DNA of 64,000 nt, taken from IMG/VR virus record IMGVR_UViG_3300048573_000442. One strand, written 5' to 3'. Made by a program: the position numbers and the translations under genes. Each line of letters starts with the position of its first letter. Position 1 is the stretch's first letter. Source of the stretch: a virus. Shown here in pieces: positions 1 through 64,000 of this stretch. The notes under the pieces were generated by a model that saw nothing but the letters and a program-made list of their open reading frames with translations, did not search any database and was not told the origin of the DNA.

Positions 1-1
1 A

Positions 2-2170
2 CTAAATGAGAAGAGCGCTATTCAAGCTGCACTAGACCAGCATTGGTACGGCGATGTAAGTCAATACGCAATTATCAACGGGTCTAGACATGGCATCATT
101 AAGGACCCGGTTTTATTCCCAGAAGATGATGGGAAAATTTATCAAGCGGATTTGCCAAGAACAGTCGACGGGGTAAATTCTTATCCGCCAGGTGATACGG
201 GTTCTGGCTTACAGCAAGTTCCTCCGCAAAAGATTTTCGGCCTGCGCTTCAACCCATTCATTAAGTGTTTTGGTTCTGGAACTATTAGTTTGATGAATTT
301 GACAAATCCTGACGGTTTATCGGACCCAGAACAAAGTAAATGGGGGTTTGGAGACGGTGTTGCCGGTGCACCACCTGCTGTAGGCCTAAACACCTTTGCA
401 CATAAGAAGGAAGTATTGACCATCGAGATGGCGTCAGATTCTTCCACGTTTACAGTGGTTTCAAACCTTAGGGGGAAATTGCCCAATTATGTCTTGGGCG
501 CTTCTGCTGGTGAACGATGGTCAGATCAGAACGGGCTAGATTTGCCGTGCGACTTTGTAATTTCTAACGGAACTACACCATTTCAAACTGGCGATGGATT
601 CGCAATTGATATTGAGAAGGGTTTAGGCGGGCAATTCCGCGCGACAGTTAGAAAATTCCAGGAACTGGAATACAAAGTCAATTTTATGGGGTGGTGGGAA
701 ATAGTTCCAGACGCGGTTATGCGAGCTGATGTATCTGATCCTTCTGATGCAGCCCTAATCAACCTGAAGCCATTTGTGGGCGGCGCAGCACTTGACGAAA
801 ACGGCCCGAGTCTAGAACAGCAGATGTCATTTAACCAATCAATCAAGGCGCAATCTTGGATTTTTATGATCGTCCGCGAGGAAGAGTCCGGGGTCACCAA
901 GTCCTGGAAGATTTTCAGCCGCAACACAAAGACTATTGCAGAAAGCTTGACCACAAAGTTTTGGTTTAATCAAAATGAACAGATTGTTGACCCAGAGACC
1001 AAGCTCCCTGTCGTAGATAAAATCCGAGTACTAAGATCGAATCTTGACGAATTTGGAATCCCATTGCCAAAGGCGCATGTTTATGATGCTTTAGGATTCG
1101 TATACAACTCTGATGGAGAAATAAATTTCAACCAATTGGAAATTGCCCCAACAGGCGTTAACACATTTACCAGAAACGGGGATAATGTAGCCGATAATCT
1201 TTTGCAATTTGAATCTTTTTCAAATGGCGCATTTGAATATGGGGTTATTGAAGACGACCCTACAACAATTAAATGGCTATCATGTGCTGAAGCTGACGCC
1301 AACTACCAATACCGCATTGTAGCATATGATACCGATTTATATGATGATCCGTTGATCTCATTTGATAGTTTTGGAATAGAGTTTCCTATCGGTAGCAGCA
1401 TTTATTATTTTGCAGTTGGGGACTTTATAAACTTTGTCGGGGAACTTGCCGACGGATCGACAGTCTCCGGCAGTAATACCGGAACCCGAATTGTGAGAAG
1501 ACGGCGAGTCCCTGCGGTATCTAGCTCCGATGGGCAAGGTTGCAATCCTGTGTCAGGATTAGATTTTATGTGGCAGCACTTCTCGCCAGTTGCGAATCTT
1601 ATAGATCCGTCAGTGACTAACATTCATGACACCTTTATTTTGACTAAGGGCTATTATACTAACGTCAGAGATTTCATTCGCGGAACTAATCCATATGAAC
1701 CTGTGCCACCGACTCCTTTAGAGCTTAGAGCTTCTTACGGGTATCTGCTTCAGAACAAAATGCTATCTGATACAGTTGTGCTGCATTCAGGGGAAATCAA
1801 ACTCTTGTTTGGCGAAAAAGCTGATCAGCGAATGCGTGCAAAATTCCGAGTGGTGAAATCCCCAGTTGCAACATTCTCAGAAGAACGTATTAAACAGGAA
1901 ATTGTATCGGTGATAGATGCATTCTTTGATATTAGCGGATGGGATTTTGGAGATACATTCTATGCAACAGAGCTAATTTCATTGATTCACCAACGTCTTG
2001 GGCCTCAAATCTCTTCAGTTGTTATTGTTCCCACTTATTCGATTAATTCTTTCGGGTCGCTGTTCACGATTGAATCTGGATTTGATGAGATTTTGCAGTC
2101 GGCGGCCACATTTGATGATATAGAACTTGTTGATGCTTTGACCCCTAATGTCCTAAGACAGATTAGGTAA
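2..2170 (+). CDS. Baseplate wedge subunit (T4 gp6-like C-terminus), 5'-truncated by the window edge
   Basis: The frame is open from position 2 (LNEKSAIQAALDQHWYG...), upstream of the ORF-track start at 152. The C-terminus (IKQEIVSVIDAFFDISGWDFGDTFYATEL...SFGSLFTI...DEILQSAATFDDIE) resembles jumbo-myophage baseplate wedge proteins. Confidence 0.7.
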   Translation, partial: LNEKSAIQAALDQHWYGDVSQYAIINGSRHGIIKDPVLFPEDDGKIYQADLPRTVDGVNSYPPGDTGSGLQQVPPQKIFGLRFNPFIKCFGSGTISLMNLTNPDGLSDPEQSKWGFGDGVAGAPPAVGLNTFAHKKEVLTIEMASDSSTFTVVSNLRGKLPNYVLGASAGERWSDQNGLDLPCDFVISNGTTPFQTGDGFAIDIEKGLGGQFRATVRKFQELEYKVNFMGWWEIVPDAVMRADVSDPSDAALINLKPFVGGAALDENGPSLEQQMSFNQSIKAQSWIFMIVREEESGVTKSWKIFSRNTKTIAESLTTKFWFNQNEQIVDPETKLPVVDKIRVLRSNLDEFGIPLPKAHVYDALGFVYNSDGEINFNQLEIAPTGVNTFTRNGDNVADNLLQFESFSNGAFEYGVIEDDPTTIKWLSCAEADANYQYRIVAYDTDLYDDPLISFDSFGIEFPIGSSIYYFAVGDFINFVGELADGSTVSGSNTGTRIVRRRRVPAVSSSDGQGCNPVSGLDFMWQHFSPVANLIDPSVTNIHDTFILTKGYYTNVRDFIRGTNPYEPVPPTPLELRASYGYLLQNKMLSDTVVLHSGEIKLLFGEKADQRMRAKFRVVKSPVATFSEERIKQEIVSVIDAFFDISGWDFGDTFYATELISLIHQRLGPQISSVVIVPTYSINSFGSLFTIESGFDEILQSAATFDDIELVDALTPNVLRQIR

Positions 2171-2199
2171 AAACGCATCAAATACTTTTGACAGTAGGC

Positions 2200-2206
2200 A
2201 TAAATA
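2200..2206 (+). promoter_or_regulatory. T4-like late promoter core (cATAAATAg)
   Basis: The motif lies 34 nt upstream of the ATG at 2240 and recurs in many intergenic gaps of this window. Confidence 0.65.
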
Positions 2207-2239
2207 GATCACGCTCCTGTTTATTCCAACTGTCAAAAT

Positions 2240-5200
2240 ATGCAAAAGAAACAAACCTTAGACTTAAATAAATTCTTACCTTCCGCGGTTAAAGATGAAA
2301 CTCTGACAAGTTTAATTTCTAACTTGTTCAATAGGTTTACCTCTGAAGAACAGAGCATTCTTGTCGATGGCGAGATTGGGATAGCCGCAGATAGCGGTGA
2401 TAAAATAGCTGCGCTAAATCTTGAGCGCGAAGTAAACCCATTGGTCCCAGCAATTGTGACAACTAATGGCTCTGAGCAGGCGTCTTTTACGTTTATCGAT
2501 CTAGTGAATCGTCTAAAGTCACTAAATGCTGATGTCGATAATGCACAGGAATGGCTAAAAGAACAGTACTTTAATTTTCACGTGCCGATTGATTACGACA
2601 GGTTTTTAAATTTTGGCAATTACTATTGGGCAGGCAAAGCGTTAAATGCTGCGGGTGCATTTGAATTTAATCCACATAATTCACCAGACTATATAACAAT
2701 CTCTCGCCCGACTGCAAGTTCACTGACTAAAATGCCGGTGGATTATGTGGCTGCCCTACCAATAAAAAAGACCGGCAGCGGTAGACTAGATGAAGTTATC
2801 ACTCTTGAGTTTATTTCTCCAACAGAATTTTCTGTTTCTACGAATAACCCTGTCGACTCTGGGATGTTGATTGTTAATTCGGCTCAATTTAACGGACCGC
2901 AAACACTAACATTTTCACCGGTTGCCGGAACTTCAATACCTGTCAGCTTGTTTGCTAGGGGGAAAAGCATCACCGGTTTCGGAACGGGAAAACCATTCCC
3001 AGTAGGAACCACTGAACTGAATGATACGGTTTTGGATTTTATCCTGCGGGTCGGTACCACACCATTTGCGGTAGGCGATAAATTTGTAATTGACGTAAAA
3101 CATCGCTCTAGTTCGATACTCGTTTCTTTTTCTTCGCCATCGGTTTCTGGCAAGGGTTCAATAATCGGCGTAAAGTCGGTATGCGAATTAATGTACTTGA
3201 ACGGCGTACAAGTAATTATTGGCAAACGGGTCCTCATTACGAATCAGGGCCTAGATAATGGCATTTATACCGTTGTGGATAATGCTTGGTCACGTGCAAC
3301 TGACTCGTATCTTGAAGAACATCTATCCTTAGGCTCTAAAGTTTACTGCTATGCCGACTCTAACACTTATGAAGTTACCGGTAAAATAGACCCAGCCGCA
3401 AATTCACAGCCGATTGAGTCCCTAATAAGCTTTACGCTGGTAGCATCTGCACCGCCTCTTGGCCTCAATGATTGGCAGATTTCCAATTTTTGGTTTCATA
3501 AAGACGACATTGAATTTTTATTCGGCGAACTTAATATCACTATTAGTGATTGTATTCGCGCTGAACGCCCCATCATTGAATTTAACAATGACGTCAGATT
3601 AAATGAGATGGTTAGCATCGAAGGCAACCCAACAGATGCTGGGGGTATTACGGTTTCACAGGTGAAAACTGACATTAATCAGGCGCCACTTTTCGACCTA
3701 TTCTATGTTGATGGCACTCATGCCGGTAAAGTGTCAAAAATATTCTTTTATAAAGAGGAACAGTCAGCCCCAATTGATAGCGTCCTTAACCTTAGGCTTG
3801 CGACTTCAGACTCTGGTTTTTCTTTTGGCCACGGGTTGAAACAGAATGATGAACGCCTAATGTTTTATAAAAAAGGTGGGGTACTAGAGACAATATGGGT
3901 TCCAGGTGTTTCACAGCCGACTGTTACGTCGTTGACAAATCCTAATGGTGGAAGTATTGTTATTAGTGTTAAGAACACCGCAGATACGCAATCTTGGAAA
4001 TTAACATTTAAAAACGGGGCTTTTGAAGTTGAAGGCGAACGATCAGGTGTTATTGGGGAAGCTATTCCGGGTTTAAACTTCGATTGTGATGACTTTAGCG
4101 CCACGATTTCAATATATTCGTATGTTGATGGCGATGCGTTTACATTTAATGTAAACAATCTAGCATTTCCAAGATATGTTAAGAAAACCGCAGAACGAAT
4201 TGTAAATTACCCTGGTGGACCAATTGCTGATGTCAATGGTGACGGAGCATGGATGACGCCAGTGAGAATGTTTCAAAATTTGGAATGCGAAACCCGAACC
4301 GAAATAACTTATAGCGATCTGGCCGATCATGTCAGAAGTATGATTCGCAGCCAAGATGGTTTTTCTGGCGGCTCGCTTGGAACCAATAATGTCAGAACCT
4401 TGAATTTTTCTCCTGCTCTAGGTGGAACTATTAGAGCATTCGGTTCAAACTTTCCTTTGCTTATCGGGATGTTGTGCCAAAGAGATTTTAGTGCCCTAAC
4501 TATTATTGATTTTGCTGAACAACAGTATAACACTGCTCTATCTAGCATAGACCAGTTTGTAGTTGATTCGCTGCCGAAACTCATGTCTAAGCTTGGAAAA
4601 ATAGACACTACTGCAATTCAGATTTTCCCAAATACTGATACAGTAAAATTAGTTGAAGCTTTTAGCGAACAGAGAAAAGCCGATGTTCATTTGACCGAAG
4701 CATTTGGCGACACTACGGCGAAGGTCCCTAATTGGCCAGCAACCTTGCCAATCCTTGGCCTCGTGCCAGCAGTAATGCAAGATATTCGTTTTGACGCTGA
4801 ACTTGGCATAGATGTAATTGTTCACCACGACGGGCATGTTTCGCCAGCAATGGAAGAAAATATTAGTGTCTTGCGCGATTTGGCAAAAACTCATGTCCTT
4901 AGATCAGACGGGGAATTAACTCCAGGGACCTTATCACCAACAGCTCCAGCGCTGCCATATGCTGGCCAGTTTTGGTTTAATAGCTTGACTAACGTCCTGT
5001 CATATTTTGCAGTGAATTTTGATGGCAATACATCCCCTGGAACGGGCCAAACCGGCCAATATTGGTTTAATCGACAGGCTAATGAACTTCGCCAGTGGGA
5101 TGATCTCTCAATGGATTGGGTTGTTTCCCCGCTTTCACAGCCAAGCAGATGGACCAAATTCAACGCGCACATTGCACGAAACAACCTTTTGTTAGGCATT

Positions 5201-8200
5201 GAAGATTTACTGTTTGCATCCGTAAATTCTGCTATCGCTGTTAAGCCCCATTTGCAAAATGCCCAAAATTCCAAATACGCTGAAATAGAACTGGCAAAGT
5301 TTTCGCAGAAATACGGGTATGACACATACGCGCCTAACTACTCAGCAGCTGATGCATTTACGTGGAATTATAAAGCTGCAACAATTCCAGGGGTTACAGT
5401 TGGTATTGCAAAATGGTTTGACATTTATGCCGACTATTTTAATAACCCTGGACAAACCATTTCTACCAGTCGACCCAATATTGAGCCGTGGAAGCTCTTA
5501 AATCACGCATCTAAACCATCTTCGTGGGATGCTTCTTATGCATGTACTGTTATTGGAACGGATAATATTACTGCTGCGGTAAAAGTTGTTTCCACTACTA
5601 ATATAACGTTATCTGGTTTGCAGACAATTGACGGCGTTGCTGTCATATCAGGCGATAAAGTTTTAGTGACTGCACAAACAGCCTCAGCAGATAATGGAAT
5701 TTACATTGCGTCTGTTGGGCCATGGGCCCGAAGCGCAGATACAATCGTAAACGGGTTAACTGTTGCTAGTTCGAGCGGAACATTATTCGCTAGAAGCTTA
5801 TGGGTAAATACTTCTACAGATACGTTTGAACAGGTCAGAATCTGGAAAACAGAAATGTGGGATGATATCGAAGCTGCAAGACCGGGACTAAAAATCTGTG
5901 TCAATAGAATTACTGATGAATTGTTGCCCCCTTATGTTTCACCGACAAGCGCATTTGCGACCGCAGCCTTATTGAATGCGATTCCTCCCGGCATTGCTGA
6001 AGGATATGTATTTGGGGATAATGGAATCGTGGAACTTCTTTGGAAAAAATCCCTAGAATATCGTTACGGGCTTGCGCGATCTGCGTTCAGATTGAATCCC
6101 CTTTCTTTCTTGAGCGATGCGTGGGGGTTTGATTACGTTGAATCGTACGCAGGTGGAATACCGCTATTAAGAACTACTGGGGCCCTAAACGGTCACAGAA
6201 ATTTCGTTTTGCATGGGGAAAAACTTTCTAGAACTGAATTGACGCAGAGCGAAACGCAATCGTTAATTTCTGGAACTATAGCCGCAGTTGATCCGCTTGA
6301 CAAAGCCAGAACAGTGGAATTTAGCGTAGTGTACGTTGATAATTCTTCTACCATTTTTGATTTGCATATTAATGGTAATTTTGTATTGCAGTTGACTGAG
6401 GGGCAAGACTTCTCAGTAACTGCACATGGATTGATTTTTACGAACGTCAGAATTGATTCCCTGGGGATTCCATTTTTAAATGGTGATAGCATTATCATCA
6501 AAATGGCAAATGACACTGTGTCGCCATCATATGTTTCTGTAAATGAAACTGGATGCGAAGGTTGTGTTCAGGCCCCAAGCTTAGAAATACCACCAGAGTT
6601 TATCGTACCTGGAACAATTTCTTATGAGTTTTCTGGAGCAAAGTTTGTTCGAATGCTTGGTCTTGGACAATGGTTTGCGAATATGCTGCGCTTCGGATCT
6701 GTAGATTCAGCATTCTCAGAAGCTAACACCTCATATCGTGGTTGGGAATTAAAGCTTGCTCATCGACTCGGTGCTATCATTCGTGATGATACACTGAGAA
6801 TCAATACATCTCAAGGTTTGCTGCCATCTACAGCCTATGATGTCATTATTAAGAAGAACAAATCCATTTCTGATATTTGGATTTCTGGCCTTCGTGTCCA
6901 GTTGGTTTCAATTGGTAAGAGCAAAATAAACCAGTTCGGTTACTATGTTCCGTCAGCAGACGCAGCAGATTGGATCTTTAGAATTGAAAACTACAGTTCT
7001 CAGAACCCGACTGTCGAACGTTTTATTGTTAGCCCAACTTCATCACGAATAACATTCACTGCTATTAACGGTGCGCATTCCTCGCAATCTTGGACAAAGC
7101 CGACTGATTACGCGGGTTCACAAACTTCAACGGTACCTGAAAATATTACTGGTTTGCAAAATGTAGTTGACTTTATTTTCAGCTACAGCGATAGACTAGA
7201 AGCGTCTGGTTGGACAAATTATGCAGACGGTGCGAGAGTCACTGATGCTGAAACTGGGAGAAATCTCGATTGGCAGCTTGAGGTTGAGAAGCTTATTGAC
7301 GCAGTTTATACTGGCATGAACGCAGGTGAAGCTTACGTGCTTAATCCGTTTACTAGCGGAATTTGTATTAACACGCCAAGGGGCCTACTAGCCGAATATA
7401 GTAAGAAGAACTTTATTGACGCATTCTCTGCACAGGCAGTTTATGATGTTACTGGTGCAAGAATTCCCCTGTCCTCATTGCACGTGCTGCGGACAGATGA
7501 ACGTGCGATTACATATTCAGATACTCCGATTTTTTCTGGGCATTTATTCGTTGATGAATATGAACACATGGTCCTGTTCAATAAAAAGTTTAGTGAAGCA
7601 AAAACTGCAAGATCAATTTTTGACGGGTTCCTTGGTTCACGCATCAAAAATGCTCGGTTATCTTTTGTTCGCCAAGCTGTTGCAGATGGAAAGCCCACAT
7701 TTAACGGGTTCTTTTTAAGTGGCAACAGTATGGTCAGAAACATTGTTTCGTCCGTTGACGCAAGCGCAAATTACTATGATGCCGCAAAAACGTTTAGCGA
7801 TCCAGAAACTGCTAAACATTCCATGTCCCTACTTGGATTTACTAAAAAGCCATATTTTGACACAATCGATGTGAATGAGTCTACCCAATTTAATTTCTGG
7901 AGAGGAATGATTCAGGCAAAGGGCACAAATATGGCAATTGATGCTTTTGCAAACTTTAAGAATTTCACTGACTCTGCAGTCGATGAATACTGGGCGTTTA
8001 AGATTGCAGAATACGGTGATGCAAGGGAGAAAACACAACCGGAACTAAAGGTGAAACAATCCGATATTTCGCAGAAATATTTTAAAATTCAATTCTATGA
8101 TTCAGCTAGCAGCTCTGATCTCATTCCAATGTTCACGCACATTGAGAATGGTGATGATACACGCTGGTTCTCTATTGATGATTTGGGCAAAGGCATGCAG

Positions 8201-10945
8201 TTTGAAGCTGCAAACGTTCAGGAAACTTTCACCGTACCATCATCTGCTACATTCCCAGCTTATATTAGAACTAAGAACATTTATCACAATGGTGATAGCT
8301 CTGATCCAATCATTACCGGCCCCAGTTCACCAATAATGATTGGATCCCAGATGGCAAAAGTTTTTGTCCCTGGGGTTTACACTGTGAGTGGAATTACATG
8401 GCTGAATCAATCAAAACATTCGCCGGTAAAGCTGATTGACTATGCAAAATCTGTAAAGGTTGCAGATTATCAACTTTGGCATCCAGCAATTGGCTTACAT
8501 GCACAGTCTGCAATGGGTTTGGTTGACATATCTTCTTCGGCAGACCCTGCAAAATATAACTATACTGCGCAGACGACAAACAACGAAAACTTTAATACGC
8601 TTAAACCTTGGGCGAAAAAGGAAGTTGGAACTGTATGGTGGAACAATTCTAACCTTGGATATATACCGTATTACGATGCTGCCAAATTTCCTAACAGGGA
8701 CGCAAGACTTCAGCGGTGGGGAGTTCTAGCAGATTGGGCCTCAGTCGATCTTTTTGAATGGACCGAAAGTACGGTTCATCCGGGCAAATATGATGAACTC
8801 GCCGCTGAACAAGAAGGAAGCGCTGAACTGCCTACTGGAGTCCGCGCATCTGGTCGCGTTGCACTTAAGGCGAACTACTTAAGAGACCGAATTATATCGA
8901 GGCGGCCAGTAGCTTGGTCAGAGGCTGGGGTTGGCAACTCAAATGCTCACCCATCTTTCGGCTCGCAAAAGTTCGGAACTATTTTTGTTTCTGGGACTTC
9001 TCTAATACCTGATACTGGAAGATGCTCAGAATATGGTCTTACCACCGGTCGAAGATTTGGTGGATGGGACAATGAAAAACCTATCGGCGAAGTTATACTT
9101 TCTGGAGAACTGAGCTACCATATTGGTTCCACCGACAGCGTTCTTTTGCCAGTGTTTGAATCAGCTACTAATTTGTTGCTAACAGATTTTGCGCTGCAGC
9201 CATTGAAAAACGCAATGTTCGGGCAAAAAATAGGAGCAATAACTTTAACTAAGAAAATCCTAGCGCCAGACGTCATTGCTTTGAGAATGTCAAATTCTAC
9301 TGGGGACTACGAAGACAAAATCGTTTCTGATTTAGTATTTTCTGCAACCGACAATGCCGCCATCAATATTGATTTTGAGGCCTTCGGAATTCGCGTTTCT
9401 TGCAACCGCAGTGCGTCGATTTCTCCCATATTAGCAAATGACATTATCGATGAAATTACTATTGCGGCGCAAGACATCTTTATTAGGGAGGCAGTTTCCT
9501 TTATTGAAGAGATTTCGCTTCCTACGGATGTTCTCGTAACTGCCCCAGAGGATTCGTTTACTAACGAAGATGACGACAGACTTGAATGGAGGGTATGGAC
9601 CCGGCCAACGCAGAACGACCTTAATAAAGATCTTTCTTCGCCTTATAATAAGTGGAAGCCGTACATTGGCGATGCAGTTAATGTTGAAGCTTCAGCCAAT
9701 GTGGTTGCTGACATGCAATCTGATATTAACGGGTTGTTGCTACGAGACGGAACACGTATTAACCGGTATTATAGTTCTTGGACCGATTGGGTACCTCTGC
9801 AAGACGAAAGTTTTACATCGGTTTCAAATGGGGTTATGCCAATCACTTTTAGTTCTCAAAATCCAATTGACTCCACGCGGGTTTCAATTTATGCAGATGG
9901 CATTCAAGTAAACCCTAGCCAATACCTTGTTTCAGGCAACGTAGTTTCTATGCTTAACGTATTTGCTGAAGGCGCTATCATTCTGTTTAGGAATAAGGCT
10001 AAACAGCCAACTGATGCTGAGCTAGCATTTGACCCGACCGTCAAGGACGATTTCACGATACAGCAGCAGTACAAAAAGGATTACGAGTTTACAGAAATTA
10101 AACAGCGTGACATTTTTGGCAATTTGACAAGTTCGCTATATTATTTCTGGGTAAGGGACAAAACCATTTCATCTCGCGGCCATGAAATGTCGCTGCTTCA
10201 AGCACAAAACATTTTACAAAATGGCCAAGATGCGCATGTGGTGTTGGCTAAGGCCAAGCCGATATCTGATAAAAATTATAGGTTTGCATTTGACTCATGC
10301 GCAATTGCTGGTCTTGGAACTTATGTTGGAAGGGACAATGCATTCAAGCTTCGTTTTGTTAGAAACTTTACATTGAGAGACGACCCTGAGGAAATGAACC
10401 TGAAAAACGTTCATACTGAGTGGACCTTACTAAGACGCGGGCAAAGTCGCAAAGTTCCAACTGCGCTTTGGGATTTAATAACTTCTGCTATTTCTGGAGT
10501 TGATGCATTGGGTAATCAGGTACCAAGTCAGGCGAGAATCGAATATGACAATCGAAATGGAACTAGAACCCGCTTCGGCTCTGGAACTGACCAGGTATTT
10601 GCTGATTCCGAATTGGTAAAGCAGTCTGTAATAAATACGATTCTGTATCCTAAAACAACTCTTAAAGTTGGAAGTTCCGTAATCACCGACTATATCACTG
10701 CGCTAAATCAAAATACTCAAACTGAATGGTTTAGCACGCCTTCTAAAGCGAGAGAAACAATGGCACTCATTTTTGCCTCCGCAAGAGCGAGTCAAGTGAA
10801 TGAAATATTTTTTAATGTACTAGATGACGCATTAGCGAATAATTTCGAACTGACTGATATTTTTAAAACCTCATTGATTACAGTGAGCTCAGCCACCGAT
10901 ATTTTTGAAGCAACTAGCACTGAACAGCAAGATGAGCAATATTAA
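2240..10945 (+). CDS. Giant baseplate/virion structural protein (2901 aa)
   Basis: Very long ORF next to the wedge gene. It carries two copies of a tail-fibre/baseplate module (NITLSGLQTIDGVAVISGDKVLVTAQ..NGIY..W.R and LNGVQVIIGKRVLITNQ..NGIY..W.R) and P..GQ.WF motifs. Confidence 0.7.
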   Translation: MQKKQTLDLNKFLPSAVKDETLTSLISNLFNRFTSEEQSILVDGEIGIAADSGDKIAALNLEREVNPLVPAIVTTNGSEQASFTFIDLVNRLKSLNADVDNAQEWLKEQYFNFHVPIDYDRFLNFGNYYWAGKALNAAGAFEFNPHNSPDYITISRPTASSLTKMPVDYVAALPIKKTGSGRLDEVITLEFISPTEFSVSTNNPVDSGMLIVNSAQFNGPQTLTFSPVAGTSIPVSLFARGKSITGFGTGKPFPVGTTELNDTVLDFILRVGTTPFAVGDKFVIDVKHRSSSILVSFSSPSVSGKGSIIGVKSVCELMYLNGVQVIIGKRVLITNQGLDNGIYTVVDNAWSRATDSYLEEHLSLGSKVYCYADSNTYEVTGKIDPAANSQPIESLISFTLVASAPPLGLNDWQISNFWFHKDDIEFLFGELNITISDCIRAERPIIEFNNDVRLNEMVSIEGNPTDAGGITVSQVKTDINQAPLFDLFYVDGTHAGKVSKIFFYKEEQSAPIDSVLNLRLATSDSGFSFGHGLKQNDERLMFYKKGGVLETIWVPGVSQPTVTSLTNPNGGSIVISVKNTADTQSWKLTFKNGAFEVEGERSGVIGEAIPGLNFDCDDFSATISIYSYVDGDAFTFNVNNLAFPRYVKKTAERIVNYPGGPIADVNGDGAWMTPVRMFQNLECETRTEITYSDLADHVRSMIRSQDGFSGGSLGTNNVRTLNFSPALGGTIRAFGSNFPLLIGMLCQRDFSALTIIDFAEQQYNTALSSIDQFVVDSLPKLMSKLGKIDTTAIQIFPNTDTVKLVEAFSEQRKADVHLTEAFGDTTAKVPNWPATLPILGLVPAVMQDIRFDAELGIDVIVHHDGHVSPAMEENISVLRDLAKTHVLRSDGELTPGTLSPTAPALPYAGQFWFNSLTNVLSYFAVNFDGNTSPGTGQTGQYWFNRQANELRQWDDLSMDWVVSPLSQPSRWTKFNAHIARNNLLLGIEDLLFASVNSAIAVKPHLQNAQNSKYAEIELAKFSQKYGYDTYAPNYSAADAFTWNYKAATIPGVTVGIAKWFDIYADYFNNPGQTISTSRPNIEPWKLLNHASKPSSWDASYACTVIGTDNITAAVKVVSTTNITLSGLQTIDGVAVISGDKVLVTAQTASADNGIYIASVGPWARSADTIVNGLTVASSSGTLFARSLWVNTSTDTFEQVRIWKTEMWDDIEAARPGLKICVNRITDELLPPYVSPTSAFATAALLNAIPPGIAEGYVFGDNGIVELLWKKSLEYRYGLARSAFRLNPLSFLSDAWGFDYVESYAGGIPLLRTTGALNGHRNFVLHGEKLSRTELTQSETQSLISGTIAAVDPLDKARTVEFSVVYVDNSSTIFDLHINGNFVLQLTEGQDFSVTAHGLIFTNVRIDSLGIPFLNGDSIIIKMANDTVSPSYVSVNETGCEGCVQAPSLEIPPEFIVPGTISYEFSGAKFVRMLGLGQWFANMLRFGSVDSAFSEANTSYRGWELKLAHRLGAIIRDDTLRINTSQGLLPSTAYDVIIKKNKSISDIWISGLRVQLVSIGKSKINQFGYYVPSADAADWIFRIENYSSQNPTVERFIVSPTSSRITFTAINGAHSSQSWTKPTDYAGSQTSTVPENITGLQNVVDFIFSYSDRLEASGWTNYADGARVTDAETGRNLDWQLEVEKLIDAVYTGMNAGEAYVLNPFTSGICINTPRGLLAEYSKKNFIDAFSAQAVYDVTGARIPLSSLHVLRTDERAITYSDTPIFSGHLFVDEYEHMVLFNKKFSEAKTARSIFDGFLGSRIKNARLSFVRQAVADGKPTFNGFFLSGNSMVRNIVSSVDASANYYDAAKTFSDPETAKHSMSLLGFTKKPYFDTIDVNESTQFNFWRGMIQAKGTNMAIDAFANFKNFTDSAVDEYWAFKIAEYGDAREKTQPELKVKQSDISQKYFKIQFYDSASSSDLIPMFTHIENGDDTRWFSIDDLGKGMQFEAANVQETFTVPSSATFPAYIRTKNIYHNGDSSDPIITGPSSPIMIGSQMAKVFVPGVYTVSGITWLNQSKHSPVKLIDYAKSVKVADYQLWHPAIGLHAQSAMGLVDISSSADPAKYNYTAQTTNNENFNTLKPWAKKEVGTVWWNNSNLGYIPYYDAAKFPNRDARLQRWGVLADWASVDLFEWTESTVHPGKYDELAAEQEGSAELPTGVRASGRVALKANYLRDRIISRRPVAWSEAGVGNSNAHPSFGSQKFGTIFVSGTSLIPDTGRCSEYGLTTGRRFGGWDNEKPIGEVILSGELSYHIGSTDSVLLPVFESATNLLLTDFALQPLKNAMFGQKIGAITLTKKILAPDVIALRMSNSTGDYEDKIVSDLVFSATDNAAINIDFEAFGIRVSCNRSASISPILANDIIDEITIAAQDIFIREAVSFIEEISLPTDVLVTAPEDSFTNEDDDRLEWRVWTRPTQNDLNKDLSSPYNKWKPYIGDAVNVEASANVVADMQSDINGLLLRDGTRINRYYSSWTDWVPLQDESFTSVSNGVMPITFSSQNPIDSTRVSIYADGIQVNPSQYLVSGNVVSMLNVFAEGAIILFRNKAKQPTDAELAFDPTVKDDFTIQQQYKKDYEFTEIKQRDIFGNLTSSLYYFWVRDKTISSRGHEMSLLQAQNILQNGQDAHVVLAKAKPISDKNYRFAFDSCAIAGLGTYVGRDNAFKLRFVRNFTLRDDPEEMNLKNVHTEWTLLRRGQSRKVPTALWDLITSAISGVDALGNQVPSQARIEYDNRNGTRTRFGSGTDQVFADSELVKQSVINTILYPKTTLKVGSSVITDYITALNQNTQTEWFSTPSKARETMALIFASARASQVNEIFFNVLDDALANNFELTDIFKTSLITVSSATDIFEATSTEQQDEQY

Positions 10946-13115
10946 TACAAAAATACTACCAAAAACGCAGTCGCATACTGAAGCTTTAATAGGATACGTG
11001 CTTGACGCAAAGCCCTACCACGTAAAATTGGCAGGTATAACAGAGCGGTATGATATTGGCGATGAAGTGGCCGTTAAGGTGCTTGATAGTATGATTTCTA
11101 AAATCTTCGTCGGCGCCGATACCATTGATCCCAATGATTCAAGTATTTCGAACACTAGGCAAAGACAGCGTTCAAATTCTTGGTGGAAGCATCTTGCATC
11201 AGATGCTAGCACAAGAACGTGGCAAATACCGACAGTGGGGTCCCATAAGTTCGAGAGCGAACTTGCTCAGCAAACGTTAATAGCCGGAATAGACAGTGTA
11301 GCTTCCATTCCAGGCATAGAAAATACATCGTCCTTCGTGTTCAAGAAAAGAAGGCATGATGGTCCATCTATTTGCGATGTTAGGAAAATGGGTATCCAGC
11401 AACAAGAAGGCGTCGATTATTTTCTTTCTGACGGATCGCTGTCATTTACTGTTGAAGCAGACGGAACTTGGTTGGAAAACTTTTTGCCTTCAGGAACCCC
11501 TAGGAACTCTGGAGCCCCAGAATACGCAGACCTTATAAAGACCAGTGTGTCCATAACGAACATCACTGGCGGGAATAATGATTCTTGGACCCTAACGTGT
11601 ACGAATGAAACTACCGGGGAATTAAGCGTTGTAGGAAAGTATTCCGGCAATATCGGAAGCGCAGTGTTAGGAACTCCATTTACGCATGCATTGCTGCAAT
11701 TCGATTATCCCATTGGGTTTTTAGCTCTTGGCGACAAGGTTACTATAAGCCCGAAGAATAAATTTATTACTACTTCTGTATCAACTCCGCAAACTTGGAC
11801 AATCATCAAAACCAATCCTTTGGCTGTCATGTCTAAGGCAGTATTTACTGGTGCAAGCGGGACCCCAATACGCCAACCTTCTGTTCATATTCATACTCGC
11901 TCTTTAGCACGAGCTAGCTCGTCTGCAACTTGGCGCATAGAATTTACTTCGCCATCAGTTTTTAACTTAGTTAAGACCGGGACCAGCCCATCAACGGTAG
12001 TAGGTATCGATCTTAGAGATGGGTGTTCATTTAAAAATTCGGAAATACATTTCACCATTCAGCCACCAGAAGAAGGTTTTTTTGCCGGTGATGCGTTTCA
12101 ATTTTCTACAGAACCCTCTGTTGGGGAATATTTGGTATTTGGCAGTGTATCTGGGTGGAAACAACCTGCAAAAAATGGCGAATGGTATTGGAACGGTGAA
12201 ATCGGATTTAAAATCCCAAAGCTAAACTACTTTGTAAAACCGGAAGCCTCTGACTGGGATGCATTAGATATTCTATCCCAGGAAAATTGGTTTATTCCCG
12301 TAAAAGACGTTCATTCGTCAGCGGTACCATCTGTTTACACAATAACTTTCCAACCTCCAGTCCTTCCCTCAACTACCGTTACGCATGCGACAGTCTATAA
12401 TAACATTTATGGATACCGAGCTGGTCTGACAATTGGTCAAACTTGGGAAGATGAATTCTGTTCTTTTATTGTGTCGCCATCAACAGTGAGCGCAGGAGAA
12501 AAATTTCAGGTATTTTTAACAGAGCCATCGGTTTCAGTAGTTTCCGCTGGGTATGACGAACTTGGCTTTGAACAGACCCTGTATGATATGGGGATTGTGG
12601 ACGCAGCAACACCAGTAAATCTACTACAGGCAAAATACCCTCTGCCAGACAATCATGGCAGTGTGATTTTTAAAACGGGCTGCTTTTTAGGTGACGAAGT
12701 TATTATTAACATTTCATTACTGGATTTATTTCGCTTGCGCATAGACAGCTCAACATCGGCATTTCCTGAACTTGCTGCGGCAGATGATTGGATTCCCTTA
12801 GAATTCAGATATTTTGACAGGCCAACCAGTAGCGCAACTGCATACGACGGGGAAACCGCCCATTTTCCAGACGCTTCTATAGCTATAGAAGCTTACTTGT
12901 GTTCGGACCCGACAATCAAAGTGCTAACCGTTAATCAACCCAGATACCAATGTTCATCTAGAAACAGCGCTGCAACGGTAACATTTGACCCGACATTCTT
13001 TTCAAAGTACTTAAAATTTGGAGCAAGATTTTCCTTACGAGTTGACCAGGATACGTCATCTGGGCAAAGAGCAAGCGTTTCTGTAACTGAAAGCCTGTCT
13101 ATACAAATTATCTAA
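10932..13115 (+). CDS. Virion structural protein (baseplate region)
   Basis: Long beta-rich ORF in the structural block. The likely start is ATG 10932 (MSNINTK), overlapping the end of the upstream gene. Confidence 0.55.
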   Translation: MSNINTKILPKTQSHTEALIGYVLDAKPYHVKLAGITERYDIGDEVAVKVLDSMISKIFVGADTIDPNDSSISNTRQRQRSNSWWKHLASDASTRTWQIPTVGSHKFESELAQQTLIAGIDSVASIPGIENTSSFVFKKRRHDGPSICDVRKMGIQQQEGVDYFLSDGSLSFTVEADGTWLENFLPSGTPRNSGAPEYADLIKTSVSITNITGGNNDSWTLTCTNETTGELSVVGKYSGNIGSAVLGTPFTHALLQFDYPIGFLALGDKVTISPKNKFITTSVSTPQTWTIIKTNPLAVMSKAVFTGASGTPIRQPSVHIHTRSLARASSSATWRIEFTSPSVFNLVKTGTSPSTVVGIDLRDGCSFKNSEIHFTIQPPEEGFFAGDAFQFSTEPSVGEYLVFGSVSGWKQPAKNGEWYWNGEIGFKIPKLNYFVKPEASDWDALDILSQENWFIPVKDVHSSAVPSVYTITFQPPVLPSTTVTHATVYNNIYGYRAGLTIGQTWEDEFCSFIVSPSTVSAGEKFQVFLTEPSVSVVSAGYDELGFEQTLYDMGIVDAATPVNLLQAKYPLPDNHGSVIFKTGCFLGDEVIINISLLDLFRLRIDSSTSAFPELAAADDWIPLEFRYFDRPTSSATAYDGETAHFPDASIAIEAYLCSDPTIKVLTVNQPRYQCSSRNSAATVTFDPTFFSKYLKFGARFSLRVDQDTSSGQRASVSVTESLSIQII

Positions 13116-13127
13116 TGCAGTCAAGCC

Positions 13128-13134
13128 ATAAATA
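13128..13134 (+). promoter_or_regulatory. Late promoter core ATAAATA
   Basis: Intergenic, 32 nt upstream of ATG 13166. Confidence 0.65.
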
Positions 13135-13165
13135 GTAATAATTCAACATACGGGAATTTAAAGAA

Positions 13166-13759
13166 ATGTCATTAGATCAAATTCAAACGCGAATCAGCGG
13201 CCATGTCAAAATTGTAGATCGAATTACTAACGATGTAGTTCTAGATAAGAAGAATGCGATTCATTCTCGCAACCTCGCAATTGCTTTGGCCCGTGGATTG
13301 TCAAATGAGCCAGCAGATACATTAAATCGTGGCAAATACCAAATTTTTAAAATAAAGCTTGGTAATGGCGGAACCTATATAAACTCCTCAAATGAGATTA
13401 CTTATTTGGCACCGAATGTTACTGGAACCAATAGTAATCTTTGGTCACCAACATATGAAGAGCTTGTGGATCGAGCAGATGTTTCTACCCCTTCTGAAAA
13501 CTCCGTTACATACCAAGAGAATCCTACACCAGGGAGTTCTGTCATCATTGTGGTAACAGCTACGATTGGTGCTGGCGAACCATCTGGGCAATTAGTTTCG
13601 GATACTCCAGGGCAACTCAATTCCCAATTTGCGTTTGATGAATTGGGTCTATTCACATCGGATGACCTCCTGTTATCACATTTGGTTTTTGCTCCTATTT
13701 TAAAAACTTCAACTCGCGAATTAGTTCTAACCTATACCCTGACATTATCAGTTGAATAA
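13166..13759 (+). CDS. Virion structural protein (jumbo-phage baseplate/tail family)
   Basis: Motifs KKNAIH, FDELGLF and LLSHLVFAPILKT..R.L.L.YTL are typical of large-myophage structural proteins. Confidence 0.55.
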   Translation: MSLDQIQTRISGHVKIVDRITNDVVLDKKNAIHSRNLAIALARGLSNEPADTLNRGKYQIFKIKLGNGGTYINSSNEITYLAPNVTGTNSNLWSPTYEELVDRADVSTPSENSVTYQENPTPGSSVIIVVTATIGAGEPSGQLVSDTPGQLNSQFAFDELGLFTSDDLLLSHLVFAPILKTSTRELVLTYTLTLSVE

Positions 13760-13773
13760 TTATGCGTTAACGG

Positions 13774-13780
13774 ATAAATA
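13774..13780 (+). promoter_or_regulatory. Late promoter core ATAAATA heading the lysis genes
   Basis: Intergenic, upstream of GGAG RBS and ATG 13815. Confidence 0.6.
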
Positions 13781-13814
13781 GTGTCATTGATTATGAATAA
13801 CGGAGATATATGCT

Positions 13815-14042
13815 ATGACACGGGACCTGGAAACACATGACATTGTTTTGGCTGCGGCACTTAAAACTTTAGGGTATCAACTAAGTACCATCGAAAAAAT
13901 CGGTAATAGGGGCATTTTCCATTTTTCTGATGTGGATTCTTCAGCTATAACAGATTATGATTTAGGTCGACTTTTAGTTGAACCAGCAACATTTAATGCG
14001 GCAATAAAGTCCTTGACAACTGCGAGCCGGAGGACTTTATGA
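13815..14042 (+). CDS. Small conserved phage protein (DUF5659-like)
   Basis: 75 aa with T.DIVLAAAL...GY.L pattern; GGAG RBS upstream. Confidence 0.45.
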   Translation: MTRDLETHDIVLAAALKTLGYQLSTIEKIGNRGIFHFSDVDSSAITDYDLGRLLVEPATFNAAIKSLTTASRRTL

Positions 14043-14446
14043 TTAAATTATGGTCCCTTATTGGCGCAGTTATGATTTCTGCAATTTGGTTTAAAATTAG
14101 CGGGCTCAATGGCGAGATCACGACTTTGAACCGCGAAATAGAAAAACTTACAATTACTAATGTAATTCTGCAGCAAAATAACTCTGCGCTTTCTAGTAAT
14201 ATCAAACTTTTTAGCGAAGCAGATTCCGTGAATAGAGCCACCATATCAGCTCTGCAAAAAGAACGGTCAGAATCATTTATTGCAATAGAGCGTTTAGCCA
14301 ATGCCAAACGGCAAGATGTTAAGCAGTTGGATGCAGTTGTCAATAAGATTGAAGCTTCTAGAATAGACCCCACGACTGATGGGCCAATAGCCCCAGTTCT
14401 TAAAGAAGCAATTCGCGAAGTTCAGCACCTAAGGAAATCGCAATGA
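14039..14446 (+). CDS. Rz: Inner-membrane spanin (Rz-like)
   Basis: N-terminal TM helix followed by a long coiled coil; ATGA overlap with the downstream lipoprotein. Confidence 0.7.
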   Translation: MIKLWSLIGAVMISAIWFKISGLNGEITTLNREIEKLTITNVILQQNNSALSSNIKLFSEADSVNRATISALQKERSESFIAIERLANAKRQDVKQLDAVVNKIEASRIDPTTDGPIAPVLKEAIREVQHLRKSQ

Positions 14447-14733
14447 AATTCTCACTACTAATAGTAAGTTTATTACTTAGCGGTTGCTTTGCAACTGTAG
14501 AGCCACTCCCACCTATAGAACCCGTTGTTGTTGAAAAATATGTGTACCTTATTAAGGTTCCTCCAGCAGAAACGATGACGCTTCCTGAACCAGTTTCCGA
14601 ACTTGATGTGGATGCAGCAACACAAGCTGATGTGGCAAATTGGATTGTTAGCAATGAAAAGTACGCGAACGAGTTGAAGCTAAAGCTAATTGAAATTGCA
14701 AATTTCTTTAAGCGTGAGAAACACACTCAGTGA
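14443..14733 (+). CDS. Rz1: Outer-membrane spanin lipoprotein (Rz1-like)
   Basis: Signal peptide with lipobox LSGC (Cys15) and a Pro-rich mature region, directly after the i-spanin. Confidence 0.72.
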   Translation: MKFSLLIVSLLLSGCFATVEPLPPIEPVVVEKYVYLIKVPPAETMTLPEPVSELDVDAATQADVANWIVSNEKYANELKLKLIEIANFFKREKHTQ

Positions 14734-14743
14734 GAATTAAATA

Positions 14744-16375
14744 ATGTCTTGTGGATGTAAGCAGCCTGATAAAACACCTCTTTGGGAACCTGTGCCGTCG
14801 TTCAAGGCAACGACTTCTTATAATAGTCATTACCCGCTTCCGGGAGAAAATATCGACTGTTTTGTTAAACGGGCTCCTGAGGCGGCAAAAAACGATGTTG
14901 CCGAAAAGATAATCAATAAAATTGATAACACGTCACTTACCTCTGATACAGAAGGCGTAGTAAATCAGCAGTTCAAGTTGACGCCTGGTTCAACACAAAC
15001 CGTTCAGACATGGCGAATTTGGACTGATGGCGAACCAGAAGCCCCACAAGGATTATCATTTAATACTTCAACCGGATTGTTATCTGGAACGGTCCCAGTC
15101 GACAAGCGCAACGTCAACTATAAGGTTGAAATAAAAGCCTTTGAAAGCGATACAGTTCTTATAGACTCAAGGCAATTTAATTTCTTCCCAAAGCTTGCTG
15201 CTAAGGGAGAAGATGTTAAATTTGTTTGGCCTATGAACCCTAAGGGAAGGGTCACATCAAGTTTTGGCCCAAGAAGACCGCCCGCAGATGGTGCAAGCTC
15301 AGTTCATAAGGCTATAGATATTTCTCTGCCAGGTTCAGATTTAGGTGATATTCTGTCTGCAGCTGATGGGGTTGTAGTAAAGGCTGGTCCGGCACGTGGT
15401 TACGGGAATAGGGTTGTCATTGAGCATCGAGACGCAAACAATAAATTGGTTGCAACCACTTTATATGCGCACATGAATGAGTTTTATGTTACTGTAGGTC
15501 AAAGAGTATCTGCTGGCCAGAAGATAGCCAAAGAGGGTAATGCGGGAATAGGTTCTGGTGCCCATTTGCATTTTGAGTTGCATCGTGGCGCGTTCGGAAA
15601 CCCTGTTGATCCATTACCATACATCAACGGTAATCATATAGTCGCGCAAAATAATTTACCGGGAACAGAAGGAGAACCTGACCCGGCATCTTTTGCAGAA
15701 GTAGAAGTAACTAATTCGGCAATGACCGCGAAGGAATCAGCGAGCATTAAGTGTCCGGCTGAACTTCCAGGCCAATTCGGAACTACGCAACCTGGAGCTC
15801 TATCAGATCAGCCATCAAGTGAAGTTACTGGTGGGCAAGCATCTGATCAGTCTTCGACCGAACCGCCTTTAGTACCTTTGAGCTCAAATCCTACTATTGC
15901 GCAAGTACAGCAGGAAGTTCTTCGTGCTTTAAATGAAGACCCGTCATTGAATGATGCAGATAAAAAATATATGATGTTCTGCGCACAAATAGAAAGCGGC
16001 TTTAAAGCTGATGCATCAAACAGGGCTTCTTCTGCTAGAGGTCTTTATCAGATGCTTGATAAAACTGCTAATTCGTATTACACGAGAATCGGTTACCCCA
16101 ACCCAACCAACGAGCAGCGTAATGACCCATATCTTGCTACTAAAGCCGCAATTGAGTTTTACAAAAGGGAGCAAAAGCCATATTATCTCGAGTTCAAAGC
16201 AAATGGGACAATTGCCAATAAGCAATTGTCCCCAGAAGTTTCTGCTCGTTATCAAAATTTAACCCAGAGCGAATTTATTTACGGTCTTCTTCACCATGAC
16301 GGCGTTGGCAATGCAGTCAAAGGTAAAGATTTGCAGGGTGTGGATTATTTTCGCAGGCGCGTTCGTTCTGCCTAA
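14744..16375 (+). CDS. Modular lysin: Ig-like domain + M23 peptidase + lytic transglycosylase (SLT)
   Basis: Ig repeat (PQGLSFNTSTGLLSGT); M23 zinc motifs HKAID and HLH plus YAHM; C-terminal SLT motifs QIESG and ARGLYQM. Confidence 0.8.
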   Translation: MSCGCKQPDKTPLWEPVPSFKATTSYNSHYPLPGENIDCFVKRAPEAAKNDVAEKIINKIDNTSLTSDTEGVVNQQFKLTPGSTQTVQTWRIWTDGEPEAPQGLSFNTSTGLLSGTVPVDKRNVNYKVEIKAFESDTVLIDSRQFNFFPKLAAKGEDVKFVWPMNPKGRVTSSFGPRRPPADGASSVHKAIDISLPGSDLGDILSAADGVVVKAGPARGYGNRVVIEHRDANNKLVATTLYAHMNEFYVTVGQRVSAGQKIAKEGNAGIGSGAHLHFELHRGAFGNPVDPLPYINGNHIVAQNNLPGTEGEPDPASFAEVEVTNSAMTAKESASIKCPAELPGQFGTTQPGALSDQPSSEVTGGQASDQSSTEPPLVPLSSNPTIAQVQQEVLRALNEDPSLNDADKKYMMFCAQIESGFKADASNRASSARGLYQMLDKTANSYYTRIGYPNPTNEQRNDPYLATKAAIEFYKREQKPYYLEFKANGTIANKQLSPEVSARYQNLTQSEFIYGLLHHDGVGNAVKGKDLQGVDYFRRRVRSA

Positions 16376-17011
16376 TTACATAAACTCTGACAGCCAATCT
16401 TGCCAAGTCCCGGGGAAGTTCTGCGGTTGATAAAACCATTTCGCGTTATTCTTCTCCGAAATACAGGCATTAAGCTTTAGCTGATACATGTCTCCGAGGA
16501 AGACGTGTGAAATCACAGTGATAAAATGCGGACCTGCTGGGAATAGAACCAATGTGCCCCTCTGCGGGACCAAACTGAAGTTAAATGCTGGAAATTCCAT
16601 TTTCGCCCCATACACTTCATGTCTGACATCTAAAGGGACTTGGTCATTAAAATCCTTTAGCCATACGAACCCGACGAGATCGACGTCTTTGTGAACTACC
16701 CATTGCCGACGAAGAAACTTTGCGTTTTCACAACCTGGGCCTTGTGCAGGTGACTTAGGGTTTTCAGGAAAATATTGAAGTGTTGGCTTTTCTAACGCCT
16801 TATAAGAACAGTCGTATCGCTGTTCGATGTCAGGTATTAAGCACCTAAAACGCTCTGCGATTTCAGTATCAAAGGTTGAAATGTGACGTTCAGATTTTAC
16901 TGGGTCACCATTTCCATCAGTATCCGGAGTAATCACTTGGGCGGAATTAATAATTTTCTCGCACATCATTGGCGAAAGAAAATCATGTACGATTAAAAAG
17001 GGGCTTTTCAT
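16376..17011 (-). CDS. Prolyl-4-hydroxylase-fold (2OG-Fe(II)) protein, apparently lacking metal ligands
   Basis: P4H-like scaffold (PFLIVHDFLS..C, G..MEFP, PQRGTLVLFP), but GCEN and FITV occupy the expected HxD and distal His positions. Likely start is ATG 17011. Confidence 0.6.
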   Translation of the reverse strand: MKSPFLIVHDFLSPMMCEKIINSAQVITPDTDGNGDPVKSERHISTFDTEIAERFRCLIPDIEQRYDCSYKALEKPTLQYFPENPKSPAQGPGCENAKFLRRQWVVHKDVDLVGFVWLKDFNDQVPLDVRHEVYGAKMEFPAFNFSLVPQRGTLVLFPAGPHFITVISHVFLGDMYQLKLNACISEKNNAKWFYQPQNFPGTWQDWLSEFM

Positions 17012-17076
17012 ATGTGTATGGGTTCTATAGAATTTAATGAAGCGTGCTAGCAAGTTTGGAAAAATTCCAACACTAT

Positions 17077-17083
17077 TATTTAT
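17077..17083 (-). promoter_or_regulatory. Late promoter core ATAAATA
   Basis: Intergenic TATTTAT on + strand, upstream of the 17011 start. Confidence 0.5.
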
Positions 17084-17140
17084 TCAGATCTGCGGTCAGT
17101 AATGCTGCCAAAAAGGATTTCAGCAGCTAGATTTCCAGCT

Positions 17141-17845
17141 CTACCTTAATGTGATTCCGTCACTATTCGTATTTATGTGAGCCTGCAGCACTCTATCCAT
17201 TATACCGACTTCACGGGAAAGTTGACTAACTTCTTTTGATAGTTCTTTGTGATAGCTTCTGAATTCGGGAATTGCGGTTCTAGCAAATTCATCAACTTTT
17301 TCAACCTGTGACAACACACGGTGCATCACTTCTTGGCCGCGAAGAATATTCTCCCTGACTGAAGCGTACGCAGTTTCATTATGAGCCTCATGCGTAGATG
17401 CCTGTTTGGCTATATCAGCGAGTTGCGTATCAATCTGTCGCAGAATTGCATCATTATGGACGTCAAAAAGCTTTAGTTCCTGTTTTATGTTTTCAATATG
17501 AGCAGCAGCATTTAAAAACTCGTTTTCAACTTCCGCCTTAAGCGCGTTAATTTCTGTCGAATATCTAGAAAGGTTGCCATTTTGAATTTTTGCTCCCTCC
17601 TGCATAACCTCTAGAATAGAGATTATTTTTTGCTCTGATGCAACTAACTGTTCTATAACCAGTTTAATATCATCTGCTGAGTTGCCATTAAATACATTTG
17701 CAAGTCTGTTTAGTCCGCTTGTGTATTTTAGAAAATTTTTGATGACAAAAAATACTGCTGAACCGACAAGCGCTACTATTATAAGCAGCTCCGATGCAGA
17801 AGTATTTTCTATTAACTGTTTTAAAAGCCCAAATATGAATTCCAA
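17141..17845 (-). CDS. Membrane-anchored coiled-coil protein (holin candidate, unproven)
   Basis: Single N-terminal hydrophobic helix (LLIIVALVGSAVFFVI) followed by heptad-rich sequence; lies near the lysis genes. Confidence 0.35.
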   Translation of the reverse strand: MEFIFGLLKQLIENTSASELLIIVALVGSAVFFVIKNFLKYTSGLNRLANVFNGNSADDIKLVIEQLVASEQKIISILEVMQEGAKIQNGNLSRYSTEINALKAEVENEFLNAAAHIENIKQELKLFDVHNDAILRQIDTQLADIAKQASTHEAHNETAYASVRENILRGQEVMHRVLSQVEKVDEFARTAIPEFRSYHKELSKEVSQLSREVGIMDRVLQAHINTNSDGITLR

Positions 17846-17847
17846 GA

Positions 17848-18588
17848 TTAATCCTCGTGCGTGACCACGCTTTCTTCTTTAAGTGTGACCCCTAATGTTT
17901 GTGAAGCTTTATACAGTAAAGCGATGACTTCGTCTTTATCCTCTCCGCAGTCACTGTAAAACTTGACCTCATAAGTTTTATTAGGGACTATTTTTGCAAA
18001 AAATCTCAACCGTTTTATACACTGCTGAATGCATGCGCTACTATCACTCGGGAAATCAGCAATTGATATGAATTGTTTATTATCAGATAAAACGACATTA
18101 GCATTAAATTCATGCAGTGCAACAAGTATGTGCTGCAAATACTTGCTGATTAAGTCCGTTACTTCTGAAAATAGAACATCTATTTTTACACCCTTAAGCG
18201 CTAAGAATTTCTGCTCCATAAAACCACTCATGTAGGTATGTATTAGTTTTATGTATTTAAAGATGTATTTTGAGAATACTTCTGGGTGACTTTCCAAAAC
18301 AGACAAAATTACGCGCTGCTCATCTAGAAATGATGCTGAAAAAGATGATGTCAACTCGGCAGTTGCTGTATCTGTATGTGCAGCAACAGTTAAACAAATG
18401 CGTTCAGCTCTGAAAATCCATTGCGAAAATCTATCATATGCAAGTAAAACTGCTTCTCTAGAACTTTCATCAAAGCAGAGTTCTCGTCTAGTTAGCTGCC
18501 CGAATGAATGTGCCTGAATGCTCTTAAATTTACTAATGGCAGACGCAGACACAATTCTAAATAAAATATTATTGCGCTGGTACCTCAC
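17848..18588 (-). CDS. Hypothetical protein
   Basis: 246-aa ORF packed into the minus-strand gene run. Confidence 0.5.
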   Translation of the reverse strand: MRYQRNNILFRIVSASAISKFKSIQAHSFGQLTRRELCFDESSREAVLLAYDRFSQWIFRAERICLTVAAHTDTATAELTSSFSASFLDEQRVILSVLESHPEVFSKYIFKYIKLIHTYMSGFMEQKFLALKGVKIDVLFSEVTDLISKYLQHILVALHEFNANVVLSDNKQFISIADFPSDSSACIQQCIKRLRFFAKIVPNKTYEVKFYSDCGEDKDEVIALLYKASQTLGVTLKEESVVTHED

Positions 18589-19159
18589 TGCCGTCCCCCA
18601 TGTTAGTCAATTGGTCATAAAAAGTTTTTGCAAAGACAACGCATGATTCTTCATCTGCGCAATCCGTCAGAACAAATTCACAGCTTAAAACGTCTTCACC
18701 TATTTTGACGCTGAGTCGCAAATGCGACTGTGATGGCATCACGTATGACATTTCACCGATTTCAAACGATGTTTGATTCGCAGTCGTCGTTAACCCTTTA
18801 ACTGCAAGTTTATTGACTTCGGTTTCAGAACTCACGCAAAATGGTAAATCTACCGATAGATCCAAAATGGTGCAGGTTCCGACACATGCGTCTTCGCATT
18901 CAACGGGCGATTCATATGGAACTTCAGGTTCATCTGGCAGCTCAGGAAGTAAAACTTCAATCGGCGCACCTTCATTAGGCGCATTCTCGACTTCGTCTTG
19001 ATTTAGCGGTTCTGCAATTGGTTCCGAACTTGCCAACGACAATACCGGAATATGAATTGTTTTAACGTCTGTTTTTACTGAGCAGTTGCATTGCTCTAGG
19101 AACTTTAATAAGGCATCTATATCAAATGCGTCATCAAATTCGATAACAAGTGTATTCAT
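18569..19159 (-). CDS. Hypothetical acidic protein
   Basis: 196-aa ORF overlapping both neighbours. Confidence 0.5.
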   Translation of the reverse strand: MNTLVIEFDDAFDIDALLKFLEQCNCSVKTDVKTIHIPVLSLASSEPIAEPLNQDEVENAPNEGAPIEVLLPELPDEPEVPYESPVECEDACVGTCTILDLSVDLPFCVSSETEVNKLAVKGLTTTANQTSFEIGEMSYVMPSQSHLRLSVKIGEDVLSCEFVLTDCADEESCVVFAKTFYDQLTNMGDGSEVPAQ

Positions 19160-19395
19160 ACAAAATTCCTTTTATGTGGAATTCCTGCTAATTCTCTAAC
19201 ACGGGAATTAGACATTTTGTCTGATGGCTTTAATAGGGCAGCAGTCTTTCGGTGTTCAAGCATTGTCGCCTCGCGTTCAATATAATCAGCGATAACTGAT
19301 TCGATTGCTTCAGCATTAGGAGCACTCTTTCTAAGGTGCTCCTTTAATAACGTATGAATTTCTGAAGCTAATTCTCTCGCTTGTGATTTCTGCAT
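19156..19395 (-). CDS. Hypothetical protein
   Basis: 79-aa ORF with an RBS-like AGGCGG upstream and ATGA coupling. Confidence 0.5.
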   Translation of the reverse strand: MQKSQARELASEIHTLLKEHLRKSAPNAEAIESVIADYIEREATMLEHRKTAALLKPSDKMSNSRVRELAGIPHKRNFV

Positions 19396-19405
19396 TTTGC
19401 CGCCT

Positions 19406-20113
19406 TTAAATTGAAAGATTTGTGTAAAATTTATTTATTCTCTGCAATAAAGAATCATAGTATTTTTCTAAGTTGACGTTGAATTCTTGTGGAAACCCAT
19501 TCATGGAGGACATAATAATAACGCCGTCCACTATATTTGTTCCGAACATTTCATTGTGCATTATAGAATATGCTGCTAATTGTAGAAAATAATCCTCGAT
19601 ATCTTTTTTATGCTTTATACGCCTCGATGTCTTGAAATCAATAATGCATTCTTTGCCGTTGTAAATTCCAATGCAATCGCATCTTCCAGCGACTTGAATC
19701 GCATCAGAATACAGTGCGACTTCTTGCCCCCAAACTTCACTCACTTTTTTAAGTTTTAGTTTTAAGCCATTAAAAGATTTAATGGCGTCTTCGCTAAAAG
19801 TTTCGCCTTCATTAATGAGTTTCTCGCCGTTCAAAAATCTTTCAGCAAGCAGATGGACCGCAGTGCCTTTATCTGCTGCTTCTTTCGTAATCGAATCGGC
19901 TTCATCTCCCAAATTATTCTTCCACGCATTAAGGGAATCTATCTTTTCCTGAGACGCACTGTTACCGAGCACAGTTGTAATGGACGGATAGAAATTCCCT
20001 TTCAATGTTTCATAGACTCGAAGCCCAGAAACATTAGCGGAGGAAATATTAGGATAATCAAATTTTGGCATCGATAGGGGACTTGGCTGCAAATATGATC
20101 GTCTTCTCTTCAA
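19406..20113 (-). CDS. PD-(D/E)xK (Cas4/RecB-like) exonuclease
   Basis: Motifs YPSITTVL, GTAVH, AGRCD, IIDFKTS and QLAAY. Confidence 0.85.
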   Translation of the reverse strand: MKRRRSYLQPSPLSMPKFDYPNISSANVSGLRVYETLKGNFYPSITTVLGNSASQEKIDSLNAWKNNLGDEADSITKEAADKGTAVHLLAERFLNGEKLINEGETFSEDAIKSFNGLKLKLKKVSEVWGQEVALYSDAIQVAGRCDCIGIYNGKECIIDFKTSRRIKHKKDIEDYFLQLAAYSIMHNEMFGTNIVDGVIIMSSMNGFPQEFNVNLEKYYDSLLQRINKFYTNLSI

Positions 20114-23100
20114 TTGCGTTGGTCACCGCATCTAGTCGACTTTTTATAATACCCGAGTTCGTTATCTTTGTTAATGCTCTACGAACAGCAGGGCGATTCA
20201 TTTGGTGGGAAACTGAAGTGTTCAAGTCGAGGTCGATTCCGATGGCACTTAGCAGTCGGGAAACTATTGCAGTTGCATCTTCTTCTGGCTCAATTGCTTC
20301 TGAAACTTTTGAAATATTTTTGCCACCTACTGTAATGACGCCCAACTGTTCAGCCATTGAGGTAAACAGTAAACGAATTTCGCTATCATCCGCAATAATA
20401 GCGGCTGAAGCTTTAATGCCTGCCTTTAATGCTCGGGCTGCAGATGTAGTGATTGTTTCTGGAAGCCCCAAAGTATCCAAAACATCGAACACTTCTTGTT
20501 GATATTTGTTAGTCAGCTGTTTACCAAAATTCGATTGTTCAGTCACTCCACCTGCGGCCAAAGAATCTAGCGCATTGGTAAGTTTAGTTGTCCACATTTT
20601 GAATGCACTGTTCTTCTTAAACATTTTACTTGCACTGACTATGCCGTCGCGAAGTTCGCTTTTGTGCAATTCGAGGGCTCCAACAGGTGCACCCAAGGAA
20701 ATCATAATGGAAATAACTGCTTGATCTGCAACAGCCGGGAAAAAGGAAGATAGTTCCTTTGACTTGGCATCAAGTTTTCCAGATTTTAAACCAACTTTTA
20801 CGGGTTCTCGTTTTCCCGGTTTATTCTTAGCTTCAGAAAGCATTTTATTCTTAAATTTTTGCCCAAATGTTTCCACGGTTTGCTCCTTGTTTATTTTTTT
20901 CTTTTTTGTTGGCGGTTGTTCGTCGTCTTCTAACTCGTCGTTTTGTTCATCCTCAAGTTCATCTGTGTCATCTGTGTCGTCCTCAAGCTCATCTTCTTGG
21001 CCATCAGATTCATCCTCGGGCTCTTGCTCAAGCTTATCTGCGTCATCTTCAAGTTCATCTTCTTGGCTATCCGGTTCATCTTCAAGTTCATCAGGCTCTT
21101 GCTCTAGTTCGCCTTCTTCGCCATCAGAGTGATCTTCTGACTCTTCTTTGTCATCTTCCTCTTCATCAGATTTTGTTCCGAGGAAAATATCCGGTTCATC
21201 TTCACCTTGACTGGATTCTCCATCGACATCTTTATCTATCTGCTTATCTAGCGTTAGGTCTACGCCTTCTGACTCATCTGGAACTTCGGCTGTCTCAACC
21301 TCTGACTCATCTGGCGCTTCTGACTCATCTGGAACCTCTGACTCATCTGACACTTCTGGAACTTCTGGCTGCTTTGGCCATTCGACATCAATAATATCAT
21401 AAGTGTTCGCAAGATTGTTAATAACAATTTCAGCATCATCTTCTTTCCCCAGGCTATCGGCTAATGCTTTTTCGAAATCATCAGCGTGTTGAGCATTAAC
21501 CCAGACCTTCATAATTGACCCGTCACTGTTTTCCATTCCGAAAGCAACGCTATCAACTTCGTCATTAATCTCATGCGCTTTCTGAAGATACTTGCTTACA
21601 TCCATCTGGGAGTTTGCATTGTTCACTGTAATGTTATTGCGCAGAGTTTTAAATTCTGGATCTTTTACTGCAGAAGAATTGTCGTCTACGTCTTTTGCAA
21701 ACTTGATATCATTAAACGAAGAAAAACTCTCTGGAACAGTCGACGGAAACATTCCACTGCGTTTAAACTTTGCAGCTTTTTGGAATTTTCGAACTTTGCT
21801 AACTATGGGCTTACCACCTTTAAAAATTCTCTTTTCCACTGGCTCTACTGCAGAAGACGTCGTTGTTGCTTCTGCTTCTCCGTCTTCATTGACAGCTCGA
21901 AGTAAATTAAATTTCATGTTTTCCTCTTTAAAAAGCGATGTTAGAACCCGGCCGTATAGAGCAAGAACCAACTCTTCTGGCGTAGAACTTGCAGATACAG
22001 ATTTTTTAAGTTTTGCAATATCTGCTTTTGTTTCTGCGAAAGATGTTAGAGTTCGGCCTATTACATCTGGACTCATTCCGATCTGCTTGCCGGTTTTTAA
22101 ATTCAGCTTGATTTCTGTCGCAGTCGATTTAAATTTTTGCAGTTCCGCCTCTATATCAGAGTCTGCAGACCCAAGAATTGCCAAAATCTTGGCCTTTACC
22201 GAATGCACGCTGGTAATATTTAAACTAGCCGCAAGTTCTTTTGCCGTGGCTTGGGCATCAATGCCTTTTAACTTGCTAACAAACTTTTTAGCGGTTGATG
22301 TTACAGCCAATTCCTTAGCGCCAAGTAGGGAAGCAATACGTATTTTTGACTGGCCCAAAATTCCGCCCCTATCATCTATTGGCGCATCCTGATCAGAAGT
22401 TCTAATAGGACCGGAAATAGAATTTCTGATGGAACTGTTAAATGAATTTATTGCCGTGAAAGTATCCTTATCTACTAACTTAGCTTGTTCTCCGCTCTTT
22501 GGGTCCCTGATAACTATACCTTCGACTCCGAGGTCTTCATCAGGGTGCAGTAAATCGGTTTGCAATGCAGGTTTAATCTTACGAACTAAGGTGTTTAGCA
22601 ATAAGTCTTTAATTGGCTTTTTATATTTTGAAAGCAGGAAATCATTTATGCGCTGACGCTCTGTTTTTACGACTTCGCGATCAGCTTTACCGATTGACCC
22701 CAAATTTATTTCTGCCACGTCCCCGTTAGTCTTGCTTCTAAGCTTCGTGTTCTTCTCGCTTAAGAATTTCTTTAATGATTCTAACATGCGGCCAACTTCA
22801 TGGAGGTCCACATGCTTTAGACTAATTGGTGAAACCTCTACAATTTGCCACTGCATTTTAACATCTGAAGAAGTCAGTTTCTCTCCGTCATCAGAACTGA
22901 TCACAGTTGAGGTTACGCCAATAGTCTTCTTGTTGAGCAACTTTGAAAGCTTTTCAAAACGTTCTGTTGCTGAACTGTCAACAGCGCGAAGCATTACTAT
23001 GAAGTTTTTATCATCAACTCCATATGTAACGGTGTTTGGTTGGCGACCAAACATGATTTCGACTTCTATTAAATCGCCTTCTTTTAAGATTTGGGTAATC

Positions 23101-23375
23101 TGTGATTTTACCGTTTCTAGAGCTATGTGTGCAGCCCTGAAACCATTATATGCTGCCACTGCAACATAATCTGTTTCACTATAAAATCTCGAAGATTTTG
23201 AAGATTTTCCTTCGCGCGAAGTAAAAAACCCTTTATCATCATAACCAAACCATAGATTTGAACCATCAAGTTTTTCGGTTATGATTTTTTCTTTAAGGGT
23301 TTCAACTGTTTTGATGAACTGCTGAATTGACAGATCTTCGAGGTGAGCTATTCCTTCGTGTAGTATTGTTTGCAT
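20058..23375 (-). CDS. Large protein: N-terminal ligase-type nucleotidyltransferase domain, acidic linker, C-terminal helical repeats; probable internal head protein
   Basis: Motif I EKLDG, motif IV EGIVI, motif V KLVDK; Asp/Glu-rich tract; late promoter upstream. Confidence 0.55.
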   Translation of the reverse strand: MQTILHEGIAHLEDLSIQQFIKTVETLKEKIITEKLDGSNLWFGYDDKGFFTSREGKSSKSSRFYSETDYVAVAAYNGFRAAHIALETVKSQITQILKEGDLIEVEIMFGRQPNTVTYGVDDKNFIVMLRAVDSSATERFEKLSKLLNKKTIGVTSTVISSDDGEKLTSSDVKMQWQIVEVSPISLKHVDLHEVGRMLESLKKFLSEKNTKLRSKTNGDVAEINLGSIGKADREVVKTERQRINDFLLSKYKKPIKDLLLNTLVRKIKPALQTDLLHPDEDLGVEGIVIRDPKSGEQAKLVDKDTFTAINSFNSSIRNSISGPIRTSDQDAPIDDRGGILGQSKIRIASLLGAKELAVTSTAKKFVSKLKGIDAQATAKELAASLNITSVHSVKAKILAILGSADSDIEAELQKFKSTATEIKLNLKTGKQIGMSPDVIGRTLTSFAETKADIAKLKKSVSASSTPEELVLALYGRVLTSLFKEENMKFNLLRAVNEDGEAEATTTSSAVEPVEKRIFKGGKPIVSKVRKFQKAAKFKRSGMFPSTVPESFSSFNDIKFAKDVDDNSSAVKDPEFKTLRNNITVNNANSQMDVSKYLQKAHEINDEVDSVAFGMENSDGSIMKVWVNAQHADDFEKALADSLGKEDDAEIVINNLANTYDIIDVEWPKQPEVPEVSDESEVPDESEAPDESEVETAEVPDESEGVDLTLDKQIDKDVDGESSQGEDEPDIFLGTKSDEEEDDKEESEDHSDGEEGELEQEPDELEDEPDSQEDELEDDADKLEQEPEDESDGQEDELEDDTDDTDELEDEQNDELEDDEQPPTKKKKINKEQTVETFGQKFKNKMLSEAKNKPGKREPVKVGLKSGKLDAKSKELSSFFPAVADQAVISIMISLGAPVGALELHKSELRDGIVSASKMFKKNSAFKMWTTKLTNALDSLAAGGVTEQSNFGKQLTNKYQQEVFDVLDTLGLPETITTSAARALKAGIKASAAIIADDSEIRLLFTSMAEQLGVITVGGKNISKVSEAIEPEEDATAIVSRLLSAIGIDLDLNTSVSHQMNRPAVRRALTKITNSGIIKSRLDAVTNAIEEKTIIFAAKSPIDAKI
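21268..21354 (-). repeat. Intragenic near-tandem repeat (TCTGACTCATCTG, four copies, mostly 18-bp period) encoding (V/A)PDESE-type units
   Basis: Copies start at 21268, 21301, 21319 and 21337. Confidence 0.8.
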
Positions 23376-23390
23376 GCTAAACTCTTTTTA

Positions 23391-23431
23391 CAATATGGCG
23401 GTCAACTATTTATGGTTTAACCGCCACATTG
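23391..23431 (-). promoter_or_regulatory. Late promoter core (23407-23413) in the loop of a 12-bp inverted repeat
   Basis: CAATATGGCGGT ... TATTTAT ... ACCGCCACATTG (one mismatch). Confidence 0.6.
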
Positions 23432-23443
23432 CGAAGTAAACAA

Positions 23444-24784
23444 TCAAGCATTCATCAAACCAAGGATCCCCTTAGTCTCCGACCCATCGGAGACTTTTGT
23501 CGTTTCAAATAAAGGATTGGCTCCATTCATTTTTCGCAATGGCTGCTTAAATGCCAACTGTTTTTCCGAAGATTTTAATGACGAAATGTTTAGGGAGATT
23601 GGGTCCCATGCAAGTAGCTTTGTTACGCCTGCGCCTGCAGAGTTCCGATTCTTAATACCGGTAAATGCAATTTCCCCGGCAGCCCTCATGAGATCATCCT
23701 GCTTAATACCGATAGTATTGTCAGAGGTGTTAATCTTACTGATGCCGCCCTGAATATGTGCTTGTGTCTGCTTCTCAGCATCAATAGCACTTCGACCAAG
23801 CTGAGAAGAGGAAATTATAATAGCGTTATAGTCAAAACCGAGGCTTCGTAATTCAGTTGCAACATATTTGTCTTTAATAAACATGTTATCATGCGACACA
23901 TTTAAACTTGTGCCTAGAATATCCAAATAGTCTACGACGATAAAGTCTATTGTTACTCCAGTTGTTTGAACCAATTGCTGTAGATAAGAACGAATCGTAT
24001 TCGCATTAGTTCGATCTTCTGGCATGCGTTTGATAAAGAATTGCCCCATTTTCTTTGAAGCATTCTGAATAGAAGCAGCGACTTTATGAATTTCTTTTAG
24101 CAGTGCATCTTGGCCAACCATGCTAATCATCGAATCCAGCCGCTTTGAAACGGAACCTTCTGACATTTCAAGAGAGATATAAACCCCGTTTAAACCTTGA
24201 GCTAGAAGGTTCTTTGATAGGTTTAACTTTGTCATTGATTTGCCACCTCCAGAGTTTGCAGCAAATAAGATGAGCTCTTGTCTACCAAGACCACCGCCAA
24301 TTAAGTCATCAAGCTCTTTCCAACCGGTTGAAATCTTTGACTGTGTGACTAAAGTTTCCTGAAGTCGTGCTTCAGGGTCGTCAAAATAATCCATGCCCAA
24401 ATCTTTTACAAGCCCGACTGCAACTGCCTCTTTCAGCGTCTCAAGCACTTTACCAAATTCGCCCTTCTGAATGAGTTCAGGACTTTTCAAGACTGCTTCG
24501 GTCATTGCACGATTTCGGCAAAATTCTTCGATTTCATCTGCTAAAAATTTAGCTTCAGCTTTAGAAACTTCGCCGATTTCTGGTAAAACTATGCCAGTTT
24601 CTGCACGCAGAACTTCTTGACGTGGAACGTCTTTATATTTTACAAAATACTCTTTTACAAAATCTACTGACTTCTTTAAAGTCGGGTCAAAATACGATGG
24701 TTTGACAATGCCATTACATACAGCAAGCAGATCTTTGCTATTAACTAGGGCAGATACGAGTAAGCGTTGTTTTTCAAGTTCCAC
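23444..24784 (-). CDS. gp41: Replicative DnaB-like helicase (T4 gp41-like)
   Basis: Walker A AANSGGGKS, ISLEM, Walker B IVVDYLD, SSQLGR, KNRN. Confidence 0.92.
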   Translation of the reverse strand: MELEKQRLLVSALVNSKDLLAVCNGIVKPSYFDPTLKKSVDFVKEYFVKYKDVPRQEVLRAETGIVLPEIGEVSKAEAKFLADEIEEFCRNRAMTEAVLKSPELIQKGEFGKVLETLKEAVAVGLVKDLGMDYFDDPEARLQETLVTQSKISTGWKELDDLIGGGLGRQELILFAANSGGGKSMTKLNLSKNLLAQGLNGVYISLEMSEGSVSKRLDSMISMVGQDALLKEIHKVAASIQNASKKMGQFFIKRMPEDRTNANTIRSYLQQLVQTTGVTIDFIVVDYLDILGTSLNVSHDNMFIKDKYVATELRSLGFDYNAIIISSSQLGRSAIDAEKQTQAHIQGGISKINTSDNTIGIKQDDLMRAAGEIAFTGIKNRNSAGAGVTKLLAWDPISLNISSLKSSEKQLAFKQPLRKMNGANPLFETTKVSDGSETKGILGLMNA

Positions 24785-25004
24785 TATTTAGCTCCATTTT
24801 CTGTAATTTACTATGCGCGGTTTCTAGGATGTTTATGATTAAGTCAGATGCTCCATCGGTCGCTTTGCAAAGATCTAATACGTCAAGTACATCAGATGCG
24901 CTCAGGCTGCTCGTATCCCACTTCTCAACATATGGTTTAAGACATGGATATAGTTCATCACTGGGCGCTGCCAGCAGAAGCTGTTTAATATATTCTATTT
25001 GCAT
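24774..25004 (-). CDS. Hypothetical protein
   Basis: 76-aa ORF overlapping primase and helicase. Confidence 0.5.
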   Translation of the reverse strand: MQIEYIKQLLLAAPSDELYPCLKPYVEKWDTSSLSASDVLDVLDLCKATDGASDLIINILETAHSKLQKMELNSGT

Positions 25005-25966
25005 TTAAGTTTTATTTGAAGATAGGCATCATCACCCGAAGTTATGTTTTTCATGAGCTCGTTTATGGTCCAAATCGAACCAAAACGTTCAGCCGATTTG
25101 TTTATATCTGCTGCGCCATTAGGAACGAACACTATTTCCCATCCATTTGATAAAGCATCCATTCCCAATTTTGCGCCGTTTTGGTCTTTATCAATTACAA
25201 AAACCAATCTCCTGCGGCTAGCAGCCAAAAGCTGCTTCTTTGCAGCAGTTAATTTGCTTCCGAGTATAGCAACGCCTTTACAAATGAAGGCGTCAAAAAC
25301 GCCCTCGCATACAAACAGCGGACCGTCAGAGTGATGATTTAGGCGATCCATGTTAAATATGGCCGCTTCTTTTGATGCTGGGCAATTCTCATATCTACGC
25401 TTTGCTAATGGGTCGATAGATCGCGCCTGCCAATAGATTATATTACCGTTCCTATAGTAGGGGATAATAATGCGGTTCAACATTTTTTCCTCTAAGCTAA
25501 AATAGAATGGGTAGCTATCTATTGGTATTCTTCTGCTTATAAGATATTGAACCAACTTGACTTGGTAGTCGATAAACTCAGAATGCCCGAGCCGCATTGA
25601 GCCCTTTGGCAAGTTTACGGTAGGCGTGTCCGTATTGACTTGTGTTACGCTTGCTAATGAAATATTTTTCTCAACTGGTCTAAAAAACCCAGCGTTTGAA
25701 ACTTCTGATAGTTCGTCTTTAGTTGCCCCGAATGCGAGTAAAATTTCTCGCATTTTTTTAGATAGCGGCTGACCGTCAACAAATCTAGCGGTAGTTGAAC
25801 AGTTGAAACAATTATAGGCTCCTCCGTCAGAACTGAATTTAAATCCGGCTCGGTCCTTATAATCATTACACAGAGGGCATTTGCCAGTTAGCCAGCCGGT
25901 AGAACCTAGCTTAAAATGAACGTGGCGCTGAATTAGTTGCTCGACTGTTGGGATGTTAGCTATCAT
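24995..25966 (-). CDS. gp61: DNA primase (T4 gp61-like)
   Basis: Zn ribbon CPLC...YNCFNC, RIIIP, YWQAR, TOPRIM VCEGVFDA and DKD. Confidence 0.92.
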   Translation of the reverse strand: MIANIPTVEQLIQRHVHFKLGSTGWLTGKCPLCNDYKDRAGFKFSSDGGAYNCFNCSTTARFVDGQPLSKKMREILLAFGATKDELSEVSNAGFFRPVEKNISLASVTQVNTDTPTVNLPKGSMRLGHSEFIDYQVKLVQYLISRRIPIDSYPFYFSLEEKMLNRIIIPYYRNGNIIYWQARSIDPLAKRRYENCPASKEAAIFNMDRLNHHSDGPLFVCEGVFDAFICKGVAILGSKLTAAKKQLLAASRRRLVFVIDKDQNGAKLGMDALSNGWEIVFVPNGAADINKSAERFGSIWTINELMKNITSGDDAYLQIKLKCK

Positions 25967-26529
25967 TTATGTATTTTTCGAATACCGAACATAACTTTAG
26001 AAGGATAGTAGTGCGTACGCTCATTCAAATGTTTAGCACCACCAGGACCCTGATTATAAGCTAAAGCGAGTTGCCTCGGAGTCTTAAATCCGTAGGTTTT
26101 CATCAACAACAAGTATTTACTCGCTACTGCTAGATTAAAAATATCATCTTCTATGAGGCGCTTTTTAATTTGCGCATCCGTTTTCAAGTTTGGTCCAAAC
26201 CTTATTTTCATGCTAGGGAACCTGTCTAGAACATCTCGCGCTGCGCTAACTTTTATCTGTCCTACGCCATAGTAACTCGTCGGTTTTAACCCGTTACGAT
26301 TTTCGCCTGCATTTGATTCTTGGAGAATTATGCCCTGAAGAAGATAGGGGAAATCGTGACCATCCCTTTTGGCGATATCGAACGCCATATGTAATAAATT
26401 TTTCTGCTTAACAGATAATTCTGAAGATAGCTTTAAAGATGGCAGATCAACTGGGACATCGAGCGACATCGTCACTGGCGAAACTGCGAATAAGCATAAT
26501 GCCAAAAGCAAATGGACTATTTGTTTCAT
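25963..26529 (-). CDS. Secreted/SAR-type lytic transglycosylase (SLT)
   Basis: N-terminal hydrophobic signal, catalytic LQES, GVGQIK, N.AVASKYL and AYNQG. Confidence 0.8.
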   Translation of the reverse strand: MKQIVHLLLALCLFAVSPVTMSLDVPVDLPSLKLSSELSVKQKNLLHMAFDIAKRDGHDFPYLLQGIILQESNAGENRNGLKPTSYYGVGQIKVSAARDVLDRFPSMKIRFGPNLKTDAQIKKRLIEDDIFNLAVASKYLLLMKTYGFKTPRQLALAYNQGPGGAKHLNERTHYYPSKVMFGIRKIHK

Positions 26530-26568
26530 AATTTTTGAAAAAAGATAAGCTGCTAAGCAGCGGGGCAG

Positions 26569-26575
26569 TATTTAT
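26569..26575 (-). promoter_or_regulatory. Late promoter core ATAAATA upstream of the SLT gene
   Basis: Intergenic TATTTAT on + strand. Confidence 0.6.
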
Positions 26576-26666
26576 CCTAAGCTAGTAGAATGTCTGCGCG
26601 CGTCATTTATTGTACCATGATTTTGAGCCGGATATGATTAAGGCCTACATTGTAGGCCCTAATATT

Positions 26667-27611
26667 TTACAAGCTGTTAATTTGATCTAGAATTTCTAGA
26701 GTGCTATATTTGGCACGTAAAATCCCAATAACTGCTTTCTTGTTCCGGAGTCGACGACTGCTATTGGATGCAATCAAGTTATCAATTGCGCCAAGTCGTT
26801 CAGCAACCTGATAGAGTCGATATTCGCCTAGAGTCTCAAGACCATCGGATGAAAGGTTTACGATTTCCTCTGGGTCAACAACAGAAGATGAAGTAAGAAT
26901 GTCACTTTTCTGAGCAGATTCAACATCAACTTCGCCAACCACAACATACTCAGAACAGCGACCCTTTGCTCGATTGTAGTCGTTCGGGATACTGACCACA
27001 TTCTTGGGATTGATCTTTAGGATCATTACTCGCCGACCGCTGAAGTTTGACAGGTAGGTATAGGAACAGAAATGCAGACCATTGCTACACTCATTGCGTC
27101 GATCTGCATCAACGAAGACCCGATCCATCTTTGGATTCTCGCCCACCTTATTCGAGATGGTCCCACTATGAACATCCATGTAATCCAAACGAACTTTCTT
27201 ATATGCTAGGAAATCGCCATCAGGAGTGATAGGCAAATCATTCTGATCCAGGAATTCAAACAGCTCTTGGCGTGATTCTGCACTGGGGTTGAGCATGACA
27301 TTTTCCAAAAAATTTGTCATTGGAGTGATGTCAAAGCCTTCTTCAAACATACTCAGAATTCGCTTAGAGATACCATCACCCATGACGGTATTTTTATACC
27401 AGACATCGTTGTCAATGATTTTGATATTCGATCCATTGGTATATGAAACAATAACTTCTTTGGGGCTTACAAGTCCGGGGATCAAATCCCATTCCTTGTT
27501 TTTGATTGCCTCGCGAAGTTGAGCATACCCCAGTTGACCTTCAGCCAGGGTATATGGTTGGTTTTTGACGACAATGGTGATGCGATTGCCTTGAATTTGA
27601 TATGGATACAT
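26667..27611 (-). CDS. rIIB: rIIB-like protein
   Basis: ITPDGDFLAYKKV and D.DRRNECSNGLHFCS...KINPKNVVSIP.DYN..KGRC; lies downstream of rIIA. Confidence 0.9.
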   Translation of the reverse strand: MYPYQIQGNRITIVVKNQPYTLAEGQLGYAQLREAIKNKEWDLIPGLVSPKEVIVSYTNGSNIKIIDNDVWYKNTVMGDGISKRILSMFEEGFDITPMTNFLENVMLNPSAESRQELFEFLDQNDLPITPDGDFLAYKKVRLDYMDVHSGTISNKVGENPKMDRVFVDADRRNECSNGLHFCSYTYLSNFSGRRVMILKINPKNVVSIPNDYNRAKGRCSEYVVVGEVDVESAQKSDILTSSSVVDPEEIVNLSSDGLETLGEYRLYQVAERLGAIDNLIASNSSRRLRNKKAVIGILRAKYSTLEILDQINSL

Positions 27612-27626
27612 GATAAAACTTTCGGT

Positions 27627-29840
27627 TTAGTAGGACAGAGAAACTAAATTGTACACGGATTTTACAACATTGAAAAATTCTTTTGTGTCGCGATGCTTTA
27701 TGCATGTTGCATAAGAGTCCAACCTATTTAACATTTTGTCGACTTCAACAAACCGATCGATCCGTTTGGTATCGATATTACAAAGACTTTCAGCCTTCTC
27801 TTTTGTCATTGGGAAATATTTCGCTGCTGCAACCATTAAACGGGCGCTAACGGAAAATTCGCTATTAGAAATGCCACTAGTATTTTTGTTAAGAAGATGG
27901 ATTTCGTTGCTCAACTTAGTGACAATAGCAATAGCGGGTTCATCCCCGATAACATCAGAAGTAACTTGTTTTTCAACAGACTCAATTACTTCCCTAAATT
28001 GGCTGTGTTTGACATTATTATATTGCTGGTTAATAGATTTAATTTTATCAACAATAAAGATATTGCGGTTAGTGGAACTCTGCATCCAGAAATCAAGTTT
28101 CTTAGCAAAGTGTTCCTCAAAATTTAGCGCATTGCTTAGATCGACAGTTGTTGGCATGTAAACGCCAACAATTTGGAACTTGAAACCGGTCTGGCCAGCA
28201 AAGTAGACTAATTGTCCCATTTCATCGAAATACATTTTATCAAGTTTCGGCTTCTTATTTGACAGCTCAACATAAAACACAGGAACGGTGTAATCAACCA
28301 AGTGCTCTTTTTTCTTTGCAGCACCAAATGAAATTGACGCATTGCTCTTATCGATTTTGACATTAGCCTGATAGATGCTGTGGTATTTGCGATCCTTGAG
28401 TTTAACCGTCAAGATCTCACTTGCCAGGATACACTTGAACCCGAGTCGCTCAATGATTTCCTTGGCGGTTTTTGCATCCTTAATAGTGCGACCACCTGGG
28501 GCAAGCTGCTTTAGAGACTCGAATACAAGTACTGGCTTTGCATTAGGATATACAGTCAGAATATCTTTAGCACCAATGCCAGTGACATCTTGGATCACAA
28601 AAATGCTAGTCTTTCCATTTGGCACAATATTGTTCTGCCCCTTTGGCAAGTTTGCGAAATCGAATGTATAGAAGTTCTTTGTTTCGTTTTGGAATATATA
28701 ACTCTTCATCAAATCTCGAAATGAAAATTTCTTTTCAAGGATTGCATCGATTTCTGAATTTTGCTGAAACATGCGCTGATCGACACCAGTTTCCGATGCA
28801 GTCTTTGCTCGCAGAGTGATGAATTCCTGAGCCTTCTGAACCGCTTCAGAAAAGGTAAGTTCATCAAAATCAGATTCTTTGAGTTCTGGAAGAATGTCAA
28901 TGAATTCCTGCCTTGCAGACAAGAATGCCGAAGAAATAGCATTGAGCGTCTTCTTAGTGTACTGAAGCTCTTCTCGCGAAGGAGTAAAATCGACTGCGCC
29001 CATTTTAACCAACGCCGCGACCGTTACATTCACCTGGCCGGAAATTCGAATGCAAGCCAGGAAAGAAGAAATACTTGGAACCTTTTTTACCTCTGGGTTG
29101 TTGATATCAATTGGATATTCGACTCCTCCCATAACAATAGAAGCCAGGGTAGAACCGTTGTATGTAGACGACTGGCTTTTGGTAAGCACCAAAGAAGCAA
29201 GCTTTGTCTGCTCAGGTAACACCACCGAACGACCAATGAACTTAGGTTTTACTGTATCAAACCAGCAGTATACTTGTTTGGCAGCAACTTCAAATTTGCT
29301 CTGATCAATACCGGGGACATTGAATCGAACTTCAATACCGTTTGGTTCATCCGTTGCCATAGCAAACATCTTGGCAATTGATGGCTCACTGTTGTCATTG
29401 ATGAAAACGGAGTAGATAGTCTTGGTACCATTGAACCAAGAAGTAACCATGAAGCTTTGGGTATATGCAAATGGACTCTTTGAACCAAGCCCCAAGCAAC
29501 CTACCGCATCATTGTTGGTTTCTTTTGTTGACTTGAAATAGCGAGTATAGACAGTTTTAATGTCTTTATCGCTCAAGCCAGTACCATAGTCTCGAATCCA
29601 GAATTCTGGTTCCATGCTAGTTGGCAGATGAACATCAAATGGAATGCTCTCATTCCCTACATCAACATGGGCATCACGGGCATTACATGAAAGCTCACGA
29701 ATGATGCTGCGAACCTTGTCTTTGTACAGACTAGAGGAAAGAACAACGAAAGCCTTGGCTGATTGTTCAATCGAGAATGTCGTGGTCTCCATCTGATGAG
29801 ACATCTCGACAAGGTGCTGGGGTTTATTATCAATGATCAT
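27627..29840 (-). CDS. rIIA: rIIA-like protein (GHKL ATPase N-terminus)
   Basis: SSLYKDK..SIIRELSCNARDAH, DYGTGLS, YFKSTK and GCLGLGSKSPFAY. Confidence 0.92.
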   Translation of the reverse strand: MIIDNKPQHLVEMSHQMETTTFSIEQSAKAFVVLSSSLYKDKVRSIIRELSCNARDAHVDVGNESIPFDVHLPTSMEPEFWIRDYGTGLSDKDIKTVYTRYFKSTKETNNDAVGCLGLGSKSPFAYTQSFMVTSWFNGTKTIYSVFINDNSEPSIAKMFAMATDEPNGIEVRFNVPGIDQSKFEVAAKQVYCWFDTVKPKFIGRSVVLPEQTKLASLVLTKSQSSTYNGSTLASIVMGGVEYPIDINNPEVKKVPSISSFLACIRISGQVNVTVAALVKMGAVDFTPSREELQYTKKTLNAISSAFLSARQEFIDILPELKESDFDELTFSEAVQKAQEFITLRAKTASETGVDQRMFQQNSEIDAILEKKFSFRDLMKSYIFQNETKNFYTFDFANLPKGQNNIVPNGKTSIFVIQDVTGIGAKDILTVYPNAKPVLVFESLKQLAPGGRTIKDAKTAKEIIERLGFKCILASEILTVKLKDRKYHSIYQANVKIDKSNASISFGAAKKKEHLVDYTVPVFYVELSNKKPKLDKMYFDEMGQLVYFAGQTGFKFQIVGVYMPTTVDLSNALNFEEHFAKKLDFWMQSSTNRNIFIVDKIKSINQQYNNVKHSQFREVIESVEKQVTSDVIGDEPAIAIVTKLSNEIHLLNKNTSGISNSEFSVSARLMVAAAKYFPMTKEKAESLCNIDTKRIDRFVEVDKMLNRLDSYATCIKHRDTKEFFNVVKSVYNLVSLSY

Positions 29841-30127
29841 TTTGTAGAAGTAAAAAGTAATTTAAAACGTTTAAACAAAGTTGGCTCAAAGTAAATGGCA
29901 TCTGGTCCGCATTTTCCATGCAATTGTCGGCAAGTATAAGGATTTCGCTTTTCCTTATCCAGGCCATAACAATCTGTGTACTTTTTGCCAGTCACCAAAT
30001 CAATTTTATACGGTATATCATCCCCAAAACTTGCCTTACAAATCCTATGGTCCCAAATACCGGCATTAGTAACCCCAAGATGTTTGCAGTCTTTACAAAT
30101 TTTCACCTCAGCTGATGGTTTAGTCAT
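29837..30127 (-). CDS. Cys-rich small protein, paralog copy 1
   Basis: CKDCKH...C...DLVTGK...C...C...CGP.A.YFEP; closely similar to 30210-30500. Confidence 0.7.
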   Translation of the reverse strand: MTKPSAEVKICKDCKHLGVTNAGIWDHRICKASFGDDIPYKIDLVTGKKYTDCYGLDKEKRNPYTCRQLHGKCGPDAIYFEPTLFKRFKLLFTSTK

Positions 30128-30213
30128 GATTGTACTTTGGTCAAAATTTTACCTTCTGATTCAAACGAGGCAATGTCTTTATTGTTTTTCATGTATTGGA
30201 TGAGTGTTGTCAT
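30124..30213 (-). CDS. 29-aa peptide between the duplicated genes
   Basis: MTTLIQYMKNNKDIASFESEGKILTKVQS; ATGA overlaps at both ends. Confidence 0.4.
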   Translation of the reverse strand: MTTLIQYMKNNKDIASFESEGKILTKVQS

Positions 30214-30500
30214 TTTGTAGAAGTAAAAAGTAATTTAAAACGTTTAAACAGACTAGGTTCAAAGTAAATTGCCTCGGGGCCACATTTGCCATGCAGTCGT
30301 CGGCAAGTATAAGGATTGCGCCGTTCTTTATTCAACCCGTAAAAATCGCTGTACTTTTTGCCAGTCACCAAATCAATATTATGGTATGTATCATCCCCGA
30401 AACCTGCTTCACAAATCCTATGGGCCGAAAGACCGACACCAACAACCCCAAGATGCTTGCAGTCTTTGCAGAATTTTAAATCAGAAGGTGGTTTGTTCAT
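30210..30500 (-). CDS. Cys-rich small protein, paralog copy 2
   Basis: Same length (96 aa) and identical C-terminus LFKRFKLLFTSTK as copy 1. Confidence 0.7.
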   Translation of the reverse strand: MNKPPSDLKFCKDCKHLGVVGVGLSAHRICEAGFGDDTYHNIDLVTGKKYSDFYGLNKERRNPYTCRRLHGKCGPEAIYFEPSLFKRFKLLFTSTK

Positions 30501-30502
30501 GG

Positions 30503-30730
30503 CTAGATTGTACTTTGTTTCTTCGGAGAAATGTCAAACTTTGCCATGATACCTTCGGCGGCATCATCGAAGTCATCTTCAGAGATGCCGAGATTTGGCC
30601 CAGGGTAGTAGTCAGTACTTATGTCTTTCATATAGACCTTGAGCGCTGCGATGATAGCCTCACGTACTTCAAAGTATTCTTTTGAGATTTCGGAATATTC
30701 GCTATCTGGGTGGTGCCATTTTGCCATCAA
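30503..30730 (-). CDS. Hypothetical protein
   Basis: 75-aa ORF in a coupled gene run. Confidence 0.5.
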   Translation of the reverse strand: MMAKWHHPDSEYSEISKEYFEVREAIIAALKVYMKDISTDYYPGPNLGISEDDFDDAAEGIMAKFDISPKKQSTI

Positions 30731-30960
30731 AATTCTACCTTCAAGACCGTGGTAAACTTAGGAAAGACTTGCTTAGTGACCTCAAAGAATTTTACATCCT
30801 GATACCGCTCGTACTCTGCCAACTCTTCGGCGGTTTCAACAATCTCATGCATTTTGCAGTCTATCATGATGTAGTATCCTTCTTTATATGGAGCAAGCTC
30901 CTTCACGGTTTGGGTCCAAGTCACAAGAAACATTATAAATTCTCCTATCAAAACTATCAA
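30727..30960 (-). CDS. Hypothetical protein
   Basis: 77-aa ORF (start may be the internal Met) in a coupled run. Confidence 0.45.
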   Translation of the reverse strand: MIVLIGEFIMFLVTWTQTVKELAPYKEGYYIMIDCKMHEIVETAEELAEYERYQDVKFFEVTKQVFPKFTTVLKVEF

Positions 30961-31493
30961 ATACCGCGATTCTTAAAAATTTGATTGATTTCTTCGAATG
31001 GCATTGGCGTAAAATTAATCTTCTCGACCGATGCGCAAAAATACTTTGGGTCTTCCTGATCCCCTGCTATGACCGAGCCATAGTGAAGATGCCCATGAAT
31101 GTTTGCTCGCCACCGAGTCAGGCTACCAGGATGGACCGGAATATGAGTCAAGACTATGTTGTCCAATCGGTGACTACCACGAACATCTTTGAAGAATTGT
31201 TTGTAGAAATCAAGGCTTTCCATATCATGGTTCCCCTTGATAAGAACCTTGGTTCCGTTCAGTCGATGCATGATTGCCGCATTCTTTTTGTCCTTGGGCA
31301 TGATCACATCACCGAGATGATAGACTTTATCTGATGGGGCAACGACTTTGTTCCAATTCTCAACCATTGCCTCATCACATTCTTCTACCGTTGCAAATGG
31401 GCGCAGTGGGGTTCCGTCATCACGCTTGAACGTCTCGGTCGCTGCCTTATGGCCCCAGTGAGTATCAGAAATAATAAAAATATTTGGCATCAT
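30957..31493 (-). CDS. Calcineurin-like metallophosphoesterase
   Basis: ISDTHWGH, HLGD, GNHD, LTHIP and NIHGHLH. Confidence 0.9.
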   Translation of the reverse strand: MMPNIFIISDTHWGHKAATETFKRDDGTPLRPFATVEECDEAMVENWNKVVAPSDKVYHLGDVIMPKDKKNAAIMHRLNGTKVLIKGNHDMESLDFYKQFFKDVRGSHRLDNIVLTHIPVHPGSLTRWRANIHGHLHYGSVIAGDQEDPKYFCASVEKINFTPMPFEEINQIFKNRGI

Positions 31494-31954
31494 GGATAAT
31501 GGTGGAAATTACAGACCGAATTATACATTGCTTTTTCGATGATATCAAGGATAATTTTCTCGTTACCGCCACCCAGACCAGCACCGATCAGGTATGGAAC
31601 ATGGATTTCCAGGTTTAGGCGATTTGCAAAGTGAGCCGCAATATAGAAAACATCTTCGATTGCATCATAGTCCACGTAACGCTGACCATCATTTCCGTAG
31701 TACCGCTGGGTGATTCCACTGAAGATCCACAGAGAATCACTGATCTTCGTTTTTGCAACCAGACCCAAGGCAACCGAACCAGAAACATCAATTGAATCTT
31801 CAATGACTGCTACATAGTCATCAAAAATTTGCGGGTACTTATTCCGAAGTTGTTTGGCAACTCCGCCGCCCATGACTTTCTGAGCATTGCATCCGTGAAC
31901 AACAATCCCAGAGGAAACCTTACATATATCACTATGGTATAGATGATTGATCAC
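31490..31954 (-). CDS. Macro domain (ADP-ribose / Appr-1-p processing) protein
   Basis: VVHGCNAQKVMGGGVAKQLR.KYP and IGAGLGGG. Confidence 0.88.
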   Translation of the reverse strand: MINHLYHSDICKVSSGIVVHGCNAQKVMGGGVAKQLRNKYPQIFDDYVAVIEDSIDVSGSVALGLVAKTKISDSLWIFSGITQRYYGNDGQRYVDYDAIEDVFYIAAHFANRLNLEIHVPYLIGAGLGGGNEKIILDIIEKAMYNSVCNFHHYP

Positions 31955-31955
31955 T

Positions 31956-32117
31956 TTAGTTTTCCTCTACTACTTTAAAATAGGTATCGGTCCAGGCGCT
32001 GTCTTCCTCAAGGCGATCTGCCTCATCGTTGGCTTCTTGCTCAGTTTCGAATTCTGCAACCACATGAGACCACTCATCATCATAGACCCTGACGACATAC
32101 ATCACAAAATATTTCAT
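31956..32117 (-). CDS. 53-aa acidic protein missed by the ORF track
   Basis: MKYFVMYVVRVYDDEWSHVVAEFETEQEANDEADRLEEDSAWTDTYFKVVEEN; fills the gap exactly with ATGA overlap. Confidence 0.6.
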   Translation of the reverse strand: MKYFVMYVVRVYDDEWSHVVAEFETEQEANDEADRLEEDSAWTDTYFKVVEEN

Positions 32118-32365
32118 GGTTTCTCCGATTGGGATTCAATCAATTTGACAAATCTCTCAAGATCGCAAAGTGATTTGTAGGCATCAAGGGAATAGTCCTT
32201 TGGTACAGAAAACTCAGGTAGGTAAGAATATGGATCTTTTGGAAATACCATGAACACTCCATCTCGAATTTTCAAGACGAACCCGATTCGATTTGCAGTC
32301 GCTCTTTCCAGAACCAAAAAGAGATTTGTATCAAATGCCTTGCGGCAGGTTTCGTCGATAGTCAT
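32114..32365 (-). CDS. Hypothetical protein
   Basis: 83-aa ORF in a coupled run. Confidence 0.5.
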   Translation of the reverse strand: MTIDETCRKAFDTNLFLVLERATANRIGFVLKIRDGVFMVFPKDPYSYLPEFSVPKDYSLDAYKSLCDLERFVKLIESQSEKP

Positions 32366-32374
32366 ATAGTGTAG

Positions 32375-32485
32375 TTAAAGTAAAAATGGTAAGACCACTA
32401 ATCCAGCAACTATTGCCAGCGCCAAAATATAGATCAGTAACAGCTGAATTGATTCATAAGCAGTAAGTTCTCGTCCGTCTTCCAT
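32375..32485 (-). CDS. 36-aa single-pass membrane peptide
   Basis: MEDGRELTAYESIQLLLIYILALAIVAGLVVLPFLL; GAGGA RBS upstream. Confidence 0.55.
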   Translation of the reverse strand: MEDGRELTAYESIQLLLIYILALAIVAGLVVLPFLL

Positions 32486-32499
32486 TATAATCCTCACGT

Positions 32500-32631
32500 T
32501 TAAAAAGCTTCATGCTTATTTTTATTTTCCCGTTTTCGATTTTTATGTGGCCCAGCACCGCTTTTCTTCATGACGAGCGGAACCAAATAATTCCGTTTTT
32601 TCAGCTTGGCCTTCTTTCTTTGCGTGGTCAT
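32500..32631 (-). CDS. 43-aa very basic protein
   Basis: MTTQRKKAKLKKRNYLVPLVMKKSGAGPHKNRKRENKNKHEAF; CAGGA RBS; first gene after a sigma70-like promoter. Confidence 0.6.
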   Translation of the reverse strand: MTTQRKKAKLKKRNYLVPLVMKKSGAGPHKNRKRENKNKHEAF

Positions 32632-32664
32632 TTTACTTAATCCTGTAAATGTTTACTTTTTATT

Positions 32665-32693
32665 ATTGTAACTTGTTTTTTGAAAAAGTACAC
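32665..32693 (-). promoter_or_regulatory. Early sigma70-like promoter GTGTAC-N17-TACAAT
   Basis: Intergenic; resembles TTGTAC-N18-TAGAAT at 62901-62930. Confidence 0.55.
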
Positions 32694-32710
32694 TGTCAAG
32701 AACGCAAAGT

Positions 32711-32738
32711 AAAACTGGGACCAAAGGGTCCCAGTTTT
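32711..32738. terminator. Rho-independent terminator (symmetric, potentially bidirectional)
   Basis: AAAACTGGGACC-AAAG-GGTCCCAGTTTT perfect hairpin with A/T tails, just after the 32758 stop. Confidence 0.8.
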
Positions 32739-32757
32739 CTATTAGCTTATGTAAAAC

Positions 32758-33204
32758 TTATGCGAAGTTTTTAGTAGATTTGTCTAGTGTTGCCTCGCTA
32801 GGGTTGACGAAGTCAACTCCAATCATTTTGTCAGTACCATAAGCTGGAACATCACCGAGGCTGCCAGTATTTGCTCGTGCACCCTTAGGACGCTTGACCT
32901 TAACGTTGTTGCTATGGAAAAATTCAAGAGCATTCAGACCGTTTGAAAGTTTGCTCTGTGACATTAGCTCCCAAAGTTCATACTTGTCTGCATGCTGTGA
33001 AGTAATAATCTTTTTAATCCGGCCTTTATCTACAAGATGCAGAGAATCAATTTCAATGTAATAAACGGTACCGTCTTTAAACTTTTTTACGAGCGCGATT
33101 TCCTTTAGTAGGCCAGAGTCGTCAATATCACAAAGGAAGATATGCGGTAGGCTGGTAGGGCGAAGTTCGATTTTGTCTTTTGCTGCCATTTTTATGGTCT
33201 CCAA
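32758..33204 (-). CDS. Conserved jumbo-phage hypothetical protein (late)
   Basis: 148-aa ORF with GGAG RBS, preceded by TATAAATA. Confidence 0.55.
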   Translation of the reverse strand: METIKMAAKDKIELRPTSLPHIFLCDIDDSGLLKEIALVKKFKDGTVYYIEIDSLHLVDKGRIKKIITSQHADKYELWELMSQSKLSNGLNALEFFHSNNVKVKRPKGARANTGSLGDVPAYGTDKMIGVDFVNPSEATLDKSTKNFA

Positions 33205-33271
33205 ATATATTGAGGATAACGTGCATACGTTTTAATAAAACCTCTTGTTACGCATGAATTATGCGCAATCT

Positions 33272-33279
33272 TATTTATA
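33272..33279 (-). promoter_or_regulatory. Late promoter TATAAATA
   Basis: Exact T4 late consensus in an intergenic gap. Confidence 0.7.
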
Positions 33280-33300
33280 GTTTTAAAACAGCAGCATTTT

Positions 33301-34308
33301 TCAAAATTCTAATAATGCCATTGGATCTTTCTTAGAAGACTTTTTGGTTTCTACCAGCTTTTCAGCCTTCTTGCCTGTTGCGCTAAACATGTCTACGAAA
33401 GCGGTAGAATTTTCTGAAATTCGAGTTAGTCCAAACTTCCCGCAGAATTTCTGGAAATGAAAAAACGAAAACTTCCCGCAATTTTCCGTTTCAAAATCCA
33501 GAGTATGTTTAATTGCGTCCTTAACGAATTCTGGCTGCTGTTCCAAATTCATGAGCAGCATATTTTCATTATACAAGTCCCCGACCCTGAAGGTTTTTGT
33601 TTCCGATGTTTCTGGGTCGGTTACGCTCCAGGTTTCATTCAACAGATTTGAAAGTTCATACTCATCAGTATATGCTTTTAGAAGACGTTTCTTTTGAACC
33701 CGTGGATAAGCTGGGAATACATTATCGCCTTTATCACCGCGAAATGCTTTTTCAAACATGAAAAATTTTGCATCATCAACTCCGCATACTTCTTCTACCG
33801 TTCGTTCTTTACCCTTGTCAGGGTTAATCAATGTGAATTTTTCATGCTTTAGGAACTGAACGAAGTCTTTATCTCCTGACAGCCCAATGACTTCATCCCC
33901 CATTGCTACATGCTTTGAAATATACCCGCCGAACAAATCATCGCCTTCTAGAATTGGGTTTGACAGGCAAATCATAGAGGTGTGATTTCGAACCAAATCT
34001 TCAAACGCAGCCATGAGCTCGAAATACGCGTCCATTGATGCATCTTTGACACGATTGCCTTTATACAATTTTCCAGAAATGCATTCGCTAGATTTGGTGT
34101 AATTTTTTCGCCAATTATTTCGGCCTTCAAATGTCAGTGCTAATTTATCAGGCTTATACTTCTTATAGTACTTGTTAATTGACTGTAATGACATATGCAT
34201 TGCTAATCCAGCCTGATCCTCTGGCGTACCAGAGTTATTGTATTTGCCATTGGCTGCAGCAACGCGGAATAAAATGTTTGCTGTATCGATAATAAGATGT
34301 TTTGCCAT
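33301..34308 (-). CDS. rnh: RNase H / 5'-3' flap exonuclease (T4 rnh-like)
   Basis: IIDT.N, FEG..NWRK, YKGNR, EGDDL, SGDKDF.Q and GDKGDNV. Confidence 0.9.
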   Translation of the reverse strand: MAKHLIIDTANILFRVAAANGKYNNSGTPEDQAGLAMHMSLQSINKYYKKYKPDKLALTFEGRNNWRKNYTKSSECISGKLYKGNRVKDASMDAYFELMAAFEDLVRNHTSMICLSNPILEGDDLFGGYISKHVAMGDEVIGLSGDKDFVQFLKHEKFTLINPDKGKERTVEEVCGVDDAKFFMFEKAFRGDKGDNVFPAYPRVQKKRLLKAYTDEYELSNLLNETWSVTDPETSETKTFRVGDLYNENMLLMNLEQQPEFVKDAIKHTLDFETENCGKFSFFHFQKFCGKFGLTRISENSTAFVDMFSATGKKAEKLVETKKSSKKDPMALLEF

Positions 34309-34363
34309 TTGTTATTTTGCGTATTAAGCTTTAAAACTTCTTCGTTGACAATATTGTCAGGCG

Positions 34364-34684
34364 TTAAGACACAAACGAGTTCGCGTCACTTGACAGATTG
34401 GGCGTTGCTTCTGGGTTGACGACATCACTGATTTCTTCAGAAACCGCGTTCGCGACCTGTGAAGCCATATACAAGAAAAACAGCTGCATTGTTTCTTGGT
34501 CGTTCTGGCCTTGAATGCCCACTTTCGCCAGGTCTTTGATAAAGGCATCATTCCAATACATTCCAATGGGGACGCCCTTTGTTCCGTCTTCAGAAACAAT
34601 GCCGCAAGTTTCAAAACACGCCCAGGGAGTTTTTGATTTTGAACTCAAAAGCTCCTTTGCTGAAATAAGTTTACTCTTTTTCAT
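34364..34684 (-). CDS. Conserved T4-superfamily hypothetical protein
   Basis: PW....., YWNDAFI..L..G pattern. Confidence 0.5.
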   Translation of the reverse strand: MKKSKLISAKELLSSKSKTPWACFETCGIVSEDGTKGVPIGMYWNDAFIKDLAKVGIQGQNDQETMQLFFLYMASQVANAVSEEISDVVNPEATPNLSSDANSFVS

Positions 34685-35040
34685 TTTGTACGATCTGCAA
34701 CTGATAAAGTGTTATTGATCACCCGTTTCAAATCATCAGAGATTTCCGAAATTAGCAATTCCCTAATTAGCTGTTCAAAGATTGTCTCACACACTGTATC
34801 AACTAACGAGTTTTGATCATCTCGATAATACTGAATCGCCTCTTTAGTAAGGGAAATTGCTACATGGCCTGCTCGTGCAGGACGTGATGCTAAGACCTTA
34901 ATGCCGAACGTTTCGGGATCTGTTTCAAATGCAATCTCGATTTTCCATTTTTTTAAATCCTCCTGCATCTCTGAAACAGTCTTCTGAAGACGCTTCGACA
35001 AAGTGATAGCTTCCATGTGGGTTAAATTTTCTGCTGACAT
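34681..35040 (-). CDS. Hypothetical protein
   Basis: 119-aa ORF coupled to neighbours. Confidence 0.5.
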   Translation of the reverse strand: MSAENLTHMEAITLSKRLQKTVSEMQEDLKKWKIEIAFETDPETFGIKVLASRPARAGHVAISLTKEAIQYYRDDQNSLVDTVCETIFEQLIRELLISEISDDLKRVINNTLSVADRTK

Positions 35041-35774
35041 TATTCTTCCTCGCTTTCATTAATTTGTGGTAGCAAAATTGCCGTGTGACCAGAAATGTTC
35101 ATAGACAGGGTTTCTTTTTGGCCGATCTGCATAACTACGTTGTTCGTCTGAGATGAAATTTCCCGAACAAGCTGACAGAACACATCAGCAGCATAGTTAC
35201 TAGCCCCGGATTCTTCTGATGCCATACATTCTGCAGGCTTATCAATCCCGATGGTAAATTGGTCATTGGTTGCATCAGTAACTACCACGCTGACGACTGA
35301 ATCGTTGATAACGATGGAAACTTGCTTGCTTCCCATGACTTTTACTGCATCTAGCACCATTTTACACTCATCTTTAGTCAGCATAATTTTAAATGCGGGA
35401 TTTGCCGCATCCGGCACATTTTTAGGGCATTCAGCTGCAAGCATGCTTGCAGATTGGCAGCGATAGGATGCTTTATTTTTACCTGACTGTAAGTCAAGAG
35501 AGGCAATTTCAGAACGTCGAGATTCTTTAGCAGTTACCTGAATCTTTGACTTATCCCCGAACACATTAATACGAGAAGTCAAATCTTTGATTCGCCCGAA
35601 CCCAATCGGTTGATCAAATTTGGGGATATTTGTTTCCGAACGCAGGAAGCAGGTTTTCGACGGGTTAAGCGCTCGAGCAACGCCTTCGATAATTACTAGG
35701 CTTTCCATGCCGCAAATCGTCGCGGTTGACATAATGGATAGGAGGTTGTTGAGGTCGTTTTGTGAGAGTTGCAT
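35040..35774 (-). CDS. gp45: Sliding clamp (T4 gp45-like), probable
   Basis: 244 aa; MQLSQNDLNNLLSI start and alternating beta/alpha pattern; lies immediately downstream of the DNA polymerase. Confidence 0.6.
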   Translation of the reverse strand: MQLSQNDLNNLLSIMSTATICGMESLVIIEGVARALNPSKTCFLRSETNIPKFDQPIGFGRIKDLTSRINVFGDKSKIQVTAKESRRSEIASLDLQSGKNKASYRCQSASMLAAECPKNVPDAANPAFKIMLTKDECKMVLDAVKVMGSKQVSIVINDSVVSVVVTDATNDQFTIGIDKPAECMASEESGASNYAADVFCQLVREISSQTNNVVMQIGQKETLSMNISGHTAILLPQINESEEE

Positions 35775-35776
35775 AT

Positions 35777-36835
35777 TTAAAATTCTAATAAACTATTGGT
35801 TAAAACTGATTGGTGGGTGGGAACTTCTTTTTGGTAAGCAGCAGTAAAAATACTCTCTAATTTGCTATCAAACATTTTATCTTCGGTCGTCTTAATGTCC
35901 ACTTTAAAGTGTTCTGAAAACCATTCCGGGAATTTTGTCATTTCGGCAGGGAAAGCAAGAGCCTTAAAATTAAACTGATTTTGGCGGAGGTAGAAGATAA
36001 AAACCTTATCCCCTGCATAAATCCGTTTTAGGCCGGGATCATGCTCCGCAATAAACGCATTGTAATTGCATGATGCCCTCGCATGACCGGGAATTGTTAA
36101 CTTTTTGCCATTAGCAGCTTTAAAGGTTCCAGGTGCAAGGTATTCCGCCATATATTTATCTAGATTATTGACCTGTTTTGCAACACCTAGAGAAAATACA
36201 TTTAGCTTCTTAAGAACATGAATGCGTTGGGAATTTACAAAGGTCGCTAATTCTTCGTATGATTGCCCGTCCAAAATCTTGTCTACGACAGACTTTAGGA
36301 AAACCTGAATGACTTTTGGGGTATCTGCCTTTTTGATTTCAGAACCCATTGTCTTAAGCTTGTTGACTTTTTTGCCTTCTAGGTCAACAATCTTAACCAC
36401 GTATTTCTTTTTAGCTTGGAACAAGCCGCGAGAAGCAACAATCTCCCTATTAGCGGCAATGAACCCATCAAATTCATTAGTTGCCAAAAACGCATCCTGC
36501 ATAAATGGCTTAAACGTATCGTTGAGGCTTTCAACTACTGTGTCAGCAATTTCTACTGCTTCCTGTTCATTGGATGCCAGGGTTTTGAAATAAACTGAAT
36601 CGGTATCACCATATATGATTACTGGAGACGCACTTGAATACGAATTTGCAAACCTCTCTTCTTCCTCATCATAAACAGAACGCTTTTGCAGTTTAGTTTT
36701 TTCACCAGTCAACAAGAAAGCAACTGTTTCCATCATATGAGTGGAAATTTGTCGACCTGTTGCAGTAGTTGATGCACCAAGACGTTCATCGCCGAATCTG
36801 AAGTTTTTATTTAGCAGTGCCCCGTAGAGCGAATT
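35777..36835 (-). CDS. gp43: Family B DNA polymerase, polymerase subunit exon 2
   Basis: The frame extends upstream of the ORF-track start to AAT at 36835 (NSLYGALLNKNFRFGDERLGASTTATGRQ). It contains motif C YGDTDS and KKKY. Confidence 0.92.
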   Translation of the reverse strand, partial: NSLYGALLNKNFRFGDERLGASTTATGRQISTHMMETVAFLLTGEKTKLQKRSVYDEEEERFANSYSSASPVIIYGDTDSVYFKTLASNEQEAVEIADTVVESLNDTFKPFMQDAFLATNEFDGFIAANREIVASRGLFQAKKKYVVKIVDLEGKKVNKLKTMGSEIKKADTPKVIQVFLKSVVDKILDGQSYEELATFVNSQRIHVLKKLNVFSLGVAKQVNNLDKYMAEYLAPGTFKAANGKKLTIPGHARASCNYNAFIAEHDPGLKRIYAGDKVFIFYLRQNQFNFKALAFPAEMTKFPEWFSEHFKVDIKTTEDKMFDSKLESIFTAAYQKEVPTHQSVLTNSLLEF

Positions 36836-37081
36836 CCTTTGTGTTACGGTAAAGCCGCTTCCGCTTTACCTCTTTATGTTACCATAAAGAGCAGACTATA
36901 TCATCATCTCTTACGAGATGCCAGGCGCTTCGAACCCGCTTGGGTCCTACGAGATTTCTCTCTAGTCGTTGCACCTTCATCAAATTATTTGATGCTTGGC
37001 TCAGTATTGCCCATCCCGGGTATCCACTGAGTTCACCTGGTTTTTCGACAGCCGTCACCGACTGAAGGCTCCATTCATTTA
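36836..37081 (-). ncRNA. Group I self-splicing intron (IA-type, 246 nt, no homing endonuclease ORF)
   Basis: 5' exon ends in U, intron starts UAA and ends in G. P3 CCAGGUG/CGCCUGG, P4 CUCAGU/ACUGAG, P7 GACUA/UAGUC, P8 CAUCUC-GUAA-GAGAUG, P9 CUCUUUAUG-GUAA-CAUAAAGAG. Splicing restores KKISL|NSLYG. Confidence 0.93.
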
Positions 37082-37966
37082 AAGCGAAATTTTCTTGGTC
37101 AATTGTAACATATCGAAATGAAATTCGTTATGTACAGCTTCTGCCAATTTTTGATATTCTTCTCTAGTATATAAGCGACCATCTTCTACGACAAGGTCAC
37201 CTGATTCAATCCGTTTCTTCTCTTCTTTAGATAGTGTTTGATCATGCCCAGTGGTTGTTTTTAACTCGGCCGCAATTTTCCCCCACTTTTTGGTTTCTGC
37301 CTGTAGCCGCTTCCGTTCAGAATACCAAAATCCGAGAATATCCGCAACAACGCCCCGTCCTTTAGATTGGTCAAAAACTGTTCCATATGCGGAAACTGCC
37401 CATTTATTTTCACGAAGATATTGGTTCCATTCCTTTGCGGTTTTAAATTCTGTAACACCAGATTCAAAGGTAAATCCAAGACGTTCTTGCGTCTCGTGAA
37501 ACACTGCGAACCATGCCGATTCAAACGTATCAAATTGGCCAACGATCATTTCTGGCGACCCATTCAATGATCGAAGGGTATTGGGATACAAAGACTTTAA
37601 ATCAATTGCACCAACCCATTCGTGTAATCCTATTTTAGGATCCAAAACGATGGCACCCTCAACCATGTCATTTTCTTTAATAGCCTTATCATGTACTACG
37701 CGCTTTAATACATTGTGCGCGTGATTAATAATTCCGGTTTCAACATAGGCTACTGTGCCAAGTACAGCAGAAAATCCTACAGTGTTTTCATGGGCCATTT
37801 GATTGGCCAAAGCGAGAAAATTAAACTTTGCATCAAGTTGCACAATGCCATCAACATCACGAAAGTTGTAAACGCAAAACCGTGCAAAACTTTCCCGTTT
37901 AATTTCTGCTTCAAGTTTGGATTCAAGCTCCTTCAATTCTTCGTATGTCAGATCATCTAAATTCAT
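37082..37966 (-). CDS. gp43: Family B DNA polymerase, polymerase subunit exon 1 (ExoIII + motif A + fingers)
   Basis: YNFRDV (ExoIII), EGAIV, DLKSLYP (motif A); ends QLTKKISL at the intron. Confidence 0.92.
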
Positions 37967-39036
37967 AGACTCCCCAGTTTGTGTTTAACTCTGGCCAATA
38001 ACTGTTGTTTTTTCTCAAGCGAATCAATTTCCCCAAGTACTTCATTATTCAATGGGGGAACATAAGTTCCCTTATACAGTTGTTCGAGAGTGCCGTCGAA
38101 ATCAATCTTGCCAATTCCAACTTCTTCCTGAAGAATATTGCCCAGTGAATAAGACACTCGACCTTCAAATGTAAACTTCTGAAATAGGCGCAAATAGTCA
38201 AGGTGCGATTTACCGGTCATTTTGATAACAGGCTCTTCTGTCCCGAACTTGTTTGCCATTTCCTTTTTAGGAAGTGGGGCGCCAGGATACTCTAATTTAG
38301 CAACAAGTGATTCTCCGCCCATCAGCATTAGTCGTTCATAGATATACGGAAGATCATAGAACTCTGAGTTCCATCCGCACAAAATATCTGCTTCATTGCA
38401 TGCAGCAATCATGCGCATAATAAGAGTTGCTTCACTATCGCACAAAACAAATTCAGGCCTGATTCCGGGCCTGAGTAAACCATTCTTTATGAGGCGGTCG
38501 TATTCTACATAGAAGTCATCTACTGTACCGGTAAAATTATCAGGGGGAACTGCGTAAGTTAAAAACTTTTCTGTCCAAGACTGATAGATTGTTACTGCAT
38601 TGATAATCGCATATGCATTCGTTGGAGCAGGAAACCCGCCCTCACGGGTATAGTTGGTTTCAATGTCGATTAGCGCATAATTAACATTCGGGGCTGGAAC
38701 CCCATAGTAATTTTCCATTAGCACCCGTTTAAGTGGGGCTATATCAGTTTCAAATAGCTTTGGCAGCGCACCATCGAAGTTCTGCGGATTGCGCATGTAT
38801 TCGAGCGCAGCTTTGAATTCTGAACGAGTTGCAAACTCGGCCTTTGAAACCTTATTATCGAAGATTGTTACGAACTCCCCATCAGGGTCTTCATAATAAA
38901 AATAATATGGCGAATTGTAAACAACTCGTTTCGCGTGACCTTCGCTAGTTCGTTCGAGAACCACGACTTTGTCTTGATTAGGGCCCCGACCCCAATCAAC
39001 CCACGCGGCAACGTAATTAGATTTAGGGGAACTCAT
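37963..39036 (-). CDS. gp43: Family B DNA polymerase, separate N-terminal/3'-5' exonuclease subunit
   Basis: ExoI DIET, ExoII GWNSEFYDLPY, DYLRLFQKF and YSLGNI..EEVG.GK; ATGA overlap with the next part. Confidence 0.88.
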   Translation of the reverse strand: MSSPKSNYVAAWVDWGRGPNQDKVVVLERTSEGHAKRVVYNSPYYFYYEDPDGEFVTIFDNKVSKAEFATRSEFKAALEYMRNPQNFDGALPKLFETDIAPLKRVLMENYYGVPAPNVNYALIDIETNYTREGGFPAPTNAYAIINAVTIYQSWTEKFLTYAVPPDNFTGTVDDFYVEYDRLIKNGLLRPGIRPEFVLCDSEATLIMRMIAACNEADILCGWNSEFYDLPYIYERLMLMGGESLVAKLEYPGAPLPKKEMANKFGTEEPVIKMTGKSHLDYLRLFQKFTFEGRVSYSLGNILQEEVGIGKIDFDGTLEQLYKGTYVPPLNNEVLGEIDSLEKKQQLLARVKHKLGSL

Positions 39037-39038
39037 TT

Positions 39039-39359
39039 TTAAGGGTTATTGGTTTGCATCAAGGCGCTAATAGCTTCTTCAAGTTTTTCAAGCTCTGCCC
39101 GCTTTTCTTCGAAGTTGTTATTAAAGAATAATGATACCAATTGATTAAACATCTTTGGTTCAATGCATAGTTCATCAACTGCTGCATCACGAAGCACCTT
39201 AATCGATTCCTGTTCGTCAAGAATCTTTGTTTTGCATCGAATGCTTTCGTCGATATAGTTCTGTAGTTTTGTTCGAAGGCCTTGATCCTTCAAAATCGTG
39301 GAAACTTCAATGTATTGTTTTTTGCCAACAGCGAGTGCATTTTTCATATTTTTCTCCAA
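39039..39359 (-). CDS. dsbA: T4 DsbA-like dsDNA-binding protein
   Basis: Helical pattern ..IKVLRDAAVDELCIEPKMFNQLVSLF matches the T4 DsbA family; located next to the polymerase. Confidence 0.65.
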   Translation of the reverse strand: MEKNMKNALAVGKKQYIEVSTILKDQGLRTKLQNYIDESIRCKTKILDEQESIKVLRDAAVDELCIEPKMFNQLVSLFFNNNFEEKRAELEKLEEAISALMQTNNP

Positions 39360-39396
39360 GGGGTAAATGAGTAAATTCGACTGAAGCCGAAGTTAT

Positions 39397-39425
39397 ATTG
39401 TAACGTAAAAGCGAGGAACTGAAAA
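39397..39425 (-). promoter_or_regulatory. sigma70-like promoter TTTTCA-N17-TACAAT
   Basis: Intergenic, upstream of dsbA/pol. Confidence 0.45.
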
Positions 39426-39429
39426 TATC

Positions 39430-39849
39430 TTACGTATTGATACGTTCGATTTCATCTGGTGAAAGATCTGTCACATTTTTATCGCATACCGTGTACGCTT
39501 CGAAAAGCTTAACAAGTTCGCCTTTTTTAAAGGCTGCTACATCCACAGCGATTGAAATTGTCGCTATTTGTTCTGTCCATTCCAAGTCATCGGTATCAAA
39601 GGGGGATTCGTTTGTTGTAATAGCCGGGTTTACAATTTTAAAGACTGCAGCATTTTTTCGAGCTTTTGCAGTTGGGAGCCGGCTAAATAATTCTTTGGCC
39701 AAATTATTAAGCTTGCGGTCGCACTCAACGTAGCTGTCAAATGCCTTTGAATCTAGAACCAAAGCCTGTGTATCCAGACTTAAAAAATTCTGTGGAAGGA
39801 AAAGCTTTGCCTCTTCTATTTCAAGTCTGTATTGATAAAGAGTCGTCAT
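39430..39849 (-). CDS. Hypothetical protein
   Basis: 139-aa ORF. Confidence 0.5.
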   Translation of the reverse strand: MTTLYQYRLEIEEAKLFLPQNFLSLDTQALVLDSKAFDSYVECDRKLNNLAKELFSRLPTAKARKNAAVFKIVNPAITTNESPFDTDDLEWTEQIATISIAVDVAAFKKGELVKLFEAYTVCDKNVTDLSPDEIERINT

Positions 39850-39850
39850 T

Positions 39851-40381
39851 TTAGTGTACGGTAATATGAGTTTTTAGAGATGACCTGTCAATAGTTTCGT
39901 GTCTAGCTAATTGCTCTGTTCCTAAAAACCACATGTATTTGTCAATATCAGCTTGGATCTTGCCCACGATGGAAAAGTTATATGACCAATAAGTATGCCT
40001 AGATTGGATAAAATCCCCGTCGTCATCAAATGATCTAGACAGCAAGATTGGGATCTTGCCTTCTTCTGCATATTGATCTGACATTAAGTCAATGTCGGCT
40101 TGAGCGGTCGCTTTTTCTTCAGAATTATCTACAGCTCCACCTGGATAGAACCTCCCATTGTACTCTATTGATTTGGTAACATGCCCTGTTTCAACATTCA
40201 AACCCGTTAAAACTTCGTCCATTACGCGGTTCATTTCATGAGTTGCTTCTATATCAGAATCATACTCATCTGAGACTATCGAAATATTATGCAACCCAAA
40301 ATCACCAGCAAAAAATGACCTAACTATTTCACCAGAGAATTCTATTTCGTAAGCACAAGGAATAACCTGGTCGGCAATCAT
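39851..40381 (-). CDS. Hypothetical protein
   Basis: 176-aa acidic ORF. Confidence 0.5.
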   Translation of the reverse strand: MIADQVIPCAYEIEFSGEIVRSFFAGDFGLHNISIVSDEYDSDIEATHEMNRVMDEVLTGLNVETGHVTKSIEYNGRFYPGGAVDNSEEKATAQADIDLMSDQYAEEGKIPILLSRSFDDDGDFIQSRHTYWSYNFSIVGKIQADIDKYMWFLGTEQLARHETIDRSSLKTHITVH

Positions 40382-41547
40382 ACTTCTCCTATTAAAAAAT
40401 TACTCTGCGGCAAATTCTGCTCAATGGTTTCAGCAATCAAAACGCCCTTATCAGAATAGACAATATTTGGTGTGCTTAGCGCAGCGTTGGGGCCATTATA
40501 ATACACTTTTATTGCCGGGAAAACACTTGCGACCAATTTTGCAGTTATCGTGAAATCCCTAATCGACCGATTACTGGTAAGCATTTGAAAGGATTCATTT
40601 GCGCTGGTGGCCGGTAAAGTTCCCCATATAAAACGATCAAAATGGGAAAAAGGCTTCTTTGAAAAAAGAAACTCTGTGTTTTCCAATTGAACAGCTGTAG
40701 TCGTAGGGTTATTTGTTTCAATGCGAACTATATCGACCAACCGGGCATAAGATGAGGGCAACATACTAGCAGTCGAAGTCGCCGTGAACAGCCAGTATTT
40801 TGTTTCGGCTTTTGTTACTTTATCAGGCAGAAATACCCATTTCACATTTCCCCAAGCCCCCGCTAAGCTGTTAACAGATAGCTTCCAGTTAGGAACAAAT
40901 TGCAAAGTTCGTTCTTCGACTTCTTTTTCAAAGTAGACAAAAATGTCAACAGTGCTGCCCAAAGTAATTGCTGTAGTAAATTGAACAGACGCATTTTGCC
41001 CGGGGGTAACAGTAAAATCTTCACGTGTAACTCCGTTGACCTTGATGCGAATTCTGCCATCAGTTACCGCAGCAGAGTCAATCCTAAGATTTCTCCCACG
41101 ATTATCCTTACCGCTAATAGTATTAGTTGATGCTGATGCCATAAATGTAAACTGTGCAAACTTGACGCTTTCAGTTCTGCGTTGTTCAAATTTGACGTTT
41201 AGGCTTTCGGCATTTAAAGCTTCAGCATCACTCATTTTTACTGCAAGAGTCAGCGCCCCATTAGAGGAGACTGACATGAGCGCAATCGGTTCGGAAGTTA
41301 CAGATGTGATAGTAGATGTATTTTGGCCCCTAGCGACCCAATCAGATTGAGAATCTTGAACATTTTTACCCTGAGTATCTAAAAGGTTTAATGACCCTGT
41401 ACAGCCTAGTGTAATAGTGCAGGAATTAGGAACTGCACGAATCGGGTCATTTTGAATGTTTTTAATCTTGTTACAAACCGTACATTTATAAGCGCGTGTG
41501 GTATTCATAGTTAAATTAGTACAGCGCAGAACAGGGAGCGCATTCAC
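40378..41547 (-). CDS. Putative structural protein with N-terminal Cys4 motif
   Basis: CTVC...CTITLGC; beta-rich module (IKVNGV..DFTV..G..VQF..A...GS.VDI). Confidence 0.45.
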   Translation of the reverse strand: MNALPVLRCTNLTMNTTRAYKCTVCNKIKNIQNDPIRAVPNSCTITLGCTGSLNLLDTQGKNVQDSQSDWVARGQNTSTITSVTSEPIALMSVSSNGALTLAVKMSDAEALNAESLNVKFEQRRTESVKFAQFTFMASASTNTISGKDNRGRNLRIDSAAVTDGRIRIKVNGVTREDFTVTPGQNASVQFTTAITLGSTVDIFVYFEKEVEERTLQFVPNWKLSVNSLAGAWGNVKWVFLPDKVTKAETKYWLFTATSTASMLPSSYARLVDIVRIETNNPTTTAVQLENTEFLFSKKPFSHFDRFIWGTLPATSANESFQMLTSNRSIRDFTITAKLVASVFPAIKVYYNGPNAALSTPNIVYSDKGVLIAETIEQNLPQSNFLIGEV

Positions 41548-41579
41548 CCAAGACGTTACAAAATACGGCTCAAGGCTAT

Positions 41580-41768
41580 TTATCCATTAGAAACAATAAA
41601 CAGCTCATCATGTTTAACCCATTTTTTCCATCCGTCAGATTCTCCGGCAGGCGTAATTTCCACAAGCACATTATCCCTAATTTTTCCATTAAGGGTCTTA
41701 ATCTGCTGTGTTGCCTGTCTACCGGTTTTTCTAACTTCCTGGCCATCATGCACGAATGTTTCAGCCAT
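41580..41768 (-). CDS. Small conserved phage protein
   Basis: 62 aa with W.KWV..DELF pattern. Confidence 0.5.
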   Translation of the reverse strand: MAETFVHDGQEVRKTGRQATQQIKTLNGKIRDNVLVEITPAGESDGWKKWVKHDELFIVSNG

Positions 41769-42387
41769 TTAGCGCCTCATCGGTAATTGCGCGAATGATC
41801 CTACACGCTTCAACAGTCTGCAGTGCATCCTGTAAAGCATTATGGGAACCACGCTCGGCGAACCCGAGTTTATCAAACAGCAAGTCTGATTTGTGAACGC
41901 CAAAATTGATAAACCCTACAGAACTAGTATCTAGCACCACGTGATGTAGTTGAATCCATCCATTACGCTTTGTTACGGCCTGAATAGAGAACTCGATATC
42001 AATTTCTTCGAATAATTGATTCGTAAACAAAATATCAAAGGACGCATTATGGCCGAGGAACATGACTTTTGATGTCGGGCCCCAATATTTCAGGATGAGT
42101 TCTGCTAAATCAACTGCAGCTTCTTCACGTGTTACTCCATTAACTTCAAGATGTTCCCTGGAAAGCCCATGAATTGCCTGTGCTTCATCGCTCCATTTCC
42201 AACGAGTTGAGTCGAATTTGATTTCTCGATATAGTGTTTCAACTACTGAAAAATCAGCAAGCTTAAACACTACTGCGCCAACTGAAAGACCTTGATGGAG
42301 GATAGAGCTATCACCGTTCCATGTAGAACCCGAAGTTTCCCAATCTATACAAAGCCCGAAAGTTTGATTTAATTGTCTAGTTTTCAT
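41761..42387 (-). CDS. DEDDh 3'-5' exonuclease
   Basis: IDWETSG, GHNASFD, LDT and HNALQDA. Confidence 0.88.
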   Translation of the reverse strand: MKTRQLNQTFGLCIDWETSGSTWNGDSSILHQGLSVGAVVFKLADFSVVETLYREIKFDSTRWKWSDEAQAIHGLSREHLEVNGVTREEAAVDLAELILKYWGPTSKVMFLGHNASFDILFTNQLFEEIDIEFSIQAVTKRNGWIQLHHVVLDTSSVGFINFGVHKSDLLFDKLGFAERGSHNALQDALQTVEACRIIRAITDEALNG

Positions 42388-42955
42388 AATTTTTCAAAAA
42401 GCTGCAAATTTCTTTTGCACGTTCTTCTTTACTAACTCCTTTGATTTCGTATTGTTTTGAACCATGTTCCCGAATAAATTCCCTAATAAGACTGTCGACT
42501 TCATCACGGCTTTCAAAATCCGCCCGATGTGGATCTTTAACAAATGGGATTTCCTTTGCCTGCGGGACCACAACAATGCAAGAGTACGCTTTTGCCATAA
42601 GCTTAAGTGTATTGTAATACTCTTGAGCCCAAGAATCAGTTTCAACCAAGACTTTATTTCTTGCACACCAGATACTAGTATAGGCCCACACGTCTGCAGG
42701 TGTTCTTTCGACTAATACAATTTCGTTCGACTCGAAATGTTTCATATCTCGTTGGTGCATGGCAGATGCAATTGAAGTTTGCAACTCCATCATGTTTTTG
42801 ACAGATTCTTGGGCTCGAGACAGGCTACCCCACCCAAGCTTTTTCTGTGCAGCTCTTGAGAGACTAACGTCTTCTACTATAAATCCTGCTGCTTTAGCAG
42901 CCTGAAGGATGGTAGATTTGCCAGTGCCCTGTGTTCCAGATAGCCCAATAATCAT
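42377..42955 (-). CDS. P-loop nucleotide kinase / AAA_28-like
   Basis: GLSGTQGTGKST and VERTPADVWAY. Confidence 0.75.
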   Translation of the reverse strand: MIIGLSGTQGTGKSTILQAAKAAGFIVEDVSLSRAAQKKLGWGSLSRAQESVKNMMELQTSIASAMHQRDMKHFESNEIVLVERTPADVWAYTSIWCARNKVLVETDSWAQEYYNTLKLMAKAYSCIVVVPQAKEIPFVKDPHRADFESRDEVDSLIREFIREHGSKQYEIKGVSKEERAKEICSFLKNYEN

Positions 42956-43419
42956 GATGCTAGTCTGGATGAAGTCACTAACTTGATAATGTTGTAAGTC
43001 GCATCACCGGGTCCGGTCACAATTGCTGGTTCAACCTTGAACGCATCTTGGAAAATGTAGTTCATGCCATCTGATGCCAACTTTGCGCCAAAAATGTACT
43101 CTGGGAGAATTACTACAGTGCAAGTATGAAGGCGCTCCAATGAATCTTTATCTTCACAGAATGTTTCAAACGGAAAGCCAGCATCAAAAATAATGTCGGT
43201 CGATTGCGTAAGAGATTTTGAATTACCACCATCCAAAACAATAAACGTTTTATGATCTTTGGCCCAATCATAAACCATGGTTTTTTGAAAATCCGAATTG
43301 TCATTGCCGACACGTCCAGAATATTTCAACATTAAATCGACTGCAGCATGACCGGTTTGGATGCCTTTTTGCATAGGCGACAAATAAAAATTTACAAAAC
43401 TATAAAGACGAAGTTCCAT
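42952..43419 (-). CDS. Peptidyl-tRNA hydrolase 2 (PTH2)-fold protein, probable
   Basis: LSPMQKGIQTGHA, W...HKTFIVL and F.E..L...T...ILP. Confidence 0.55.
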   Translation of the reverse strand: MELRLYSFVNFYLSPMQKGIQTGHAAVDLMLKYSGRVGNDNSDFQKTMVYDWAKDHKTFIVLDGGNSKSLTQSTDIIFDAGFPFETFCEDKDSLERLHTCTVVILPEYIFGAKLASDGMNYIFQDAFKVEPAIVTGPGDATYNIIKLVTSSRLAS

Positions 43420-43787
43420 TATTTTGATCCTTGTTGACTAAGAAACATAATATCTGCGACAAGCTCGCAAGATAAACAAATTTCGTGCGGTTGACTATCA
43501 ATTGTCAGCAAAATGCTTTTTATAGCTTTCTCAATTTGGAACTCAGACCGGTAAGAAGGAGTAATTGAGAAATAAGTAAAGGCGAAAGATGGAAATGCCT
43601 TTAGAAACCAGAAGAGGTTCTCCTTTTTCCACTTCTTTTTGACTTGGCGATATTCCTCATCTTCTTTATCTCGAACATGTGTACGCCGTGTTAACTCCTT
43701 AAGCGCGTTAACGCACTTATTTCGAAGCTCTTGGAAGTTGTGATCTTCTGCGCTTTTAAAAACGCAAAAATTTTCATCAAATTTCAT
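43419..43787 (-). CDS. Hypothetical protein
   Basis: 122-aa ORF coupled to neighbours. Confidence 0.5.
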   Translation of the reverse strand: MKFDENFCVFKSAEDHNFQELRNKCVNALKELTRRTHVRDKEDEEYRQVKKKWKKENLFWFLKAFPSFAFTYFSITPSYRSEFQIEKAIKSILLTIDSQPHEICLSCELVADIMFLSQQGSK

Positions 43788-44845
43788 TATTTTTCATCCT
43801 GTAAAAATTTGTTAGAAATAACTTTAAAACTGAACTTGCCATCTACACGTTTAAAAACTAGGCCTTCTCGAACTGCGTTGACAATACTCTTGCCTTCAGC
43901 AAATTTAAGAAGCTCCTGAGCGCCATTGATGTCAAAAGTATTGTGCAGATTTGCAGAATATGAAATGATTGGGGCATGGAAAACAAGTTTTTTATTGACA
44001 AACGGCAATAACTTGTTAACAAACTCTAATCTTTCTAGCGGCGCCAAGTAACGCTGTTCATCAATCATAAACACGTCAAAGATGAAAAACTTGTACGTGC
44101 TAAAAGATTCCCGATTGCCCCGAATTGACGGCCCCATAATTTCGCCTTGAACGGCGATATTGCCAAAATTTGATAAAGCTGTCTGTAATTGGCTATTAAT
44201 CAGCATTTTTACGTAGACATTTTCTGCATTTTCACCACAGATTTTCAAATCAAGATTTCGGCTGCATGCGCCGATATACCCGCTGTCATGATAAAATGTT
44301 GCACTGGTGCCATCAAGTTTGATTGTAACCTCATATTCTGAATCAATGTTATCTACGAATATTTCTTCGACAATATTTTGACAACGCTCCTGACAAGTTT
44401 TAGGAATTTTGCTTGGGAAGTTTCCGCGAATAATGCCTGCAAATTTTGCTGGCAACGTAGGTTCCCACTTTTTGATGCCCAACATTTCAGCTACATCTCG
44501 CCGCTCCCCACTTTCTAATAGGCCTGAAATAGCGTTAAGTTCTGGAAACAATGAAAGCGGTAAAGCCAACCCTTGCGACAGAACCCGACGCAATTTAACT
44601 GTGCGTAGGCGAACGCCGCGTATCCCTTCAAATTCACGAATATTATCCTTCATGAGAAATGAATACCGTGCATCTGCCTCTGGCAACCAACAATCAATTT
44701 CAAAGTATACGCAATGATCGCCAACAGAAAATTCGCCGCGTTTCACGATAACTTTCCATCCGCCGATTGTTGCAACTTCGATTACATCTGCGCCAGGAAT
44801 TGGGTCAAGCGCATCAATTTTGCGCAATGTTACAAGCTTTCTCAT
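43787..44845 (-). CDS. RNA ligase, DRB0094 (Rnl5-like) family
   Basis: N-terminal OB domain (I..L.PIPGAD.IE.A.I.GW.V.V..GEF), KLDGTS, QGEI.G, REGLVFK and FKVISN. Confidence 0.9.
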   Translation of the reverse strand: MRKLVTLRKIDALDPIPGADVIEVATIGGWKVIVKRGEFSVGDHCVYFEIDCWLPEADARYSFLMKDNIREFEGIRGVRLRTVKLRRVLSQGLALPLSLFPELNAISGLLESGERRDVAEMLGIKKWEPTLPAKFAGIIRGNFPSKIPKTCQERCQNIVEEIFVDNIDSEYEVTIKLDGTSATFYHDSGYIGACSRNLDLKICGENAENVYVKMLINSQLQTALSNFGNIAVQGEIMGPSIRGNRESFSTYKFFIFDVFMIDEQRYLAPLERLEFVNKLLPFVNKKLVFHAPIISYSANLHNTFDINGAQELLKFAEGKSIVNAVREGLVFKRVDGKFSFKVISNKFLQDEK

Positions 44846-44846
44846 T

Positions 44847-45056
44847 TCAATCCTTTTTAAAAGGAGAACCTTTAAACGGTTTCAATCCCATTTGTTGGCG
44901 ATAACAGTGCTCGAGGTGGCCCTGCATCTCAAAAAATTGCTTACTGATTTCAGCAAATCGTTCCGACCATTCATCGGGGAGTTCAATTTCTGCTTCTTCA
45001 TCTGGAGAAAAAGTGAAACACCACATTTCGTGCAAATCAAATTTTACTTTTGACAT
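44847..45056 (-). CDS. Hypothetical protein
   Basis: 69-aa ORF. Confidence 0.5.
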   Translation of the reverse strand: MSKVKFDLHEMWCFTFSPDEEAEIELPDEWSERFAEISKQFFEMQGHLEHCYRQQMGLKPFKGSPFKKD

Positions 45057-45373
45057 CAGCCTCTCCGCATTTTAGCGACATCAATTGCCGCTTCATGATT
45101 AAAAACAGGAACCAGATTGGATTTATGCATTGTGCAAATTCCAACGATTTTATCTCCGGTGTAAACTTTCGGTTCTGACTTTGTTGCCAGACCCATCATT
45201 CCTTTGGGATTGCTCTTAGGGCGTTGAATCGAGACATGTTCGGTCTTCGGAGGCTTATAAGCGCTTTTGACCCCCATGCTTTTAGCACCACGCTCTAGAG
45301 GCTTTGAATGGGAAGCCATAAGAACTTCCCATTCTTTTTGCAATTGGGCTTGTTTAGTTGTCATCTTTTTCAT
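45056..45373 (-). CDS. Conserved phage basic protein
   Basis: YTGDKIVGI.TMHKSNLVPVF...A.DVAKMRR motif, seen in large myophages. Confidence 0.6.
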   Translation of the reverse strand: MKKMTTKQAQLQKEWEVLMASHSKPLERGAKSMGVKSAYKPPKTEHVSIQRPKSNPKGMMGLATKSEPKVYTGDKIVGICTMHKSNLVPVFNHEAAIDVAKMRRG

Positions 45374-45585
45374 AACATGAATTTTTTAATGATTTCGTCT
45401 ACTTGTGGAAAACTTTCTTCCTTCATTACTGATTCATCAAGAGCAGCAGCAACAATCATATTATACACCACGTGCCCATCATGCCCAAATTTTGATACGA
45501 TTTGGTGCACTTCTGGTAAAGTTTCTGCTGCCCACATGAGTTCTGCAATATCACGTTGGCGCTTATTGATGAAAATGATTTCCAT
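45370..45585 (-). CDS. Hypothetical protein
   Basis: 71-aa ORF. Confidence 0.5.
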   Translation of the reverse strand: MEIIFINKRQRDIAELMWAAETLPEVHQIVSKFGHDGHVVYNMIVAAALDESVMKEESFPQVDEIIKKFML

Positions 45586-46038
45586 TTATTCTTTCTTTAA
45601 AGGGCTTCTATTCCATTTGCTAATGGCATCCTGTTTTGATTTACCTGGCATTACGGCTCCGCAGCCTCCAGAAGTTTCGACACAGTAAATTGAGTAACAC
45701 CAGTTTTCTGCGGGTGCTTCATCGAAATCAACATACTCGGTGGAGTCATCTTCTGTCTGAACCCAAGCGGTTCCGTTCGGGTACATGGTTTCAATGTTTG
45801 CTGTATCTGGCACAGTTCCGCAAAATGGGCAGGGTTTTAAATACGCATAATTCCAGAAGTTGCTGTTTGGCTTCAACGACTCTTGCAAAATAAATTCGCA
45901 AACCTCAGCTAGCGAACAGTTTTGCTCGACTGCTAGAGTCTCAAGAACTCCGACAAGGTCAGCATCTAGCGTAAGATCAATAAACGCTTCAGCGTTGTTC
46001 ATTTTTGTCTTCAAATAAAAGCTTACATGAAGTAACAC
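45586..46038 (-). CDS. Lar-like (restriction alleviation) Zn-finger domain protein
   Basis: LKPCPFCG...C.....CG......AI..WN, preceded by a possible ribbon-helix-helix segment. Confidence 0.6.
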   Translation of the reverse strand: MLLHVSFYLKTKMNNAEAFIDLTLDADLVGVLETLAVEQNCSLAEVCEFILQESLKPNSNFWNYAYLKPCPFCGTVPDTANIETMYPNGTAWVQTEDDSTEYVDFDEAPAENWCYSIYCVETSGGCGAVMPGKSKQDAISKWNRSPLKKE

Positions 46039-46189
46039 ATATTAGCACGAGGTTTATCAGTGGGAGCAACGACAAGAATAATGCGAAATGTCTTGATTCC
46101 TGGTCAATTTTTCTAAACCTTCGGCAATCTGCAATCAATAGATGATAGCATGCATAAGCAGCAAATAAGTGTAATACAAAAGTATTCAT
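45989..46189 (-). CDS. Small membrane protein
   Basis: 66 aa with two hydrophobic segments. Confidence 0.4.
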   Translation of the reverse strand: MNTFVLHLFAAYACYHLLIADCRRFRKIDQESRHFALFLSLLPLINLVLICVTSCKLLFEDKNEQR

Positions 46190-46452
46190 TTCTGTTCCAT
46201 TATAGGCGTTTCAATTTGCGCTAAAATCTTTCTAAGTTGGCTGACCGCTTCACTTAATCCTTCATGCTTGCCAAGTAGAACATTTGCCTCCTGATGTGCA
46301 TGATATTCAGCTTGCCCAAAAATGCCTTTACTAGTCTTAAATTCCCACCCAAGGCATTCATCGGACGCAAGCTTCTGAAGACATTTAATGTAAGCGTGAC
46401 TGGATAGCGCGTCAAGTTCGTTGATTGTTTGTTGAATTAATTCTTTGTGCAT
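46186..46452 (-). CDS. Hypothetical protein
   Basis: 88-aa ORF. Confidence 0.5.
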   Translation of the reverse strand: MHKELIQQTINELDALSSHAYIKCLQKLASDECLGWEFKTSKGIFGQAEYHAHQEANVLLGKHEGLSEAVSQLRKILAQIETPIMEQK

Positions 46453-46454
46453 TT

Positions 46455-47594
46455 TTAAACAGGGTCTTTAGGAACCATAGAAAGTTGACGAAGGCTGAAT
46501 TCCTGCTTTAGGATATTTTTCTCAAAATAGTCCTTGATTGACAATTCCTTGCCACTCATCAAAGACATAAGCAATCCAAAATATTTGTGTTCTTTATGCT
46601 TAATAGCAAAGTCCTTCTTAAGCAGTGTTTTATCGGCTTCATATACCGAATAAATTGAATTAGTAATATCGATCATGCGTTCAACCACTCGTTTTTCAAT
46701 CGCCAAGATTTCATCGATATTCACACCTTCGGCAACAAGCTGAGATTTCAAGTCGTCAATGGTTTCATCAATAACTAGTTGCGCAACATCACGTTCTCGA
46801 AGGAACGTCATTGCTCGGTGCAGCTTTAAGTATTGTTCCGTCTTGACCTTGACCATGTCTCCATTTTCAAACTGGATCACCCAGCCTTCAATGCCCTCAC
46901 GAGTTTTTGCAGCATCAAGCATTCGCTGGTAGTTAAAGGTGATTTTATACCCGTTCCCAATTTGCATGTCGAAAAACTCATCAACTTCTTCGACTTTATG
47001 AAGGTGAAAAACTGAAGAAAGCTTCTCAATTTCTTCAACCGTGAAGTACCGGCCAGTAACATTGCAGCGGATGTGTAAGAGGCCAAGCTGAGGCGTGGAG
47101 TAGAAAATCACGATTCGCGAATCAGGTGCCATCCATTCGAAAATAGCAGTGATGTTATGGCTGACACAATACTCGCAAAAGTCCTGATAGTTTTTACGTT
47201 CAGAAACCCACTTAGTCGCATCGATGGCAACAGAGGAACTAAAAGCCTTCTTAGACTTCAACTTAAAACCGTCAGCGGTTTTAACAGTATGGATCATCGA
47301 TCCATCGGCCTTCAGCATTACCCGAACGACCTTAGACCAGTCGATATTTTCTGCGCGGGTAGAAGGTCGTTCGCCAACGTTAAAGAATTTATGAAGCGGG
47401 CGGCCAGAAACTTGACCGGCTTCATTGAATACAATGCCACGACACTCACGAAGCCAGTCAGTGTCAAAAGTTCCTTCTGCTGAGATCATGTAGCAGAAGG
47501 ACTTGGCACCATGGCCAATATCCGCTTCGCGGATTTCTTCCTTATGTGAAGTGTGCGAGCGAAACTCTTCGATGCTGGTGATAGTTGGGAACAT
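46455..47594 (-). CDS. rnlA: RNA ligase 1 (T4 RnlA-like)
   Basis: ECRGIVF, RPLHKFFN, motif I KADGS, FEW..P..RIV, EGWVI and VKVKT..Y; AAGGAG RBS. Confidence 0.88.
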   Translation of the reverse strand: MFPTITSIEEFRSHTSHKEEIREADIGHGAKSFCYMISAEGTFDTDWLRECRGIVFNEAGQVSGRPLHKFFNVGERPSTRAENIDWSKVVRVMLKADGSMIHTVKTADGFKLKSKKAFSSSVAIDATKWVSERKNYQDFCEYCVSHNITAIFEWMAPDSRIVIFYSTPQLGLLHIRCNVTGRYFTVEEIEKLSSVFHLHKVEEVDEFFDMQIGNGYKITFNYQRMLDAAKTREGIEGWVIQFENGDMVKVKTEQYLKLHRAMTFLRERDVAQLVIDETIDDLKSQLVAEGVNIDEILAIEKRVVERMIDITNSIYSVYEADKTLLKKDFAIKHKEHKYFGLLMSLMSGKELSIKDYFEKNILKQEFSLRQLSMVPKDPV

Positions 47595-47617
47595 GTAAGA
47601 CTCCTTGTGTTTGAAGA

Positions 47618-47626
47618 ATTATAACA
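47618..47626 (-). promoter_or_regulatory. Extended -10 promoter TGtTATAAT for the rnlA run
   Basis: Upstream of the RBS at 47601-47606. Confidence 0.5.
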
Positions 47627-47847
47627 CAAGAAATCTTACTTTTTAAAAAAGGGGGTTATTTTACTAGCGAACCGATAAACGAAGGGATATTCTCCTACGC
47701 TGAGATTCCTAGGGAACACAATGTCACCGGAACAAAATAAATGTCGCGTTTTAAAAAATTCCACGGCAAATAAACTTACACGATGCGCTAAGGTTTGATC
47801 TCTATCAAGATCGTCTTGAAAAATTTTATTAAAGAATTTAATAACCG

Positions 47848-48414
47848 TTAGTTATCAAGACCGTACCATTTTACTACGCTGTATCTTGCTCCTTTTGTGA
47901 CAGGCAGAACTTCATGTGGATAGCTTATATTTGAATGGAAAATTATAGTTGAACCAATCGCAGGTTTAATTTTTAACGGGTTCCTCATTTCATCTTTTTC
48001 GAAATGAAGCACTAATTCCCCGCCTTCATACTCAACATTTAAATAGGTAATGGTTGTTATAAATCTCCATGGCGCGGATTTTATAAGTGTCCCACTTGCG
48101 TCTATAAACTCCGAATCCGTGTGTATCCTAAAATAAGAACTATTACTTTCATCGTATTTTAGAAATTGAATCGGTTCTACATTTTTTAATGAGAATAAAT
48201 TTTGTGTATGCCATTTAACACAAAAATCAATCCGTTCTTCTATGCTTTTGTAAACTTCGGGCGGCACGCATATGTTTTCTGAAGTCCTGAAAGCTTGTGA
48301 GTTTCCTAAATTGTAAACTGTTGATTTTGATTTATCAAATCCCTTAATAGCATTGATAATAGTTTCACATTGCGAAATAGTAAAAGTTTGAATATTTAGG
48401 TGACTTTTAATCAT
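47848..48414 (-). CDS. 2OG-Fe(II) dioxygenase, prolyl-4-hydroxylase (P4H/PKHD)-type
   Basis: HTD, ITYLN..YEGGEL, HEV.PVT.G.RYS. Confidence 0.88.
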   Translation of the reverse strand: MIKSHLNIQTFTISQCETIINAIKGFDKSKSTVYNLGNSQAFRTSENICVPPEVYKSIEERIDFCVKWHTQNLFSLKNVEPIQFLKYDESNSSYFRIHTDSEFIDASGTLIKSAPWRFITTITYLNVEYEGGELVLHFEKDEMRNPLKIKPAIGSTIIFHSNISYPHEVLPVTKGARYSVVKWYGLDN

Positions 48415-48415
48415 G

Positions 48416-49075
48416 CTAATTTAATGACCCTTGGTAGTTTATCGGGGCGAAATGGCAAAACATACCAAGTACCCATTCGAGACTTGTTGGCATTTGCGGT
48501 CTACCGTGTAACGTCCTGGTCCCCGAATAAACAAAAGCGTCCCCGGGATTTAAGTTTGCGTTAATTAAACCATTTTGCGTTTGTAAAATAAGGGGCCATT
48601 CTTTTACCTTCGAATTATCAGAAGAATCAATTATTATAGAAACGTTCCATGTACATGCAGGCCTTCCGTCAACGTGAAATTGAAGACCCGAACCTTTTTT
48701 ATAACATGCGGTAAACGTATATGAGGGCTTTGCATCTTCTGGCAGAATGGATTTTATAAACGGTGCTATGAGCTCGTGGACAAATCTTGACAGCGGCGCA
48801 TTGTGGGAAGCAGTTCTATTTGTTTCAACTGTTTCAACTGTTTCAAATACAATTTGCTGATTTCCGAAAAAAGATTGGCTAATTAAATCGCAACATCCCC
48901 GCGTCAAAAGGTTTGGAATAAGAACTCCCCCATTAAGAGCGAGGCCCTGTTTAAGCAAGCTGGTGTCATATAAAGTTCTTTCCTCTATTAGGTCAGAAGA
49001 AGGCAAATTGATTTTTAGGCCATGATGGTACGGCCAATGAACTTCTCGAGATTTCAAGCCATCAAATTTATTCAT
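48416..49075 (-). CDS. 2OG-Fe(II) dioxygenase (type common in marine/cyanophage islands)
   Basis: Y.KGS.L.FHVD..C..NVSI, WPL, L.PGDA..YSG...HGR. Confidence 0.82.
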   Translation of the reverse strand: MNKFDGLKSREVHWPYHHGLKINLPSSDLIEERTLYDTSLLKQGLALNGGVLIPNLLTRGCCDLISQSFFGNQQIVFETVETVETNRTASHNAPLSRFVHELIAPFIKSILPEDAKPSYTFTACYKKGSGLQFHVDGRPACTWNVSIIIDSSDNSKVKEWPLILQTQNGLINANLNPGDAFVYSGTRTLHGRPQMPTSLEWVLGMFCHFAPINYQGSLN

Positions 49076-49892
49076 ACAGGATTTTCTTATAGAAGCTTCT
49101 TATGGAGTTGTAATCATCTTTATCAACAAATGCTTTATCTAATGCTTTATGAAAAACAGCGTTTCCCCGTTTTGCACACTCGGATTGTATCCTATATATA
49201 TTATCGCTATTGTTAGGAAGCTGACTCCTTATGGTCTTCAAATAATTTATGGGGAGAAGATCAAAAATCAGATGCGTTCTATATTCTTTTCCGAAATTTA
49301 TCGCTGAATGTGGATCCATGTTGTTAATTATATAATTACTATCAACATCGAGGTTATCAAATTCATGGATCTGGAAATTGATGTCAGTTTTAGTGTTTGA
49401 GCAATATTCGTTACTGATTATCGGTATGTGAATTTTTTCTGCCCATTTATGGGCCACGTAGCCATCGACATGTGGCCTTAGCACTTCTCCGGGACCCAAA
49501 ACAGATAGGCATACAGAAGAACCCTTCCATTTTTCGCCTGTTGATGATTCAAACAAAACAATAAATTTGCTTATTATTGATCTTATTGAAGCCAACAATT
49601 CTTCATCAAATTCGAAACCGGCATCACTATATGGAGCGTTTCTATCTAAATTTCCGACTATTTCTTCAATAGCCGGTATGATTCTTATCGTACTAGTAAA
49701 AGCTTTTTCATTACAAATATCTTTAGAATTAGCAAAATCATAATTTAATAAGAATTTTTTAATACGCTCTTTTTCAGAAGAGATTTCTACTTCATCAAGT
49801 ATTTTTATAAATGACGGCTGTTGAGTCAAAAAACTTTGGAAATCGTGATTATGCTTAAACTTATGCTGATGTAAAAATTTGCTAACTATCAT
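49068..49892 (-). CDS. Asp/Asn beta-hydroxylase (AspH)-family 2OG-Fe(II) dioxygenase
   Basis: L.PG..L.PHVD, IHIPI, NN..PHSA.N.G...RTHLIFD. Confidence 0.85.
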   Translation of the reverse strand: MIVSKFLHQHKFKHNHDFQSFLTQQPSFIKILDEVEISSEKERIKKFLLNYDFANSKDICNEKAFTSTIRIIPAIEEIVGNLDRNAPYSDAGFEFDEELLASIRSIISKFIVLFESSTGEKWKGSSVCLSVLGPGEVLRPHVDGYVAHKWAEKIHIPIISNEYCSNTKTDINFQIHEFDNLDVDSNYIINNMDPHSAINFGKEYRTHLIFDLLPINYLKTIRSQLPNNSDNIYRIQSECAKRGNAVFHKALDKAFVDKDDYNSIRSFYKKILYE

Positions 49893-51486
49893 ATTTCACC
49901 TCGTATAGGAAGTCCCCAAAAACAAACCATTTTAAGTTATTTGTTTTGCAGAAGTTGAATAAATCAGAGAGGGTATTTATAAAACCGCGCCCATTAAAGT
50001 TCAACGATGTATTACAAAGAACGCCGTACCCAGATAGTTCTTTAAAATCTTTTAATAAAAAATAAATTTTTTCATTTTGAGTTTTCGTGACGGTTTGAAT
50101 CCTGGCGCTGTTATCTATATGAGTTACGCCAGGAAGCTTGTCAGTTTTTAATTTTTCAAAGAACAGCATATATGGCGATTCGTATCCTGTTGGCACGTCA
50201 AAGTGCAAACTTGCATCTTCCTGTAAAACCATTGGGGCAACCGGACGGTAAGATTCTCTCTGTTTGATAGTGTTTAGTTTATTTTTAATGTCAGCATTTA
50301 ATGGCGACGCAAGTATAGATCTATTTCCGAGAGCTCTCGGACCTATCTCCGCTCTACCTTGAACAACGGGGATTATTTCCCCATCAAATAAAAGCTTAGC
50401 TATTAATTTACTATTATAGTCGCGCTTTGTTATAGAATTTTCATCAATATTATCGTAAAATGGGGCTTCTCCAGCATAAACATCCCATTTTATTTTAGCA
50501 GACCCTGTTATTCTATACTGCGCCTCAATAGCAGTGCCGATAGATGATCCGGAGTCGTCTGTGCATGGAGCCACAAAAACATCAGAGAACAATTTAGTTT
50601 CTCTTAATGCTGTATTCCAATCGCAATTTAACCCGCAGCCCCCAGAAATAAGCAGCGGAATATTTTGTTTTACGTAGGGCCTGATTTCAGTGATAATATG
50701 TTCTATTATCATATCAGAAAACAGTTTTGCAAAATCGCAAAAAAGTTGATCAGTTACTTTTAGCGGTAGAATTCCAATATGATTTAGCTCATTTAAAACG
50801 AATTGTACTTGCTCACTAGTTTTTCTTTTTATCACGAATTGGCGTATCATTAATTTAATAGAGTTTTTATATTTTTCTATTAAAGATTTATCCAGTTTGG
50901 ATAAATCTGCAAATGATATAAGGGCCATCAGTTTACCGGCCCCTCCATTGTCTATTATGGATGGCTTTTTAAACTTTACGGTGTTGTAAAGAGCGGAGTA
51001 AAGAGTTCCAATTGCATTTATATTTACATCGCACTTGACAATGTTCAAATTTTCGGTTATATAGTAAAAATTGCTTATAGCTCCCTCATAAACCAGGCAA
51101 TACGCCCTTTGCCCATTTTCGTAAGGGGACATTCCATATGCTTGCATAATATGGGATAGTTCATGAGTTGATTGAAACAGCTTTACGTTATTTCCAAACA
51201 TTTCGACGTCAGTGATGCTGTAATTAGTATTTAAAATATCGGAATTATTTGATACTCTGTATCCAAGCCCCTCTGTTTTGGTGTCTTCATAATGCCATCC
51301 CGAAATACAAAATATATTAGGGAATTTTTTACAATGTTTTGCAGTTTCAACAAATGTAATTGGAGATAAGTTTGTGTATCTCAAATTATTATTTTTTTCA
51401 GATTCAAACAGGCCTATTAATTTGTTACTGGTTTCATCTATTAATGCGTAACTACCATTATGAGAATTTTTTCCGCTAAATATCAT
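49882..51486 (-). CDS. O-carbamoyltransferase (CmcH/NodU/TobZ family)
   Basis: HELSH, GKLMAL, SGGCGLN, DDSG..IG, QGRAEIGPRALGNRSIL, K.RE.YRP.AP, TH.D.SAR.QTV and NTSLN. Confidence 0.93.
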   Translation of the reverse strand: MIFSGKNSHNGSYALIDETSNKLIGLFESEKNNNLRYTNLSPITFVETAKHCKKFPNIFCISGWHYEDTKTEGLGYRVSNNSDILNTNYSITDVEMFGNNVKLFQSTHELSHIMQAYGMSPYENGQRAYCLVYEGAISNFYYITENLNIVKCDVNINAIGTLYSALYNTVKFKKPSIIDNGGAGKLMALISFADLSKLDKSLIEKYKNSIKLMIRQFVIKRKTSEQVQFVLNELNHIGILPLKVTDQLFCDFAKLFSDMIIEHIITEIRPYVKQNIPLLISGGCGLNCDWNTALRETKLFSDVFVAPCTDDSGSSIGTAIEAQYRITGSAKIKWDVYAGEAPFYDNIDENSITKRDYNSKLIAKLLFDGEIIPVVQGRAEIGPRALGNRSILASPLNADIKNKLNTIKQRESYRPVAPMVLQEDASLHFDVPTGYESPYMLFFEKLKTDKLPGVTHIDNSARIQTVTKTQNEKIYFLLKDFKELSGYGVLCNTSLNFNGRGFINTLSDLFNFCKTNNLKWFVFGDFLYEVKYDS

Positions 51487-51989
51487 TTAGCCCCCTTGTT
51501 ATTTTTTATAATCAGTTTCCATGGAGAGATATCTGTTTCATCATGGACGATTACTATGCTTTTTACAGATTTTTTTATATTTATCGTGTGCAATAAGGCA
51601 GTTTGTTCTTTGGTAAGATTTATAGTTCCACCTTCAGAAATAATGTATTTTTGTTGCCCTATCGTTAATTCCCCCTCACCAGATAAAAAGAACAATGTTC
51701 TGTTGCAAATCCCATCTAATAAATTGTTTGGGTAAAATGTGGAATTATGAAGTTCTGGATTTGTCGCACTAACGACAAAGGATTCTTTTATTTTATGATT
51801 TTCTGGAATTAGCGATTTGCAAAATTTTTCATACTCTAGAGCTAAACTGTTCGAGTTTGGATCCAAAAAATGAAATAGGACTAATGCATGGGCACAATAA
51901 TTTTTATCGCTCAAAAAGTATCTAGGGACGTGAGGAATATCATCCCTAAAGTATACGGCGCCCAAAATGTTCAGGAAATTATCAGCCAT
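51483..51989 (-). CDS. Hypothetical protein, possible cupin/beta-barrel
   Basis: FLSGEGELTIG..KY.I.EG cupin-like strand pattern. Confidence 0.4.
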   Translation of the reverse strand: MADNFLNILGAVYFRDDIPHVPRYFLSDKNYCAHALVLFHFLDPNSNSLALEYEKFCKSLIPENHKIKESFVVSATNPELHNSTFYPNNLLDGICNRTLFFLSGEGELTIGQQKYIISEGGTINLTKEQTALLHTINIKKSVKSIVIVHDETDISPWKLIIKNNKGAK

Positions 51990-53535
51990 GCGAAACCAAA
52001 GATTTAAAATATGTATTGTACTTAGCGTTCATATGATAAGACAGAAGATGGTAATTTAAAAAGTTTTTGTTAGCTATGATTTTTTTATTAGAATACCCTA
52101 AAGTATTTAGGTACGGGATGCTGAAAGCAATATCAAATGATCTGCCTATGCTTTTCATGTATGAATTTACTTCTTTATGAAGATCATTACATCCTTTTTG
52201 AGAGGTGCCGTATAATTCGTTTTTCCAATTACCGTCTGGCAGAATTTCATACCCGTATTTTATCGAATTTATTTCAAATTCAGATTTGTTGATCGCTTCT
52301 CCCCCACTACGTAAACCCAATTCATTAAAGGATACGGTGTGGAGAGGAAAATTAAAATCAACCACTCTTTGTACCCAAGCCTCCATTGTTTCGTATGTGT
52401 CGTACGGAAGCCCTAAAATAAAGCCGCTCATTGTATAAACACTATCCCCCCAGGACTCTCTGCATTTATAAAGTGTTTCAATATGTTTTTCGATATTTCC
52501 GCCTTTTCCTATACAAGCCGCCGCTTTTTGGTTTAATGTTTCCATTCCAAATATTATTGACACGCAGCCCAAGTCTTTTATAAGTTGTATTTGTTCGTTA
52601 TGAGCCCCTATTAAATCTAACCTGGCGTAAGAAGCAAAATTAAAGTCAAATGGCAGTTTTCCAACAACTTTTAAAAGCGTTTCCAATTTTTTGGTTGAAT
52701 CATTAAAAGTGTCATCAGAAATTACATATTTCGTTATTCCCCATTTTTCATAATTTTCCATGAGCTCTGAATATAAAACATCAGGTTTTTTTAAATAGTC
52801 GTTTTTAGATTTTCCATTTAACGGGAACGCACAAAATTTGCATTTAAAAATACATCCCCTGCTCACTTCAATAGGAAGCACTTCCCCTGGTTGAATACAG
52901 TCACTCGTTTCATATTTAATAATAGATGAGCAAAAATCAAAACCGTCGGCTTTAGGGTTGTTGTTCACTATTCTTTGACCATTTTCTAATTTCGGCATCC
53001 AAAAAGGATTTTTTTTGTCTTTATATTTTAGGTAATCAGCTACCTGAGTTTCTGAATACCCTAAAAATTTATAATCAGATATATGGCCATCTGATTTATC
53101 TGCCTGCGCCCCGCCGATAATAAAGTCGCAATCCGTTTTTTTAGTTTTTACATATCGTTTAAGATCAATCAGCTGATTCCATGGTAAATAGAAAGGGTTG
53201 TCTGATATCACATGAGAAGACTTTAAATTTCTAGTATTATTTTTCTCGGCACGATTAAAATAAATCTTATAGGAATTAGAAAAAAACGTGGATGAAAAAC
53301 CGACAAACATAGTGTTTTCATTCATGAACTTATCCAATAATAACTTAACAGGATCCGTATTTTCTAATGTTAATATGTTCCAACCTTCTATTACCTGAAC
53401 CTCGATTCCAAGTTTTCTAAATTCGGAAGCTATTCTGTAGGCTCCAGCTGTTCTGTGCCTAATTACGCCAGATAGTTCTATGCAATCGTTAAAAATGATG
53501 CCATTTTTGGGGGCCATTTCATTTTGTTGGTTCAT
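51982..53535 (-). CDS. B12-binding-type radical SAM enzyme
   Basis: N-terminal Rossmann-like domain (GAYRIA..., VGFSSTF, IIGG); CxxxCxxC in EVSRGCIFKCKFC; DDTFN, GMET and GFILGLP. Confidence 0.88.
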   Translation of the reverse strand: MNQQNEMAPKNGIIFNDCIELSGVIRHRTAGAYRIASEFRKLGIEVQVIEGWNILTLENTDPVKLLLDKFMNENTMFVGFSSTFFSNSYKIYFNRAEKNNTRNLKSSHVISDNPFYLPWNQLIDLKRYVKTKKTDCDFIIGGAQADKSDGHISDYKFLGYSETQVADYLKYKDKKNPFWMPKLENGQRIVNNNPKADGFDFCSSIIKYETSDCIQPGEVLPIEVSRGCIFKCKFCAFPLNGKSKNDYLKKPDVLYSELMENYEKWGITKYVISDDTFNDSTKKLETLLKVVGKLPFDFNFASYARLDLIGAHNEQIQLIKDLGCVSIIFGMETLNQKAAACIGKGGNIEKHIETLYKCRESWGDSVYTMSGFILGLPYDTYETMEAWVQRVVDFNFPLHTVSFNELGLRSGGEAINKSEFEINSIKYGYEILPDGNWKNELYGTSQKGCNDLHKEVNSYMKSIGRSFDIAFSIPYLNTLGYSNKKIIANKNFLNYHLLSYHMNAKYNTYFKSLVSHG

Positions 53536-54109
53536 AGATATCCACTATCAAAGAATACCTAGAAAGCTCCGAATGGTTTTTTACTTCATGAATTCTTAAG
53601 TTATCAAAACACCAGACTTCCCCCTTTTTAATAGAAAAATCAGCACCACCAACAGTAAAAATGGCCCGTTCGGTGTTTTGTAGACCTATCTGTAATCTAT
53701 GATGGTGGGAATAGTATTCCCCCCGGTCTAAATGGGGAAGAACCTTTGCAAAAGGTTTCATTATTGACAGATAAATTTGCCCAATATGCTGAGATTTATA
53801 AAATCCTTTACAAATTTCAATAATATTGTTTAGTTCTGGGTGAAGATTATAATACTTTTTATCTAGATAAAAAGTATTATTCGTTATTTTGCTAAAATTG
53901 ATCGCTGGATTTTTACCTTCATCCCATACCGAAGACCTCGATAAATTAATAAATGTCCTACCTTCTTTAAGAGCAACATCATTAGCTACTCTCCAGTCAG
54001 AGTTATTAATTAAATTTATTTTTTCATATAATTGATCTATTAGTCTTTCATCCAGTGTATGGATTAAGTAAAACGGCGTTTTTTCTTTCATATTTCGCTC
54101 ACATCGCAA
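53519..54109 (-). CDS. AspH-family 2OG-Fe(II) dioxygenase
   Basis: PHLD, HHRLQI, GEVWCFDN..IHEV.N and RYSLIVD. Confidence 0.88.
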   Translation of the reverse strand: MRCERNMKEKTPFYLIHTLDERLIDQLYEKINLINNSDWRVANDVALKEGRTFINLSRSSVWDEGKNPAINFSKITNNTFYLDKKYYNLHPELNNIIEICKGFYKSQHIGQIYLSIMKPFAKVLPHLDRGEYYSHHHRLQIGLQNTERAIFTVGGADFSIKKGEVWCFDNLRIHEVKNHSELSRYSLIVDIYEPTK

Positions 54110-54651
54110 ACTATTGAATACCTAATCGTGCTATCTTTATTTTGAACGCTGTGCGTTTTTTGATTATCAAAACACCAGCATTCTCCCGTTTTCATATTTA
54201 CAATTTCTCCGCCAACACAAAAATCAGCATTTGAATCTGATCCATTTAGCGCTATTTGAATTCGATGATGAGCTAAATAATATGGTCCCCGGTCTATGTG
54301 CGGGTGAACTATTGAACCCAATTCCATCTTTGAAAGATAAACTTGTCCAAAGTGTTTAGCGCCATACAGATCCTTTATTTTAAAAATGATTTGTTCGACA
54401 TTTGGGAGCCTAGTCAATATTTTGCAAAATTGAAATGTTCCAACTGAATCACTTGACGCGCCGCTTTTATAAGGAGTGGACACCCATAGTGGAGAATCCG
54501 TAATGCTGATGTATTTTCTCCTATCGTTTAATATAGAAAGTTTAGATATTTTCCAATCAGATTCTGTTAACGCTTTGACTTCTGATAAAGCAGCGTCAAC
54601 TAAATCATTGTCTAATTGCGCAACCAGTTTTAAGGGCTTTAATTCTATCAT
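54088..54651 (-). CDS. AspH-family 2OG-Fe(II) dioxygenase (paralog of 53519-54109)
   Basis: PHID, HHRIQI, GECWCFDN..THSV.N and RYSIVCD. Confidence 0.88.
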   Translation of the reverse strand: MIELKPLKLVAQLDNDLVDAALSEVKALTESDWKISKLSILNDRRKYISITDSPLWVSTPYKSGASSDSVGTFQFCKILTRLPNVEQIIFKIKDLYGAKHFGQVYLSKMELGSIVHPHIDRGPYYLAHHRIQIALNGSDSNADFCVGGEIVNMKTGECWCFDNQKTHSVQNKDSTIRYSIVCDVSEI

Positions 54652-55244
54652 AGTGATAATTCTTCTTTTAAGGTGTATGATTTATTGGCCAAAGCCCGGT
54701 CATTTACTAGCATTTCATGACTTGACGGAGTTGTAAAATCTATAATCATATGTATTCTTACGGAATTATGAGTATTTTTTGCAGTGTGGATTTTACGATT
54801 GTTAATAATCCACACTTCATTTTGTTTCATTTCGCATTCAACTGCGGTGCCATCTTCATTAATATTTGCGTAATAGCTCCCCTCGCTTTTAAGCACAACA
54901 TGAGTGCGTCTGCAAAGAGAATGAAAATAAATCCTATCGCTGTGGGGATACACTGCAGAGTTGGGTTTTACAAAACTTAACTCTATTCTATATGGAACCA
55001 ATCCTTTTAAATCATCATATTTTTGCAATTCTTTTAAAATAGGCGCGCACCGTAAAAGCGCAATATTATCATACGGTTTTCCGTTGGCTACAGGAAGTAT
55101 TAATCTACAATCGTCTCTATTAAAAACTGTTTCCGTTCTTTTCATCGCGTTATCAACACCTACTGTTTGACAATACGAAGAAAGATCGTTTATAAGTTCT
55201 TCTTCTAATACGCCCAAACGCTTATTGTAAAATGTTTCGTTCAT
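54648..55244 (-). CDS. AspH-family 2OG-Fe(II) dioxygenase
   Basis: PHSD, RRTHVVL, EVW.INN.KIHTA.N and RIHMIID. Confidence 0.88.
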   Translation of the reverse strand: MNETFYNKRLGVLEEELINDLSSYCQTVGVDNAMKRTETVFNRDDCRLILPVANGKPYDNIALLRCAPILKELQKYDDLKGLVPYRIELSFVKPNSAVYPHSDRIYFHSLCRRTHVVLKSEGSYYANINEDGTAVECEMKQNEVWIINNRKIHTAKNTHNSVRIHMIIDFTTPSSHEMLVNDRALANKSYTLKEELSL

Positions 55245-56011
55245 GATAAAAGATTTCTAAATTCATTTGTAAATTTTCCATCAATTCTTAAGCTCCAAGT
55301 CATTGATGGAAAAGCATCGGCTCCGTGAATATCAAAACTGTTAAACCACGAAGATTGCCCCCTTATATAATGCTTTGTATTTGTAGCTTCGTCTAACACA
55401 TAAAATGGTTTACTATTTTGCTTGGGCCTAATCCATATAAATTCATGCTGATGTGGTTTATCAGCTATATAATCTCTTGTTCCATTGGCATGATGTAAAT
55501 CACTGTGTTCAGTTACAACGCAATAATGCTCATTAACAAAAAATAATACTCTTCCTATTTCAGAAAAAGGTAATTTATAAATCCAGTTTATAAGGTTTGG
55601 AAAATATTTCTTATTTTCGTCCCAGTCGGTGTGAAGTTCTTTATCCAATAATTTGTAATCATTGGTCCTGATGTTTCTTATGTAGACGCTGTAGCCAGCG
55701 TTATACAAATTATATTTTAACTTTAGGTATAACCTTTTTTGATTAAGAGTCATTCCGTTTGTTGCGGCCATAATTGAATCGTAATCTTTATGCTTTGGGA
55801 GCCCCCCTCTATTATAATAGCTTCCACCCTCTAGATTGTAAAGATCTTCTTCCCTCTTCTCGAAAACGCCAGGGCCCCAGCTACCAGCAACCGTGCTGCT
55901 TCTAGAAAGGCCAGTTATAATTTCTTCGGTAAGGTTGTTAAATTCTTCCACATTGATAAAAGAATCTAATTCTATCATTGGCTTATTAAAAATGCCTTTC
56001 ATTTTATCCAC
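55241..56011 (-). CDS. Putative 2OG-Fe(II)/cupin dioxygenase
   Basis: IGRVLFF, EHSD (HxD), DIHGAD (distal His) and SLRIDG.F. Confidence 0.65.
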   Translation of the reverse strand: MDKMKGIFNKPMIELDSFINVEEFNNLTEEIITGLSRSSTVAGSWGPGVFEKREEDLYNLEGGSYYNRGGLPKHKDYDSIMAATNGMTLNQKRLYLKLKYNLYNAGYSVYIRNIRTNDYKLLDKELHTDWDENKKYFPNLINWIYKLPFSEIGRVLFFVNEHYCVVTEHSDLHHANGTRDYIADKPHQHEFIWIRPKQNSKPFYVLDEATNTKHYIRGQSSWFNSFDIHGADAFPSMTWSLRIDGKFTNEFRNLLS

Positions 56012-57027
56012 TCCAAATCTATAAAATCGCCATCTACCAACATATCGAACGGGTGTTTTTTCATAAAAAACTCGTTCGATTCATATCTGTTAGTTTCCCT
56101 ATTCAGTTTAAACCACGGGTTTAAACCTATAACTAAAGCTATTCTTATATCCTCTTCTTTATATTTTTTGGAATCGTCCCATGCGGCCCTATGCAGCTTT
56201 GTGGTATCCCAAGAATGCCCTAAAAATTGTTCGAAGTAGAAATTGCCCAGCAATTTATCTTCTAGATAAAAATTGCTATTTGTCAATAATGGGATATTGA
56301 TTCTAAAATTAGTAAAATACGATTCATCGGAGTGCCACAAATATTCTTTGTCGTATTTAGAAGAAGAAAATCCAGGCCTTAACAGTGCGCATCTGCTTCT
56401 TACTATATCACATTTAAATTTAGATAAAAAATCGCCCCAATATCCCGTTGAAACGTTTGGGGTCAATTTGTTAAATCCCCATGTGTCAAAATAACTATTC
56501 TTGACAGTTAAGTCGACGCTGCGGTAAGACGTGTCTGGTGGCAGTTCTATATTAAATCCTTTAGTTCGCGCGTATTTTACGCCTTCGAGTATACCTTTTG
56601 AAGCGATTAAATTATAAAAATAAGTTGTTTGTTTATATTCTTCCAAATATATAAACAATTTTATCCCTTCCGGAGTATTAAAAATCGGTTTAAGATTTAT
56701 TTTTTCCATTCCGAGGGAGCTAACATTTGCGTCTACGTTCATGTCCGGATTATATGTTACGCTAAACCCGCCGTAGGTTTTGCTTCTATTTTTTGACTGA
56801 GAAACGCTAGACGTAAAACCCTGAAACTCATTTTTTTCCAATATCTCATTGGTATGGGATAATACTTTTGAAAAATCTACATCCTTAACCTTGTATTGAA
56901 AATATCTATCAGGTTTATGAATAGGCTCAAATTTAAAGTTTTTGTCAATTCCGCACTTTTGTTCCATGTAAGTGTGCAAATTCAAATTTGCTGGAACTTC
57001 ATCTTTAGCAAATGAAAATGATTTCAT
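55999..57027 (-). CDS. Putative AspH-like 2OG-Fe(II) dioxygenase with long N-terminal extension
   Basis: RSR.A.L.PG, WHSDE, RINIPL.T, WDT.KLHRA and RIALVIG. Confidence 0.72.
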   Translation of the reverse strand: MKSFSFAKDEVPANLNLHTYMEQKCGIDKNFKFEPIHKPDRYFQYKVKDVDFSKVLSHTNEILEKNEFQGFTSSVSQSKNRSKTYGGFSVTYNPDMNVDANVSSLGMEKINLKPIFNTPEGIKLFIYLEEYKQTTYFYNLIASKGILEGVKYARTKGFNIELPPDTSYRSVDLTVKNSYFDTWGFNKLTPNVSTGYWGDFLSKFKCDIVRSRCALLRPGFSSSKYDKEYLWHSDESYFTNFRINIPLLTNSNFYLEDKLLGNFYFEQFLGHSWDTTKLHRAAWDDSKKYKEEDIRIALVIGLNPWFKLNRETNRYESNEFFMKKHPFDMLVDGDFIDLEWIK

Positions 57028-57028
57028 A

Positions 57029-57790
57029 TTATTTCTTTCTTAATAGGCAAATTACTAAATAAGACAAATCTATTTCATACCATTTTTTTGCAAAATTTGG
57101 ATTGCCTGGGTCCTTATGATGGTTATTATGTAAAGATAGGCCAGCAGTAAAAAACGATAATGTCCAGATATTTCTAGAGTTATCTTTTGTTTCAAAGGAT
57201 CTATACCCAAAATGCTTTAAATGACAGACCGTATTAACCAAATAATTTAAATGTGATGAAAAAATAACTGCTAGAATATAAGAACCGAAAAAACGTGTTG
57301 AGAAAACAGAATCAAGCCCAATTAATAATATTGAAAACCCGTACAAAATTACATATTGATTATTATGCAATTTCATTAGAAATTTGTCTCTTAGTAAATC
57401 TGGGGCTTTTCTATATGCAGAGGTTAAATTTTCTTTCAAGAGCCATAAAAAATAACTATGCAAAACCCCTTTTGTCGGTGTATGTGGATCCTTTTCTTGG
57501 TCTGCATAGGGGTGGTGAACCCCCCTATGAACAGCTGCCCAAAAGAAAGCTGTTCCCTGCCCCCCAAGGCTTCCGATAAGTATAAGCGCATTTTTAATCC
57601 ATTCAGGCGTAGAAAAAGCTTTATGGGCAAGAAGGCGATGTATGCCTATTTCTATCGAAAATTGAATTAAGAATAGGAATATTAAAGTGGCTACAGTGTT
57701 AAAGCTTCCCATGAACGCAACAAATATAAAAATAATGTTAGTAGGAAGAACCCATTTCCAAAAATGGTTCAAATTGAAAATAGCTTTCAT
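57029..57790 (-). CDS. Membrane-bound fatty-acid (delta-9-like) desaturase
   Basis: Three His boxes HRLLAH, HRGVHH and HNNHH; DPHTP; multiple TM helices. Confidence 0.92.
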   Translation of the reverse strand: MKAIFNLNHFWKWVLPTNIIFIFVAFMGSFNTVATLIFLFLIQFSIEIGIHRLLAHKAFSTPEWIKNALILIGSLGGQGTAFFWAAVHRGVHHPYADQEKDPHTPTKGVLHSYFLWLLKENLTSAYRKAPDLLRDKFLMKLHNNQYVILYGFSILLIGLDSVFSTRFFGSYILAVIFSSHLNYLVNTVCHLKHFGYRSFETKDNSRNIWTLSFFTAGLSLHNNHHKDPGNPNFAKKWYEIDLSYLVICLLRKK

Positions 57791-58359
57791 TTTATGCTCA
57801 ATCTTATTGTCGTGTCTATTGGATAGTATCTTTTTCCGTATAAAGAATCCCAGAAGAAGGAAAATTTTGGTTTTGCCATTGCAGGAACATTTTCAATTTC
57901 GAAAAGTTTATATTCGGCTCTAGCTGGCAGTTTAGACCATATTTTTTCGTGGGCCGCCTTATATTTAGTAGGTATTAAATTGTAATGCTGGTAAAACCCC
58001 AATTTTTCAGTTTCTTTTAAAACGTGAGTAAACAATTCCCCCATATAATACAAAGAATTTTCAGAAGATTTATTTTCTTCGTGTGTTATCATTCTACGTA
58101 ATATCCAAAATGGCAATGAGTCGCTAAATTGCACATTTATTGAACTCAAAAGGTCACCATTATCATCTATGAGCCCATAGGACCTGAACAATAAATTGTT
58201 ATTTAGGAAATAGCAATTTTTTACAGTTTCATTTACGCTTGGATTGTTGATTAGTTCTTTTAGTACTTCTTCGTCTTTTATTCCGAAAAAGGATTTTTGC
58301 GATTGAACCAAATTAGAGTATTGCAGCCAATTATCGATTGTTAATTGAATTATTTTCAT
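57787..58359 (-). CDS. Putative GNAT-fold acyltransferase
   Basis: About 190 aa with a GNAT-like secondary-structure pattern (YGLIDDNGDLLSSI.V, W.LRRM, GELF..VL..E..GF); no definitive motif. Confidence 0.4.
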   Translation of the reverse strand: MKIIQLTIDNWLQYSNLVQSQKSFFGIKDEEVLKELINNPSVNETVKNCYFLNNNLLFRSYGLIDDNGDLLSSINVQFSDSLPFWILRRMITHEENKSSENSLYYMGELFTHVLKETEKLGFYQHYNLIPTKYKAAHEKIWSKLPARAEYKLFEIENVPAMAKPKFSFFWDSLYGKRYYPIDTTIRLSIK

Positions 58360-59260
58360 ATGTTGATATAAGTTGTTTCACTGGTATATATGTGGTATCT
58401 GGAACACAAAGATCGCATTCATTATAAATTCTCTTATTCGTCATAGACAATCTATCTAATATAGATTCAGTTCCTGTCATTTTGTATCTTAAAGATAGGC
58501 CCATGGCTTCTCTAAAAATGTAAGGTTTTATAGCAGATGATGTCAAAGTTTCAGACTGACTAAACAAATGCTTCATTCTTCTAGTATTTATGAAAGAATA
58601 AAAAAGCTCAGGCGAGTATAATATAAAGTTTGGACAACCAACCTGCCCATTTAAATAAAATGCTTTCCACCAAGAAAACGTGTGCTCTCTTACGCAGTAA
58701 TACCAATCGAAATCCTCTCCAATTTTTTTACATTCAAATACGGGGTCATCTCCAAGTATAAGATAGGAAGATTTTGATAATAATTCTATAGCTTTAAGAT
58801 AAGGCGCATAACCAGATTGTGAAGACTGATATTTTTTGCATAAGTCAAATGATTCCCCCGAGTCGTGTAAGTTAACAACATCTAATTCTATTACATGCAA
58901 TTTGAGATTAAAACCTTTAGCAAAACTGATAGCTTTATTTTTGTCATAACTATTAAATCCGAAATCCAAAAAGACTAAATCGGGAACCTTTCCGTATAAG
59001 AGAAAGGATTTAGCTATGAACTCGCTATCTATTCCGCCAGAATAGAGGATTGACATGTTGGAAACGCCATAGTGCTCGTCCATTATGTTCGCTGTTATAA
59101 TAGCTTCTTCATTAAATCCGTAATTTTTTCTAATTGATGGGTTGAATGAGAATTTCATGACATCATTCACATGGGACCTTTTATTAAAGAATCCATCGTT
59201 GTACCCTATTTTAACATAATCATCCCATGTAAAGCTTTGCTTCATAATTTGACAATCCAT
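58331..59260 (-). CDS. PP-loop ATP pyrophosphatase (asparagine synthetase C-terminal/QueC-like)
   Basis: ILYSGGIDSE PP-loop; C-terminal K..I.R......R.K.TG.E similar to AsnB-type proteins. Confidence 0.7.
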   Translation of the reverse strand: MDCQIMKQSFTWDDYVKIGYNDGFFNKRSHVNDVMKFSFNPSIRKNYGFNEEAIITANIMDEHYGVSNMSILYSGGIDSEFIAKSFLLYGKVPDLVFLDFGFNSYDKNKAISFAKGFNLKLHVIELDVVNLHDSGESFDLCKKYQSSQSGYAPYLKAIELLSKSSYLILGDDPVFECKKIGEDFDWYYCVREHTFSWWKAFYLNGQVGCPNFILYSPELFYSFINTRRMKHLFSQSETLTSSAIKPYIFREAMGLSLRYKMTGTESILDRLSMTNKRIYNECDLCVPDTTYIPVKQLISTYENNSINNR

Positions 59261-60813
59261 TAAAATTTACCAGTGCCGTCCCAAGTTGGTGTAGGAGTTG
59301 GTGTAGGAGTTGGTGTAGGAGTTGGTGTAGGAGTTGGTGTAGGAGTTGGTGTAGGAGTTGGTGCCGCAACATACGGCCAAACCTGGACCCACACGTTAGC
59401 CACAGTGTAAAGCATTAATCTTCCCTGTGGCGATAATGAAGTGCTACTGTCGTACCAGGTTTGACCTGCTTGAGGATTTGAGGGGGGCGAACTGTTTGCT
59501 TGGTGGTTTATAGCATTTATAGCATTTTTCACAAATGCCGTAGTTGCAATAGTCGTATCATTCGAAGCAATGTTTGGCGTAGGGGCAGTTGGTGCGCCCA
59601 ATAATGACACAGTTTCAACTGGTGCACCAAGTATGATCGTGCTAATTTGCGCGTTTTTGCTTTTGGATATTACCTTACCGTGGGTATTATCATAAATCCC
59701 GATTTCATTGTCGCTATTATACAAATACGCTTGAGATGCATTTGTTCCAGTTTTTTCAACCAGCACTCTCGCTTCACTATTACCAACTTGCTTAATTACT
59801 CCATTAAACGTTTTATTGCCGTCTATCGTCTGATCGCCAGTTAAGTTGACCGTATCTGCATTCACTCCCAAATTCACCCGCGCAGTTGCTGCATCTGTTG
59901 CACCAGTCCCGCCATTAGCGATAGCAACAACGCCGATCACGTTTTCTGAAGTTCCTGGCACATGTGTAACAGCAGAACCAATTTCTCCCCAAGAAGTAAA
60001 AACTTGCTGTGCTTTATCCCTTAGTACCTCAACCTGCGTCAAACTTGCATTAACGCCATCGGGCATTAGTACCTTTAAAAACATTCTGAAACTTCCGCCA
60101 GTAGTACGATTGATAACCGTCCAAACTTTTTTATACGTGTTGGGGAATATCAGCGTCACATCAGAAGTTAAAACGCCATTAAATATGAAAATTGGGTCAA
60201 CTGCGGCTTCAGGGCCTATATAAAGCGTCGGTCCACTATGCGCAGTCAAATCTTGTATCTGAACACCGTTAACGACGCTATGAACGAAAGCAGTAGTTGC
60301 AACCTGAGTCGTTTCAGTAGTAGCAATCGGTGTGGGAGACGTAGGGATCCCAGTGAGTGCTGGAGAATTGACATCGGCTTTGGGGGCAACTGCGTCTACA
60401 ATTGCTTGTTGCAAGATTGCTGCAGAATCTGCAATCTCTTGCTGGAGATCAGAAACAATTGTGCCTAGAGCAGAAGACTGCCAAGCTCGAACCCAACCTA
60501 TTGCTCCACTGGTAAAGTAAACATTTGTTTCTGCGGTAACTGTGGCGGTTTCAACACAAAGATACAGCGCTTTGTCCACAGGGCTGAACCAAAGCTGACC
60601 AATTGTTGGGTTTGATGGCGCAGTATTAGATGCGAAATTTTCAAGCAGCTTAATAAAATTCTCTTGTTGAATTTTACCATAACTAGCGGTGCCTTTGCCA
60701 GTAAGCTTTAAAGAAGTTGAAGTTGCATCAGTTGTCCTCTCCGGGACAATGATAGAAGATTTTCCAGGAATGCCTTCAGTTCCGGCACTTTCCCAATCAA
60801 GATTGTATGTCAT
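59260..60813 (-). CDS. Tail-fibre-like virion protein with C-terminal (PT)13
   Basis: Jumbo-phage virion N-domain (L.G.G...YG..Q.ENF..LLENFA...P..P..GQLW); two tail-fibre repeats (SPALTG.PT.PT......T.ATTAFV); GGTGATDAATAR.NLG; AGGAG RBS. Confidence 0.8.
   Translation of the reverse strand: MTYNLDWESAGTEGIPGKSSIIVPERTTDATSTSLKLTGKGTASYGKIQQENFIKLLENFASNTAPSNPTIGQLWFSPVDKALYLCVETATVTAETNVYFTSGAIGWVRAWQSSALGTIVSDLQQEIADSAAILQQAIVDAVAPKADVNSPALTGIPTSPTPIATTETTQVATTAFVHSVVNGVQIQDLTAHSGPTLYIGPEAAVDPIFIFNGVLTSDVTLIFPNTYKKVWTVINRTTGGSFRMFLKVLMPDGVNASLTQVEVLRDKAQQVFTSWGEIGSAVTHVPGTSENVIGVVAIANGGTGATDAATARVNLGVNADTVNLTGDQTIDGNKTFNGVIKQVGNSEARVLVEKTGTNASQAYLYNSDNEIGIYDNTHGKVISKSKNAQISTIILGAPVETVSLLGAPTAPTPNIASNDTTIATTAFVKNAINAINHQANSSPPSNPQAGQTWYDSSTSLSPQGRLMLYTVANVWVQVWPYVAAPTPTPTPTPTPTPTPTPTPTPTPTPTWDGTGKF
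59284..59363 (-). repeat. Perfect 12-bp tandem repeat (GTTGGTGTAGGA x6 + partial) encoding (Pro-Thr)13
   Basis: Direct reading of 59285-59363; codons CCA ACT CCT ACA repeat without variation. Confidence 0.95.
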
Positions 60814-60888
60814 TTTTTCTCCTGCGCCGGCTCACAAAAATTGTACAGCTAGGATAGACCGGTACACCACGCTGCGTTTGCATGATAG

Positions 60889-60896
60889 TATTTATA
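60889..60896 (-). promoter_or_regulatory. Late promoter TATAAATA heading the fibre + enzyme operon
   Basis: Exact T4 late consensus 76 nt upstream of ATG 60813. Confidence 0.75.
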
Positions 60897-60905
60897 TTGG
60901 AACCC

Positions 60906-60948
60906 AAAAACAACACAGGCCGTTGTCCTCCTTTTGAGCAACGGCCTG
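60906..60948 (-). terminator. Rho-independent terminator after phoH
   Basis: 10-bp stem CAGGCCGTTG/CAACGGCCTG (60916-25/60939-48) followed on the - strand by TGTTGTTTTT. Confidence 0.75.
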
Positions 60949-61021
60949 GTCCAAGTGATTAATCGAAAAGTCCTTTAAGGGTTAGAAATGCTTTTTTAAT
61001 CTGGCAATCTCCTTTCAATGG

Positions 61022-61771
61022 TTAACGTAGGTTGTTTAAAATTGTCTCAATCAATGGATGGCGCTGAATATCTCTCATGGACAGTTCCACTACACCAATG
61101 GAAGAACTTTTCCCACGGAGCGATGAAATCGCCCAATTCAATCCACTGTCTGATTCTCTTGGTAAGTCAATTTGATCTGTGTCCCCGTTTAGAGACATGA
61201 TTGAATTTTCTGCAAGTCGAGTCAATAGCAATTTGATACCTTTTCGAGTTAGGTTCTGAGCCTCATCAATTAGGATGAAGCAGTCCCGTAAATTCCTACC
61301 TCGACAGTACGCAGTCGGCAAAAACTCGATTTTACCATCATCGAGCAATTTCTTTGTGACCGCTGGGCCAACGTGCTCTTCTACGCAGTCTAAGACGGAC
61401 TGAAAGTGAGGCAAAATTTTATCAGCAACTTCACCAGGTAGAAAGCCAAGTTCTTCTGAACCTGCTTCCAAAATTGGCTTGGTAACAATAATCTTTTTAA
61501 CTTTATTTGATGCTAGCATCTCAAGTGCATAGCGAGTGGCGATAGATGTTTTACCGCATCCTGCTGGCCCAGAACAAAAAGTAATATCGCACTCAGTTAA
61601 GAGGTCTAGATAATATTCTTGCCCTGGTGTCCTAGGCGCAAACTCGGAAGAGAAACGAATTTCCTGTTTAATAGGTTGAGGATATTTCTGCTTTTGCCTT
61701 TTTGGTGGCGAGACGTCATAGTCATTTTCAGCAGAATGGCTTCTTGCTCTGGAACCGCGTTTAAATGTCAT
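61022..61771 (-). CDS. phoH: PhoH-family ATPase
   Basis: GPAGCGKT, LGFLPG, RGRNL, ILIDEAQN, GD.DQ.D and RHPLI..IL. Confidence 0.93.
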   Translation of the reverse strand: MTFKRGSRARSHSAENDYDVSPPKRQKQKYPQPIKQEIRFSSEFAPRTPGQEYYLDLLTECDITFCSGPAGCGKTSIATRYALEMLASNKVKKIIVTKPILEAGSEELGFLPGEVADKILPHFQSVLDCVEEHVGPAVTKKLLDDGKIEFLPTAYCRGRNLRDCFILIDEAQNLTRKGIKLLLTRLAENSIMSLNGDTDQIDLPRESDSGLNWAISSLRGKSSSIGVVELSMRDIQRHPLIETILNNLR

Positions 61772-61856
61772 TGGTATTTTAGCCTTTTAAAATGTTTAAA
61801 TGCCCTAACCGTCAACAGAAATTCGACAACTCTTAGATTGGTTCTCCTCTCAATTC

Positions 61857-61863
61857 TATTTAT
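61857..61863 (-). promoter_or_regulatory. Late promoter core ATAAATA upstream of phoH
   Basis: Overlaps the stop of the upstream gene. Confidence 0.5.
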
Positions 61864-62240
61864 TAGTCCTGGCTGGCTAATACGCTTCTAATCCACGCAA
61901 GTGTAGAAACTGATTGTGGCTGATTTTCAGCATCTTCTAGATCAAACATTTTATTCAAGACCATTTGCGCGAGCCTTACGTGTTCTTCGTCCTCTAGGGA
62001 CTTGACCGCTTCAATAGCATCAGAACTAGTATACATGCCTGACGGAATAGCTTCTCTGGGCCAACGGCTTGGCCCACCGCCTTTAAACATTGATAGCGCG
62101 CCCGCAAGAGTAAAAATTTGAACATTATCGGTTACCTTTCCGTCGGTAACGATTTGCTGCAATGGCATATAAATGTATGGGGGAATTACACCTTCAATTA
62201 GGGAATTGCCGACTTTGGGTTTTAATTCATTCAAACGCAT
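61863..62240 (-). CDS. Hypothetical late protein (MRLNEL start typical of processed head proteins)
   Basis: 125 aa; AAGGAG RBS; TATAAATA upstream. Confidence 0.55.
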   Translation of the reverse strand: MRLNELKPKVGNSLIEGVIPPYIYMPLQQIVTDGKVTDNVQIFTLAGALSMFKGGGPSRWPREAIPSGMYTSSDAIEAVKSLEDEEHVRLAQMVLNKMFDLEDAENQPQSVSTLAWIRSVLASQD

Positions 62241-62254
62241 GAGTTCTCCTTGGG

Positions 62255-62280
62255 ATAAATAATTTCATCAAGTATTTATA
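62255..62280. promoter_or_regulatory. Face-to-face pair of late promoters (ATAAATA + at 62255; TATAAATA - at 62280-62273)
   Basis: Both lie in a 57-nt divergent intergenic gap, each pointing at a gene with a strong RBS. Confidence 0.65.
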
Positions 62281-62297
62281 ACACTATAGGAGTAAAA

Positions 62298-62486
62298 ATG
62301 ACTTCCCATCCGCCTCGTTCAACCTGGTCTTCATTAGAGCCAGCCAAATTGTATGAAGTCAGGTCATATCTCACGACGATTTATTATGACATTCATAAAT
62401 CAAACCCGCAACTAAGTAAACATTACTTAGCGCTCGTAGATGAATTATCAAACCTAATCCAACTCAGAACTGATCAGCATTCTTAA
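62298..62486 (+). CDS. Small hypothetical protein (lone + strand gene)
   Basis: 62 aa; TAGGAG RBS; has its own late promoter. Confidence 0.6.
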   Translation: MTSHPPRSTWSSLEPAKLYEVRSYLTTIYYDIHKSNPQLSKHYLALVDELSNLIQLRTDQHS

Positions 62487-62872
62487 TCGGCATCATTTGG
62501 AGCAATGCCGAAAAAGTTTAAAACGATCAGCACGCCCCAAAATTGGAACACCCAAGTAATCCATGAAGCTTTCACAAAGGTGAAGTGCACTGCTAACTTT
62601 ATTAGATCTATTACTACAAGGAATGGAATTAGTAGGGCTTCGCCCATATTATTCAAGTTGTTGGCGTAAGCATCAGCATACAAAGTTGGAGCTTTGTAGT
62701 TTCTAAAATCTGTCCCGAACATGAAGTCAAACAGCAGACCTACTGCAGTACAGACACTCATAATTAGTAAAACTGCGACGAACCTGATGAAGAAATTTAA
62801 AGTCTTTTCAAGGCCAGCGCTTGCCATAAAGATAAGTGGAAATGCAATCAAAACCATGAAAAATACAAACAT
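62483..62872 (-). CDS. Multi-pass membrane protein
   Basis: Several hydrophobic helices; AAAGGAG RBS. Confidence 0.6.
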   Translation of the reverse strand: MFVFFMVLIAFPLIFMASAGLEKTLNFFIRFVAVLLIMSVCTAVGLLFDFMFGTDFRNYKAPTLYADAYANNLNNMGEALLIPFLVVIDLIKLAVHFTFVKASWITWVFQFWGVLIVLNFFGIAPNDAD

Positions 62873-62900
62873 TTTAAGCTCCTTTAGATAGAATGTTTAA

Positions 62901-62930
62901 ATTCTATTCTACTTGGAGAAAAAAGTACAA
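62901..62930 (-). promoter_or_regulatory. Early sigma70-like promoter TTGTAC-N18-TAGAAT
   Basis: Intergenic, upstream of RBS; similar to 32665-32693. Confidence 0.55.
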
Positions 62931-63012
62931 TTATTGTTGAACAAAATTGAAACTTCAGAAATCGCTTTTTTAGAAAGGCGACAATTTTGTTTGGACCAGG
63001 TTAAATTTTAAT

Positions 63013-63495
63013 TTAAACCCCTAGATAATCTTTGTAAATTTCCCTAAATGCGGACTTCTCAAATGAATTTCCGCCGATAGAAACATCTATGTCGGCTATA
63101 TGCGAAAGGCGATGAAACTTGCCATTTTCATCCTTAAAGAACAAGCCTTTATTCACCCCCAACATTTTTGACTTCAGCTTTAGCCCATGAACATCTAGGT
63201 AACCGGTGCGGTCTTCTGAAGTCTTTACTGAAACTTTATCATCTGGTTGCGGTAAATGCTGCGCCCGATCTATTTTACCCAAAGCGTTGAATACTTTGCT
63301 CGAGGTAGAATATTCTACTTTGACTCCATTGATTTCGTCAATGTCAAAGAAGTATACAAGGATCAAGTCTTTAGAATTTGGAGAGCGAGCATAAACTGCA
63401 GGTCCACCACTTTTATAGTTAGTGTACTCGACTACTTTAAGCTTTTGTTTATCCTTAGTTAGGATAATGTCTTTTTGGATTGGTACCACTAGCAT
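63013..63495 (-). CDS. Conserved jumbo-phage hypothetical protein
   Basis: 160 aa; GAGGA RBS. Confidence 0.55.
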   Translation of the reverse strand: MLVVPIQKDIILTKDKQKLKVVEYTNYKSGGPAVYARSPNSKDLILVYFFDIDEINGVKVEYSTSSKVFNALGKIDRAQHLPQPDDKVSVKTSEDRTGYLDVHGLKLKSKMLGVNKGLFFKDENGKFHRLSHIADIDVSIGGNSFEKSAFREIYKDYLGV

Positions 63496-63496
63496 G

Positions 63497-63682
63497 TTAA
63501 TAATCCTCGTCTAGGTCATGTTCTTTAATGTCACGGAGATAATTTTTAAAATTGACGCGGCTTGAACGCTGTTCCAGTTTATCTTCAGTGATTTCGCGTT
63601 TTTTCTTTTTAGGCTTCCTACGCTTTTCTTGGGCATCATAGTCTTGTTCAAAATTTGCGTCAGGTCGATACGGGTGTTTCAT
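63497..63682 (-). CDS. Small charged protein
   Basis: 61 aa, Lys/Arg/Glu-rich. Confidence 0.5.
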   Translation of the reverse strand: MKHPYRPDANFEQDYDAQEKRRKPKKKKREITEDKLEQRSSRVNFKNYLRDIKEHDLDEDY

Positions 63683-63687
63683 TTCTG

Positions 63688-63825
63688 TTATGTTTGTTGA
63701 TTTGGGGCAAAATTATCCATTATTGTCAGGGCAAGTCTTATTTTGGCATGTTTGAAAATGCAGAATGGTCGTTCCATTATTTTAACGGGCAAAAACGCGT
63801 TAAACTTAAAAGTCGGCAAATTCAT
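63688..63825 (-). CDS. Possible 45-aa ORF
   Basis: MNLPTFKFNAF...; ATGA overlap with the upstream frame; fills the gap. Confidence 0.3.
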   Translation of the reverse strand: MNLPTFKFNAFLPVKIMERPFCIFKHAKIRLALTIMDNFAPNQQT

Positions 63826-63998
63826 TTTTTGAACATTTTCATTTTTAAATCTTTTGGTTTAATTTGCCCTGAAGGATTTCGTATTTCTAATTTAATCAGG
63901 CATTTTTCTGATTCGCACTTTATATTTATCTGTTTTCTTCTAATTGACGGATAAGTAAAACTTTTTATCACCATGTCTTCTAGCAGCGATGATAGAAA
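63822..63998 (-). CDS. Possible C-terminus of a gene truncated by the window edge
   Basis: Open minus-strand frame from the window end to TGA at 63822. Confidence 0.3.
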   Translation of the reverse strand, partial: FLSSLLEDMVIKSFTYPSIRRKQINIKCESEKCLIKLEIRNPSGQIKPKDLKMKMFKK

Positions 63999-64000
63999 GC

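Follow-up and report, generated by a model that had tools for sequence, protein, structure and literature searches.

In the genome of an uncultured T4-like phage, a tail-fibre gene whose product has a proline-rich tail is followed directly by 14 close-packed enzyme genes. The window, i.e., the whole stretch of DNA that was analysed, is 64,000 nucleotides long, and within it 15 minus-strand open reading frames (g01–g15, transcribed in that order) span positions 47848–60813. The features of the locus are as follows.

60904..60951, minus strand: hairpin (from about 60912) and U-tract after PhoH, putative intrinsic terminator that would insulate the operon; −23.1 kcal/mol, z −1.9 (RNA fold)
60889..60896, minus strand: T4-type late-promoter-like motif TATAAATA, 75 nt upstream of the fibre ATG; motif level
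59260..60813, minus strand: g01, fibre-like protein, 517 aa; matches to PHROG tail-fibre families with E as low as 5e-17
59284..59361, minus strand: (Pro-Thr)13 repeat in 12-bp units; putative linker, candidate prolyl-hydroxylase target
59263..59283, minus strand: heptapeptide WDGTGKF, candidate modification site; counterpart of the ...GGK ends in related loci L107, L023, L024, L188 and L232
58331..59260, minus strand: g02, PP-loop ATP pyrophosphatase, Asn-synthase-domain-like, 309 aa; SGGxDS invariant in 37 homologues
57787..58359, minus strand: g03, GNAT-fold acyltransferase, 190 aa; AF2 pLDDT 93.5, Foldseek probability 1.0 to SpeG and other GNATs
57029..57790, minus strand: g04, membrane di-iron desaturase with Delta9/SCD-like His boxes, 253 aa; Pfam FA_desaturase, 1.4e-18
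55999..57027, minus strand: g05, viral family with AspH-like C-terminal half, 342 aa; Atlas structural lead
55241..56011, minus strand: g06, 2OG/Fe(II) dioxygenase, 256 aa; invariant H169, D171, H229 and R242
54648..55244, minus strand: g07, Asp_Arg_Hydrox-type dioxygenase, 198 aa; Pfam 35 bits (cut-off 22.6)
54088..54651, minus strand: g08, Asp_Arg_Hydrox-type dioxygenase, 187 aa; Pfam 49.7 bits
53519..54109, minus strand: g09, Asp_Arg_Hydrox-type dioxygenase, 196 or 190 aa; Pfam 58.5 bits
51982..53535, minus strand: g10, radical SAM enzyme resembling B12-type methylases, 517 aa, accessory; Pfam Radical_SAM
51483..51989, minus strand: g11, orphan protein, 168 aa
49882..51486, minus strand: g12, O-carbamoyltransferase of NodU/TobZ/NovN type, 534 aa, accessory; Pfam Carbam_trans_N and C
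49068..49892, minus strand: g13, Asp_Arg_Hydrox-type dioxygenase, 274 or 253 aa; Pfam 28.4 bits
48416..49075, minus strand: g14, cyanophage-type 2OG oxygenase-like protein, 219 aa; phrog_2954, 4e-20
47848..48414, minus strand: g15, prolyl-hydroxylase-like 2OG oxygenase, 188 aa; Pfam 2OG-FeII_Oxy_3, 61 bits

A first-pass annotation, made from the sequence alone, had described 15 packed minus-strand genes at these same coordinates, and that layout holds, with junctions between −29 and +1 nt. Using longest-ORF starts, the junctions from g01 to g15 are −1, −29, −4, +1, −13, −4, −4, −22, −17, −8, −4, −11, −8 and +1 nt, while public gene calls place later starts in g06, g09 and g13, leaving a 53-nt gap before g13. 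The fibre stop and the g02 ATG share one base (TAATG, 59258–59262), as that annotation also noted, and the same stop/start overlap occurs in L024. GC content is 0.32–0.36 across the island genes (0.41 in g14), compared with 0.445 in the fibre gene and 0.40 in the window.

The late-promoter motif and hairpin reported ahead of the fibre gene are likewise both present, but at motif level, so the promoter and terminator of the island should be regarded as putative. Exact copies of TATAAATA are not enriched in the window (four against 4.8 expected), and three of the four are intergenic and upstream of minus-strand genes. A CATAAATA motif also lies 32–34 nt upstream of two plus-strand structural genes, and the fibre ATG is preceded by an AGGAG Shine-Dalgarno sequence.

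Over its N-terminal 85 residues the fibre protein is similar to proteins from the jumbo phages RsoM2USA and Atu_ph07, and its C-terminal sequence is AA(PT)13WDGTGKF. PT copy number varies among contigs of this phage recovered from other samples (11 in L010, 13 in L008 and 15 in L009), while WDGTGKF is identical in all of them. The (PT)13 stretch looks like a linker and is perhaps a prolyl 4-hydroxylase (P4H) target.

Most of the enzyme classes first proposed for the island are borne out. The PP-loop assignment of g02 agrees with its invariant motif and with its structure (TM 0.6–0.85 to viral and Asn-synthase clusters in the Atlas); the protein has 377 representative relatives at E≤1e-3, and a tblastn search (E≤1e-3) of 50,697 GenBank phage records found no match to its gene. 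The GNAT-like g03 was recovered by its predicted fold and the desaturase g04 by its Pfam family, the latter with His boxes HRLLAH, HRGVHH and HNNHH and with transmembrane stretches. An integral membrane desaturase of acyl-chain type is an awkward partner for a soluble fibre substrate.

Eight HxD...H dioxygenases are encoded in the island. The first-pass annotation counted g05–g09 as five AspH-like/cupin dioxygenases; this stands for g07–g09 by Pfam and for g06 by motif and fold (its AF2 model is a 2OG-oxygenase fold matching proline hydroxylases and AspH), while g05 has a structural lead only and no match in a Pfam search. The further AspH-like protein proposed at g13 was confirmed, with Asp_Arg_Hydrox matches above the Pfam cut-offs in g07, g08, g09 and g13 alike. 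The same is true of the phage-type 2OG oxygenase (g14, by phrog_2954) and the P4H (g15), whose best solved relative is the catalytic domain of human P3H1 (E 3.7e-6).

For g10, called a B12-type radical SAM enzyme, the radical SAM half of the label is secure (Pfam, with a CxxxCxxC motif), but a search for a B12-binding domain gave no match, so its likeness to B12-type families concerns the radical SAM core only. Its best NCBIfam matches (PhpK, the hopanoid family HpnJ and lipid radical SAM families) are all below cut-off, and homologues occur in 28 of 80 IMG/VR loci. The cupin-like label given to g11 had to be dropped, as the protein has no family match and no homologue in any related locus. 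The O-carbamoyltransferase g12 was correctly named, and its PDB matches are NovN, GdmN and TobZ.

To compare related islands, every locus whose PP-loop protein scored above about 110 bits was examined. L189 and L190 exceed this value, but their contigs are too short to judge. The sample is small (about six independent close loci, L188 and L232 being near-identical), and in six of six independent islands at ≥139 bits the enzymes lie directly behind a gene with a Pro/Gly-rich C-terminal tail, 0–1.3 kb upstream on the same strand. The closest homologous islands are syntenic at 31–50% identity, on contigs with a GC of 0.45–0.70 and from differing phage types. Gene order is g02-g03-g04-g05-g06 plus three AspH genes in L024, P4H-g02-g03-g04 ... 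rSAM-AspH-AspH ... g15-g14 in L107, P4H-g02-g03-g04 in L023 and L025, and g02-g03-g04-g06-g05-AspH-g13 in L188 and L232. Individual genes also have clear counterparts: the syntenic L024 and L188 genes match g05 at 40–42% identity, g06 is 50% identical to the L188 gene, g13 has homologues in L024, L107 and L188, and a g14 homologue (34% identical) adjoins the g15 homologue in L107.

Four of the tailed upstream genes encode fibre-like or collagen-like phage proteins. The L107 protein is a true Phage_tail_fib and Collar fibre ending in ...VEVGGK, the L023 protein ends in ...VPVGGK, the L024 protein has collagen repeats and ends in ...QCGGK, and L025 has a ...VPPG ending twice. In L188 and L232, which are cellular-type loci, the upstream gene is instead a stand-alone ORF of 60–64 aa ending in ...RAEGGK or ...RADGGK, whose frame and GGK end are kept across an in-frame 4-aa deletion. 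These cellular-type loci resemble classical precursor-plus-enzymes clusters, one with a 69-aa ORF and an S9/DLH hydrolase. GGK endings are rare: seven were found among 45,778 open frames (≥25 codons, 172 loci), and four of the seven are genes just upstream of these islands. The tail in the window ends in GTGKF rather than GGK, and that of L025 in PPG, which sits less well with a shared tail signal.

The tailed proteins are mostly non-homologous, with relatedness only between the L025 and L107 N-termini, so the island appears linked to the tail and not to one fibre family. The conserved candidate determinant is the C-terminal G-G-K-like ending, which corrects an earlier emphasis on (PT)13. P4H-like genes are confined to the four loci that have (Pro-X)n repeats (the window, L107, L023 and L025), all of which carry them; none was seen in the visible parts of L024 and L188. 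The conserved core set is the PP-loop protein, GNAT, desaturase and 2OG oxygenases. The radical SAM enzyme, g11 and the carbamoyltransferase are accessory: L024 lacks all three, L107 lacks g11 and the carbamoyltransferase, and L188 has its island without a carbamoyltransferase.

Unrelated phages show this pairing again, and bacteria show it with a small peptide in place of the fibre; the island enzymes therefore probably modify the fibre tip chemically. The more specific reading, a RiPP-like post-translational tailoring system whose substrate would be the C-terminal extension of the upstream fibre, is in our judgement an evenly balanced proposition. Under it, (PT)13 would be a flexible linker hydroxylated by the P4H/P3H-like oxygenase g15 and perhaps g14, and the PP-loop enzyme and GNAT would modify the terminal ...GTGKF with an adduct of amide or acyl type, the Lys epsilon-amine or the C-terminal carboxylate being the most plausible sites. 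GNATs are an amine-acylating enzyme type and PP-loop enzymes an adenylating type, and we therefore count g03 and g02 in favour of such an adduct. That adduct could then be elaborated by the desaturase (desaturation), the AspH-like dioxygenases (hydroxylation), the radical SAM enzyme (C-methylation) and the carbamoyltransferase (O-carbamoylation). A shared late-type promoter would express island and fibre alike, and the product would be a fibre with a chemically decorated tip. The original proposal that the enzymes are tied to the fibre and decorate it thus survives in the recurring pairing of tailed gene and island in six loci, but with a different conserved determinant and core set.

Co-occurrence in related genomes, however, gives a split picture: the pairing is present in the close loci, while about 150 more distant loci of the PP-loop family have no tailed protein before the module. 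Of 160 such loci, 31 instead have an acyl carrier protein (ACP) there (18/80 IMG/VR, 13/80 metagenome), carrying GLDSLD (PP-binding, E 1.5e-10) directly upstream of the PP-loop gene. These distant loci keep alive a lipid or small-molecule pathway, or host-envelope remodelling, in which the fibre is not the substrate; we consider this unlikely, though it is the alternative to take most seriously. On this view, synthesis or alteration of a molecule of acyl or aminolipid type, either in the membrane or attached to an ACP, would fall to the PP-loop enzyme, GNAT and desaturase; its tailoring would be left to hydroxylases like LpxO/OlsC, a radical SAM methylase of lipid type and a carbamoyltransferase resembling NodU. 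Bacterial Asp_Arg_Hydrox members do include the lipid hydroxylases LpxO and OlsC, which counts against tail tailoring. In favour of a lipid pathway, desaturases accompany the PP-loop gene in 67/80 (IMG/VR) and 38/80 (metagenome) loci, often in several copies. The Delta9-type His boxes and transmembrane stretches of g04, the hopanoid and lipid families near g10 and the resemblance of g12 to NodU point the same way, and the closest carbamoyltransferase in GenBank phage records sits between a nitroreductase and an MFS transporter. Proximity to the fibre would then reflect hypervariable accessory regions, or receptor-modifying genes co-selected with the receptor-binding protein; Pelagibacter phage Mosig has a comparable enzyme-rich island beside its fibre genes with no tail motif. 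However, a lipid pathway leaves unexplained the non-homologous GGK-ending proteins and 60–64-aa ORF upstream of the closest islands, as well as the fact that P4H genes accompany (Pro-X)n tails, and the fully packed island of the window contains no ACP gene.

Less probable still is a reading of the island as a mosaic, made up of auxiliary genes unrelated to one another, each with its own host or phage target, packed by phage economy and sharing no pathway with the fibre. The low GC of the island relative to the fibre fits separate acquisition, g11 is an orphan, the radical SAM and carbamoyltransferase genes vary between loci, and in cyanomyoviruses genes for 2OG-Fe(II) oxygenases and carbamoyltransferases are numerous, their roles being unknown (PMC3037559). 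However, the order g02-g03-g04-g05/g06-AspH is kept at 31–50% identity across a GC range of 0.34–0.70, and the PP-loop, GNAT and desaturase genes co-occur strongly in over 100 loci, which together favour a single pathway, at any rate where the core is concerned. Hypermodification of phage DNA by the carbamoyltransferase and some oxygenases, e.g., of 5-hydroxymethylcytosine (5hmC) to 5-carbamoyloxymethylcytosine, seems very improbable. A metavirome enzyme of the g12 family is a characterised 5hmC carbamoyltransferase (PMC8670742), and the phage of the window also has a gene of the thymidylate synthase family (L008), but the nearest such homologue is about 15 kb off while g12 overlaps g11 and g13. 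Among solved structures g12 is closest to natural-product O-carbamoyltransferases, the L107, L024 and L188 islands do without one, and DNA modification could account for one gene only.

That metavirome enzyme (MetaGPA) belongs, like g12, to the two-domain carbamoyltransferase family and lies within 3 kb of a thymidylate synthase homologue (PMC8670742). In contrast, g12 has no such neighbour and is embedded in a putative tailoring operon.

RiPP clusters with GNAT lipidation or with multiple hydroxylation and C-methylation include those for selidamide-type lipopeptides and for proteusins, e.g., polytheonamides. Like the island, they place an encoded peptide end beside a GNAT, Fe/2OG hydroxylases and a B12-type radical SAM enzyme, and the cellular-type loci share their pattern of a 60–69-aa ORF, enzymes and a hydrolase. 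In the window, however, the 'core' would be fused to a 517-aa virion fibre via a PT linker, a PP-loop/Asn-synthase-like enzyme and a membrane desaturase are untypical of RiPPs, and no leader or RRE was identified.

Viral prolyl and lysyl hydroxylases that act on proline-rich or collagen-like virion proteins include the PBCV-1 prolyl 4-hydroxylase and Mimivirus L230, which likewise combine a P4H/P3H/PLOD-type 2OG oxygenase with Pro-rich or collagen-like fibre repeats. In those giant eukaryotic viruses one or two enzymes are involved, whereas the window is from a bacteriophage with 14, and the conserved motif of its islands is a C-terminal G-G-K-like end.

The enzyme families of the island also occur in the accessory islands of aquatic T4-like phages (cyanomyoviruses and Mosig), which have Asp_Arg_Hydrox proteins, 2OG oxygenases, FA_desaturase, N-acetyltransferase, carbamoyltransferase and radical SAM genes near fibre genes. 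However, these have no assigned function, the PP-loop gene had no counterpart in the tblastn search of GenBank phage records, and the link of a tail motif to enzyme islands is not known to have been described.

Mycobacteriophage glycosyltransferases reportedly act on capsid and tail-tube proteins. This virion glycosylation (Freeman et al. 2023, Cell Host Microbe, as cited in PMC12619734) is a precedent for phage enzymes that adjoin structural genes and decorate virion proteins after translation, as the island enzymes are proposed to do. The mycobacteriophage enzymes are glycosyltransferases, whereas those of the island are of oxygenase, acyl, adenylate and radical SAM types, putatively acting on a fibre tail.

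The window comes from an uncultured T4-like myovirus. Among the products encoded are rIIA, a gp41-type helicase, a baseplate wedge protein and PhoH, together with a split DNA polymerase and two RNA ligases. The best cultured relatives of the helicase are jumbo phages, e.g., Ralstonia phage RsoM2USA (46% identity). The same phage was assembled from several JGI and Logan samples, in contigs of up to 198 kb, and on one of these (L008, 2117-3067) a full-length thymidylate-synthase-family protein (337 bits) is encoded ~5 kb upstream of PhoH, outside the window. The first-pass annotation described an insulated operon in which a fibre gene is followed by fourteen mostly enzymatic genes, and this gene layout holds in the sequence.

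Features of the putative operon and of the promoter-like motifs in the window
47848-60813, minus strand: fifteen tightly packed open reading frames (g01-g15) that fill the interval, with junctions of -29 to +1 nt; the TAA of g01, which encodes the fibre-like protein, overlaps the ATG of g02
59284-59361: (PT)n repeat of g01
60889-60896: TATAAATA, behind the hairpin and U-tract that follow PhoH and 75 nt before the AGGAG-preceded ATG of g01
49974-49981, minus strand: second exact TATAAATA, within the carbamoyltransferase gene at its 3' end, 82 nt ahead of the ATG of g13
2199-2206 and 13127-13134, plus strand: CATAAATA, 32-34 nt ahead of two structural genes on the plus strand (a 2901-aa gene and the gene at 13166)

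The hairpin (-23.1 kcal/mol, with the U-tract behind it) and the promoter motif are both present as sequence features. The exact TATAAATA octamer is no commoner in the window than expected (4 copies against 4.8), and three of the four copies lie in spacers upstream of minus-strand genes. Because CATAAATA sits so close to structural genes, the late promoter of this phage may be NATAAATA, and related NATAAATA motifs precede structural genes in the window. Taken together, the mostly intergenic placement of TATAAATA and the position of CATAAATA make a late-type promoter upstream of the fibre operon plausible at the motif level. The copy within the carbamoyltransferase gene may be an internal late promoter or a chance occurrence in AT-rich DNA. 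No terminator is seen after g15 in the window sequence, just a sigma-70-like promoter ahead of an RNA ligase gene. The GC drop across the island is too weak to count as proof of foreign origin, as the GC3 difference is modest (0.26-0.35 vs 0.33-0.46).

The 517-aa product of g01 is matched by several PHROG tail-fibre families and does carry the (PT)13 tail reported for it, ending AA(PT)13WDGTGKF. The repeat has 11, 13 or 15 copies across samples of the same phage (L008-L016), changing by one 12-bp unit (two PT pairs) at a time. Its flanks are identical among these contigs, and WDGTGKF is invariant.

Most of the enzyme families assigned from sequence inspection are borne out by Pfam cut-offs, fold or motif; the exceptions are g11, which has no family and no homologue anywhere, and the B12 domain of g10, which was not detected directly. 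The enzymes divide into a core set (PP-loop, GNAT, desaturase and 2OG oxygenases) and an accessory set (radical SAM, g11 and carbamoyltransferase). Within the core, g02 is a PP-loop ATP pyrophosphatase of the Asn-synthase-domain type: it has no Pfam or NCBIfam match above cut-off, S74, G75 and G76 of its SGGxDS motif are invariant among 37 sequences, D78 and S79 are at least 90% conserved, and its predicted structure matches Asn_synthase clusters in an atlas structural search (TM 0.60-0.71). The modelled fold of g03 is that of a GNAT acyltransferase (AF2 pLDDT 93.5; Foldseek probability 1.0 and TM up to 0.69 to GNATs). The desaturase g04 matches FA_desaturase PF00487 with 68 bits (cut-off 29.7), and its three His boxes read HxxxxH, HxxHH and HxxHH.

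Four of the dioxygenase-type proteins match Asp_Arg_Hydrox PF05118 above its cut-off of 22.6 bits (g07 35, g08 49.7, g09 58.5 and g13 28.4), while g05 and g06 match no Pfam family and so fall outside the Asp/Asn beta-hydroxylases as PF05118 defines them. Despite this, g06 is a 2OG oxygenase: its H, D, H and R residues are invariant, and it is modelled as a double-stranded beta-helix that matches those of proline hydroxylases and AspH. For g05, the AspH likeness is no more than a structural lead. Membership of a cyanophage 2OG-type PHROG places g14, and g15 matches 2OG-FeII_Oxy_3 PF13640 (61 bits, cut-off 27) and aligns with the catalytic domain of human prolyl 3-hydroxylase 1 (P3H1) over the H-x-D, distal H and R. 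In the accessory set, g10 matches Pfam Radical_SAM (61 bits) with a visible CxxxCxxC motif and has no B12-binding Pfam match at E<=0.01; its best NCBIfam matches are B12-rSAM families, over the core only and far below cut-offs. Both Carbam_trans_N (97.5 bits) and Carbam_trans_C (180.7 bits) are found in g12, making it an O-carbamoyltransferase of the NodU/TobZ type, and its PDB relatives are NovN, GdmN and TobZ.

The g02 family has 377 representatives at E<=1e-3, and we examined the contexts of all homologues above ~110 bits. Enzyme genes are named below after their counterparts in the window.

Islands most closely related to that of the window
L024 (GC 0.50; phage with SU10-type adaptor): 245-aa collagen-repeat protein ending ...QCGGK, its stop overlapped by the enzyme genes; g02-g03-g04-g05-g06 plus three AspH, 32-44% identity
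L107 (GC 0.53): genuine Phage_tail_fib + Collar fibre, 510 aa, with Pro-rich repeats and a ...VEVGGK end; 196-aa protein, P4H-like, g02, g03, g04, two radical SAM, AspH genes and g15-/g14-like genes
L023: protein ending (APTGSP)n...VPVGGK; 183-aa protein, then P4H-like, g02, g03, g04
L025 (GC 0.53): two fibre-like proteins ending (SPVP)n...PPG; then P4H-like, g02, g03, g04, g06
L188 and L232 (GC 0.70): 64-aa or 60-aa ORF ending ...RAEGGK or ...RADGGK, 50-55 nt upstream of g02; g02-g03-g04-g06-g05-AspH-g13, 31-50% identity
P0154-type locus (cellular-type, with sigma-70 and TPR neighbours): 69-aa ORF; same gene order, then an S9/DLH-type hydrolase

The 183-aa protein of L023 is homologous to the 196-aa protein of L107. 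The small ORFs of L188 and L232 are set apart by an in-frame deletion of 4 aa and by conservative substitutions; since these two loci lie beside giant RHS proteins, they are probably cellular. In the window and at every locus listed, a tailed gene or a 60-69-aa ORF stands directly upstream of the modifying enzymes as a potential precursor, an arrangement expected of a RiPP-type pathway. The tailed proteins are mutually non-homologous, except that those of L025 and L107 are related at their N-termini. We counted 45,778 open frames of at least 25 codons across 172 loci: seven have GGK ends, and four of these seven lie just ahead of the four closest islands. The idea that the operon decorates the fibre is partly supported, by related islands behind tailed genes, and is sharpened in that the conserved determinant is the C-terminal motif and not the PT repeat itself. 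All four loci with (Pro-X)n tails contain P4H-like genes, and the visible parts of L024 and L188 contain none; this is circumstantial evidence for peptidyl-proline hydroxylation by g15.

We consider the chances about even that the island forms a RiPP-like tailoring system that modifies the C-terminal extension of the fibre. The same pathway probably occurs in bacteria with free peptides, and the stand-alone 60-69-aa ORFs of the cellular loci look like precursor peptides. In the phages, the precursor-like end would be joined to fibre-like proteins via Pro-rich or collagen-like linkers, which P4H-type enzymes plausibly hydroxylate. The PP-loop enzyme (by adenylation), the GNAT (by acylating an amine), the desaturase and the dioxygenases would plausibly assemble and tailor an adduct on the terminal G-x-G-K-F, where Lys would be the obvious nucleophile. 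A complex prediction with g02, g03 and the last 45 fibre residues scored 0.00, which speaks neither for nor against this scheme.

Alignment-based scans extended the family to 80 IMG/VR loci and 80 metagenome loci whose PP-loop homologues have 21-33% identity. A desaturase homologue is present in 67 of the IMG/VR and 38 of the metagenome loci, a GNAT in 35 and 10, and a radical SAM enzyme in 28 and 14; AspH-like, g05 and g06 homologues are fewer, and a locus often has several paralogues. None of these distant loci has a Pro-rich or GGK tail upstream of the module. Upstream of all 197 PP-loop genes inspected, repeat tails are limited to the closest clade, which weakens the idea that Pro-rich tails mark the whole family. 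In 31 of the 160 distant loci, the gene directly upstream of the PP-loop gene encodes a 71-87-aa acyl carrier protein (ACP; GLDSLD, PP-binding). An ACP in place of the tailed gene points to action of the module on a tethered group, which would be the phosphopantetheine thiol in the ACP loci and the peptide end here.

The module of ACP, PP-loop, GNAT and desaturase is widespread in uncultured aquatic viral contigs (L027-L186), often with B12-type radical SAM and AspH-like genes added and with numerous paralogues, up to eight of them desaturases (L064 and L075). Related T4-like marine phages (L044, L046-L049, L051, L054, L065, L071, L150 and L172) encode, downstream of a PAAR-like gene, a protein of ~850 aa that ends ...CNCDCW(NL/VQ/TV) after a Pro-rich stretch and lies ~1.5 kb upstream of the PP-loop module in most of these loci; its ending may be a second type of C-terminal motif. 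Three further contigs (L017, L018 and L019) carry a PP-loop homologue (27% identity) near a GH108 endolysin, as well as the closest radical SAM homologue found there (39.5% to g10). There the PP-loop gene is preceded by an overlapping gene for a 243-aa protein, without a Pfam match in L017, and a comparable protein of 242 aa is encoded in L151, together with a P4H-like gene. When g03 and g11 were compared by pairwise BLASTP with the genes around the PP-loop gene of L017, there was no significant match. In another context (P0010, JGI 3300050046), the PP-loop homologue sits beside a desaturase, an FAD oxidoreductase (DAO) and a homologue of deoxyhypusine synthase (PF01916), a lysine and polyamine enzyme, which is a lead towards lysine or polyamine chemistry.

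A GTDB genome scan returned distant homologues only, mostly in Bdellovibrionota MAGs and lacking GGK tails. These PP-loop genes (L191-L227; 21-27% identity) are found in Bdellovibrionota MAGs, Alphaproteobacteria, Thermoanaerobaculia, Archangium and one Nitrososphaerales MAG, some with desaturase and AspH-like neighbours, and they could be prophages or binning artefacts. A scan based on g06 gave nothing beyond tandem g06 paralogues in a different setting.

A pathway for a lipid or ACP-bound metabolite, or one that remodels the host envelope, would also fit: it is supported by the ACPs, the membrane desaturase and the fact that AspH has relatives that hydroxylate lipids. Such a pathway leaves the tail motif unexplained, and we think it fairly unlikely. 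The island might instead be a mosaic of unrelated auxiliary genes, which is improbable given that gene order is conserved. It has also to be asked whether g12 carbamoylates DNA, as a 5hmC carbamoyltransferase has been characterised (MetaGPA, PMC8670742). That enzyme has a thymidylate synthase/dCMP hydroxymethylase homologue within ~3 kb, whereas the Thymidylat_synt gene nearest to g12 is ~15 kb away (on L008); with so different a context, DNA carbamoylation is highly improbable.

Tailoring of the fibre tip can be stated in a more specific form, which we offer as a tentative and rather doubtful proposal. In some phages and bacteria, an undescribed RiPP-like pathway (PP-loop, GNAT, desaturase and 2OG oxygenases) would equip a C-terminal motif of the Gly-Gly-Lys type with a non-proteinogenic adduct, lipid-like or polyhydroxylated. 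Phages would have fused the core peptide, via a hydroxyproline-type linker, to the distal end of the fibre, so the receptor-binding tip would be a small-molecule or lipid warhead and not a folded protein domain. If the tip is enzyme-built, host recognition would hinge not on protein sequence alone but also on a post-translational adduct, which would bring a new level of control over host range, shielding from proteases or immunity, or engagement with membranes. Part of the large, unexplained stock of 2OG oxygenase, desaturase and carbamoyltransferase genes in aquatic phages would also gain a function, and a new peptide-tailoring pathway common to bacteria and phages would be defined.

Well over 100 uncultured viral contigs carry the PP-loop/GNAT/desaturase module, and neither g02 nor a distant homologue of it has a tblastn match at E<=1e-3 in 50,697 GenBank phage records. 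In the phage records, there was likewise no megablast match to the island and no tblastn match to the radical SAM enzyme, and single-protein IMG/VR scans with g02, g05 and g12 gave nothing useful. The desaturase was found in only two GenBank phage records, Pelagibacter phage Mosig and a metagenomic Acinetobacter phage. Mosig, a cultured pelagimyophage, has an ~18-kb enzyme island (54.7-72.5 kb) directly adjoining putative tail fibre genes; it encodes two AspH, an N-acetyltransferase, a TauD-like protein, a desaturase, aminotransferases, a MoaA-like radical SAM enzyme, a carbamoyltransferase and methyltransferases. Within GenBank 'phage' records, the carbamoyltransferase nearest in sequence (41% identity) is on an unverified 7.4-kb faecal contig (MT837218.1), between a nitroreductase-family gene and an MFS transporter, a context that resembles a small-molecule cluster of bacteria.

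No roles have yet been assigned to the 2OG oxygenases and carbamoyltransferases of cyanophages (PMC3037559), and our full-text literature search (phage fibre, prolyl hydroxylase, RiPP and this enzyme combination) found no such system described. Closest among known systems are the pathways that lipidate and hydroxylate RiPPs, viral prolyl and lysyl hydroxylases, and the glycosylation of mycobacteriophage virions.
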